64,000 nucleotides of DNA from Blepharisma stoltei ATCC 30299 (lineage: Eukaryota > Protista > Ciliophora). Below the pieces are notes generated by a model. The model worked only from the letters and a program-made list of their open reading frames with translations, was not told the origin of the DNA and did no database searches. The translations under genes were made by a program, and so were the position numbers. Below are positions 1-64,000 of the stretch, piece by piece. The stretch is from assembly GCA_965603825.1 (NCBI GenBank), contig CBFDEM010000046.1:496001-560000 (forward strand), in the 5' to 3' direction. Numbering within the stretch: position 1 is the stretch's first letter; each line of letters opens with the position of its first letter.

Positions 1-665
1 GTTTTGGAGCAAACTACAATTCTTCTTGGTACTGAAGCTGGTTTAACATTTCTCTCTTTACACTTTTTTACATGAATTATTGAACTTTCTCTATTAAAAT
101 CTGCAGAAATTGGCCTTAAATCAGGGAAATTTATATTTCTCTTGGCAATTTCTGATTTTTTTTGTGAGTTTCTCAATGTTGTGGGTCGAAACATATAATT
201 TTTTCATTCCACATTTAGATCGTCATACGTTGGCAAATAATGAATCCACGCAACCTCAATTTTTCTTTTTTCTTTATGTGATGATTTTGGAGGTTTTGAA
301 ATATCTACTTGTGGCTTTTTGAAAATAAATTTCTTCAGGATCGACGGACTTTTTTTTCTAACTGAAGTTGCATCCCCTACATAATAATTTGGCTTCAAAA
401 TAACTGATTTATTTATTGAGGTATAGCTATCAGCTTTTAAATGATGACAATTTGATGAGCTTGCAGTGATTACTGACTTTGGTCTTATACTGTAATCTTG
501 ATTTTCCTTTGAGTTACTTCTTGTCCTTCTTGAAGATAACTTAAGGGTTGAAATTTGAGGAGATTTACGAATTCCACTTGAAAAATCTAGAGTCATCGAA
601 GGTGTATGCTGACGAAAACTGTTATCGAGCTCAGAGAAATTAAATTGATGATAATATGAGTTCAT
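1..665 (-). CDS. Hypothetical Ser/Lys-rich low-complexity protein, 3' end beyond the window edge
   Basis: Track ORF 204..665 ends at TGA (204-206). Read as Trp, the frame stays open to position 1. Confidence 0.6.
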
Positions 666-835
666 ATTTAACTAATTAGAATGCATTTTCAGTGTGTTAA
701 TTAAAATGATTTCATCATATTAAAGAAATAAATTTTACAAAATTGCTGAATAGAATTTAAAATTAGTCTTTTTATAATCAAGAATAAATTGAGAATCAAT
801 GAAATTCACTCATCAATTAAATTAATATTATTTAA

Positions 836-1538
836 ATGGAAGACCGCGAATGTATTTTTTCATTTAGCTGATGGAGCAGAATATGAAGAAGAACTTTCTA
901 CAGATGGATGGATTCAGTGGTTTTGTAGCCTTGAAGGTCATGAGTTCTTTGTAGAAGTTGATGAAGAATTCATTAAGGAAAGCTTCAATCTTTACGGTCT
1001 CGTTCCAAAAGTTCCTCATTATCGTGAAGCATTAGAAATGATCTTATCTTTTGGCACTCCAGATGAAGATGATTTGCAAGACGACAAGTTTCTTGAATTA
1101 TATGGAGAAGCAACTGATCTATATGGCATGATTCATGCTCGCTATATATTATCACCTCGTGGATTAGCATTAATGAGAGAAAAATATTTATCAGGAAAAT
1201 TTGGCACTTGCCCAAGAGTTATGTGTGAAAGGCAAAATGTAATTCCTGTTGGAATTTCTGATGTTTTGAAAACTTCAAGAGTGAAGATATTTTGCCCAAG
1301 GTGCCAAGAAGCATACATTCCGAAACATAAGTATTCTGATGTAGATGGAGCTTACTTTGGAGCATCTTTTCCACATATTTTATTGCAATCTTATAGTGAT
1401 TTTTGCATACCTCCGCTGGCTGCTGAGTATACTCCTAAAATTTATGGGTTTAAATTATATAATCATAAAGGCTCAAAATATTATGAAAAACGATCAGATG
1501 ACCTAAATAATGATTTTAAGAAATCGAAGATACAATAG
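836..1538 (+). CDS. CSNK2B: Casein kinase II regulatory subunit beta
   Basis: WIQWFC..GHEFF.EVDEEFI, LYGMIHARYI, FGTCPRV.C, CPRC, DGAYFG motifs. ATG 836, 16-nt intron 852-867 (gtattttttcatttag), stop TAG. Confidence 0.95.
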
Positions 1539-1671
1539 CCATGCTTAGATCCAAAAATATATAAAGCCTTTAAAATAATTTAACCTTTAAGAAGTTTATC
1601 ATGTTTAAATTTATCTGAATAAGCCTTCTTTTCTTGGATAAAATAATTAAGTAAACAAAATTCTTTATAAA

Positions 1672-2064
1672 ATGGCTCATCAAGACGAAGAACATTCCCA
1701 TTCAGAAGACCATCACTCTCATCATGACTCAGCCGATCATGCAGCTACTACCCATTCAGAAGAGCATCACTCTGATCACCACGGCCATTGGCAGCCTCCT
1801 CATTTCACTCCTGAGGAAAGAATTTTATGGGGCTATCCAAAAGGCATTCAAAACTCATGCACTGATAACCATGTCGCATTTGAAATGTGCACTCGTAAAA
1901 CTGCTGAAGGCGGTTTTCCTTTTAGATGGACTTTTAAGCTCCACTGGGCTGATCGTGTGCAATGTCAAAATGAATGAACTTCTTTAGTACATTGTGAAGA
2001 AAATAGAGTCTTTGAAGTTTTTGAAAGAACTAAAGGCTCAATTATTAACTTGAAAGGCAAGTAA
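1672..2064 (+). CDS. Twin Cx9C protein, probable complex I subunit NDUFB7/B18-like, with His-rich N-terminus
   Basis: TGA 1975-1977 read as Trp gives 130 aa with C-TDNHVAFEM-C and C-QNEWTSLVH-C. Stop TAA at 2062-2064. Confidence 0.6.
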
Positions 2065-2310
2065 TTTAATAGGCCTATTCGATAAAATATGTATTATTTT
2101 AAAATTATTTATTTTTGGACTACTTCAAAGCTGCAAAGATAATAAATAAAGGAAGATAAGAAGAAAAAGGTGCAAAAAATTGGCTTACTAGTGCTTAATT
2201 TCTCTTATTTTTCTAGAATACAGCATAATCTATCTGAAAATGGCATTATTTGGCGTATGATGGGCAATTTTATATGTCCGAGTGATATTATAATAGATTA
2301 TGGATCATAT

Positions 2311-2316
2311 AAAAAA
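2311..2316 (-). terminator. Pol III oligo-T terminator of tRNA-Trp
   Basis: T6 on the minus strand, 1 nt after the discriminator base. Confidence 0.75.
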
Positions 2317-2317
2317 G

Positions 2318-2390
2318 TGAACCCAGAGCGACTTGAACGCCCAACCTGCGGATTTGGAGTCCGTTGCACTACCAGTTGTGCTATGGGTCC
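2318..2390 (-). tRNA. trnW: tRNA-Trp(CCA) with 4-bp anticodon stem
   Basis: GGACCCA TA GCAC AACTGGTA GTGC A ACGGA CTCCAAA TCCGC AGGTT GGGCG TTCAAGT CGCTC TGGGTTC A folds into a 73-nt cloverleaf. Anticodon CCA at 2357-2355. Confidence 0.96.
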
Positions 2391-2846
2391 TGCTTGGAAT
2401 AAAATTATTTTGGCTCAATTTAAACCCTTCGTTTGTAGGGATCCGTGCTAATTTTTAATGATGATTGAAAATAAACTCGCAATATAAGATAAACTCATTA
2501 TTTTGTTGGAATGAGCTATAATCACAGTATTAGCAGTTTTTAAGCAAATTAAATGTATTTTTGATTTCTGGTTTAAAATAAATAATAGAAATTCTTTATT
2601 CTTATATTTTTATTGAGTTTCCATTGCATATTATGCTAATAATTTAGTCACATATATATAATTTAAACTGTATTAATTCAGCGTACTTTAATAAATTCCA
2701 GGTCATTTTCAATTTGGCTCCTAAATTGAATATTCCATAAAGCTTCATATGAATTTTTATTAAAAATTTAGATATAAGAAATTACTCTATCTTATTATGG
2801 AATGACTCGAAAATCTTTATAACTAGTTAAAATTATAGATATTTGA

Positions 2847-3617
2847 TTATCGCCTAAATTTTCTACCTCTACTTTCACTTTGACTCTTTGTATGCTGTTC
2901 TTTTGGCTGCTCTCTTGGCGGCCCTTTTTTCTCTTCTGCCATAGTTTCTCTAATGATTCTTTCTATTTGTTTCATCCTAGTGCTTTCATCCAATTTTATT
3001 TCTAAATAAAAAATACCATCCTCTTCTTTCTTTTTAGCGCTATCCCCTTTTGGCTTCCAAATGAATTTACTCTTAATTTTAGGAGCCTCTTCTATTTTTT
3101 CAGCTGCAATAGGTCCCTCAATATCTCCTAAAACTTTTAATGGCTTCTCAATTACATATTTTCCATCAGTAATCCTTTTTAAAAGGTTTGTAGTTTTATC
3201 AATCAAAACGACCGCACTTGTTAGTTCATTTTCTCCTTTTGGTGGATCAAGCAAAAAGTGATGGAAAAATTTCAAATATTCTGATAGGGTTGGAGTTTGC
3301 CGAGAAACAATAAATGCATTTTTGCATTCCTCTTTTTTTGGGCATTTTTGGCATACGGTAGATTCATCAATATCTAATTGATTTCTAAACATTTTCGCCA
3401 TTCTGATAGCTTTGGAGTTAAGAAATCCAGCGGTAGTAGGGCATGGCAATTGCAAAATCACTTTGAGATCGGGTGGTGAAAGCTCGTGCTTGATATCTGG
3501 ATATTTGTATGAGACTAGCTTGTGTTTGTTAATAAAATCTTTTACATCATCAATACCTCTTCCTTTGAATCATGAAGAATTATAAGTCTTCATCTTATCC
3601 TTAAATAAACTTCTCAT
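2847..3617 (-). CDS. Uncharacterised protein with CP...IDE..VCxxCxxxxxC motif (resembles plant OZ/VAR3 N-terminal domain)
   Basis: ATG 3617, internal TGA 3570-3572, 256 aa. Motif DLKVILQLPCP..K....K.FRNQLDIDESTVCQKCPKKEECKNAF. Confidence 0.55.
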
Positions 3618-3770
3618 TTTATTATTTACAATTAATTTTCAAGTTTTGGATATCTTTATATTGATTTACTTCTAAAATAAATTTTATAAATTAATGCAAA
3701 TTTATGAGAGGATGGATTTTCTTATTAATTGCAATAGAGCTTAGTGATCAAATATTACTTTTATATAAAT

Positions 3771-4493
3771 ATGTCTTCTTCTAGATCCACAATTAGAGGC
3801 TCAGATGTTCTTGTTAAAAGCGAAGAATTAGATGTGGGGTACTGCAAAGAGCATGGCCGTTCAAATGAAGCGTTTTGCGAAGAGTGCAGAGTTGTTATCT
3901 GTCCAACCTGCATAATGTTTGGGTCTCACAAAGGCCATTCAGTCCAATCTCCCAATTTAGCATCTCGATTTATTAGAGATAAAATAGATAAAACAACAAA
4001 ATCTGGAAAACTGAACCCTGAATACACTGATAGGTTTTTAGCTGACATACGAGATGCGAAGCACAAAGCAATGACCCTTGAAGAAACCGTTATCCAAAAA
4101 ATAGATGAAGACTTCAGAAAGCTGAAAACTGCTTTAAAAAAGCGACGAGAAGAGCTAAAAGAGTCTGTATTTGACCATTTTGAAACAGAAATTGAAAAAA
4201 TCGCAGAGCAGGAGCGAAAATGGGAAGAAAAAGAAAGCCTCAGCAAAATGCTACTTGAAAACTCAAGTAACCCAGACGACGAAGCCCTTGTGAAAAACTC
4301 TTTAACCGTATTAAATGCTATTGACAGCTTAAACGAAGACGTAGAGTTCAAAACAGTCAAGCTTATCACGAGCATAGACCTCAGCTTTAACTCAGCTGCC
4401 CAAGGTGTAAGTTTAGGCTTCTCTCAGCTCATTCACGGCCTAGAAGAAATTGGGAAATTCGGTGACAACAAACAACTTCAATTCCGAGCATAA
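3771..4493 (+). CDS. B-box zinc finger plus coiled-coil protein
   Basis: CKEH..FCEECRVVICPTC..SHKGH followed by a heptad-rich region. First ATG at 3771. Confidence 0.85.
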   Translation: MSSSRSTIRGSDVLVKSEELDVGYCKEHGRSNEAFCEECRVVICPTCIMFGSHKGHSVQSPNLASRFIRDKIDKTTKSGKLNPEYTDRFLADIRDAKHKAMTLEETVIQKIDEDFRKLKTALKKRREELKESVFDHFETEIEKIAEQERKWEEKESLSKMLLENSSNPDDEALVKNSLTVLNAIDSLNEDVEFKTVKLITSIDLSFNSAAQGVSLGFSQLIHGLEEIGKFGDNKQLQFRA

Positions 4494-4513
4494 TTTAATT
4501 TGAGAAAGATTAT

Positions 4514-4963
4514 TTAGAATCTAAGCTTGCTAAATAAGAACTTAGTATGTTGGCTTGCACCTTTTTCTGCTTTCTTTGCAACAGTCTGTGAGGTGTATTT
4601 TTTAGTGAATAAGTTTCTGAGTTCCTTACGAAGTTCTTTGCGAGATTTAACACTTGCCATTTTCTCATCGGTCACAACACCTTTAAGATCAATATCGGTA
4701 GAAACCAAATATCTAGTTGGCAAGATGTGTTGATAATTCACGTACTTTATGAAAGCCTTGACTCTGGTTCTTCTTTCCTTTTTCTTCTCGTGCATCTTTT
4801 CTGTGATGAAAAGGGGAGCCTTGGCTACTCCTGCGACAAGAGCGTGAGGGAATTTTCTGTCCTTTGTGCCTTCATCGTATAGCTTAGAGATAACAGCTTT
4901 TTTGCCTGCATATCTTCCAGTCAAGAGAATGACTACTCTCCCAACCTTTATTGGCTTCACCAT
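4514..4963 (-). CDS. RPL27: 60S ribosomal protein L27 (eL27)
   Basis: KVGRVVILLTGRYAGKKAVI, K.F.KYVNY.H..PTRY, C-terminal FLFSKLRF. Confidence 0.97.
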   Translation of the reverse strand: MVKPIKVGRVVILLTGRYAGKKAVISKLYDEGTKDRKFPHALVAGVAKAPLFITEKMHEKKKERRTRVKAFIKYVNYQHILPTRYLVSTDIDLKGVVTDEKMASVKSRKELRKELRNLFTKKYTSQTVAKKAEKGASQHTKFLFSKLRF

Positions 4964-5443
4964 TTACCAATTATAACCACAGACATCTTTACCTCAAGCT
5001 AGTTTGTTTATTTAAACAAAAATTAAATTCAAAGGAATCAACGCAAAATAAGCTATATTATTTTCCTATTTAAAATGCATGAATCTGCAATAATAACGAT
5101 TGTAAAGACTAAGCTACTTAAGGATTAGCCAGCAATACCTTAGGAATAATCAAGTATTTCAAGCATTTTTCATTGGGAAAAATAGATTGTGATTCATTTG
5201 GATTGCTTTTGTAAATGGAATACAGTTTTGTATCATAAAAGATGGATTGGTAAGATTTGATATATAAAGTTTATATTTATTCCAAATACTTATGAAATTA
5301 TTCTATTTCCGTTTGCTATAAGCAATATTAGGATTTAAATAATTTATCACTATTTTGTCAATAAAGAATTATATGACTTTATTATTGATCTTGAACTATC
5401 AAATATATTAACTTGTATAGATTATTTCAAAGAGTTTGTAAAT

Positions 5444-5824
5444 TTAAGAACTAACTAGTACTCCTGAAGATTTTTGCTGAGTTGGTTGTGGCTCAGTTTG
5501 TTTTATATCAGTTTTCACTCCTAAAAGTTGTTCAAGCTGTCTTAACTCTCCCTCAGTTTCTTTAAGCTTCTTGAAAAGTGCTTCCATCACTTGGTCCATG
5601 TTTCCACATTGCTGTTCAAGGGCTGGAATGATTTCGGATACCTGCTTTTCTACCAATGCATCCCCAACAAGTCTCCAGCATCTTCTGGTGGGCTCTACCT
5701 TTCTAAGATTTTCTAGCACAATCAAATGTTCTCGCTTTTCACTTTCAAATTCAGTGATTTTTCCAAGAACACCTCCGTACTCTTGTCTCAATTGGTAGTA
5801 CCTTTGCTGAGCTTGTTCGGTCAT
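5444..5824 (-). CDS. PFDN2: Prefoldin subunit 2
   Basis: KITEFESEKREHLIVLENL, RRCWRLVGDALVEKQV.EIIPAL, C-terminal SSGVLVS. Confidence 0.92.
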   Translation of the reverse strand: MTEQAQQRYYQLRQEYGGVLGKITEFESEKREHLIVLENLRKVEPTRRCWRLVGDALVEKQVSEIIPALEQQCGNMDQVMEALFKKLKETEGELRQLEQLLGVKTDIKQTEPQPTQQKSSGVLVSS

Positions 5825-6574
5825 TTTATTATTATGGAATTAGATATTAAAATTAGTTCAATTTTTTTAAGCATTTAGGAAATATATAATTATATGCAAA
5901 CTTGAAACAGAATAAAGAGTGTATTATTAAAGTAATAGAGAGATTTTATTTAATAAAGATTTATGTGTTAAGAAAGTTATTTTAAGATTTTATAATGCAA
6001 AGTAGCAAAATATTTAATTAATCCTTTAAGAGTGTGAAAATCTTTAAAGAGCACACAAATTTATAGTTTAATTATTTTTATAAAAGTTTTATAATGTAAA
6101 TTATTTGCCATTTAAAAAATAAATGATATGAGCTTTTTCATATTTCTATTAAAATTCAATGAAGGTGATGAAAGCTTCTTAAAGTAACAATATTAATTTA
6201 ATAAAGAATCATACTCAACCAGAAAATAAATAAAAATTAATTACTTTGCTTTTCTAACAAGTTTATTTTATAAAATTTTGAATTCGCATGTCTCTTAACA
6301 ATAATAAACATCTTCTCAGAGAATCAAAATACAAAATTCTGATTTTTAATCCATAACTGCTAGTATTGACTCGTATATTTTTTTCCAAAAAAGTTTAATT
6401 AATATATTTATTAAATTAATGTCACTTTAAAATTAATAACCTCCACCCAAAATGATTTTCCTAAGATCTTCTCTTCCAAATTGCTGCTTACATATCAATT
6501 TTTAGTTCCAAGATCCTCCAAATTTTTGAATTTCTTTTATTTTTAAATCATGATCTTTAATTATAGTAAATTAA

Positions 6575-8851
6575 ATGATGCAGATTCATTTGCCTGAGGC
6601 ATTCGACTCCAACATTGACGAAATTCATTCTGTTAAAACAACAGAAAGCCTTTCACTCGACCCGCAATACATGCAATCCGCGTGTCTTTACTGCAACAAA
6701 TCCAAAGGACTTCTCACCCAACTTCCCACCGGATCTTTGGCGCATGTATTTTGCCGAGAAAACAGGCCATGCTGTATCTGCGGGATTCCTTTCATGTGCC
6801 TTCAATGCAAGCAGCCTGACTGCCCCCGAGTTTTCCATACATTCTGCCTGAAGAAAATCCATCCTTTTCTCCCCTCTTCTGACCTCCTGACATTTTGCGA
6901 CCTTCACTCTATAAGCCTAGTCAAGAAAAAACGATACTTAAAGATAAGCTCAGCTAAGCAGACTATTTCAAGAATAGGGCTTAATGAAGGCGTCTTAAGG
7001 GCAATAAGGGCACTGCAAGGGAAACATAAGCAAGAAAACGTTTGTTCTGGAAATTTGTTATGACTTAATGTGGGAATGGAATTTTTCCATAACCCTGCTT
7101 CGCTGCGAGAACTCCCAAGATTCGATGTAAAAGAAGACGTAGTCCAGGATTACCCGAGCTTTCATCGTGACAATTATGTGGAGGTTATGATTAATAACTA
7201 CGAAAAAGATCTGGCAGATGTAAAAAAAGAAAAGGAGAAGATTTGGGAAACAATCAGAGTTTTGGAAGGTACTGAGTTTGTGAGTTCACCGTATGATTCA
7301 ATTTTGAGTGAAATCAAATCGCTTAGATTTAGAGAAATTCATGAAAACTACTTGAGATTTGTTGAGTCGAAATCAAAACTCAATGTAATAGATAACAACA
7401 TTACAGAAGTTAAGTGCCCAGATGAGGTTGATTTTCTATTTTGTGAAAATTCGAATAGTTCTACTATGTATGGAGAAGGTTCTAAAACTTCTGGCAAGGG
7501 AAAATCAAGCGGCCAGGAGCCGGAAAAAGACTATGTCTGCCAAGTTTGTGGAGATGGGGATTACGAAGATGATGATTTAATTGTTATATGCTCGAAATGT
7601 GATATGAGTGTGCATGCAAAGTGCTATGGGATTATTTCTGTCCCTGACGGTGAGTGGTATTGCAAAGCTTGTGAAGAAAATAAAGATCAGAAATCACTCC
7701 GATGCGCTTTGTGTCCAATCAAAGGAGGTGCGTTAAAGCCGACGATCAATTACACAACTTGTTTTGATATATACCCAAATTACTCTTGGAATGGCCAATC
7801 AGAGAAAATTTGGGTACACTTATATTGTATTATGAATGTGTCACCTTCTTCGGTTGGAGATAGAGCTTCTATGACAAATATTGACATTTCCAGCATTGAT
7901 AGGCAAAAATTCCTATTAAAATGTAGTAGTTGCAATACGTCAACTGGCGCAGCGATTCAATGTCAGCATGCAAAATGCCCAACATGCTTCCACCCGATAT
8001 GCATAAAGCAGAAATTACATAGCGCAGGATATGATAAAGACAGCTCATACTGCTTAAAGCATAAACCTTTAAAGCTAAAAAAACTAATAGACACCAAAGA
8101 AAAAAAGGTTCTTGACAGCATTTTTAGCTTCATTAAATTATATGAAAAATACGAAGCAAGATTCCAGAAAACCGAACCCCTGGAAATAGCTAAAAAGCGA
8201 TCTCAAGATGGAAAACCTTTTAGCTGCGAAGAAAAGATAAAACTAATTAATTTGATTGAAGAAAGACTAAAGGAAGAAAAGAAAAAAGGATTTAGCTTTA
8301 TGTTTAAAACAAACCAGCCTCAAAAAATTTTGAGGTGTAAAATTGATATAAGTGTTCCTGAATTTTTTACGATATTAGATCCGCAAATAATTTTGGCTGA
8401 AAAATTAGCGATTCCTGGAAGACGTCCCGAGGACTGCATTAAATGCTATACAGATTCAATACTTCCTGTTCTTAAAAAAGAATTGCAAGTCCTTCTATAT
8501 CCCCAAAAGATTTTCAAACTTTCCAGCACCGTCAAGAAAAGATTAAGGGCAGAAAAGAAAACAAAGCAGAGGGTAAGCCCATTTTTACTTACAAATCAGC
8601 CAGTTTTAAATGATTTAATTAGTCCAGAACTTCACTGCATATGTAGACAACCTTTCGTTGAAGCCGCACCTATGAAGCCTGGTGAGTCCGAAGAAGAGTA
8701 CAATAAAAGAATAAAGGAAAATGAAATGATTTCTTGTGATCAATGCACAGAATGGTTTCATTTGACTTGTATAAATATAAAATCTGACAACATCCCAGAG
8801 ACTTTCTTATGCTCAAAGTGCAATCCAAAGAGAAGAGAACTGTGTGAATAG
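6575..8851 (+). CDS. Multi-PHD chromatin reader with PHD-Zn knuckle-PHD (BRPF/JADE/AF10-type) module
   Basis: Track ORFs 6575..7063 and 7070..8851 are in frame across TGA 7061-7063. Motifs CQVC..C.KC...H..CY..W.C..C, CALCP..GGALK, WVH..C, and a C-terminal CICRQ..CDQCTEWFH..C. Confidence 0.85.
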
Positions 8852-8889
8852 ATTTAATCACTCATAATTATCATATTTATCAATAATTA

Positions 8890-9549
8890 TTAAGCAGCCG
8901 ATCTAATAAACACTTGAAGCACCATTCCATCTCTTACGAAAGCGCTTGCCAGACTCATTTCATCTTTGAGTTCTTTTCCTCCGAAAAACAGTCTTACGGT
9001 TGAAGGACTAATCCCTTCTTTTTCCGCATACGCGTCTTTTACGATTTTTGCAGGATTTTTGCTTTCAATTTCAAAATCAAAGTCACCAATTTTTCCAGCT
9101 CTTCGGAGCTTGATTTTTATGTTTTCGTTTTCGATAGGTTTTTTAGGCGCCAATCTCTGCTTTTTGTCTTCAGGGAAGATTACTGGATCGTTAACAATGA
9201 AGGGAGGAACGTCATACACGTTACCATTTAAATCCACACAGCAAGAAACTGATCCATTCCTTGTTGTGATTCCTGACATTTGTAATAAAACAGCTGTGGA
9301 CTCGTGATCTGCTTCTACTGCAGCCTTAATTGCCATTCAGATATGTCTTCTGCCGGATGTGCGAGTTCTCCAAAATTCTTCACGTTTAGCTGCTAATTGT
9401 GCACGGGTTACTGTAGCTTTCCATGAGATGGTTTTTTTGATTCCTTCGCCTGACGTCTGACCTTCTAGTTCTTGGTAGTCTTTGCCTATCGTAAATGTTG
9501 TCCGAGTTACATTGTCATCGGGTTCGCTTCGAGTACAGTGGTTGCCCAT
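8890..9549 (-). CDS. UBTD: Ubiquitin domain-containing protein (UBTD/DC-UbP family)
   Basis: MGNHC start, QLAAKREEFW....GRRHI(W=TGA 9337-9339)MAIKAA, D..GN.YDVP, C-terminal ubiquitin-like RLFFGGKEL. Confidence 0.88.
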
Positions 9550-9907
9550 ATTCAAATATGTATAAGTCTAAATGAAAAATAAATGCAAAAAAATCAGCAT
9601 TTCGGTTTTGAAATATGATAGAATCAGTACGAAAAAAAAATTTTCGAAATAGTAATCATTTAACTTAAAATTAAAAACATTATATGGAATTGAGATAAAA
9701 TTCACATATTGTTGATGAATTTATAATTTTGCATGAAAATTGGTATCTCATTCTAACTTTGAAAAAAAAGCATAATCTTCTTTTATGTTATATAAAATAT
9801 TATAAATAATGCTGATATCATATCTTGACCCTTATTTTTGTATATGCAGGGCATCCAAGAAATTAATAATTTATATCTTTGAAAATTGTTTTTCCATAAC
9901 TGCCTTT

Positions 9908-10357
9908 TTATATTTTTGTAAAATCAGAATCTGAAGAATATTCAGATTCAGACTCATCGCTCTCATTCTGTTCATCCTTTCTGTCAGCATTTTTTATATT
10001 TTCTATAGTTCTTACAATACTTTGTTTTTTCAATATATTGCATTTATCTAAAGCATCCACATGTAGCCTTAGAAATTCTAAAAATTGTTCTTTTATTATG
10101 ATGATAGCTGGATCATTTATCTCAACTGTTTCAATTAAATCACACAGTGCTGATATCTTTTGTATGCTGTTCTCGATCCTTTTGAAAATTCTCTCAACCA
10201 TATCATGGGATAATGCTTGATGCCCACCTTTGATCATTGTAGAAAATTGGTATTTAAATGAGCATTCCTCAGAAAGCTTGATCGCCCTTTCGACCCATGC
10301 ATTCATTTTCACAACTGGGTCTTCAATAGGCTTTTTATTAGTTTTTCGCCTTATCAT
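9908..10357 (-). CDS. Hypothetical protein with acidic C-terminus
   Basis: 149-aa ATG-to-TAA ORF; no family recognised. Confidence 0.6.
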   Translation of the reverse strand: MIRRKTNKKPIEDPVVKMNAWVERAIKLSEECSFKYQFSTMIKGGHQALSHDMVERIFKRIENSIQKISALCDLIETVEINDPAIIIIKEQFLEFLRLHVDALDKCNILKKQSIVRTIENIKNADRKDEQNESDESESEYSSDSDFTKI

Positions 10358-10426
10358 TTAATTAATTTAAAGATATTTAAGATTCCTTTTAGCTATCTGT
10401 CATCAAGCTGGTAATTATTAGAAAAC

Positions 10427-11920
10427 CTACAGAAACTCTTTATTCTCAAGATATACTTTAAATTCATACAAGTAGATCGCTCCATCTCTATCCCGATCAG
10501 CTTCTATCAAAAATTGATTTCATTCTGTATTTTCGATTCCTGGGACGCTATTTTTTAAATCATTTATAATAATTTTCCCATTTACACCAGCAGCGCATTT
10601 TTTAAATGCTTTTTTTAATATTTCCTTATGTGACTTTTCATTTCACTTAGAAGCAGAGTTGAGAAATTCATTATAGTCAATAAATCCGCTACCATCAATA
10701 TCGCAGCTTTTCATTATTTCTTCTACGTCTAAGTAATGACTAAGTCCCAAAGCTGCAGAGCCGTTTGTGAGGTCAGTTTTAGTTAATTTCCCATCAAGAT
10801 TATGATCTAAAGCTCTGAATACACTTTCAAGCTCCTGCCTTTCTTTTCGATTTGTCACTTGTGCAGCGATAAATGACAAAACAACTTTTTCCAGTTTTGA
10901 TTGAGCCTAAATAAGAGCTACCCTGAATTTTTCAAGTTCTTCTTTTGCTTGCCTCATGATTGGGGCTTCTGCGATTTCATTATTTGCATGCAACCTAACC
11001 CATGGATGGTTTAAAACCTCTTCAGCAGTCAATCGCTCAATTGGGTCAGTGCAAATCATTTTGCTTACAAGATCTTTAGCTTGATTCGATATGTGGATTC
11101 AAAAGCCTTTATCCATGTTAAGCTTGCAAGCTTTGATTGAGCTTTTGACTTCTTTTTCAGTTGGCCCTACAAATGGAGGTCTGCCACCTTATTAGAAATT
11201 ACTCAGCATAAGGTATAAAATAACCCCTGCACTTCATATATCACACTTATGATCATATGGACCTGAAAATACTTCTGGGGCCATATAAAGTAAAGTCCCT
11301 ACTGCGCTTGTGAATTTGGTTCCAGGTATAAGCCTTTGTGAAATTCCAAAATCAATGACTTTTAGGGAAGCTCCAGGCTTATTTGTGGATAAAAGGAGAT
11401 TTTCAGGTTTCAAGTCTCTGTGTACAATGCCTTTAGAATGGCAATAACTAATTGCTGACATTATATCATGAAGATATTTCGCTGCTTTGTTTTCACTAAA
11501 TCTCATTTCACTTAGAACTTTCTCAAAAAGCTCACCACCTGTTAGGAGCTCAGTTACAATATAATAATTCGCAGTAGATTCTAAGACTGCATAGACTTTA
11601 ATTATGTTGGGATGGTTCTGTTTAATTTTTACCATTTCTTTGAGGATTTCTATTTCTTGAAGCATTTTCGTCTCACAATCCTCACCTATCTTTGCTTTTG
11701 GAATTTCTTTTAGTGCTCTTTCATAACCTGTGTGTTTATCTATAACTTTAAAGACTGTTCCGAATCCACCAGTTCCTATCGTTTTGACAATGTCATAAAG
11801 ATCTCTTATATTAGTTCTTCCTAGACTAACGCTTGTTTTCCTACTTAATGCAGTTTTATTTGAAGCTTTGTTATTTTTTGGAATCGGAGGAATTTCAGGT
11901 TGTGAGTCACAACAGCCCAT
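10427..11920 (-). CDS. Calcium-dependent protein kinase (CDPK), N-myristoylation/palmitoylation motif MGCC
   Basis: [23 protein letters not shown](W=TGA)SAGVILY, EF-hands DHNLDG, DIDGSG, DRDRDG. 15-nt introns at 11618-11632, 11188-11202 and 10907-10921. Stop TAG at 10427-10429. Confidence 0.92.
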
Positions 11921-12341
11921 ATTTAATGACAAAGTTAAAATCTTATCCCATGAGCAATATAAAGTAAGAAGATTATTATTTGGATAAGAAGAAAATGAAA
12001 AACAACAGCATAAGCAAGAATTAACATTTTATTTTTTTTAAAAAGATATAAACGAAACGATTATTATTCATTACCTAAAAGGAATGCAATAGTCTATGAT
12101 CTTTGATCTTTGACTTTTAGTTTTAGTTTTATGTAGTCATTTAAGAGCTCTTTTTAAAATGGACGAAAATTTTAAGTTTCTGCCAATTTTTTCTTTATTT
12201 AGCTTTTTCAGAAAATTAATAGTTCTTCCTGCTAATTTTATATTTAAGATATAAAGTTTCCTCTCCGTATGTAAGATAAAAATCGATTGGCATAATTTAT
12301 ATTTTAAACAGAATTCAAAAAGCAATATTAATGAATAATAT

Positions 12342-12878
12342 TTACGCTGGAGCACAATTAAGCACTATTTCATGAGTTATATGAACATTTTCTTTTGTTG
12401 TGTAATTTTGTCGATTTTTGGAGTGAGCCGTTGATACAATTATGTCTATGAAATTCTCATAATTTTCATAGGATATATACAAATTAAAGTCAAGCAGCAT
12501 CAAGAAACTCTGTTCAAGATTATTAAAATCTTTAGTAGGAATTCCTCCAACTTTTGCGTAATAGGAATTTGTGCAATATTTATCTTCGCTGAATTTCACT
12601 GCGATAGATAAACTGATTAAAAATAGTTTATGCAGCGAAATGTTATCAAAAATATTTTTTTTGAAGTTTGATATAAGTCTTTCAACATATATCAAAGCCA
12701 TGACATAGCAATGCTCTGGACAATGCATATATAGGTTTAAGTGTCCCAAGTAATTGCACATAGAAATGGATGGGATTTTTGCTTGCTCAAAGAAAAGTTT
12801 CAAATTTTCTTTGGGGCAGCTGGAAAATGTCGAATAGTTTTCAAGAAACAAAGCTACGGCTTCAAGTAAAGACGACAT
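12342..12878 (-). CDS. Cyclin, PHO80/P-type (cyclin-U-like)
   Basis: PSISM..YL, ALIYVERL, HKLFL..L.IAVKF.ED....NSYYAKVGGI....N.LE..FL.LLDF. Confidence 0.9.
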   Translation of the reverse strand: MSSLLEAVALFLENYSTFSSCPKENLKLFFEQAKIPSISMCNYLGHLNLYMHCPEHCYVMALIYVERLISNFKKNIFDNISLHKLFLISLSIAVKFSEDKYCTNSYYAKVGGIPTKDFNNLEQSFLMLLDFNLYISYENYENFIDIIVSTAHSKNRQNYTTKENVHITHEIVLNCAPA

Positions 12879-13159
12879 TTTTTATTTAGATTTATCTCAG
12901 ATGATTTTAATATGAAAATTAAGCATTTCATATTTTCTTATTCAGAGTCAAATAATAAAAATTTAAACAATTTCAAAGAAAAATAATTATGCCTGCATTA
13001 GTTTGTAAATTGATTTAATTTTAATTTTTAAGATCATCTTAAACAGGATTTAATAGCCCATAAAAAATTTCTATTTTGCTTAATGCTTTTAATTTTAGCT
13101 ACGCTCAATTTCTTGTATTTTAATTTGAAGAATCAGATTTCATTTTTATCAGCATACTT

Positions 13160-14932
13160 ATGAAAGCTGAGCAATGCTTTAATGCAGGATGCCTACTTGA
13201 AATAGAATATATATGCCAGTGCACCTCTCCTGAAACTTACTCTTGCAAACTACACTGAATAGAGCATTGTGACTCATCTGATAGAGATCATACCTTTAAA
13301 TCTGCTTTCTTAAAGCCTCCTGAAGGTACAAAAGAAGCAGTGCTTCAGTTTCTTACGAAAGAACAGTCTAAAAAGAACAAATTAAAGAATAAAATTATTG
13401 ATTCCTTTCGTAAAAATATCACCAATTCAAAAAATAGTTTTGAAGAAAGCCTTAAAAAGTTGGATTTTGACTCAGAAGAGATCAGCAATTGGATGGAAAA
13501 GGTCTTGAAAACGCAAAAAATATCAAAGCAGGAACAAGAGCCAATTCTAAAGCTATTGGCTTTAAATCCAGAAGATGCGATTATAAAAGCTAAAACTTTG
13601 CTCTCAAGCAGCTCAGAGTCGTATGGCAAAATAAAACTGCTTTATGGGCTAAATGAAGAAATTGAAAAAAAGATTGATTCTTTTATAAAAGAGAAATTTG
13701 AAAATTTTCTAGATAGCAGGCTTGTTGAGATAGAAAAAACTCTGCTAGTGCATGAAGAAATCCTAAAATCTTGTACGAACCAACAAGAGAAGGTAAATAA
13801 TTCGATTTCAGTATTGATAAGTGAACTCGAAAAGGATAAAAGAAAATTTGAAGATTGAAATAAAGAGGTAAAAATTGTGTGAGAAAATCAAGTAAATATG
13901 CTAAACTCTCAATTATCCTGTATGACTGAAAACATAAATAAAAAACTAAATGAAACAATCCAATCTCAAAACCAATTCAATTTAAATGTCGAAAACAAGC
14001 TACTAATTCCTCAAGAATTAAGAGTTAAAACATTTGCAATTTTAGGCCAAAAAAATGATCCAAGCACAGAAGCTGATTTCAGAAGAACTTGCTCAAAATA
14101 CGAAAACGAGCTAAGAGATACCCTTAGCTCTGACCTATTCCTCAATCATAATTATCAAAATTACATCAGTTCTTATATCCTAAACACATCCCTTTATCTT
14201 CTTAAAAATTTTAACAACACAACAAATCTATCTATCTATAATACTGAAAGCGAAACAGAAAATATAAAAACCTTAGATATTCCAGAGCCATTAGATATAT
14301 ACACATGCATAGCACAACTCCCAAAAGGAGGATTATTCTGTTTTGGTAAAAATCCACCCTCTGGCATCACTTTAATAATTGATAAGAAATATAATATTAG
14401 AATGCTGCCATCTGGGGTGTCATGCTACTGCTCATCAGCCATCTATTTAGATAGAAATATTTATTGTTTTGGAGGAATAGATAATAATGGCTATTTAAAT
14501 TTATCAGAGAAGTTTGATTTGGACAGAGAGTGCTGAATTAAACTAAGCCCAATGCTTCAATCTGACTATGGCTGCCATTCGGTAGTTTTTGATAGAGATA
14601 TTTTGGTTTCTGGGAAGAAAAATAAATATCTTTTGCGATATTCAATAGATGGCAATGTTTTTAATAGGATCTCTTTTGAATTTGCAGAAAATAAAAGAAA
14701 AATTTTGGTAAATGGAGAAAGAATATATTTGATTGAATGCGGAGGGTTTATCTATGAAAGTGAAATTCAAAATATTGGTACTTGGAAACAAGTAGCAGAA
14801 TCAAAAATTAGAGATAGCAGTCCTTCTCAAGTTTATTATTCATATAATAAAGAAGCAATATATGTTGGGTGCAAGAATGATGAAGGCTATTACAAATTTA
14901 ATTTGAATAATAAAATAATGATTCAGCTTTAA
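13160..14932 (+). CDS. Cys/His-rich N-terminus, coiled coil and degenerate Kelch-repeat protein (590 aa)
   Basis: Three track ORFs are one frame joined by 4 TGA codons. N-terminal CFNAGC..ICQC..SCKLH(W)IEH, C-terminal LFCFG and IYCFGG..EKFD....(W) Kelch-like blades. Confidence 0.8.
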
Positions 14933-15715
14933 GAACAATTTTCATAATGATCATTAAAATAAAATGATGAGGGCCTTTTTAATTATACGTTACCTTGGCA
15001 TCTTGTTGCAATTTATCATAAGTTTAGGTAGTGATTAAACTGCTTGGAATGATCCACTCTTATTTTTAGTTTTTATCAATTTATTTGGGAGCAGAGCACG
15101 CGGATGAGCTAAGTGAATTGTCAGTTTAATATGCCAATAAGGATTCTGGCTAAACAAGCCATCCAAGTTATTTAAGAGATAGCATTGCTAGCTCATGATG
15201 CGAAGACTGCTTGGGGAAGATGAATCATAGCATTCTCATTTTATTCTAAAATGTGGATATGTGCATGGCTAAAATAACTTCGGAGTAAAGCAAAACCCGA
15301 ATAATAGCTTAATTGAATAATAAATTTAATAGCTAAATTATTTTGATTTCATGAAACTTTTATATTTATAAGCGTGAAAAAAGATGGGTACACTTACTTA
15401 TTAACTTGATATAAAAGCATCAGGCTACGAAGAGCTATATTTCACATTAAATCTATGCTTTATTTTATATATAAAGAAAGCATGGTGATAGAGAGTTATA
15501 ATTTAAGGTGACGAATTTAAAAGATGTGAAAAAATTATCAAAATAAAATGGTAAATAAAAACACAAAATTATATTTAGGTATAGACATGAAACTCCATTT
15601 ATCAATATCATTATATTTAAAATGATATTTTCACCTTTATCCACCTATGATCTATTTAATATATATGTTTATTAATAATTTTTTGATCAAAGATTCAACA
15701 TCTAGTAATTAATTA

Positions 15716-16450
15716 ATGCAAAATTTAACACAATCTCAAACCTTATACAAACCAGCACGGCTTTTCTTTCACTTGACTTTGGCTTTTCTTTATCTAGCTC
15801 TTATTGCTTGCAAGATTGCAGTTATGAATGTAAAAGACTGATATAAGCAAGGTTCTGGAGCGGTTAAGTGAAAAGGCTCTCTTCTTGAAGTTTATTCTTC
15901 TGGAGGTGTAATAGAGGAGAAGTCTTATTCTTGGCTCTCAAATCACTATTGTGGAAGTCACTCACATGGCTGCTCCTCTAATTGTGATGATTGTGAGTGT
16001 TATGACTCTAAAGTGGCTTGTACAACATTTTAAAACTTGAATAGAGGAGGCATTGCATTTATTGTATTTAGTTTCTTAGAAATTTTATTTGTATTGGCAA
16101 TGATTGGATTGTCTATTCCTGCAGCGCGTGCTAATAAAAAATATATGTGTCAGGTGTATTTATTCTCAGTTTTAGCTCTATTTGCAGGTCTAGTTGCTTT
16201 TTTTGTTATGGCAGGGACTGCAATGATTACATTTGAAGATTCTTGCAATGAAATTTCAGGCCACTTATCAAGTCAAGCTAGCTCTTGTGCTCTAACTGGA
16301 CCAAATTTTGACCTATTCAATCTTCTATTTGTCTTTATACTCAGTATATCATTTTGGATTTATGTTTATGCGTTACAAAAAGAAGAGGAGAAAATTTCTC
16401 AAGCTCAAAATGGTGGTATATTGATGGCTTATTTCTGGACGGAAGATTAA
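15716..16450 (+). pseudogene. Cys-rich 4-TM membrane protein, copy 1, with premature TAA
   Basis: Close paralog of 17364-18200. In-frame TAA at 16031-16033 where the paralog has GAA. Confidence 0.7.
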
Positions 16451-17363
16451 TTCTTCATGATGTATTATTTTAGATGGATTCGTAATTGAAAGAAATAAAA
16501 TAATAAAAAGTCTTGAAATAAAAACAACATTTCAGCATCAAATTTATTGCAATTTACCCAAATTATTGTTTTAGTAAATAATCATTTTTATAAAATTGAT
16601 CCAGAACCAGTTGTCTCAATTGATCTGCATAAAAGACTTTTTATATTTATAATCATGCTGTCCACTTTCAGTTGGCTTATAATAGGCGTACTTGCATTTA
16701 AAATTTTCTTTATTACAGTATGAGATTTTATAAGGCATATTTTCGCATTAATATTTATGCTTAGTTTAATATATAAGGTAGAAAATTTTTAAGAAGCCTT
16801 ATCGGGTTGGGAGATAATATAGAAATTTAAAGAAATATTAATTGTTTCAGATTAGGATTTTATATGGACCATGAGATCCTACCTAAACAATTAGCACATC
16901 TTTTTGGAAATTTATTCATTATCCAATCTCATCAAGACCCTTAAAAAATTTTCCAGCTCATTATATATAAATGAGATAAATGATAGATGTTTGAAGTATC
17001 AGCTGCTAAAGAGGTATAGTTTAAGCAACGAATTTTTATTTAGAATAGATGCAAAATATAAAAGATAGATATCCTTCATAATTCTTTATCACAAATTTTC
17101 TGTTTAGAAGGGAAGAATGCTTTTTGAATTTGTCAGAAAAACAGGTATAAATGATTCTCAAAGTCAATATTTCTAAAATCAGTTTCATTAGTGATATGAA
17201 TTTTGAAACTCCATTTATTAATATCATTCTGTTGAAAATAAATTTAGTAAGCTATAACTACGAAAAAATTTATATTTAACCTTTGTCCACTATGCAAAAT
17301 CTCTTTAATGCATATTTTTATTAATGATTCTTTATTCAAAATTCAAAATTTTCTTAATAATTA

Positions 17364-18200
17364 ATGCATAATTTTAACCAACAGCGCAAGTCATGCATAT
17401 CAGGGCGGCTTGTTTTTCACTTGATTCTTGTTTTCCTTTATCTAGCCCTTATTGCTTGCAAGATTGCAGTTATGAATGTGAAAGATTGATACAAGCAAGG
17501 TTCTGGAACAGTTAAGTGAAAGGGCTCTCTTACTGAAATTTATTCTTCTGGAGGCGGAATAGAGGAGAAATCTTATGCTTGGCTCTCAAATCACTATTGC
17601 GGAAGTTACTCATCTAGCTGCTACTATGATTGTGGTAATTATGAATATTATGACTCTACGGTGGCTTGTTCAACGTTTGAAAATTTAAATGGAGGAGGCA
17701 CCGCATTTATTGTATTTAGTTCCTTAGAAATTGTGTTTGTATTGGCAATGATTGGATTTTCAATTCCTGCAGCACATGCGAATAAAAAATATTTATGTCC
17801 GGTAATATTATTCTCAATTTTAGCGCTAGTTGCAGGCTTAGTTTCATTTGCTGTTATGGCAGGGACTGCAATGATTACATTTTCAGATTCCTGCGATGAA
17901 ACTAAAAGCCACTTATCAAGCCAAGCTAGTTCTTGTGCTCTAACTGGACCAAAATTCGACTTATTCAATCTTTTATATATTTTTACACTCAATTTAATAT
18001 TTTGAATTTATCTCTGTGTATTGAAAGGTGGAGACAAGAAAATTTCTCAGGCTCAAAACGCCAACGTATCTATGACAGCAAATGTCCAGACTCATCAAGA
18101 CCAAGTCCAACCGCCTATTCATGTTTTTCCTTTGGCAGTAGTAGGTCCTCATGTGCCTTCCGATGGTATTCCTATTGGGATTCCTTATAAGGATGCTTAA
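17364..18200 (+). CDS. Cys-rich 4-TM (claudin-like topology) membrane protein, copy 2
   Basis: ATG 17364, three TGA-Trp, TAA 18198-18200, 278 aa. Four hydrophobic segments and a W-Y-K-Q...W-K-G-S-L loop. Confidence 0.8.
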
Positions 18201-18644
18201 ATCTCTTAATTAATAGGAATTAATTTTTCATGATGCATATTTTAATAGAGATAATAATTTTGAAATACAAAGAAGTCCTTGTTTTAAATTTATTTTGATC
18301 TAAATCAAAATAATTCTTTTAATAGAAAAACTTTTTAATAACGCTATCCAGAATCAGTTTTTTCAATTGATCTTTATAGCTGATATTTATAATCATAATT
18401 GTCCAACTTTGAATTGTATATGTCAATTTGAATTCATGATAAAAGCTGCATTATAATATCGATTCAAGAATTTTTCAAGATTTTATTGAAAATGCATCTA
18501 CTCTCTAAAAACAACTTTTATATTACCTCCGATTCAAGAAATACATAGAAACAAAAAAATTCATGCACTATTCTTATATCTACAATTACTCAAAAAATGT
18601 AAAAATTATGAAAAAGAATAATAAATATTATAAGACTCAATTGA

Positions 18645-19439
18645 ATGCAAGATCCCTCAAAGCCTCGATGAAAGATAATCTATATCATATTCATATGCCT
18701 ATATTCTACCCTTATTCCTTTAAAAATTGCAGCAATTAGCACACAAGACTGGTATAAGCAAGAGGGTTTTCAAGAATGGAAAGGATCACTTTTTAAAGTT
18801 TATTCTGCTAGTGAAGGAGATTACAAAGAAGATTCATATGCTGAGCTTGCAAACTACTGATGCGAAACTAGTGAAATTAATAAGAAAACAAAAGATAACT
18901 ATGCAGGATGTGAAATGTTCACAAATCTATCAGGGGGTGGTATCAGCTTTGCTGTATTTAGTGCTGTTGAAATTGTGTTTATTGGCTCTTTTATTGCTTT
19001 TACTCTGTCTGTCATATATTGCGATAAAAATTTTTTGTGCTTGAGAGTCCTTTTTTCTATTTTTTTGACACTTTGTGGAATTCTTGGGTTTATTGTTATG
19101 GCTGGAACATCTATGATTCGATTTAATGATGATTGTGACACAGATGATGATAATTCATCCCAGAGCAGCACTTGTGCATTAGTTGGGCCACAACTGGATT
19201 TGTTTAATTTAGTATATGTCATTACCATATCCTTTGTGTTTTGGGTTTTTATCTGTGCAACTAAATGTGAAAAAAGGATACTTGATGAGAGAATCAATGG
19301 TCAATCTAATATTGAAAGCAACTATAGGAGTCAAGACAGAGCGCAAATGCAAGAAATTCCTATGAATGTTATGAGTTTGCCACTTAATGGCGATAGTAGA
19401 GACCAAAATTCTGGGGCACCTGATATAATTTATGAATAA
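18645..19439 (+). CDS. Cys-rich 4-TM membrane protein, copy 3 (diverged)
   Basis: ATG 18645 in frame with track ORF 18915 via two TGA codons. Shares DWYKQ, WKGSL, GGG..F.VFS and CAL.GP. Confidence 0.8.
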
Positions 19440-20040
19440 ATTGCATGCAAACTTAAAATACGTAATTTAAACATATTTGTGATGGCAAAATCCACTATAA
19501 TTTTTTCTATGTTAAGAAAAAAAATCCGTTTAATATTGAGTTTGAATAAAAGCTTAAAAGATATGGCAAGAAATTTATTATCAACAACATTAATAAAATA
19601 TAGGAAATTTTAATAAAGTAATTATTTGGCCAAATATAGTTGCATTTTGGTGGGAGAAGAGTAAAATGGCAATTTTGAGCTCATTATACAAAATATATTC
19701 TTCAACTATTACCACTTCAAATTGAAGCTATATTTATTACAATCTATTGAAACAGCAGGGGCTGAAAATGGCAATTAAAAGAATCTACTTATAATCTCTA
19801 GCACTCTCTTTTCAAGTATTAGTAAGGTATTACTTTATTCTTGCTTTATATAACTCAATGAGTTTTCCATTCTATTCCAAATTTTATAAAATAAATATAA
19901 AATATTGAGTTAGGCAAATTATAAAAGTTATTAACTATATCCTCACTGATATCAATATAATTTTATCTAAAGCACTAGTTTTTTAAATTATCGACATTAA
20001 AATTTATGATTCTCTAAAACTGAATCATAAAAAATCAATC

Positions 20041-22053
20041 ATGGAAATCCCAATATCGCAACTAAGTTTCAGTGATAGAGAACAAAGATATTACTCAGCC
20101 GAATTCGAAAACCTTACTTCTGATCAATTCTGCCCAATCTTTGATAGAGAGCTCAATGGCCAAGCAGCAGCTTCATTTTTCCGGCTTTTAAAAATAGATG
20201 ATTCAGATCTCACAAAGATCTGAGAATTAGTGAGTGAAAGACGCTCTTCAATAAAATTTTGGAATTTTATGGCTGCAATGCGACTTTGTAGTGCAAAAAA
20301 GCAAGGTTTGCCAATAGTAAAAGAGAATTATATGAAAGAACAAAACATCCTTGCCAGAAAGAGAAGAGAATCTTTACAAGCAGCTCAAAAAATACCTAAT
20401 AAGCCTGATTCTGAAGAAAATAAGTCAGGAACTTCATCTGAAGGCGACCAAAAAGTAAAAAGTGCAGATCGGGCATCATCTGATGGCAAAATCAATGAAA
20501 TATTTCCTAAAATGGAAGATGCTAAAGAAAGAAGAATTATCGAGAAAAATTATTTTGAAGAAGAAAAAAACAAAATTAATGATATCTCTAGAGGAGAAAG
20601 CGATGCAATGATTGAAAAAAGGCAAAATTTTTTGCAGATGAGACCTGAAAACTCAAAGAAAATCGCAGCAGATGAAGAACTATCAAATAATCTAGAAAAA
20701 AATAGAAGGAAATCATTAGAAAATCCTACTGAAATTCCTTTGCAGATAAGCTTGGAAATCCCGAATAATAATGAAAAATATATGCATGCTAGATCATTGA
20801 CAACTCCTAACCCATCACCTATTCCAGATCCTATGCCAGACCCTAATGCTGCCCGAATTCCTTCAAATGTCAATAAAGTTCCTATTAAAATGCCATCTAT
20901 TCCCAAACTTTATGTGTCTCCTCTAGGCAGAATTGATGAAGAAGGCAGCGGAAATTCTTCAAGTTCAAAAGATCCAGATATTACAGTAGAAAACCCAACA
21001 CTTGTCTCTAGTGGATGGTTTGGAAGCACTTCTTATTATGTATATACTGTGACCACAAGGGCAAATGGAAAAATCTATTCAGTGAAGAGAAGATTTAATG
21101 ATTTAGATTGGATGCATAATTTGCTTATAGAAAAATATAAAGGGTTTATTATACCTCCCAGACCTGAAAAAACATACATAAAAACCATGACAGAGAAATT
21201 TTTAGAAGAAAGAAGGTCCCAAATGGAGAAGTATTTGAACATTATTGCTAAACACCCTATCTTAGGATCCTCAACTGCTTTTAAGGTATTTACTCAAACT
21301 CCTAACGAGAAATTTGAAAGAGAAAAACAAAAAGCAGAAGAAAGCCACGAAAATCTAGAATTCAAAAGCTTAGAAGACGCTTATGACCAAGTAGTCTCAA
21401 TAGTTCAAAACAAGCTCCAGATTATGCTTTCACAAAAAATCATGCCATTCAGTAAAGAAATGTCAAATATAGAAGACAAAGTTCTAAAAATCGAAGCCCC
21501 AATCCAAGCATTATCAGCCTCCTTCTCAAATTGGACACAGCGGCAATTTGACTCTTTGAAGTCTTTTGATTCATTTATGATCCCTGACCTTCCTGATTTT
21601 AATGACCTAATCCGAAGGTACAAAACCATTGCCCACACCAACATAAATGACCTAAATAAACTTTCTCTAGAATTTCATGAAGAATTTTTAAGATTAGAAG
21701 GCTTAAAACAAGCAATAAACTCATATAAAAGCACTCTCGATGAATATGCTCAGCAAGAAACTCTTATATCAAGAAAACTTTCTAAGCATAAATCAAGCTC
21801 AGATGAAGACACAGCAGCTCGATATTTAAGTGAAATCCAAAAGACTCAGGACAACTTGGATAGGATCAGCAAAAATATTTCACAAATAGAAGAAAATTTA
21901 GAAAAAGAAAACGCTAGTTTGGATGAAAATAGAAGGGTGCATTTGGTTGAAACTATAACAGAGATTGCAAGGAATCAGAAGAAGTATTATGAAAGTGCAA
22001 GTACTTTTTGGCAAGATGCGCTATACTCACTGGAGGTTTCTAAGGAGATATAA
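20041..22053 (+). CDS. Sorting nexin (PX + BAR/Vps5-like) with N-terminal EH-like domain
   Basis: Frame continuous across TGA 20221-20223. PX motifs VKRRFNDLDWMH, IPPRPEK, FLEERR..MEKYL..IAKHP. C-terminal coiled coil. Confidence 0.85.
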
Positions 22054-22132
22054 TTTATAACTGAAATATTAATTATTTATAAAATTTTAAATAGCTTCGA
22101 ATTAATATCTAAACAATTATAAAAGAAGCAAG

Positions 22133-22873
22133 ATGAAAGGCATAGAAAAACTGAAAGTGTATATCGTAGTTTTACTTGTGTTTTTGGTGCTATTTATAGC
22201 TCCTGAGAAGTTTAGCTCACTTTCAATTGAATGAATTTATCCGGGACACCTATTCTATCATTTATCAGCTTTTACATTCCTATATCCAAATTCAAATTCA
22301 GTAAGAAAATTTTTAACTGTATATTTACTTTCTATTAGTGAGTTATGTTTATTGTGCTTTGTATCTAAAGTCCCAGTACATTCACTTTGCAGCACTGTAA
22401 GCATTGAATTTATAGCTATTTTTTTAGTTTACAGTATTTTGCCAAGCTCAATAACAAAAAGTGCGATCTTGAATAACGAAATCAGAATTATGACTTATTT
22501 AAATGAAGCATTTTGGAAATCTAGCCTACTAATCAATGCAATACAATATACTTTAAACTTCTATGAGCTTTCACAGTACTCGCTCGCAAAGAGCCTTTTT
22601 ATAGGAATTTTATTTATGATGCAGACCCATTTAGTATACTTTGCTGACAATTATCTTACTGTTTCTGGCTTTAAAAAAGGTATTTCACGCAATAACATAG
22701 TTATTCATATGAAGCATGGTTTAATACTTTCAACGATTGGCTACACTTTACTATCCATAAGTAAATCCTCTTCAGATTTGAATTATTCAAGCGATTTCCT
22801 TGCCCTTAAAGTCTGCAGCTCCTATCTTATGGTATGGTATTCTCTTAAAGCCATCAAACGCTCCTCTATTTAA
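22133..22873 (+). CDS. Hypothetical multi-pass membrane protein
   Basis: ATG 22133 in frame with track ORF 22352 via one TGA. Several hydrophobic segments. Confidence 0.6.
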
Positions 22874-22920
22874 ACATTTTTCATCTAAATCTTTTAATTT
22901 TGACTTATAAATATTATTTA

Positions 22921-24132
22921 CTAGCAGATTATCTCCTCAACTTCTACCTCCGGGATTTTCTTCATCTTCATGTTCTGCTGATCTTCCTTTATCAGCTCAA
23001 ATAATGCTTTCATTATATCTCCAACTTCAGTGATCTTATTGTAATTTCTATATTGCCTTTTCCAACAAAAGACGTTGAGACTGTCTTGAAGATTTTTTAA
23101 TTTTCTTGATTTCCGCTTAATATTGTACTTTGCCCAGCACCAGGAAATTTCGATATGCTGAGTATGGATTTCTCTGCTATGAGGATTTACGAAGAACCTT
23201 GAGTGGTCAACAGTATAGTGAGGAAACCCAAGCTCTGGAAGTTTGTTATAAGCAGCCCACTGATCTGAAATTATTGTGGTGCCGGCTTCGCACCGCTTTT
23301 GAATGATAGGCAGTAAATATGCTGCAGTTCTTTTAGGAACTAGTTCCATATAAACCCTTTTGGATTCTCTTTCGTATAAGCCAAATACCCATTTTTCAGG
23401 AGTAGTTTGCCCAAACCCTAAGGGGCCCTTTCCACTTCTAAAGCAAGACTCATCAATTTCCACAATCCCCCTAAACTTCGGCAGCGTCCTCATAAAATGC
23501 TCCGATACAATTTTCTTTAATTTTTCATCAATTTCAGTCTGCTCAACATTACGAATACCAAGCAGCTCGGAGATTTCTTTATCACCAAGATTCATAGCCC
23601 ACAGAAATAAATACAACAAAATTTTATCTTGGCTTAAAGCTGTATCTTCCCAGATACTTCCATGAAGCAACTTTTTACTTTTACTACACTCACAAGTAAA
23701 AATATATTCATTACTATACTCGCAAAATTTAAGGACCATTTCTTTCCCACACTCGCATTTTTTTTCACTTTCAATAACTTTGGTTTGAAGCAAAAAAGAA
23801 ACTGAAAGCTCATGGTCTCTTATAAGAGAGAAAAAATTTGTGGGCATTTGTAGCGCGAGAAGATAGTCTTTTAATGACTGCTTAAAAATGAATGACATTG
23901 GGAGTTTTGCATCTGGCTGTGAAGAATTTTTGATTATTTCTGAGTAGTTTGACTCAAGATTAGTTAGTCTTTCTTCTAGATCGCAAGTAATTGTTTTTAT
24001 ATGGCGAAGTTCTTTTTTGAGTTTTTGGTTGTCCTGCTCAAATAATCAGACTGAAGAGGCTGTTTCTAAGCATGGGCCACAAGAAATATAGTTTTCTTTG
24101 TGGGTGGGACAGATGTCGAGAAACATGGACAT
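22921..24132 (-). CDS. Merlin/IS1595-family DDE transposase, probably domesticated
   Basis: VEIDES (D), WVFG..ER, L.PII....GTTIISDQWAAY..L (D), H.TVDH..FV.P...HTQHIE..W (E). ATG 24132 reached through one TGA, 403 aa. Confidence 0.88.
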
Positions 24133-24381
24133 TATGCTATTATTTTTGTAATAAGTCTTTGGATATTTTAATAATAATTTAAGGCCCCCATTTTAATTAA
24201 AATAATAATAAATCTAGTTTATAAAAATTTATATTTAATATAAGAGAAGACTATCTATTTTTTACTTATCCTTGTTGCAAATATTATTGCTTTAAAGTTG
24301 GAATAACCATAAACATTAATTTTTGATATGAATTATTTTTATAGAAAATACTATAAATTCGAGTTTGCTAACTAAATTATC

Positions 24382-27174
24382 TTAATGGTGATCTTTCTGG
24401 ATTTCAGGGTCAAAAACAAACTCTTCAGGCATAGCTTCAGTCTCCATATTCGTCGTATCCAGAGCTACGTTTGCTTTTTCCTCTTGGACATATTGCTTAT
24501 TTTCCCTAATCATAATGATCCCGCATTTTCTATCTCTGATGACTGGCAGATATCTACTATCCTCCAAAAATTCAATTACGCCTTCTTGGCTTGGCAGCAC
24601 TCTGCTTGGATTCGTCAAAATTTCTTCTTCTGGCTCTATAATCACTGGTTCTTCTTTTTTTACTTCTTCCTCCTTTTTCTCTTCTTCAGGTTTCGCTTCT
24701 ACAATATCCATTGACTTTTCCCCTCTTTTTGCAGCTGCTCTTGCTTTAACTTTATTTGTGGTTGATAATACCGCTGATGCAATTTTTCCAGCTTTTTCAT
24801 TGGAAGGAACTTCTGTCTTTGGTGGATAGCCAAATTGAGAAGGCTTGGCTTTGCTTTTGACTGTAAAAGTATTTGGAACTTGGAGGTCTGAATTCACCCC
24901 AATTAATCCTGAAGGACTAAATGACAGACAAAACATATGGAGCATTGGAAACCAATACCAAAACTGAAGTGAAAGCACCAACCCTGCAGTTGCAGCAGCT
25001 CTATTGTTCCCTGATTTCGAGTCCAATGCAATTGTCATATTTCTTCCTCCTGCATCAAGAATTCCAAGTGCCACAATTGCTCCCATCTTTGTCAAAACAT
25101 CCTGGTGCTTTTCATTGACTATTTTATCAATTTTTTCTCTAAATTTATCAACCTTATTCGCGGTGGTTTTAGTCTGCTGCATATAAACCATAGCCATAGC
25201 AATAAAGGCGGACTGCCTCACAAAATTAACACTGTCTGTGGTCAAGGTTTCCAAAATATTCAATGCTTCAGGGATAGGGTTTCCTGCACAAGCAATTCCA
25301 ATCGCAATGGCAGATCCTTGTCTGACGTAAGGGTTATAGCTTTCAGACAGAAGCGCTACAACTTTTGGTACTTGTTCAGGCATTCTATGGAGCACAAATC
25401 CAATTGCAGTGACTGCAGCTTTTCTGACATCGTAGTCTACGTCACTAACAGCAATATGGAGAAGCTTTTTTATGATTTTTGCGTTTGAGGTGCCAACATA
25501 TGCAGTAGCCATGGTATAAGCAGCACCATATCTTAAAATAGGATCTTTATCAGTGAGCAGCTGTGTGATTAAGGTGTCAGCTTCTTCTTCACGTCTGTAC
25601 ATGACCAATGAAAGGCCAATTCCTAGAGCTCTGATGATTTTTTCATGCTGAGTTTCGTGAGCATATGCCAGCATGTCACTAATAGCAGCTTCACTAGCAG
25701 AACCAAGCATGACGAGGCCCATTGCATAAGCAGCTGCTTCACCTGAATTAGCTGAATCTGTATAAAGAACATTTTTTAGATGCTCAAACATCGTCATATC
25801 ATGAGTTGCCATTGTGGTTAAACCAAGGCCTAAGCAAGCTCCATGCTGAATTACTTCATTTCTAGAGTTTCCTGACAAAGAGTTTAATATAAAATTCACG
25901 GCTTCTGGCAACGCATAATTGGCATGAATAAGTCCCATTGCGTACAATGCTCCTCCTTCTGAGTATTGGCTTCCTGTTGAAGCTCTACCATCAGTTGGCA
26001 AATAGGGCTTAAGTATTTCTAACGCTTTTGAAATATTGCCACGATGAATGACACCTAAAGAAGCAGCTGCACTGAATTTTGACCAATTTGTAGCTTTGGC
26101 GACCCAGGTTAGGTTGTCCCTTAAAAAGCTATCATCAGAGGTCCCAGCGTGCATAAAAGCATTTGCGAAAATTGCAGCACCGTGTGTGACTGAGTTTTTG
26201 AATTCGACGATGGTTTTGACTTTGTTGATGATAAGTTTGTCTGAATTGTTTTTAGTTTTCAAGAAATCTAAATTAATATCGATTGTCGATCTTCCTGTTA
26301 ATACTAAAATCACTCTATCTCTCATTGCTGTTGCTGTTTGGTCTCTTGGCTGAGTCTGTGATAAGCATTTAGAAATTTCATTGAGAAATAGCTGATTTTG
26401 GTTTTCTACCAAGTCAAAACTCAGTTGTAAAGCTAACAAAGGCTCGTTTTCTATCAAATTAGTAAGCATGTCACTGACCGCTTGTGAGTCGTTTAAGAAA
26501 AATTTGCATTCAGTGATTGCTCCATAATCTAAGTCAGCCAATGACATATGCAATTTTACCAAGCAGCCTACAATGTCTTTTCTAAATTCTCTAGGGATGA
26601 TAATATCTTTAACGATCCCATATGTATACTGAAGCAAAGCCTTGATATTATTGGATTTAACAATGGCAATTTCAAGCTTGTCCAGTCTTCTGGCCTCAAT
26701 TGCAATGCCAATTGCTTGCTTGAATTCTCCATCAAGGAAGCATCTGTCAAACATCTGTTCGACGACAAACTCCATCTTCTCGTTGACTGGGACTCGATCT
26801 TCAGGGTTTTTAGCTTCGTAATTTTTTACTTGGATCTCAACATATTGATCGATGCATCGAGAGACTAGTGTCTGAGTAAAATCTGTTTTGGATGATATGT
26901 TGAAATAGTGGCCGGATTCCAAGGCCAATTGAAGGGCTTCTGTATAGTTTTCTAAATGATAGTGGATTTGAGCTGCTAAGTAAGCCGCCAGCTCATGATG
27001 AGGATAAGATGGGTCTAATGCTAGCCTGTGGATCTCTTGAAGCTGGCTGGCGATTTCATGCCAAAAATATTGGGCTACGTCTGACAGTTTTTGGAGCGCG
27101 AACGCTTTCATTACTGGGTCTTCATCTTTGAATAGAGAAATCAAGCTCTTAGCTGAGGATAGTACCACTGCCAT
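24382..27174 (-). CDS. PSMD1: 26S proteasome regulatory subunit RPN2/PSMD1
   Basis: 930 aa with PC repeats (ATNWSKFSAAASLGVIH, YSEGGALYAMGLIH, LLHIAVSDV..DVRKAAV) and NPSRVLP. Confidence 0.97.
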   Translation of the reverse strand: MAVVLSSAKSLISLFKDEDPVMKAFALQKLSDVAQYFWHEIASQLQEIHRLALDPSYPHHELAAYLAAQIHYHLENYTEALQLALESGHYFNISSKTDFTQTLVSRCIDQYVEIQVKNYEAKNPEDRVPVNEKMEFVVEQMFDRCFLDGEFKQAIGIAIEARRLDKLEIAIVKSNNIKALLQYTYGIVKDIIIPREFRKDIVGCLVKLHMSLADLDYGAITECKFFLNDSQAVSDMLTNLIENEPLLALQLSFDLVENQNQLFLNEISKCLSQTQPRDQTATAMRDRVILVLTGRSTIDINLDFLKTKNNSDKLIINKVKTIVEFKNSVTHGAAIFANAFMHAGTSDDSFLRDNLTWVAKATNWSKFSAAASLGVIHRGNISKALEILKPYLPTDGRASTGSQYSEGGALYAMGLIHANYALPEAVNFILNSLSGNSRNEVIQHGACLGLGLTTMATHDMTMFEHLKNVLYTDSANSGEAAAYAMGLVMLGSASEAAISDMLAYAHETQHEKIIRALGIGLSLVMYRREEEADTLITQLLTDKDPILRYGAAYTMATAYVGTSNAKIIKKLLHIAVSDVDYDVRKAAVTAIGFVLHRMPEQVPKVVALLSESYNPYVRQGSAIAIGIACAGNPIPEALNILETLTTDSVNFVRQSAFIAMAMVYMQQTKTTANKVDKFREKIDKIVNEKHQDVLTKMGAIVALGILDAGGRNMTIALDSKSGNNRAAATAGLVLSLQFWYWFPMLHMFCLSFSPSGLIGVNSDLQVPNTFTVKSKAKPSQFGYPPKTEVPSNEKAGKIASAVLSTTNKVKARAAAKRGEKSMDIVEAKPEEEKKEEEVKKEEPVIIEPEEEILTNPSRVLPSQEGVIEFLEDSRYLPVIRDRKCGIIMIRENKQYVQEEKANVALDTTNMETEAMPEEFVFDPEIQKDHH

Positions 27175-27695
27175 TTTAATATATTTAGAATAGAAAGTGC
27201 TATGAAATAAAGGCTTTTATTGAGATGATTATAGTGAATTTTCTCTTATGATTTTTATCCTCTTAATTTTTATGATTTAATATTATTTTAAGCTAAAAAA
27301 CCATTTCTGATATTTCATCTCAATAAATGGCTTTGCCATTGAGCAAGAATTTTAATTTTACTCAAGCAATACTCATACAATAATTTTTAAAAAATAATTC
27401 TAATTAAAAATAAGAATCATATTTTGGAGAAGGCAAGCATAAATTCGACATATCTGCTGGACTACTTCATTTCTGCTAATATATTTTATTTTATAACTCA
27501 GACCCTTTTTAAAATAATAAATATTCAGAATCTATCATCTTTATTCTCTAACGAAAAAATTTATTCCACAAAATCAATCATGCAGATATCCTTTATTTCA
27601 TTCATAAATAAGCTCAGCTTCCTTAATCATAGGATCAATACATCCCTAATTTGTTATTTTTTAACTCAAGAAAAAATAGACTCCAAATATTAATT

Positions 27696-28400
27696 TTAAT
27701 AAGGAGGATAGCCACCTTGTGGAGGATAGCCACCATATGGAGGGTAGCCTGGCTGTGGAGGATAACCTTGTTGTGGAGGGTAGCCTGGTTGAGGTGGGTA
27801 TCCAGGCTGTTGTGGATACCCTCCTTCGATTATATATTCCTTATTATGATGGTGATGTCTTCCTTCTTCAATTATAATTTCACGGGGTGGTTGTCCGTAA
27901 CCTTGAGTCTCGATAATCACTTCTTGAGGGTGATGAGGATGATGGTGATGATGATGCCCTTCTTCAATTACAACTGCTTGAGGGTATCCATATGGCTGTC
28001 CTTGGGGAGGATACATTGGCTGAGCATATTGAGGCTGGAATCTTATCGAAAGTCTCACTTTTCCAACCCCGCGGCCGTGGTGAAACAATTCAACAGACTC
28101 CTCAACTTGGCCCATCTGCCTTGCATTAAGAATGATAACTTCAGCAGAGCCGATTTCTTCATCACCGACCATATGTCTTCTGTCCCAAACTTGGACTCTG
28201 ATGCTTTCTTCATTATATATCTGGAATGTCAAGTGGTTTGACCAATTAGGGTACTTTCCTGCATTCTCTGCAATAGCGGTTCTTTCTTGATTGGATCCAA
28301 CAGTAACAACACAATATGGGTCCATTCTTCCAAAAGCTTCGACATCTCTATATAGTTCAGCACAAACAGGATGAACAATCAACTGACCAGGTACTGCCAT
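27696..28400 (-). CDS. C2-domain protein with His runs and Pro/Gly/Tyr/Gln repeat tail
   Basis: GRMDPYCV, GKYPNW...F, VQVWD, DEEIG motifs, then (QPGYPP)n tail. Confidence 0.9.
   Translation of the reverse strand: MAVPGQLIVHPVCAELYRDVEAFGRMDPYCVVTVGSNQERTAIAENAGKYPNWSNHLTFQIYNEESIRVQVWDRRHMVGDEEIGSAEVIILNARQMGQVEESVELFHHGRGVGKVRLSIRFQPQYAQPMYPPQGQPYGYPQAVVIEEGHHHHHHPHHPQEVIIETQGYGQPPREIIIEEGRHHHHNKEYIIEGGYPQQPGYPPQPGYPPQQGYPPQPGYPPYGGYPPQGGYPPY
27704..27825 (-). repeat. Imperfect ~18-nt coding tandem repeat (GYPPQP/Q)
   Basis: Repeated ggagga/gtagcc units encoding GGYPQQPGYPPQPGYPPQQGYPPQPGYPPYGGYPPQGGYPPY. Confidence 0.7.
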
Positions 28401-28414
28401 TTTAAAATTTATAT

Positions 28415-29572
28415 TTATTCTACCAGCAATGGAGACTGAGGACTTAGTAATAAATCAGAATTATCGCTGATTCCATTAAAAGGATTTGCTTTGCAAACTG
28501 GACACCTCGGTATATCGATTGACCCTTTGAATCATTCTTCTATACATTTAGAGTGATAAATATGTTTGCAAATTAATTTTCTGACTTCGCTCCCTTCTGA
28601 AAAGCTACATAAAAAATACTCTTCAAAGCAAATACAGCAGGTTTTGGCTTCCCAATCAACTTGAGATTGATCGAAAACTATTTTAGGCAAGTGGAGTTCT
28701 AGTAGATCATCAGGAATTATTGACGCCGATTGATTATGAATCAAAATTTCATACTGTCGAGCTCTTTCAGCGTTTATTGTAGCCAGGTTTCGGACTCTTA
28801 CTCGTCTAATGCTTGATCTAATTTTATATACACAAAAGCAGCAGCAGAAGAAGCAAAAACCTGAGATAGATGAAATTATTATTGTTGTCACAATTCCATG
28901 TGAAGAAGATTCATCGGAATCATTCCCACTTCGGCTTCAGCTGAAAGACATTCCTGAGTAAGCTTTGTATTTATCTCCTGTGAAGTAACCGATAATAAAA
29001 TAATTTCCATCTTCGATGTCAAAAGCATTTCCGTTTGACAAATTATTTAGGACAATTTCCGTTCCGGAACTCTCCCATTTATTTTTAAATAAGCCAGAAT
29101 TTTGGGAAAGAGAGTAATATAATATCTTTAACGATCCAGATTGTGATTCGTGAAAAATTGAAAATGATAAAGAAATGCTTTTCTGAGAGGATTTTTGCTT
29201 GGTAAAGTCAAGAGTTCATATGCATAGAGAGCTTGTTGGAAATGGATCGGAAATCTGGATAAAGCCATCATGGCTTGATAGTACAGTTGCTGGCCCGCAG
29301 CTGGGCTAATTTAAAAATACACTTGTGGAGGTACATTGAGGGTAGTTTCCTTGATATTTATAGCAATATGACAAATTAGGCTCGTTATCACAGTTAAGAC
29401 AAAGGTTAGAGCATGAATTTGAATCTTTGGAGCAGGTCGTTTCAGTACAACTATCACTGGATAAAAATTACGTATATCAATTTATCCCAAAAGCTGTACA
29501 AGCAGAGCAATTTGTTTGGCAACTTGAAGCTAAATCAAGAATAAGTAATACTAGCAAGCTTATTGGTTCCAT
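28415..29572 (-). CDS. Type I membrane RING-H2 E3 ligase (signal peptide, Cys-rich/CUB-like ectodomain, TM, RING-H2)
   Basis: ATG 29572. Introns at 29457-29471, 29306-29320 and 28605-28619. CCICFEDF..LICKHIYHSKCIEE(W=TGA)F...RCPVC. Stop TAA at 28415-28417. Confidence 0.85.
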
Positions 29573-30547
29573 AAAATAATTATTTATTTGTTCTAAAATA
29601 ATTTATATAAAATTATAAATTAATGTAATTATTAAATTATGTCCGATTTAAATATAATTAAAGAGTCCTATAACTATGCAAGTGCTTAAATTTTAATCTT
29701 AATACTAATTTTATACAAGTTCAAAATTTATATATTTTTACCCAGCTGCAAAAAATTATCAGTTTTGTGTTCTAAAATAATTTGCTATGAGCTCATAAGC
29801 ATTGATAATCTATATTAAATGTGTGTCTTCCTTATAAGTAAAATCCTTATTATTTTTAAAAAGTCATTTACAGAGGATCTTATGAATTCGAAAATTTTTA
29901 TAGATTTTTTTCTCGCAATTATAAGGATATTTATAGAGTGCTTTCTGTGTGAATTAATCATAAAAATATATGCTTTCTTCAAATAAGTTATAAATAATTA
30001 AAGTTTTTTGTTTTATAGGCTCCAATTCTCGAATAAATAACTATTTCACTACATTAAAGGGAAAAAACTCAGTATACGCCAAGTCATGACTAAAGCTCAA
30101 GATGATAAATATAATGGTTCATATTATTATATTTGGCAATTTTTGGCTTTATAAATCTCTATTTTCGGATTAATTATGATATATAGCAATCATTCGGAAC
30201 CTATTCTATTAGCTGTTTAATAAAGTCTTTTCTTTTGCATCAAACATAAATCCAATGAAAAAATAATTATTGAATGCTATAAATTTTAGCATCAAAAGAT
30301 AGGTGAGCTCTAGATCGAGCTACTTGTGTAACTGAGAGTATCCATTCCTCCATTATTAAAATTTGATTTTTTCTGTAATTATAAAATTAAATAAATTACA
30401 GTTAAAAGCGAAGAATTTCCTTTAAATGCCTCTCTAAAATAAATTAAAGTACTTTAAAAGATAAGAGCAATAAATATTAACATCTTTATATATGTTCGCG
30501 CTAATTATTATATGATTTCTTAATTAAAATTGGATGGATTAATAAAA

Positions 30548-30991
30548 ATGAAAAGCTATCGATGCAGCTACCGCAATTGCAAGCAAACATATACAAATCA
30601 ATATAACTTAAGAAGGCATATATCAATAAATCACCACAAAGTGCGATTTACATGCAAGACTTGCCAGAAAAAACTCTGTTCAGCTCAAGCATTAAGAGAT
30701 CATGCCCATTGCCATACTGGAGAGAAGCCTTATGCCTGCAAGTTTCCTGGATGCACTAAGAGATACAGACAAGGAAGCCAATTATCTTATCACAAGAAAA
30801 AACATGCAAGACAGCTCAGTGAAAAAGTTGAAGTTTTTGCAGAATTAAAAGTAACCAATATTTAGCTAACTTTTCTGCTCAGGCATGAATCAAAAGAGAT
30901 ATATGAGGCACCCAAAGGTCCTTACTCAGTAAATCATGCTGTTTTACCACCACTAAGACCAAATTCAAACTTAAAAAGCCTAAAGTTCTAA
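30548..30991 (+). CDS. C2H2 zinc-finger protein (3 fingers)
   Basis: CSYRNC..H...H, CKTC..H...HTGEKPYAC...C..H...H. 15-nt intron 30851-30865 removes the apparent stop. Confidence 0.88.
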
Positions 30992-33325
30992 TATAATCTA
31001 ATAGAAAACATACTTTAATCATGCATATAATAATATAAATTAATATATAAAGGGTGGCCGAGCTTAACTGAAAATAACTATCCGCTAGAAGAACTTTTAG
31101 AAAATTATTGTTTAAGTTAATTATTGAGCAATTTTCTATTAAAATTATTATTAGGAAGTTACTAATAAGAAAAATTTTGCTCTATGAAATTTTTTATTTT
31201 TATAAAATAAATTTTAAGCGGCTATTTTAGAGTCGATTAATTTGAAGAATTTGACTTTTATTACTCAAGATTCATAAAAGTTTCGAATATAATTTATCAT
31301 ATCATTTTAAGATAGCTTCAGAATGGATTACTACATATTTATATTAAAAGTTCAAGATTAAGTTTAAAAAAGGGAATAATGCATATAGCTATATCCTCTC
31401 TCCATAATCATCCGCTTTCATTTTGATTTTTAAAAATTAAATTTATATTTGCATATATTATAATCCATTGTTTTATGAATTTAATAGAAAGTTAAACTTA
31501 AGCTATATTTAAAATTTTAAATTTTATTTTTAGGAATCTTCTTAATAAGAGGAAGCCAGTCTAAAGCTTTCTCTATTTGCATGGCTATCAGATAGTCCAT
31601 AGCTTAAATAATCCTATAGGAGCTCAATTCATTTATAAATTTGAATTGCTAAATGTATAAAGATAGTCAGTAAACGTTTTTCATAATTATCCAAATAATC
31701 TGGTTATTATTATTATTCCTTCTGCTTACAATGAACATATAATGATAAATAATATTGCCGCTAAATTTATTATCATTATATGGCTATACACTACTTCAGA
31801 AGAATCACTATTCTGCAGGAGTAATTAATTAGATTCATTTTTTTTTAATTTTAGACTTCAAAGTTTAATAAAGATAAATTCAAATTATTCTCTAATTATT
31901 TTGGCAAAGATAAGTTTATTAGAAATAACTATTACAACTCATTTCATAAGATTTTCTTGCATTTTATTTTTCTGAGTTATATATAAATTAAACAGTTAAA
32001 GAGTTTGGAAAATATTTTTGAAGGCATTTTATAAAAGGCATATTGTCCTGCAGTGTTTAATTTGGAAATCAGATATATTTTTTTAAAATGTTTTATTTAA
32101 TTCATTTAATTTTACTCAAATTTTTCTTATATTTAGAAAATATAATACATTGGAAGAATTTTTTGAACTTCAAATTTCTTTAAAGATTTGTTCAACGATA
32201 AATTAATTATAGAGTTATTTTTACAATTATGATAGTGAAAAACTAAGTCAGTTAAGCCTTAGTATATCATATACATTTATATTCCACTGCTGACAAAAAG
32301 ATGTCCTAGCTGAAGAAAAAAGGATCATAAAGGGTGATCGAAAAATTTATTCCAGCATAGATAGTGGAAGAGTTGAAGATTTAACCCCTCCATTATTTGT
32401 CGACTGATAATTAGAATTTAAATTCAAATTCATACTTAAGATTCAGCTGAAATGATCATTTAAGCATCGAGAGCCTTTCAGAATATCACTTAAGACACTC
32501 GCTGATTTTATTATTTTCATTTCCTTGTAAATAATTTTCATGCATTATGAATATTGTTTTGAAGAATTATTAATGAAATTATTTTTCAACTTAAACAAAG
32601 AGTCTTAATACTTAAATAATATTTGAAACTAAATTTTAGATTTACAAAGCAATCTTGCTTGCTGATTTTAGCGAAGAGTGAAAAAAGGAGAATCCATTTC
32701 AGAGTGCGGAGATTCAAATGTAGATGATGTATTTGGAGTTGAAGGATATAAGTTTTCTTTTTCATAATCTACAGACTTCAGCTTCACTATTGGTGAAAAA
32801 CCTTGAGGCAGAGGGGATAGAGGCATTCTACGAGAGTTCATCGCCTTCCCGGAAGAAATGGACTTGGGTAGTTCATCTTCGGTTTAAAATGGTTGATTTA
32901 AATATTAACAATTTATTTTAATTTGAAAAATATTGTGATTAAGTGCATGATACTCAAGAAATTTTGATAAACAGTCTAAGTACAATTTGATAGTTGAGCT
33001 GACTCATGCTATAGTAGTAGTCCACAGAGGAGTATTCGGAAGTCTTATCTATTAAAGATGATTTCTTGAAACGTTTACAAATTTAGTTCATGATAACATT
33101 CTATTTATACTAGATTCATGGAATAATAAATCCAAAAATAAGCTGAGATTTTTCTGCATTTAAATGCATATTTTATTTGATTGCTTTTTAGGTTCAAAAT
33201 ATAGTTAATTCTTTTTATTTAATTCTCTTTTCTTAAGACTTATTATCCATATGCAGGGGATTTTCTATTAATTGTGCTAACTAAGTTGTAATGGTATTTC
33301 TTTTGAAATGGATTAGAATCCATAA

Positions 33326-33754
33326 ATGGCAGGCAAAAAAGGTGAGGCCAAGAAGACTGCTAAAGCAGTTCGCAAAGGAGGAAAAGAGCAGAAGCACAAA
33401 AGAGTGACCAGCGTGAGGTTCAGAAGACCAGACACCAAAATAGTAGCAAGAACTCCTAAGTACGCTCGCAAGAGTCTTCCAGGCAAAACCAGACTTGACA
33501 AGTTTTCCACCATCACTATGCCTCTCGCCACTGAAAAGGCCTTAAAGACAATTGAAGATCATAACACTTTGGTTTTCCTCGCTCACCCAATGGCTAACAA
33601 AAAACAAATCAAGGACGCTGCTGAGAAGCTTTATAACATCAAAGTTGCAAAAGTCAACACCTTAATCAGGCCAGATGGAAAGAAGAAAGCTTTCATAAAA
33701 GTATCACCTGAATATGAAGGACTTGATATCGCAAACAAGATAGGCATCATCTAA
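33326..33754 (+). CDS. RPL23A: 60S ribosomal protein L23a (uL23)
   Basis: [44 protein letters not shown]. Confidence 0.97.
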
Positions 33755-33875
33755 TTTATAAAGATCTTTTGCCCTTTATTTAGTGTTTAAATAATTTTCA
33801 TATAAGGCTCAGGCAAGGTTTTAACTATTTTTATACCTTTTTCATTCAATTTCATTTATCTCGTTATATTTTAAA

Positions 33876-35887
<2,012 letters not shown>

Positions 35888-35898
35888 AATTCACTTCT

Positions 35899-36240
35899 TT
35901 ATCTTACATTAGAACCTGTAAAATTTAATCGTATTGGTGTTGGCAATTTCTTTTCTTCAGCCAGTCGTTTATATTCAGGGCTTTCGATAAGTTCTTTTAA
36001 TTTAGATTCGGTATATTGTCTGCCTTGCTCTTCATATTGGTGACTAGGAATAGGATTGGCTACACGAATTTTTGGTTTATTTTCTTTGACTCTGGTAATG
36101 ATAAGGATGATAATCATGACAAAGCTTGGGACGAGAAGTGTTGAAATTGGGTTGTTGTAGAATAGAGGGAATTTGGAATGCTGGCTTGAGAGAAGTCCTA
36201 TAATTGAGACTGTAAGAAGGATTGCAGGGAGCTTTACCAT
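35899..36240 (-). CDS. Small 2-TM hypothetical protein
   Basis: 113-aa ORF with two hydrophobic segments, convergent on UBA52 with an 11-bp gap. Confidence 0.6.
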   Translation of the reverse strand: MVKLPAILLTVSIIGLLSSQHSKFPLFYNNPISTLLVPSFVMIIILIITRVKENKPKIRVANPIPSHQYEEQGRQYTESKLKELIESPEYKRLAEEKKLPTPIRLNFTGSNVR

Positions 36241-36445
36241 AATAAATATAGGCGGGAATTTGACGCTATTATTTATTGATATAAACGAATACTATTTTAA
36301 ATATACTTACTGAATTTAATTTTCAATGAATTTTTAAATGATTTTTTTTATGTTTTCTATTCTTTTCTGCATCAAAATAATTTGTCTTCTATAATTATTT
36401 TGAATTTTGCCTTTTTTTCTCCTCAATATATAAATTCAGATTAAA

Positions 36446-37348
36446 ATGGACTTATCTTCAGAAGCATTTATAACAGAAGAAAATATTTTGTCTTTAAACA
36501 AGCATGCCCTAGATAATTTAAATAATCCACACATAGCGTTATCAGATCTCCAAAGTGCAGAAAGAATTTTATTTGAAAGTGCCCCAGAGAAATTTAAAAA
36601 TCGATTAATGCTGATGGCTTTGACATTTAATAATCTCGCATGCTACTACAAAAGAATGAATCAGCCAAACGTAGCGTTATTATATTTGAATCAAGTAGCC
36701 AAGCTGGAATATCAGACTTTATCTAATCCTTTTGATATTGCGTCCACGCAGCTTAACTTATGTGCAATAAATTCTCAATTAGGAAAGCATGCATCTGCAC
36801 TTGAAAATGCAAAACGTGCATTGAGTCTATTTAATCAAATTGATGAAAATGAGCTGAATAGTAGCCAAATTACAAAGATTGTAGCTGCGTATTATAACGC
36901 TGGGATTGAGTTTGAGTTTATGTATGATATTAACCAAGCTTATGAGTATATGGAAAAAGGCTATGAGTTAGCCAAAAAACATTTGGATTTAAGACACCCT
37001 TTAGTGAGAAATATATATAAAAGCTTGAATGAGCTCAAAGAAAGAAGAGATAGATTTAAATTATTGGTAATTGAAAGAAGGAATGTAAGAAAAATCCAAA
37101 GAATGGAGTCAAAAAGTATAAGCCCAGCAATGAGTATTAGGTACGAGGAAACATCAAAAAGTTCAACTTCAAAAATGAATTTCGCTTCGTTTGGGCAGTC
37201 AATGGTGACACCAAAGTATAACCCACTAAAGCTCCCTATTTCAATGACTATGAGGCATGATAGGCTGATGAAAAGAGATATTTCTGCTGGATTAAAAATT
37301 TATCTTATGGAAAAAGATCCTAAAAGCAAGCCACTGCCAAATCAATAG
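36446..37348 (+). CDS. TPR-repeat protein
   Basis: ALTFNNLACYYK, STQLNLCAINSQLGKH..ALE, AYYNAGIEFE, L...HPL. Confidence 0.85.
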   Translation: MDLSSEAFITEENILSLNKHALDNLNNPHIALSDLQSAERILFESAPEKFKNRLMLMALTFNNLACYYKRMNQPNVALLYLNQVAKLEYQTLSNPFDIASTQLNLCAINSQLGKHASALENAKRALSLFNQIDENELNSSQITKIVAAYYNAGIEFEFMYDINQAYEYMEKGYELAKKHLDLRHPLVRNIYKSLNELKERRDRFKLLVIERRNVRKIQRMESKSISPAMSIRYEETSKSSTSKMNFASFGQSMVTPKYNPLKLPISMTMRHDRLMKRDISAGLKIYLMEKDPKSKPLPNQ

Positions 37349-37579
37349 CTTTGTATAAAAAATTTTGATTAAAAATGATTTATTTAAAAAAAATGAAGCT
37401 AGCTTTATTTAATGGCAAAGAACGTAGAGTTTCAATTATATTTAATGTTTAACAAATAATTATCGGTGTAACAACGATTCTTCTTGCCCTTTTATTTCTC
37501 AACTTTCATAAAATAATTTTAGGGATTTTAAAATTGGGTTTTCATTCATCCATGATTATTTGTACTTACCAAACTAAGA

Positions 37580-38965
37580 ATGTCCAAAAAATCATCAACA
37601 ATGCAGGATCCCTCACCTCTAGCAAGACATTCATTAAGCCAAAAATCTACACCAACCAAGATAAGAAATTCACAGCTTTCATCTTCATTTTTAGTCAAAC
37701 CTCTTCCCAAGCCTGAAAACAAAAAGCTTCATCCCAATAAAATCAGGACTTTAATACAATCAAAAACTACAAAGCACCTCAAAATGAAAAGTGAAAAGGT
37801 CTCTCCTTCTCAATCTCCCAGCAAAAGCAAATACACATCAGAAGCATGTTTTCCGCTGAGTGCAAATATATCACCGAATGCTTCGTTTAGAAACCTTTCT
37901 TTGCATTTAAAACAAACAAGTTTTTGTGATATGGGATTATCTGAGTCAAGGACTATAGGGCTGAATGAAACTTCAAAAAAATCCAAAAACTCGTCGTTTC
38001 AATCTTTTTCAAATGGAATGCTAAGTGAAGACTCCCCAAGAATGCAGGAAGCTCATAAGCTGGAAATATATTTAAATGAACAATTATCATTAAATGTGGA
38101 TAAAAGCAATGAAAAAACGAGAATTAGCATTTACGGAGATGTATTCCAGCTTATTATAGACAGAGATAAGTACTTTGGTAGGCTTATGACTAGGATTAAA
38201 AGAGCATATGAGGATTTATTAAATAGCTCCTCAAGTAATGACATTTTTCGATTATCTAATGAAAATAAAACAATTAGGCAAACACTTTCAAAGGAAATTG
38301 AAGAAAAAAAAGAAATAGTTTTTAAATTAAAAAAAGAAGCGCGTAAAAATGAAAAACTATCTAAATATATAGAGGAACTAAAGATAGATATAAAAGACTA
38401 TCAAGAGAGAGCTGAAAACTCCAAAAGAATTTTTGAAAATCAATTAAATCCCGATCAACGGTCCTGGCAACTGCTCATTGAAGATAGAAATAAATACTGT
38501 GACGAGTTAAAAGCTGCTAAAAAAACAATTCATAGCTATAGATCCAGAGAAAAAAGTATGAAAAAGCTGCTATGTGCTATCAAAAAAAGAGGAGTCCCAG
38601 TTGAGGATATATATGAAACTGATGTCCAGTTAAAGAAAAGCTTAACTAAGCAAATAACGGAAGAAACTAATTTGGAGACAACTGTATCAAGGAAATCGAG
38701 AAATAACTCGCTTGGACCATCAATTCCGAAATTAAAATTAAATAAGCAAGATAGTCAAGGGTCATTGGAGTTAAATAGTGATGAAGACATCCCAACAAAT
38801 GAGCAGACTTTGTCAGATGGAAAATCATCTGGAAAATCTGACAAAGTGCCAAAAATACCGATTCCTCCAACTTCAGAGCAGGGGTTTCATCAAGAGTTTG
38901 TAAGTAGAGTCGATGAGTTTTCGGAGTCGTGGAGAATAGCTTTGCAAAAAGAAAAAAAGTTTTAA
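37580..38965 (+). CDS. Coiled-coil protein with TSNAXIP1_N-like segment
   Basis: RISIYGDVFQLII....FG.LM.RIK.AYE followed by a coiled coil. C-terminal FHQEF....EFSESWR. Confidence 0.65.
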   Translation: MSKKSSTMQDPSPLARHSLSQKSTPTKIRNSQLSSSFLVKPLPKPENKKLHPNKIRTLIQSKTTKHLKMKSEKVSPSQSPSKSKYTSEACFPLSANISPNASFRNLSLHLKQTSFCDMGLSESRTIGLNETSKKSKNSSFQSFSNGMLSEDSPRMQEAHKLEIYLNEQLSLNVDKSNEKTRISIYGDVFQLIIDRDKYFGRLMTRIKRAYEDLLNSSSSNDIFRLSNENKTIRQTLSKEIEEKKEIVFKLKKEARKNEKLSKYIEELKIDIKDYQERAENSKRIFENQLNPDQRSWQLLIEDRNKYCDELKAAKKTIHSYRSREKSMKKLLCAIKKRGVPVEDIYETDVQLKKSLTKQITEETNLETTVSRKSRNNSLGPSIPKLKLNKQDSQGSLELNSDEDIPTNEQTLSDGKSSGKSDKVPKIPIPPTSEQGFHQEFVSRVDEFSESWRIALQKEKKF

Positions 38966-39019
38966 TTTTGTTTTTTGATAATAATTTCGTAATATCTATT
39001 TAAATATAATTTCCATGCT

Positions 39020-39812
39020 TAACAACAGAATCTTTAGCTCTTGAAACTTGATCGAATTAGTCGCTACAGTTGAGAATCCTGGAAGTAGAAAGCATGGATA
39101 ACGTACAGTAGCATCTTTTAGGACCGTCACTGTGCATCAGATATATGAAATTGTTATAGGCTATGATGGCTATGATGCAATAATTCACTCAGATAGACAG
39201 GAGTTCAATAAAGAGGGCTCACGAGCTGAATAAATGGTAACTGATGCTCTTATTAAGGCAGCCAAAAACCGGCTGAAGAAAATCCAATTACTATTATGCA
39301 CTTCAGCATTTTAGTAAGCAGCTATATATACCACAGAAGTTTTCGATGAGGATCATAATGACACTTCTCCATGCTGATAAATTTTAGCAGATCGGGAAAT
39401 AATTAATAGGAAAAAAATTATCAATGCGAGCACTGCAAATCTTCATGGAGTTATTAAAAAATAAGACGCTCTTAATGGAATAGCTCAGAAGATCAATCAA
39501 AATAAAAATAAGATTTTGGTTGCCAATTAAGGCAATTCTTATAATTCTTTTATACATCACCAAGATTTATCTGAAATGTATAGAATAGTTTTTGATAAAA
39601 AACCGAATAGGCTATTTTTTGGATGGAGCTTTTGAGGATATGATTGAGAAATAAATTGCTGCTGAAGATAATCCTTGAGAGCATATTTCTGGGCAATATG
39701 GATATTATTTCTCGCCCATCCATATAATTTGCAATTTACCCTAAAAGATTTATTGAGCTATATGACTTTTTCCACACCCATAAATTTTTGGATTGGACAA
39801 GCTTTCTTTTAA
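39020..39812 (+). pseudogene. Decayed NAD-dependent epimerase/SDR copy
   Basis: Fragments match neighbouring copies (ggctatgatgcaataattca, gatcataatgacacttctc, gcgagcactgcaaatcttcatggag, cctaaaagatttattgagcta) but carry stops and indels. Boundaries approximate. Confidence 0.8.
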
Positions 39813-40093
39813 TTTAAGAAATTTCTATTTCATTTACTGATATCTCTTTTAGTTACTGATTTCTACATAAACTGCATTTGATAAATAAAATAAGTCGACT
39901 TTTAACTATTTTGCGAGTTTAATTTAATTTTAGCTAATTATATTTTAGCTATTTTATTATTGCAAAGGAAGATCAAATGTATGCAGCGTATTAATTTAAA
40001 ATATAAAATTAATTAGCTGCTAAAATAAAATTATAAATGACGTTTGATGCTATTTTTTAACATTTTTGATATGTGTCGAATTAATTATTAAAA

Positions 40094-40984
40094 ATGAAAA
40101 TCTTTTTAACTGGAGCTACTGGGTCTATTGGAAGTTCAGTTTTGAATAATTTACTCTCTCATGGCCATGAGATAACTTGCACAGTTAGAAGTGAAGAGAA
40201 AGGGCAAGCAATAGCTAGCAAAAGTGACAAAGCTCACTACGTTCTCTTTGATATCGATGCAGATAATGCTCATCAGCTTGGAGAAGTTGCTGCAGGTTAT
40301 GATGCAATCATACATTGTTTACGTCAGAAGTCTTCTGAAGCTGAAGATATAACAATTGATGCCTTAATACTTGCAGCCAGAAAAACAGCTGAAACTAAGC
40401 CGATTACTCTTGTTTTTACTTCAGATTTCGGATTAAATGGCAATACCACTGAAATGATTGATGAAGACCATGATGATACTTCTCATAGTTTTCCATTTTC
40501 AGTTGAAAGACGTTTAAGAGAGCGAAAAATAATAAACGCAAGCACTGAAAATCTCCATGGAGTTGCTATTAGGGTCTGCTGGACCTATGGGAAGAGTTCT
40601 GTAGATAAATGGATTAGAGCTTGCAAATCAGAAAATAAGATTTTGGCTATAGGCCAAAGCAATCCTTATATACCTTTTATCCACATTGAGGATTTAGCTA
40701 ATATGTATAGAGTTCTTATAGAGGAAAGAGCTTATGGATTGTTTTTTGCTGTAGAGCCAGAGTCCCTAACTTTAGGGGATATGATTGCAAAAGTGGCAGC
40801 AGCTGGAAATATTCAAGAAGTGGAAAGAGTAGACAGTCTAGAGAAGCATATTTCAGGACCATATGGATTCTTTTTATTTGGTCACACAATAAACCAACAT
40901 TTTTATCCAAAGAGATTTATTGAGCTTTATGACTTTCACTTTGCTCATAAAATTTCTGACTGGATAAGCTCATTTATTTTCTAA
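40094..40984 (+). CDS. NAD-dependent epimerase/dehydratase (atypical/extended SDR), copy A
   Basis: MKIFLTGATGSIGS Rossmann motif, R..W.YG, FIH.EDLA. Confidence 0.9.
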   Translation: MKIFLTGATGSIGSSVLNNLLSHGHEITCTVRSEEKGQAIASKSDKAHYVLFDIDADNAHQLGEVAAGYDAIIHCLRQKSSEAEDITIDALILAARKTAETKPITLVFTSDFGLNGNTTEMIDEDHDDTSHSFPFSVERRLRERKIINASTENLHGVAIRVCWTYGKSSVDKWIRACKSENKILAIGQSNPYIPFIHIEDLANMYRVLIEERAYGLFFAVEPESLTLGDMIAKVAAAGNIQEVERVDSLEKHISGPYGFFLFGHTINQHFYPKRFIELYDFHFAHKISDWISSFIF

Positions 40985-41333
40985 TAATTCATATTATTAA
41001 TGGATTTGATTTCAGTTTTTTCATTTTTTCTCTTGCTCCAATTTGTGTTTTAATGAGCATTTGTCTTTAAAATTAGTAAATTAGTTCTTATTCCCATTCT
41101 AATAATTTATATATGTTATAATAAAGATGTACCGAAGCAGGCGAGGCTTTTTAGTATCAGTTCTTGATCTTGAACTCATATAAATTATTAAATCTACTTT
41201 TTCTTATGAAAGGCTGTATCAAACTCTAGATGGCCTGCAATTTAAAAACCGAAATATAATTAGGTTGCTAAAATAAAATTATCACCTTGCTTATTTTCAA
41301 TGTTTCTGACACTTGTTGAATTATTATATAAAA

Positions 41334-42224
41334 ATGAGAGTCTTTTTAACTGGAGCCACTGGGTGTGTAGGAAGCTCAGTTTTGAATAATTTACTCTCTC
41401 ACGGTCATGAGATAACTTGCACAGTTAGAAGTGAAGAAAAAGGGCAAGCAATAGCTAGTAAAAGTGACAGAGCTCACTATGTTCTCTTTGATATCGATGT
41501 AAACAATGCTCATCAGCTTGGAGAAGTTGCTGCGGGTTATGATGCAATCATACATTGTGTGTACCAGAGGTCTTCTGAGGCCGAGGATATAACAATTGAT
41601 GCGTTGATACGGGCAGCCAAAAAAACAGCTGAAACTAAGCCGATTACTCTTGTTTATACTTCAGATTTCGGGCTAAATGGTAATACCACTGGAATTATTG
41701 ATGAAGACCACGATGATACTTCTCATAGCTTTCCATTTTCAGTCGCAAGAGCTCTAAGAGAAAGAAAAGTTATAAACGCGAGCACTGAAAACCTCCATGG
41801 AGTTGCTCTTAGAGTTAGCTGGGTCTACGGGAATAGCTCGGTAGATAAGTGGATTAGAGCTTGCAAATCAGAAAATAAAATTTTGGTTGCCAGTCAAAGC
41901 AATCCTCAAATGCCTTTTATTCATCATGAAGATTTAGCTAATATGTATAGAATTCTTATAGAAAAAAGGGCTTATGGATTGTTTTTTGCTGTAGAGCCAG
42001 AATCCCTTACACTGCACGATATGATTGCTAAAGTATCAGCTGTTGGAAATATTCAAGAAGTAGAAAAAGTAGATAACCTAAGGGCGCATATTTCAGGACC
42101 ATATGGGTTCTTTTTATTAGGTCACACAATAGACCAACAGTTTTATCCAAAGAGATTTATTGAGCTTTACGACTTTCACTTTGCTCATAAAATTTCTGAC
42201 TGGATAAGCTCTTTTAATTTCTAA
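41334..42224 (+). CDS. NAD-dependent epimerase/SDR, copy B
   Basis: MRVFLTGATGCVGS; paralog of A and C. True ATG at 41334. Confidence 0.9.
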   Translation: MRVFLTGATGCVGSSVLNNLLSHGHEITCTVRSEEKGQAIASKSDRAHYVLFDIDVNNAHQLGEVAAGYDAIIHCVYQRSSEAEDITIDALIRAAKKTAETKPITLVYTSDFGLNGNTTGIIDEDHDDTSHSFPFSVARALRERKVINASTENLHGVALRVSWVYGNSSVDKWIRACKSENKILVASQSNPQMPFIHHEDLANMYRILIEKRAYGLFFAVEPESLTLHDMIAKVSAVGNIQEVEKVDNLRAHISGPYGFFLLGHTIDQQFYPKRFIELYDFHFAHKISDWISSFNF

Positions 42225-42613
42225 TTATTCATAATTATTAAAAAGTTTGCTTTAAAGCTTTTATCAGCTTTATATTACTCATCTCTTAGGAAAATTAATC
42301 TCCATTACAAATAAAAAAGTTTCATTTAGATACAAAATAATAATAAAGTATATTTATTTAGTTACTTATGTAATAATAATTTATATATATTATAATAAAG
42401 ATGCACCGAAGCAGGCGAGGCTCTTTAGTATCAGTTCTTGATCTTGAACTCATATAAATTATTAAATCTACTTTTTCTTATGAAAGGCTGGATCAAACTC
42501 TAGATGACCTGCAATTTAAAAACCGAAAATTAATTAGGTTGCTAAAATAAAATTATCACGATGTTTGCTTATTTTCAATGTTTCTGACATTAGTTTAATT
42601 ATTATATAAAAAA

Positions 42614-43504
42614 ATGAGAGTCTTTTTAACTGGAGCTACTGGGTCTATAGGAAGCTCAGTTTTGAATAATTTACTCTCTCACGGTCATGAGATAACTTGC
42701 ACAGTTAGAAGTGAAGAAAAAGGGCAAGCAATAGCTAGCAAAAGTGACAAAGCTCATTATGTTCTCTTTGATATCGATGTAAACAATGCTCATCAGCTTG
42801 GAGAAGTTGCTGCGGGTCATGATGCGATTATACATTGTGTGCACCAGAGGTCTTCTGAGGCTGAGGATATAACAATTGATGCGTTGATACGGGCAGCCAG
42901 AAAAACAGCTGAAACTAAGCCGATCACTCTTGTTTATACTTCGGATTTTGGATTAAATGGTAACACCACTGGAATTATTGATGAAGATCATGATGATACT
43001 TCTCATAGCTTTCCATTTTCAGTCGCAAGAGGTCTAAGAGAAAGAAAAGTCATAAATGCAAGCACTGAAAACCTCCATGGAGTTGCTCTTAGAGTTAGCT
43101 GGGTCTATGGGAAGAGCTCTGTAGATAAGTGGATCAGAGCTTGCAAGTCAGAAAATAAAATTTTGATTGCCGGTCAAAGCAATCCTCAAATGCCTTTTAT
43201 TCATCATGAAGATTTAGCTAATATGTATAGAATTCTTATAGAAAAAAGGGCTTATGGATTGTTTTTTGCTGTAGAGCCAGAGTCCCTTACACTGCAGGAT
43301 ATGATTGCAAAAGTAGCAGCTGTTGGAAATATTCAAGAAGTAGAAAGAATAGATAACCTAAGGGCGCATATTTCAGGACCATATGGGTTCTTTTTATTTG
43401 GTCACACAATAGACCAACAGTTTTATCCAAAAAGATTTATTGAACTTTACGACTTTCACTTTGCTCATAAAATTTCTGACTGGATAAGCTCGTTTAATTT
43501 CTAA
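42614..43504 (+). CDS. NAD-dependent epimerase/SDR, copy C
   Basis: Near-identical to copy B, including the flanks. Confidence 0.9.
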   Translation: MRVFLTGATGSIGSSVLNNLLSHGHEITCTVRSEEKGQAIASKSDKAHYVLFDIDVNNAHQLGEVAAGHDAIIHCVHQRSSEAEDITIDALIRAARKTAETKPITLVYTSDFGLNGNTTGIIDEDHDDTSHSFPFSVARGLRERKVINASTENLHGVALRVSWVYGKSSVDKWIRACKSENKILIAGQSNPQMPFIHHEDLANMYRILIEKRAYGLFFAVEPESLTLQDMIAKVAAVGNIQEVERIDNLRAHISGPYGFFLFGHTIDQQFYPKRFIELYDFHFAHKISDWISSFNF

Positions 43505-44808
43505 TTATTCATAATTATTAAAAAACTTGCTTTAAAGCTTTTATCAGCTTTATATTATCATCTCTTACTTAGAACCATATTATAAGTAATTTTCTTAAAA
43601 TTATATAAAAAATTCTTCCTTTATCTCTGGAAAATTTTCAAATTCCGATGCAAATTTCCTCTTTAATTTTTATATGTAAATAGCTTTGATATGCAATCTT
43701 ATTTCACCAAGATTGATATATTAACCTATAATTTTTATATTTTAAATGAAATGCATAAAGTTAACGCTTTAAATTAATAAATTTAATAAATTAATTTTTA
43801 GAACTGGTTGATTCCAGAGAGAAGTCTCTCAAGGCAATAGTGGCTTCCATTGAGAAAGTATCTAACCTATCAAAGTTCCATTGTTAAAGCTTTTGATCCA
43901 AGCTACATATAACAGCAATCTGGAACCCAGAAGGACTAGTGAAGTAGAAATACAAAACTTTCCCAAATTAATCTATTTAATCTATTAAAAGTAAAGTAAT
44001 TCAAAATATTTTAGTTTCGAATTGATAATTGATAATCTAACTTGAACAATTTTTATGTCAGACTCTAATTATCTTAATATATTTTTTTATTTCTTAACTT
44101 ATCCCTCATCTTTACTGTTACAAACTTCATAGACTTATGACAAACAAAGGATTTTTGAAAGATAAGCTAAATTTGATGATTTGCTTCTTAATCTTTCTTT
44201 GCTGCTTGTAAACTGATTTCTTTATTTGAAATTGCGGGCTTTCCTAGTTTATCTAATAAATTGCCTGCATTTATTTAAAATTAGGCGAAATTCCTCTTGG
44301 TAAGAGAGTAAAATCATTAAGCAATATTAGTGCCAAATTAAATTTTTAAATTGCGCTTAGTTATCTTATTTCCTAATTTTTGAATTTAATGCTGCTGCAT
44401 TTATTTTATCAATAAACCCTAAAAATTCTTTTAGTTTTTTTCTGGGAAATGATTTTTTCTTTTCAAAACATTTTATAATAAAACTCATATCGCGATCTTT
44501 CTTAAGTTCTTTCGGGAGATTAATCTCTACTTTTTCATCATCCTTGAATTTTGGAGAAAAAATATGGTGCAGCTATTAATTCCACGTTATGTTTTGCAAA
44601 GAAAAAGAAAAAAATTACGACTCCATAATCTATCAAATATAGAATATGACTTTAATTTTCGCTTATTTTACCAATAAAAAATTTTATGTCGATCTAAAAG
44701 CTGCTTTATATTTCTTTATTGATTATATCAAAAGAAGTCGCTTAGCCAAGTTTAGACATTTTAACATTCAAATTTTTAGCACCATTATCCAACGATTATA
44801 ATAATAAA

Positions 44809-45712
44809 ATGAGAGTTTTTTTAACCGGAGCAACTGGGTCAATTGGAAGTTCAGTTCTTGAAAGTTTACTTTCTCATGGCCATGACGTCACTTGCACTGT
44901 AAGAAACGAAGAAAAGGGGCAAGTAATAGCAAGTAAAGGCGATAGAGCACATTATATTATATTTGATATTAATGGTAATACTGCTCATCAACTCGCCGAA
45001 CTTGCAGTAGGCTATGATGCAATTATTGACTGTATTCAGCAACCGTTCACGAAAGAGGGCGCTATAGCAGAAGACATTACCGTTGACGCTTTGATACAAG
45101 CAGCTAAAAAGACATCAGAAACTAAGCCTGTCACCTTTGTATACACTGCAGGAATTGGAGTTATAGGAAATACAACGAGTGTCATAAATGAAGACCATGA
45201 TGATACTTCCAATAGTTGGGAATTTTCAAAGCCAAGAATCTTAAGAGAAAAAAAAGTTATTAATGCGAGCACGGAAAATCTTCATGGTGTTTCCCTTAGA
45301 GTAAGCTGGGTTTATGGGAAAAGCTCTGTAGACCACTGGATTCGAGCTTGTAAATCCCAAAATAAGATTGTTGTTGCTAGTCAAAAATAACCCTTGTATT
45401 CCTTTCATCCACCATGAAGATTTAGCTAATATGTATCGAATTCTTATAGAGCAAAGAGCTTATGGGATGTTTTTTGCTGTGGAGCCAGAATCTGCGTCTC
45501 TTCAAATTTTGATTGAAAGAGTAGCAGCAGTTGGAAACATTCATGAGATAGAAAGAGTTAACAATGCATATGCTCACATTTCAGGACCATATGGGATTTT
45601 TTTACTCAGCGGTATGTTGAATCAGCAAGTGTACCCTAAAAGATTTATTGAGCTTTATGGTTTCCGCCATGCTCATAATATCCTTGACTGGGTAAGCTCA
45701 TTTACTTTTTAA
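44809..45712 (+). pseudogene. NAD-dependent epimerase/SDR, copy D, with +1 frameshift
   Basis: 904 bp versus 903 bp for sister copy E. An extra A in caaaaataa (45382-45390) gives CAA AAA TAA. Confidence 0.75.
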
Positions 45713-47011
45713 TCATTAATGATAATAAGTTATTGATTAATATTTGTTTAATTTTGATGTTTTTTATCTGAGCTTATGACTTATAAATATTTTAGGATTA
45801 AAAAAATTTTTAAAATTAATAATTAATCTGTAATTGAAGTAATCTATATTTATTATCTAAATGCAACAATTATAGCATATAATACAATTTTCTACACTTA
45901 TATTATATCTGGCTCCTTCACACTAGCAAAGTTAACATTTTGAGTCCTTTCGTGATCAATAATAAAGATGACTTTTAATCAATAAATTCGGTGCAGGAAT
46001 AACTTATTTTTGTCAAGGTTATGCATATAGGATAGGAGGAAAAGCAAGACAGTGGAAGGACATATGGAAGTGGATTAAATGCTTATAAAACCAAATAAAA
46101 GTTACGAGCAATCCGTTCTCTCTGTCGTGGTGTCCTTATGAATATTTAGGCATCGCGTTTTGGATCAAGGTATTGATTGCATATGATCAGTAGCTTCAAA
46201 TAAGAGACTTGAGACTTTTTTTAGATGAGGCTGGGTCTTAACTCTTCTATGATAATTGAATCAGTACCCATCCAGTTGCGTTCGATATGGAGTAGATAAG
46301 CATACTTGCTCAAGCTGAATTAATTCAAAAAATTTAGATTTAAGTTGATAATATATAATCTAACTAGAAAAATTTTATGTGCTACTGTAATTAGCTTCAT
46401 ATTTATTTTATTTCTTAACTCATCACTTAGCTTTACCGTTGCAAATTTCGTAGGCTTATGATAAACGAAGGATTTCAAAAATCTAAGTAAAATTTGTTGA
46501 TTTACTTCTTAATCTTTCTTTGAGATTTATAAACTTTTTTTCTTTATTTGAAAAATGATGGTTTCCCTAGTTTTTCTAATAAATTACCTGTATTTATTTA
46601 TCCCAAAGAAATTTTTTCCTGATTTTCTGGAAAATGATTTTTCTTTCCAATGCCTTTTTCTTATTAAACTCTTATAGCAATATCTCTTAAATTCATTCAG
46701 AAGATTAATCTCTTCTTTTCAATCATTCCTTAACTTTTGGAGAAGAAATATGATGCTGTGAATATAATTCCTATTCCTTTTAAAACTTTAGATTGCTTTA
46801 GTTTTGCAAAGAAAAAGAAAATTTACAGCTATTTCTGACTCGTATTCCATAATCTATCAAATATTGAATTTGCCTTCAATTTTCTCTTATTTTACCGATA
46901 AAAAATTTTTAAAGTTCCCGTCGATATAAAAGCCTGCTTTATATTTAGCCAAGTTTAGACATTTTAACATTCAAATTTTTAGCACCATTATCCAACGATT
47001 ATAATAATAAA

Positions 47012-47914
47012 ATGAGAGTCTTTTTAACAGGAGCTACTGGATCAGTTGGAAGTTCAGTTCTTGAAAATTTACTTTCTCATGGCCATGACGTCACTTGCAC
47101 TGTAAGAAATGAAGAAAAGGGACAAGTAATAGCAAGTAAAGGCGATAGAGCACATTACATTATATTGGACATTAATGATAAGACTGCTCACCAACTCGCC
47201 GAACTTGCAGTAGGCTATGATGCAATTATTGAATGCGCTCAATTACCATTCACAAATGAGGGTGTTATAGCACAAGAAATTTCCGTTGACGCTCTGATAC
47301 AGGCAGCTAAAAAAACAGCAGAAACTAAGCATGTCAGTCTTGTATATACTTCAGGGATTGGAGTTATAGGAAATACAACTGGTGTTATTGATGAAGACCA
47401 TGATGATACTTCCCATAGCTGGGAATTTTCAACGCCAAGAATCTTAAGAGAAAAAAAAGTTATTAATGCGAGCACGGAAAATCTTCATGGAGTTTCCCTT
47501 AGAGTAAGCTGGGTTTATGGGAATAGCACTGTAGACCACTGGATTCGAGCTTGCAAATCCCAAAATAAGATTGTTGTTGCTAATCAAAATGACACTTATA
47601 TTCCTTTCATCCACCACGAAGATTTAGCTAGTATGTTTCGAATTCTTATAGAGCAAAGAGCTTATGGGATGTTTTTTGCTGTGGAGCCAGAATCTGCGTC
47701 TCTTCAAAGTTTGATTGAAAGAGTAGCAGCAGTTGGAAACATTCATGAAATAGAAAGAGTTGACAATGCATGGGCTCATATTTCGGGACCATACGGATTT
47801 TTTTTACTAGGCCATACGTTGAATGAGCAAGTGTATCCTAGAAGACTTATTGAGCTTTATGGTTTCCGCCACGCTCATAAAATCCTTGACTGGGTAAGCT
47901 CATTTACTTTTTAA
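47012..47914 (+). CDS. NAD-dependent epimerase/SDR, copy E
   Basis: Intact 300-aa ORF with TGATGSVGS. Confidence 0.9.
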   Translation: MRVFLTGATGSVGSSVLENLLSHGHDVTCTVRNEEKGQVIASKGDRAHYIILDINDKTAHQLAELAVGYDAIIECAQLPFTNEGVIAQEISVDALIQAAKKTAETKHVSLVYTSGIGVIGNTTGVIDEDHDDTSHSWEFSTPRILREKKVINASTENLHGVSLRVSWVYGNSTVDHWIRACKSQNKIVVANQNDTYIPFIHHEDLASMFRILIEQRAYGMFFAVEPESASLQSLIERVAAVGNIHEIERVDNAWAHISGPYGFFLLGHTLNEQVYPRRLIELYGFRHAHKILDWVSSFTF

Positions 47915-48218
47915 TCATTAATGATAATAAGTTATTGATTAATATTTGTACCTTTTTAATTTTGAAGTTTTTTATTCTGTTCACTTTATAATGCTTAAGA
48001 GTAATCAATCTGTAATAGAAGGATATATATTTTTTATTTAATACAAAATTATAGCTTATAATTATATTGCTTCACCTTTTGACGATATCTATATAAAAAT
48101 CTAAAAAGATTTTCAGAAATATCAAATTTATTCTTAAATTTCTAGCTATGTTTGCTCTTTAAATCCATTTTTGTGCATACATCTGTTGTTAAATTGTTTT
48201 TCAAAAATTATAAAATAA

Positions 48219-49115
48219 ATGAGAGTATTTTTAACAGGAGCAACTGGATCAATAGGAAGCTCAGTGCTACAAACTCTCCTTTCCCATGGCCACGAAGTCA
48301 CTTGCACAGTCAGAAGTGAAGAGAAGAGACAAATTATAGCAAGCAAAGGAGAAAGAGCGCGTTCTATCTTTTTTGATATTAATTCCAATACTGCTCACCA
48401 GCTTGCTGAAGTTGCTGTTGGCTATGATGCTCTCATACACTGTGCTTGACTACCTTTTACTGAGGAAGGAGCTATGGCAGAAAATATGACAATAGATGCT
48501 ATGATACAGGCAGCAAGAAAAACAGCTGAAACGAAACCTGTCTCTATTGTTTATACTTCAGGAATAAGTATAAGTTCCAATACTAATGGAATTATTGATG
48601 AAGACCATGATGATCCTACTCACTGCTGGGAGCTATCTGTTCCAAGAGAGAAAAAAATTATCGATGCCAGTTCAGAGAATATTTATGCAGCTGTTATAAG
48701 AGTTAGTTGGGTTTATGGGAATAGCACTGTAGATCAATGGATTAGGGCTTGCAAAGCCAATAATAAGGTTGTTGTGGGCGGGAGTCAAGATAACTATCAT
48801 ATTTCTCTTATTCATCATGAAGATTTAGCTAATATGTATAGAACTCTTGTAGAGAAAAGGGGTTATGGGCTGTTTTTTGCAGCTGAGCCAGAAGCTGCAA
48901 CTCTTTCAAGCTTGATTGGAAGAATGAGAGAAGTTGGAGGCATTCAAGAAGTAGAAAGGGTTAATAATCCATGGGAGCATTGCTCAGGGCCTTATGGGTA
49001 CTTCTTATTATGCCATGCGCTTGATCAGCAATTCTACCCTAAAAGATTTATTGAGCTTTATGATTTTCATCATACTCATAGGTTTCTGGACTGGATAAAT
49101 ACTTTTACTTTTTAG
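48219..49115 (+). CDS. NAD-dependent epimerase/SDR, copy F
   Basis: Two track ORFs in frame across TGA 48447-48449. Confidence 0.88.
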
Positions 49116-49305
49116 TATTTATAAAAATTAGGTATTAATTTTTGATTTTATTGTAATATTCCAAATTTTTATTTGAAATATAGCATTTTTATCTTTTTGC
49201 TTATAATTATTAAATTTATCTATTCATAGACAGACAAGGACCATCCTTAAAGATAGATTTATTTTATAGGATTTATTAGCTTTATGATTTTAGATGGATT
49301 ATTAC

Positions 49306-52300
49306 TTAGTTTATTATTTCTTTAGAGTTTATAATAATTTCGAGTAAAAGGCAGGTCTTTTCAACAAATGTTTTTTCTTCTTTTAAATATGGTAAATAGT
49401 AAAATAAGCTTAAAACCGCCAACACAACTGAAAAAATAAAAGTAAGATTTGACATTAAACTCAGCTGATCATCAATATAAGCTTTCGAGATTTTGTCTGC
49501 TGAATTAAAATTTGATATTAAACTTGATGCTAATGTAAGAGCATTCATAAAGTATTTAGAATATTCTAACTCAGAATAATCTTCTGTTAAAAGCATAGCA
49601 TCATGCACAATCGACCAAGAAGCAGAAATAATTCCATATTTCATTATATTAGAAGTAGAATTTGTAGATTCAAAAAGATTTGATTTAATCTCCTTTGATA
49701 ATAAATATCCTCATTTATCGGAAAGTAAATCTAAGTATTGAGAATTATAGTTATCAATAATCTTGTAAAATTCTGCATAAGTATTTTTGAAATCATAAGT
49801 TTCCGGGAAATATTCTATGAGCATATTATCATTTATTTCCTTAATAAAGCGGGTTAATCTTGATATAGAAATACTTCGAAATTTAAAATTTTGTAATAAT
49901 CTTGACCTATCCAACATTGATTCTTGGCAATCTTTGTATAAAGCAAATATCATTGCCATATAAAAGGATAAAGAAATTATTATAATCAAGCTTAGCCTAA
50001 AAACAATTCTTTTAGCAAGTGTAGTTTTTATATAATAATTCGATAGTTTTGCTGTTTTATGATTAGAAGAAGCATATAGTGCTGGTTCTTTGCCATGAAC
50101 AGTTAATAGTCTTTCAGTAATCCTTTTTTCCAAATATTCAAAATTAGTACTAACTGCTTTTTTTAAATTTAATCAGAATTCTTCATATGCAAGTCTTAAA
50201 AAATGCACAAAGATAATAAGTATTAGTAAGCATATTCCGCAGACCAAAATTCCAATCGTAAATAAGCCATTAATAACTGAATTTTCAACACTTTTTGAAT
50301 TTTTTTCACACTTTAACAAATCTATTGATGCTTTATGAACATAATTAATAGCAAAGCTAGCACCATTTATTATTAGTCAGTTGGCATCATTTTCATGTGG
50401 TTCCTCTCTTTTTGCATCATCAATTAATTTCTGTCCCTAGATAAAGCTTACATAATCAATAAACATAGACAAAACATCATATAAATTGAATTTTCTTATT
50501 TTTGCCTCTGAATTGGGCTCCCATATTGGCACAATATTTTCAGTAGCGATATTAGAACAGTCACAATTTGTTCATTTGGGAAGTGTTTCAATTAATTCAG
50601 ATCTTGCTAAAATTATTTGCTCGTTTGTTCAATATAAAAATCTTAAATCCCGACTAAGATACGCAGCTTTTTCTTCTGAAATGTCATAATTAATTAAATA
50701 AGCTAAGTTAGAAGATGAAATCATAGCATACTCAATATTGCCTAAATTTGAAAAAACTGCTGATAAGTCTATGTCATTAACATTTTCAACTATATATACT
50801 AAAATTCCGATATTTGTAGCAATTAAAGCTAAGACCTGCATAATAATTACAGTTAAAAGAAAAATTCATTGAAATTTTTGAATTGCGAGAAGTGTATTTT
50901 TATTTTTTTGGTATGCAATTTCTATATGAAGATTACGCTCTGATGAACCAGATTTACTGATTTGACTAGCCGATATAGAAAGCTGGATTTTTTCTTCAGC
51001 TGATTTATAGCTGTTTTTGCTGAATAAATCTTGTTCTTTACACTCAAATGAATTTCTTAAATTAATTGAGCAATTTGCTAAATTATTTTTGTTAAGGTTT
51101 AACTGCTCATCTGACTTTTTATTTTTTCACATTTCTTGTTCATTGGCATCTGAAATGACTAAAATTAAGTGAATTTCAGTAAATTTTATCCGTTTAATGA
51201 TATGAACAAATTTTAAATCAAGATAGTTGTGCTGAATAGCAACTGGATTATATAGTTCCATATTTGATAGCTCAAATCCATCTATGATATTATGCAAATA
51301 CATATTAGCCATGTTTTGCTGTGGTAAGCCTAATAAAGAGGATAATTCGCTTGAATGACTATAGATTTCTCCTTCTTCAGATAATAAAATAGCTTGTCTA
51401 ATAGAAGAAATAGGAGAAAAAGAAACCAAGAAATAAGCTTTGTCTTTAAATGCTGTCAGCTTAACCAAAATATTGCATTCAAAAATATACCCAAGGCTGT
51501 CTTGCAAAATTAAAGAGTGAGGCTTTTCTATGGTTGTTCTATCGCCAAGCATCAGAAAGTCCTTCATTTTTTCATTATGATTCAGAGAATAAGGGAAAGG
51601 AATAAAATCGCTGAAATTTTTGCCTATTGCCTCAAGCACTGGTAATTTGAGAATATTAGAAGCCTTTGTATTTATAAAATCAATTTTTCCAAATGCTCCA
51701 TTTTCTGTAGACAGAAAAATAACCCCAACATTTTCTCTGCATTCTTCTAAATGTTCTTGATCATCAGATAAATCTTCTTTAATGCTATGCTTTTTCTTAA
51801 GCAAAGCGTTTCCTTCACTTGATTCTTTCAAAATGTTAATTAATAAATTTCCATATAAATCGAAAGGTTCAGGATGTTTATTATTATTAACTGTAAGTAA
51901 TCCATATAATCTTTTTGTTTCCCTAATTAAACTATATATTTCTTGGACAGAATTTCGGAGCTTGTATATGTGTGTATTTTTTTTATTAATTTCAATATAA
52001 AGATCAAGCAAAGAATTGCAAAGCTGCTTATCTTTTTTCTTTACTTTGCTGAGTCTTTCCAAATATTGTAAATATTCAATATCCTTTAGAACCTCAAATC
52101 CCCTTTCATGAAATTCTTTTGAGATTCTTAATTTTTGGATACAAGCTTCAAAATTTGGACGAAAATTTTTAATTTGAGCAAGCTTTACCATTCCTAGTCT
52201 TCTATCTTTGATAACATCGATATAAAAATAAGTTACTCATATGATAAAAAGTCCATCTTTTATGAATATTGTATTATTAGAATACTGTGAAAGCATTTCA

Positions 52301-53317
52301 ATCATTTCTTCTTTATTTTCACATACTTTACTCAACAATATATGTCTTATTGAATGCTCTAATTTATATTGGCTTGATAAAGGTTTCTTTATAAATTTCA
52401 ATGCTGATTCTTTTTTTATAAGTATCGAAATAACTAATATCACTGTAAAAGGTGTCAATAAAGTAGATATCAAAATTATTTCAAAAACATCATCATATCA
52501 ATATCCAAGCGCAAATGCAAGTGAGCAAGTTGCTATTGCAGTCATTTTAGTAGCATGAATCGCATTTTCTGTCAAGTTGTAATAAGGCAAAAAAATGGAA
52601 AATTTTGTCAGTAAAACAACTGCAAAAATAAATGTAAAAATAATTTGAATGCTTTAAATCGGCGCTAAGCAATTCATATGAAAAAACCATTAAAAACAGC
52701 AAACCAATTCCAACAAAACATAAGATTGATCCCGCTAAGCCATAGTTATAATCCTCTTTATTTGCACCAAGGTATTCCTGGACTAGAGAAGTGTTAAACG
52801 TCGAATATTTAAAAATTATGAGCAAAATTTTCAAACTTGGGATAAAAGCAGCTGTAACCAAAATATTTATTGTTACTTTAGAAAAATATTTCAACTGTTT
52901 TGAAATTTTTCACATATAAAATTTTGCTAGTCAAGCAAGTATGATGACAAAAAAACCAAAAAATATTGTAAAAATTTCTGCATAAAAGCATATCTCATAA
53001 ATACTACTTTCTTGACATATATTATCATAATTCGAATAGTTTAAAATTCTCCAAATCGATGAATTGTCATCCCACTTATGAGGTGTTTTTACAGGATACC
53101 AGAAAATTGAAACAACTTGAAAATTTTGCAATAAATTGTTGCATGCTTCAACAATTATTTGAACTCTGTAGGATGTTTTAGGACTGTAATGAGGGTGAAA
53201 AGCATCTACCAAGTAATTAATTAGCGACTTCACTATTTCTTCATAACGATTTTTACTTTTTGTATTGAGAATGCTTGATATGAAACCAATTGATCTCTCT
53301 TTTGAAATTAATCTCAT
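49306..53317 (-). pseudogene. Large multi-TM PAS-domain (TmcB-like) ciliate protein with one frameshift
   Basis: Seven track ORFs join via TGA-Trp and introns 50836-50850 and 50437-50451. PAS-like segment FGKIDFIN..AS..L......IGKN....IP.PYS..H and LPYYN motif. Frame changes near 52630-52650 with no GT-AG intron. Confidence 0.65.
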
Positions 53318-54647
53318 ATTTAATAATTAATTCAACTTGGATTAACAATCTATGTTAAAGGAAGGAACTTAATTTAAGGGAATAAAATAATAGTTTATAT
53401 TTAATAGGTCATAGAATTTTAATAGTTGTTAAAGTAGTCCTTCCAATTTTTCAATATCCCGACCTGAGCTTTAAATTTATAACTTTTATTTTTTTTTATT
53501 ATATATGCTATTTAGGATTGATAAGTATGCATTAGATTTCAAATCTAAAAACCTCTATAGTAGCATAATAAATGCTTTTGATCTCATTATAAGCAAACTT
53601 ATAGATCTTCTCTTGTAGAGTTAGTAGCCGTTTGAGCAATCAGACTTAATTATAATTATATGAAATAATTTTATTAAAACCTAATAGCTAAGACTATTGA
53701 TTCAGAGGTTGACGGGTTGCCCATTTCAGAAAATAATAATATTAATTTGTTATTTTAAACACGAATTTTTTCAGAAATATATTTAATAAGGCTACCGACG
53801 GTTATTTCTTGCAGTTAATAAGTTATTATATGTTGTGATAGAATTCAAATTAAGGATAGGATTATATTTATCTCTATTTTCCATCTTTATTTGAGAGCAT
53901 TTTGCATTTTTATTATTTGCTCTTTATAGTTGCGATCTTGATTTACCTTTTGTATAAAATTAAAATTCTTATCAAAGTTTTGAAGTTTAAACAATTATGT
54001 ACAAATCCATGATTTTTTATCAGTCTGTCCTAGATATTTAGGCATGCTCTTAATTAAAATCCTAATACATAGGATATGCTTAATTAGTTTATTTAAAATA
54101 AATCTTTGGCATTTTAATTTAACATACTAAACAGTTTGGCAAACCAATTCTATTTTGTTTTAACAATTCGCAAAAAATATCGCATTTATTATGCAAAGAG
54201 AAGATCAATAGAAAATAGATTTTTAAAGAATAGATCAAGGATCCTTAAAGAAAAGTAAGATAATAAATTCAAATTTACACTAAGACCCAAGGCATGCTTT
54301 TTGGCTGCCTTCAAATAGTATAGATTGCTACCGACTCCTACATCTATGACTTAATAAGAGCTTTAATTATTATTGTTTTGAAAAAAATTACTTAGTATTA
54401 GCTTAATATTTTAGAACTAACTGTGCAAATTTAGTTAAGCATTTTATCCCTAAAAAACTGTCCCTATGTTGTAAATCAAAAGTAAAATTATGCATTGTTT
54501 ATAAAGAAAATAATTGCAAGTTTAAGTTTTTATTCAATATTTTAATTTTTCTTTATATAGTCTTAAGTTTCTTATTACTTAAATAAATTTAAATACTTTT
54601 TAAAAATGTAAAATTCCATTTTATTCTCCAATGATCATAATAGTAAA

Positions 54648-55555
54648 ATGAGAGTCGTTTTAACAGGAGCCACGGGGTCAATTGGAAGCTCAGTTTTAGA
54701 GAATTTGGCCTATCATGGCCATGATATAACACTAACTATTAGAAATGAAGAGAAAGGGCAAGAAATAGTAAAGAGACATTATCCAAGAGCACATTACATT
54801 CTTTTTGATATTAACATCAATACGGCTCATCAGCTTGCTGATATAGCTGTAGGCTATGATGCCATAATTCATTGCGTCCAGCAGGCTTTTAGCCAAGAAG
54901 GAACTGAAGCAGAAAACTTAACAGTTAATGCTTTGATATTAGCAGTTAAAAAGACAGGTGAAACTAAGCATGTCTCTCTTGTGTATACTTTAGGAACTGG
55001 GCTATGTGGGAATACGAATGAAATTATTGATGAAGATCATGATGATACTTCTCACAGCTGGGACCTTGCAGCACCAAGAGGAATATTGGAGAAAAAAGTT
55101 ATAAATGCTAGCACTGAAAATGTTCATGGTGCAGCCTTAAGAGTTAGCTGGGTTTATGGGAAAAGTTTTGTGGATCAATGGATTAGAGCTTGCAAAACTA
55201 ATAATAAAATCATAATTGGAGGCAATCGGGATAATTCTCATATGTGCTTTATACATCATGAGGATTTAGCAAATATGTATAGAATTCTTATCGAAAGAAG
55301 AGCCTATGGACTGTTTTTTGCAGTGGAGCCAGAAGCTGTAACTCTTCAAAATTTAATCGAAAGAGTGTCAACACTTGGAAACATTCGTGAAATTGAAAGA
55401 GTTAATAATCCAAGGGAGCACTTTTAGGACCATACGGATTCTTTTTGCTTGGGCATGAAGTAGACCAGCAGCTTTATCCTAAAAGATTTATTGAGCTTTA
55501 TGATTTCCATCATACTCATAAATTTTTGGACTGGATAAATACTTTTCCTTTTTAA
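54648..55555 (+). pseudogene. NAD-dependent epimerase/SDR, copy G, with 1-nt deletion
   Basis: cac ttt ta gga cca here versus cat att tca gga cca in paralogs gives TTT TAG at 55422-55427. The shifted frame continues GPYGFF...NTFPF-TAA to 55555. Confidence 0.75.
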
Positions 55556-55846
55556 AAATTTATAAGGGTATTTATTAATTATTTTCTTATTATTTCTTTT
55601 ATACGATTTCAGTTAATGATTTTTAAGTGCTAAATAGAAAATTAATTGTATCATATAAATTCAGAGAGAAATAATAAAATAAAAGGAAGAATAAAGCTTA
55701 ATAAAGCATCTTCAATAATATTTCTATTGAAAATGATAAAAATAATGATAACTCTTTTCTATATTTCTTTATTGCCTAGCAGCAGAATAAACCATCTTGA
55801 ATCTTATGACAGCATTTTATGATAATAATTAAATCCAAACAGGAAA

Positions 55847-56419
55847 ATGTACGTCCGCAATTCCCCATTCGAAGATTATGGATTTAAGCCAGAAGTTGAC
55901 GACGATAGTGATCCTCCTCTCCTGGAAGACTTAGGAATAAACCCTGAACACATAAAACAAAAAACTTTCAGCGTCCTCACTTTTACATCAGTAGATGAGC
56001 GACTTTTAAGCGACCCAGACATGGCTGGCCCGCTCCTCTTTGTCGTGATTTTCGGCGCTCTCTTACTTTTTGCAGGAAAAGTCCACTTCGGCTATATTTA
56101 TGGCTTTGGCCTATTAGGATCATTTGGAATATACGCAGTCATTAATTTAATGTCTCAAGAAAGGGAGATCGATCTATACAGAACCGTTAGCATTCTCGGC
56201 TATTCTTTACTGCCTATTGTGCTACTAGCAGGAATCGGAGTATTTTTCAAGCTTAATGGGCCACTTGGGACTGTGCTTGCAATAATTTGTGTAGGGTGGA
56301 GCACTTTTACAGCTGCAAAGTTCTTTGAAAATTTACTTGAAATGAAGGATCAGAAGTATCTGATTATGTACCCAGTTTGTCTTATGTATGCTTGCTTTAC
56401 ACTTTTGACAGTGTTTTAA
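55847..56419 (+). CDS. YIP1: YIP1 family protein (YIPF5/Yip1-like)
   Basis: PPLLEDLGIN..HI..KT..VL, DMAGPL.F, GKVHFGYIYG, SILGYSLLP, L..YP..L.Y. Confidence 0.93.
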   Translation: MYVRNSPFEDYGFKPEVDDDSDPPLLEDLGINPEHIKQKTFSVLTFTSVDERLLSDPDMAGPLLFVVIFGALLLFAGKVHFGYIYGFGLLGSFGIYAVINLMSQEREIDLYRTVSILGYSLLPIVLLAGIGVFFKLNGPLGTVLAIICVGWSTFTAAKFFENLLEMKDQKYLIMYPVCLMYACFTLLTVF

Positions 56420-56672
56420 AATTAAATTAGGGTTCGATAAATTATGAATTGTTTGATCAGTTTAATGTAATCAACAAATAATCAAATTAATCTTAAAATT
56501 AATGGCTTTAATGAATTCTGGTAGTGCGATTTCCATTCAAAATAAAATTTTCAGGTAATACAAAATAAGAACTGTTTATAAAATTTATGCATTAAATTAT
56601 TGAATCAAAAGAAGTGTCAATGCAAGCAATATTCAAGCATTTTTTCTAATGGATAATAATTAATACAGCCTG

Positions 56673-57518
56673 ATGGTTTCTCGGATTATTACAAAAAGGG
56701 CTATCCATGCCAAAGCTTCCACATATTCTCCAAAATATCTTACAGCTTCACAGATAGATTCATATAACACCAATGGGTTCATTATTGCCCGTCAAGTTTT
56801 ACCCCCTAACATCACCAATAATCTCCAACGCTGGGCGAAAGAATTAGAGGACCTTCCAGAGACTCCAGGAAAGTGAATGAAATATTTCGAAGAAGACAAG
56901 GCCAAGAAATCTCGCCTTTTATGTCGCATAGAAAATTTTTTGCCTTATTTCCCTGAACTTAAAGAAGTCGCCTTAGGGTTGATAACTGATATCAGTTCAG
57001 ATTTGTTTTCTGAGCAGGCCGTCATATACAAAGAAAAAATCAATTTCAAATTCCCCAAAGGAAATGGTTTTAATGCACATCAGGACCAGCCAGCCTTCGT
57101 TAGTTTTGGAATTTCGAAGCTTTTGACGGTGCTGATGCCAATTGACCCTAATACAAGATTATCTGGTGGGCTTGATATTGTTCCCCAGGGACATATCCCC
57201 AGAGTTATTTTGCCTCAAAACAGTGATGGGGCTATAAGGACTGATGTTGAAGCCAAGCTCAACTGGGCTCCTGTTGATGCTGAGCCAGGAGATTTGGTGA
57301 TTTTTGATAGCTATACTCCACATAGAAGTGATATTAACTTGAGTAATTTCTGTAGAAGAAACTTGTATTTGACTTATAATCCGCTGTCTTTAGGTTCTTT
57401 GAGAGATCAGTATTATGAAGAAAAGAGAAGATCATTCCCTCCGGAGTGTGAGAGAGACCCGAATAAAGATTATAGTGCTGGCGCTAAAGTTTTTAATGTC
57501 GCGAATCCAATAAAATAA
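56673..57518 (+). CDS. phnY: Fe(II)/2-oxoglutarate dioxygenase (PhyH family), PhnY-like 2-aminoethylphosphonate dioxygenase
   Basis: PGK(W=TGA 56874-56876)MKYFE..RLLCRIENF..KEKINFK.P...GF..HQD.PAF.SFG, PGDLV.F.SY.PH.S, KR..FPPE.ER...KDYS....N..NPIK. Confidence 0.75.
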
Positions 57519-57665
57519 GTATTTGGTTAAATCTTTTTAATTTAGTGTCTTATTAGTTGAAATACTTGGATATTTTGGCATTGATAGAAAATATTTAGAA
57601 AATTTATAAAATTTGAAATAAAGATAATAGTTAGAAATTAATTTAATCTATATGCTATTTCAAGC

Positions 57666-58016
57666 CTATTCCTTTAATTTAGTCGAATTCAATCTATCTA
57701 GCAAAGTATCCCTAAAATCTGAAAATAGAGTATTATATTCTTTTATGCATCGCTGTGTGCAATCTGCTAAATTATTTGCATCCCAACAATCATGTTTGCA
57801 GTATTCAACTCCTTTTTTGATATAAAATTCTTGTTTTCTTTTAACAATTTCATCTAATGTATCCAATGAGCTTTTGCATGATTTTTCACATTCTAATTCT
57901 CCATCCTTGCATCTTGCTTTTATACAATTCTCTGCATTATTTTTAAGATTCATATATGGAATTGTTCATTCTGGGCTTCTCAAAAATACTTCTGTGTCAA
58001 AATAAAACTCTGCCAT
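57666..58016 (-). CDS. Small Cys-rich helical protein with repeated CxxxC (possibly FAM136A/DUF842-like)
   Basis: ATG 58016 via one TGA. CEKSC, YCKHDC, DCTQRC. Confidence 0.55.
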
Positions 58017-58148
58017 GAGAAATGAGATTATAATATAAAAAATTAAAATCTAAGTAAAAATAAAGTATGAAAAATATTGCCTTCATATAGAATTGAACAG
58101 CATATTAATTATTTTAATTTTCTTATCAACATAATTAATTTTGCAAAT

Positions 58149-58751
58149 CTAGATATTCAATGAAAGTCCTAAAGCGAATGAATACAGCCTTGAGTCTACC
58201 ATACACTGTCTCTCTTCTTGAATTTTTTTAATTTCTTCTAGAAGCTGGTCTGTTTTTGCAAATACAACATCAATAATTTCGCAAAGGTCCAGCTCTTGTT
58301 GAGGGTCTTTATTTTCTTCAAGATCTCCATTTACAGTTACTTCTACATACATTGTTTTCTCAGTGCTTTTCCAGGGATCAATTCAGACTTGAGGCCTTGC
58401 AAAATCTTCAGCAATGTCTCCAAGGCTTGCAGAGAACCCAGTTTCTTCTTTAAGCTCTCTAAGTGCTCCAAGCTCTATTTGCTCGTTATCATTTGAAGTC
58501 CCACCGGGAAAGCTCAGAACATAGCCTTCAACAGGATATCTATACTCCAATGTCAAAATGTAAAACCATTCATCATTTTTCAGTATCTTCGGGATAATGT
58601 CTACTCCTTGTTTCACCGACCCATGGGGTGGCCTACATACTATTTCCCATGTTATTCTTGATCCATCAGCTTTTTCTACAGTTTTCTCATGAAAATGCAT
58701 ATACTTCCCTTCATATAAACATTTCTCGTCAATAGTGGTAGGAATTTCCAT
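58149..58751 (-). CDS. NUDIX hydrolase, ADP-ribose pyrophosphatase (NUDT5-like)
   Basis: EYRYPV....LSFPGG..........ALRELKEETGF Nudix box. TGA 58383-58385 joins to IDPWKSTE. Confidence 0.88.
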
Positions 58752-58803
58752 AATAATTTTGATTATAATGCAATTAATTATTTTATCACAAAGCCATTGA
58801 AAA

Positions 58804-59220
58804 ATGGGAAGCCAGTGCTGCAATGGGAGAAATAAAGCTCCAGCTAAGAAAAATATTTATGAAACAACAGAGAAAGTTTTCTTAGAGACCAATAGGACAT
58901 TAAGCACCAAAAATACACTGACCTTCAGGTAAGAAATAGAAAGGAATCAAGATTTTGAAAGCTCTCAAGATGCAACTGAAAATGAATACAAGAAAACAGT
59001 GGTAGAATTGAATGGAGGCAATGAAATGAAAAGAACTGGGAACTGTCCTTATTGTAACGCTGAACAGGTAATAGCCAGCAAATTTAAACACTTAGAATGC
59101 ACTAATTGTATGCAGATTTACATGCAAGATGGATGCACTCGAACGCTCTATAAGTAAAACCTATACAGGCTGCCTCCTGGAAGCTCTTTATTTAGATCAA
59201 ATTCTCCAAAACGATCTTAA
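58804..59220 (+). CDS. Small acylated zinc-ribbon protein (128 aa), missed by the ORF track
   Basis: MGSQCC start. Introns 58929-58943 and 59154-59168. CPYC..x12..CTNC. Stop TAA at 59218-59220. Confidence 0.7.
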
Positions 59221-59316
59221 AATGTTGTAAAATTAATAATTCTTGTAAAAAAAGTTAACAAAAATCATTCCTTTTTAACTGCAAAAATGATTATTATTTC
59301 ATTTAAAGACTAGAAA

Positions 59317-60036
59317 TTATTTTTTAATTCCTGTAATCTCCAAGTCTTTATTTGACCTGAACCGGATTTTTTTCTTTGGGCTAGCTTGTGCGTTAAATAT
59401 ATTCTTATATTTCTGTGAATTAATCGGCTTTAATTTCTTATATACACTGTGAGGAGGGCTTCGAATTTTTAATGGAGTATTTCTATTATCCAGGGCATAC
59501 GACATGTCCTGTTTTTCTTTGATTACCAAAATACTATCTTTATTATTCACCTTTACTGGCTTCAATTTTCGGTATTTCAGGTTTTCTCATGGATTGTGCT
59601 TAAAGTAATTCAAAGTTTTGTAAGGCTGCGGTGGAGACTCAAATTCAAACCCTGTTGAATTTGGTCTTATAGCAAGTCCACGGTCAAAATCAGCTGGCGA
59701 TTTTTGTGTAGAAATGCTGCCTCTTTTCAGTTTTATTTTTCTCATAGGAAAAGAAGTTACTTGGAATCCTAAAGAATGCGACCTTGTTGCCTGAATAAAT
59801 GAAGAGTTCTCAACAGCAATTTCGCTTGGATTTTCTTTTCTAATTTCTTGCTTGGAGAATTCAATTGAGTCTACTTGTATAGAAATTTCACTCTGCGGGT
59901 TATGATCCACAATTTCGGTGATTTTTGAAAGGATTGGCTGCTTATTGTCTTTCTCATTTTCATGGTCGATTTGTCGTCTATTTAAAAATTACACTGGAAT
60001 TTCTCTTCCAAAATATTTTAATTTCTGAGTTTCCAT
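59317..60036 (-). CDS. Hypothetical basic low-complexity protein
   Basis: ATG 60036, intron 59978-59992, TGA 59587-59589 joins two track ORFs. Confidence 0.65.
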
Positions 60037-60054
60037 TTATCGAATGATTATTTA

Positions 60055-60552
60055 TTATGCCTTCAAAGCTGCCTTAGGAACGCTTTCTTGGTTCTCTGTA
60101 GCAATGATTTCGATATGGCAGTTTGAGCTCAAATAAGGCTTGATCCCACCATGTGCTCTGAAAGTTTTTCTTCTTCCTTTTTGTGCTCTGTTGACTTGAA
60201 CGTGCCACAGCGACATGTTTTCCACATCCAGTCCTTTGCTATCAGCGCTTGCTTCTAAGTTTCTAAGCAAATCCAAAACAACTTTGCAAGACTTTTCAGG
60301 CCATCTTCCTTGTGTGCATCCCCATTGCTTGGCTTGTGCATGCCTTCCAACACCTCCATGATACCTTCTAAATGGGACAATTTGTTTTTGTTCAATGACA
60401 TCTTCTAAGAATCCTTTAGCTTTCTTAAGAGGCATCCCTCTGATTGCTGCAGCAACTTCAAAGGTATTTTTGAAATGCACGCGGAGGTCACTACCTTTAG
60501 TAGAACAAGATTTAGCTGGGACTGCTGGTGACCGTGAATAGCTCTTTACCAT
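60055..60552 (-). CDS. RPL17: 60S ribosomal protein L17 (uL22)
   Basis: [48 protein letters not shown]. Confidence 0.97.
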
Positions 60553-60587
60553 TTATTTGATACCATACTTATCTCAATCTAATTAAT

Positions 60588-61313
<726 letters not shown>

Positions 61314-61422
61314 TTAATAACAAAATAGTGCATTATCAGCTATATATCTTTTTATATCAATTAATGGAAATAATTGGATATTGTTTATGCCATAATTAGG
61401 AATTGCATTAAATTATAACTAG

Positions 61423-63102
61423 TTAAACTAAATCACAGCCAGGAATTGTAATAAAAGCAGATATAATAGGCAAGCAAGAAACTTTATTTTGTAAAAAGAC
61501 CCTGATATTTTCACTTGCTCCTTCAATACTTCGAACAGCTATTTCTTGTCGATACTTAAGTGTAGGGACTAAGCAAGGGAAATAAGTGAGAGGTGTAAGA
61601 ATTTGAAAAAGCTTAGGGTCATATGAAAAAGAAACGACAATATCTGTAGAAGATTGCCTGCCCTGATTTTGTACTTCCAAAATTATTGTAAAAAGTGGGC
61701 CTAATCCTTGAACATAAGCACCCATACTCAGCTGTGACTCTATGCTCTGATTAGTTGGCTCTTGATATTGTAACTGCAAATATGCTTTTGCAGTCCTCAA
61801 TCTTAATGATGTCAAATCTCTCAAAAATCCTCCATACATCTGTCTAGCGCTTTCTTTTTCTCTATCAACTTGTTCTAAATACAGTTTGGACTTAGCTGGT
61901 ATCACTAATGGGATTTCTTGTTCAGGCGGAGGTCCAATGAACTCATTTCTCCCTTCTAAATTTGCCTTTTTGTCAATAAGTTTTACCACAATTCCTCCAC
62001 TTTTGACGTTGAGCACCAATGATCCTTCTTCTCTTCCATAAGACCCAAAAGCCATCCCTAATATAGTTTCTCCAATACTCAAAGAGTGTAATAGAACTTT
62101 ATCTTTATAAAGCCTTATTTCTCCATTAGCTAATGCTACAAGTAGACCTTTGAATACACGAGCTCTTGTGAGCTTTAGCATTTCAATGCAGGAAACTTGT
62201 TCAGGCATGTATAGAGTGTAAAGCTTTCTCCCTTTGATGTGGTAACAATGTACTTTTTGGTCAACAGATCCCACAAAAATGCTTCGGTCAATATTAATAA
62301 GGCCTACTGAGTGGGTTTCCAGCTCTATGATGCTTGGCATCAGCTGCCCATTTTTTACTGTGTATATATTAGAATCCCTACAAGCCACAAGAATTCGATA
62401 CTCACCACTAAAAAGTCCAGCAGTCGATATAAAGGCAGGGACATCTGGCAATACAACTTTTGTAATAATAGCTGAGCCTGTTTTATCTAAAACATACAAA
62501 AACTTGTGCTCAGTCCCAATAACAAGCACTGATACTGCATTTTCTAGCTCTTGGTCTAATTTAAGCACTCCCAATGTGGTAATTGACGTATTTTGTACCA
62601 GTGGAGTCAACTTAGTCGCTTCAATAAATTCCAGTCTTTCTTCATCTGAGTCATACGATAACAAATCCAAAGACCTATTACTTAGCAAACTCATAGATTC
62701 TCTTAAAGAAGATAATCTTGCTATAGCTTCAGTTGGATCCATCCTGCTTTCTTTTAAAGCTTCCCATATAGAAACTTCATCAGGCGGAAGCTCAAGGTTT
62801 GGCAATGTAAACTTAAAGAAAGGCCTCGAATTTTTGTAAATAAAAATAAATGAGCCAGACGCCACTGCTAAATTAGGAGGAGCGTCAATTTCTGAATAAT
62901 AAATAGCCACTGCTGAAGGGACATCTAGTAACAAACTTTCCCACGCTATAGAAGTCCCACGGTAGACTCGGAGCTTCTTCTTTAAATCAGCGATTACTAA
63001 GTTGTACTCGCCGTCTGACTTTAAATCTCCTAAACACATGCAAGCAGAGGTTGCTTTGAGGCCTGCAACAGGGTCTTGTCAAGAGTTAGTCCAAAGTTCC
63101 AT
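61423..63102 (-). CDS. BBS1: Bardet-Biedl syndrome 1 protein (BBSome)
   Basis: ATG 63102 via TGA 63079-63081. LGDL..DGEY.LVIAD, PFFKFTLP, FG.YGREE..L, GPPPEQ.IPL.IP.K.KLY.EQ..RE, VQGLGP.F. Confidence 0.93.
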
Positions 63103-63151
63103 TTTTTAAGAAAATATGAAAATACAGTTAAACTTATGCAGAAGTTGGTTA

Positions 63152-64000
63152 TTAATGGGCGTTTTTTCGAAGGCCTTTTCTGGTTCTCCTAGCAATTGGA
63201 CTGGAAAGATTGGTTTTGTGCTTAGGTTTGGATTTGAGAGGCTTTGGAGCTTGCTGGTTTTCTTTATTCTCTGTGTCCTCTTCTTTAATTTTTTGGGTAT
63301 TTTCTTTTATTTCTTTGATAAGTCCAAACTTTTCTTCAATTGGCTGTGGAGCATCTTCAGTTTGTATTGAAATTTCTTCTGTAACAAATGGGTTTAGGTA
63401 AATTTTTGGAATTGTGACTTCTACTATGGTTTCTCTTAAAGGGGATGTGCATGTATCAATACAATTGATATTTTTCTTTAATTTCGAAAGTTTGGAGGCT
63501 CACATTTCGTCCTTTGTTTTCATGATTTCATCATAGTTCTTTATAAGCATGTCTCTTGAAGTTTTATAGAGATCTGATTGTTTTGCAAGCATAGATTCAA
63601 CTTCTTGCGCGATTTTGGATCTAAGCTCAGACTCAAGCTCAAGCTCTCGTTGTTTAACATTTTGGAGCTGCTCTTGTGTTTTCAGCATTTCTTGTCTTTT
63701 AAGCTCTTCAATCTCTTCTTCTTTGGCTCGTAGAAGTTCTTCTAGTTCTTGCAGCCTTGCGATTTCTTGTCCTGGAACATTTCGGTGCTGTCCAAGTTTT
63801 GATTTCATTGGCTTAATTCCAGTTGTTATAGCTCCAAATTTCAAAACGCTAAGGGTTTCTTCAAAATCTTCTTTGCATTGATTAATATTGATAATTAATG
63901 AAATATTTTTATCTTCACCCATTCCAAAGAATTCTGAAAATATTTTGGTTAGTAAAGTGTCTCTAAAAGGGATCATGTCTTTTTTCCCTTTTGACTGATT
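63152..64000 (-). CDS. Kinesin motor protein C-terminal part (kinesin-6-like), 5' end beyond the window
   Basis: IPFRDTLLTKIF..FF, ININ....FEETLSVLKFGA, coiled coil, TGA 63500-63502, tail with KEN and SPIARRTRK. Stop TAA at 63152-63154. Confidence 0.85.

Follow-up and report, generated by a model that had tools for sequence, protein, structure and literature searches.

The stretch analysed here in full, called the window throughout, is a 64-kb segment of contig 46 of the Blepharisma stoltei ATCC 30299 genome (C46, positions 496001-560000; contigs of the assembly that we searched are written C1, C4 and so on). The contig is gene-dense, has 32% GC and starts with CCCTAACA telomere repeats. The genome searched comprises 41,464,486 bp in 64 contigs, and the published macronuclear genome of this strain is described as 41 Mbp in 64 telomere-to-telomere sequences with CCCTAACA telomeres, 66% AT and UGA translated as Trp (PMC9942806). 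ARAGORN called a single tRNA gene in the window, located at 2317-2390 of the minus strand and assigned as tRNA-Trp(CCA). The Rfam tRNA model RF00005 matched 2318-2390 on the same strand (62 bits, E 5e-11, gathering score 29), and its NC line marked the outermost pair of the anticodon stem as non-standard. Both programs bear out the original prediction of a tRNA-Trp(CCA) at 2318-2390 and supply the strand, which it had not given. The features of the locus, in which tRNA position i corresponds to window base 2391-i, are as follows.

2318-2390, minus strand: nuclear tRNA-Trp(CCA) gene, 73 nt, eukaryote-type (G1:C72, A73, CCA not encoded); from ARAGORN, Rfam and identity to the published tRNA-Trp-CCA-50
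2364, minus strand: A27, 5' partner in the open top pair of the anticodon stem; from the sequence and the cmscan NC flag
2348, minus strand: C43, the 3' partner; the A27·C43 mismatch leaves a 4-bp stem; from the sequence, the cmscan NC flag and RNAfold
2355-2357, minus strand: anticodon CCA (positions 34-36); from ARAGORN, the sequence and Rfam
2311-2316, minus strand: TTTTTT run, with one C between A73 and the run, the expected Pol III terminator; from the sequence
2391-2395, minus strand: AAGCA 5' leader; from the alignment of six gene copies

The anticodon arm reads ACGGA / CUCCAAA / UCCGC, with pairs 28:42 to 31:39 all Watson-Crick, and RNAfold returned a cloverleaf whose anticodon stem has 4 bp. 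The sequence, the Rfam flag and the predicted fold therefore agree on the A27·C43 mismatch above four Watson-Crick pairs that had been proposed from the letters. The remaining stems pair normally, as had also been proposed: the acceptor stem (GGACCCA/UGGGUUC) carries a single wobble, G2·U71, the D stem is GCAC/GUGC, and the T stem (GGGCG/CGCUC) contains one G·U wobble. Internal A- and B-box consensus sequences are present (T8-A14, TAGCACA; G53-A58, GTTCAA). The discriminator base is A73, and we take its combination with G1:C72 to be the eukaryote-type Trp identity. G1:C72, A73, the T-run and the unencoded CCA identify a eukaryotic nuclear Pol III gene. On these features, and with the gene lying in a gene-dense ciliate contig of 32% GC, we rejected a bacterial or organellar origin.

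A BLAST search of the gene against its own genome recovered six copies, all 100% identical, one each on C46, C44 and C14 and three on C4. A structural search pattern covering class-I tRNAs of every kind with anticodon CCA returned these six and no further real tRNA-Trp. When the six loci were aligned, identity ended at the gene borders, beyond which only the AAGCA leader and a trailer of C plus a T-run were common to all; the terminator is T6 in five copies and T5 in one. Because their flanks are unrelated, the six genes are not recent segmental duplicates, and all keep A27·C43 nonetheless. The AAGCA lying directly 5' of all six genes is invariant, and may be a leader, processing or transcription-start element. 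No 5-bp copy of tRNA-Trp was found in the genome by IUPAC pattern scans that recovered the six Trp genes as a positive control.

To place the mismatch against a background, we compared position 27:43 among other tRNAs. It is paired in 19 of the 21 distinct tRNA sequences sampled from the genome, the exceptions being tRNA-Trp (A·C) and tRNA-Ser(CGA) (U·U). The latter, with U27·U43 unpaired, is encoded at C13:787064-787144 and C63:468433-468513. A set of 80 metagenomic tRNA-Trp genes that match in the lower stem and loop gave 77 with 27:43 paired and none with A·C; these genes are mostly bacterial (A1, G73, mostly with encoded CCA) and serve as a background rate only, not as ciliate relatives. 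The remaining three, all tRNA-Trp(CCA) genes, are mismatched as C·A, G·A and A·A, in line with a 2026 NAR paper that reports 4-bp stems from bacteria. The tRNA-Trp of B. japonicum and B. undulans has this A and C unpaired as well, as seen in the ARAGORN drawings in the source data of Swart et al. (bioRxiv 10.1101/2023.10.09.561518; hereafter the Swart preprint). The A27·C43 mismatch in tRNA-Trp is more than chance.

The reassigned code that such a tRNA would serve is evident in the window itself. With TGA counted as sense, open reading frames (ORFs) of 150 codons or more added up to 17,091 codons instead of 10,985; counting TAG as sense gave little gain. Across 36 non-overlapping ORFs of at least 200 codons, 37 in-frame TGA codons stand against 80 TGG, confirming the many in-frame UGAs of the original prediction. 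In frame, TGA occurs at about one tenth of its out-of-frame frequency (0.0029 versus 0.033 per codon), the expectation for a rare sense codon. In alignments of paralogues and internal repeats within the window, four of the five TGA columns lie opposite TGG. Three of these come from the first member (17361-18197) of a pair of tandem paralogues, where TGA faces TGG of the second (18603-19436), and the single TGA of the second faces Tyr. The TGA codons with aligned or domain context are listed below.

17487-17489, plus strand: in-frame TGA opposite TGG of the paralogue at 18603-19436; likewise 17517-17519 and 18003-18005; from the alignment
34788-34790, plus strand: in-frame TGA just 5' of the first SAM domain of the ORF at 34338-35384, opposite TGG of the second SAM repeat; from the alignment and Pfam
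28532-28534, minus strand: in-frame TGA within a RING-H2 finger, between ...KCIEE and FKGS...CPVC; from Pfam zf-RING_2

Pfam was run separately on the ORF pieces on either side of a TGA. The SAM_1 and SAM_2 matches begin right after the TGA at 34788-34790, and the zf-RING_2 match covers profile positions 2-31, stopping at the TGA at 28532-28534. At the position where this TGA falls, Pfam RING models consistently carry Trp. The +4 base after an in-frame TGA is A in 19 of 37 cases in the window, in agreement with the 52.1% reported after UGA in the Swart preprint. Within the window ORFs, a single TGA lies no more than 30 codons from a stop. In Blepharisma, UGA appears to specify only Trp, and UAA and UAG serve for termination. 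Two further arrangements were noted in the window. Five tandem paralogous ORFs of about 300 codons, starting MRVFLTGATG..., occupy 40085-49112 on the plus strand; one contains an in-frame TGA, and the shared start is the motif that NAD(P)-binding epimerase/dehydratase-like proteins have at their N-terminus. A 423-codon ORF at 22924-24192 on the minus strand also contains a single in-frame TGA, close to the N-terminus.

Published work (2023) already covers this exact locus, including the gene and its structure, expression and interpretation. The tRNAscan-SE table of the Swart preprint lists Contig_50 498390-498318, Trp CCA, score 57.7, which corresponds to window positions 2318-2390, and the FASTA entry tRNA-Trp-CCA-50 is identical to the window gene. 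The five further Trp genes and the tRNA-Sec gene that we found stand at the same numerical positions in that table, and only the contig numbering differs. The preprint also shows the 4-bp anticodon stem of Blepharisma tRNA-Trp(CCA) (its Fig. 1), counts six identical genes in B. stoltei and reports no nuclear tRNA-Trp(UCA). The original prediction had made its novelty depend on the species; since the species is B. stoltei, for which Swart et al. list the same gene and the same 4-bp stem with the same interpretation, the finding is already known. For the genera Blepharisma and Loxodes, the 2026 NAR paper refers to this work, under the citation eLife 2024;13:RP93502.

The prediction had left expression and editing of C34 to tRNA sequencing, and published data answer both points. 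YAMAT-seq in the Swart preprint placed about 173,000 reads on tRNA-Trp, with 172,863 C, 41 T, 22 A and 3 G counted at the first anticodon base. These data show expression of the tRNA, and C34 is unedited in 99.96% of 172,929 reads. These counts bear directly on a reading in which the mature tRNA differs from its gene, either by conversion of C34 to U, as occurs in tRNA-Trp of Leishmania mitochondria, or by editing of A27 or C43 that restores a 5-bp stem. The latter variant could draw on the mention, in the same preprint, of modified bases at unspecified non-anticodon positions. Contigs from four public runs, three assigned to coded organisms and one to a rhizosphere metatranscriptome, carry the identical 73 nt between different genomic flanks, and no letter of tRNA-Trp differed in these contigs, which drop rare variants. 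We know of no editing at positions 27 or 43 in eukaryotic cytosolic tRNAs. We consider an edited decoder extremely unlikely.

We then considered whether another tRNA could supply Trp at UGA. The genome-wide Rfam tRNA search scored 63 of 2,298 candidates, and the inventory was drawn instead from IUPAC pattern scans and the published tRNAscan-SE table. In the genome, these scans, which are not exhaustive, gave three pattern hits for a class-I tRNA with a UCA anticodon; the number was not above control, and none was confirmed by ARAGORN. When the genome was scanned for a UCA-bearing version of the Trp anticodon arm, three mismatches being allowed, the six CCA genes were recovered and all else was at chance level (34 matches versus 51 in the control), and none of the four best other hits was a tRNA by ARAGORN. 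The Rfam tRNA-Sec model gave one clear match, at C30:34444-34529 (75.6 bits, anticodon UCA), and the single TCA entry in the tRNAscan-SE table of the Swart preprint is likewise SeC. That inventory holds 169 tRNAscan-SE and 176 ARAGORN predictions, with which our scans agree. Pattern scans, Rfam and the published table together leave tRNA-Sec as the only standard tRNA with a UCA anticodon, beside six identical tRNA-Trp(CCA) genes with a 4-bp stem, so that a genome-wide survey of Trp and UCA tRNAs upholds the proposal that UGA is decoded without a UCA-anticodon tRNA.

Non-standard RNAs offer a further candidate. The Swart preprint describes a 'Contig_39 tRNA-like(UCA)' RNA and three relatives on Contig_1, which are CCA-tailed and conserved. 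The Contig_39 RNA reaches about 7,800x in YAMAT-seq. For the tRNA-like(UCA), base modification is also reported, and conservation among Blepharisma species is given as 93.8%, compared with about 61% for the flanks. The preprint also counts two cytosolic TrpRS genes in Blepharisma, unlike the other ciliates examined there. We located the UCA-loop tRNA-like genes by sequence pattern and found five copies.

C33:543665-543736, minus strand: tRNA-like gene with UCA loop
C1:245791-245863, minus strand: tRNA-like gene with UCA triplet
C1:246555-246624, plus strand: tRNA-like gene with UCA triplet
C1:246761-246829, plus strand: tRNA-like gene with UCA triplet
C52:366640-366710, minus strand: tRNA-like gene with UCA triplet, a fifth copy where the preprint discusses four

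All five share an acceptor stem of the form UCCARGG/CCYUGGA, C73 and a normal T arm with covarying pairs, and in all of them the UCA triplet persists in the middle region while the arm around it varies. Each D arm is miniature, with 3-4 bp closing a loop of 3-4 nt. Alignment of the five copies revealed no common anticodon stem. Only the C33 copy folds as a cloverleaf, and its 7-nt loop would read UAUCAAA, with A at the universal U33; the C52 copy forms a 7-bp stem with a 10-nt loop, and the other copies have 10-nt loops or none. The Rfam tRNA model gave no match at E up to 1 in two Contig_1 loci that together span all three C1 copies. Two related observations concern other loci. A candidate at C33:56559-56630 (ARAGORN 'tcca') was rejected as the published tRNA-like(UCA): its loop contains no UCA, and tRNAscan-SE scores it as Phe AAA with 32.3 bits. 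It belongs to a second odd tRNA-like group, together with C42:21582-21656 and C42:21724-21795, that shares the acceptor stem UCAGAG(A/G), C73 and enlarged anticodon loops of 8-10 nt; the published tRNAscan-SE table enters the group as Phe AAA (32.3), Leu CAG (56.9) and an undetermined pseudogene.

A role of these UCA-loop RNAs as a separate cognate UGA decoder, perhaps charged by the second cytosolic TrpRS paralogue, could draw on their high coverage, CCA tail, base modification and conservation, on the retention of UCA in five of five copies, on the covariation in the T stem and on the presence of two cytosolic TrpRS genes. Their structure argues otherwise. Where the tRNA-Trp of the genome has G1:C72 and A73, the tRNA-like genes have U1:A72 and C73, which makes them unlikely Trp-inserting UGA decoders, puzzling as their conserved UCA is. 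The miniature D arm, the missing common anticodon stem, the A at U33 in the best-folding copy, the 10-nt loops or none elsewhere and the lack of an Rfam tRNA match at the C1 loci weigh in the same direction, and the preprint authors see no resemblance to tRNA-Trp. We consider a decoding role of this kind very improbable. Just as improbable is a milder version, in which the UCA-loop RNAs act alongside the short-stem tRNA-Trp in UGA reading or its regulation, perhaps by way of the additional cytosolic TrpRS.

Release factor eRF1 is the other party at a UGA codon, and we inspected its genes as the original prediction had suggested. Four genes in the genome encode an eRF1_1 domain, namely three eRF1 paralogues and Pelota. 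By our count, the eRF1 residue six positions after the NIKS/SIKS serine (position 67) is Ala on C11, Ala on C37 and Ser on C28. The main text of the Swart preprint, which gives the highly expressed paralogue as Ala67 and a weakly expressed one as Ser67, agrees with these sequences. The supplement of the preprint gives 'one with Ala67, two with Ser67', a small discrepancy from the Ala, Ala and Ser found here. Swart et al. show that Ala67 is neither necessary nor sufficient across ciliates. Since Ala67 also occurs in heterotrichs with the standard code, the eRF1 part is not diagnostic.

The mismatch could accordingly be questioned from the side of termination: weak UGA recognition by eRF1 might let any tRNA-Trp(CCA) win, with the open 27:43 pair incidental or a minor helper. 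Such a view is consistent with Ala67 in the main eRF1, with the eRF1 of B. japonicum, which recognises UGA most weakly in vitro, and with the yeast 5-bp tRNA-Trp(CCA), a readthrough-inducing tRNA that already gives some UGA readthrough. It sits poorly with Stentor, Fabrea and Climacostomum, which combine Ala67 with the standard code and a 5-bp tRNA-Trp, and with the retention of A27·C43 in six copies and three Blepharisma species and its recurrence in Loxodes. Moreover, UGA is depleted upstream of true stop codons, which suggests that eRF1 still competes for it. We regard decoding driven mainly by eRF1 as unlikely, though it is the more credible of the alternatives weighed here.

We hypothesize instead that the sole cytosolic tRNA-Trp, encoded by six identical genes, reads both UGG and UGA and that its 27:43 mismatch makes UGA reading efficient, an account that structure, gene inventory and comparison with related systems render very probable. 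Pol III would transcribe the gene from its internal promoter to the T-run terminator, and CCA would be added post-transcriptionally. A eukaryote-type TrpRS would then charge the tRNA through G1:C72, A73 and the CCA anticodon. On the ribosome, UGG would be read through normal pairing and UGA with C34 mismatched to the A in the third codon position. The stem, shortened to 4 bp by the unpaired A27·C43, would make such near-cognate reading efficient, and poor UGA recognition by the main eRF1 with Ala67 may lessen the competition. For Blepharisma, the causal link between the 27:43 mismatch and efficient UGA reading is something we infer from tRNAs assayed in other systems.

In these systems the effect of the short stem has been measured. 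In the tRNAs of Blastocrithidia nonstop and Condylostoma magnum, a 4-bp stem leads to much higher UGA readthrough (Kachale et al. 2023, Nature 613:751). Altered contacts of the anticodon stem with the A-site proteins eS30 and eS25 are reported to be the reason. The statement in the original prediction that 4-bp tRNA-Trp(CCA) promotes UGA reading in Blastocrithidia and Condylostoma is thereby backed by yeast and T. brucei reporters. Both systems resemble Blepharisma in the CCA anticodon, the open top pair, UGA translated as Trp, the lack of a cytosolic tRNA-Trp(UCA) and the unedited C34. They differ in that their tRNAs were assayed in yeast and T. brucei reporters, whereas the Blepharisma tRNA-Trp is known from sequence and tRNA-seq, and in that the mismatch described for B. 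nonstop is C·U rather than A·C. In those hosts UGA (or UAA in Blastocrithidia) doubles as a stop, whereas in Blepharisma UGA is apparently Trp only. The main tRNA-Trp(CCA) of Loxodes magnus, where UGA is also Trp, has the same A27·C43 over a 4-bp stem (ATCGA/TCGAC). By contrast, it is present in more than 100 copies, accompanied by a few 5-bp likely pseudogenes, and UGA in this species is ambiguous (Trp or stop). Mutants of E. coli su7 at 27:43 provide a further parallel, in that a broken pair led to more near-cognate reading, including third-position A·C (Schultz and Yarus 1994). These are engineered bacterial suppressors, whereas Blepharisma would use a natural genome-wide decoder. Paramecium biaurelia carries a 4-bp tRNA-Trp, yet UGA reading is not known there (Swart preprint), so the mismatch alone may not suffice.

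What the window contributes is confirmation, not discovery. To the published description we add small controls: the diverged flanks of the six genes with their invariant AAGCA, the state of 27:43 in other tRNAs, and the reassigned code replicated within the window. The short-stem tRNA-Trp is the current explanation of how UGA turned into a Trp codon without a matching anticodon in some eukaryotes, and Blepharisma is its cleanest case, because UGA there seems to be read only as Trp.
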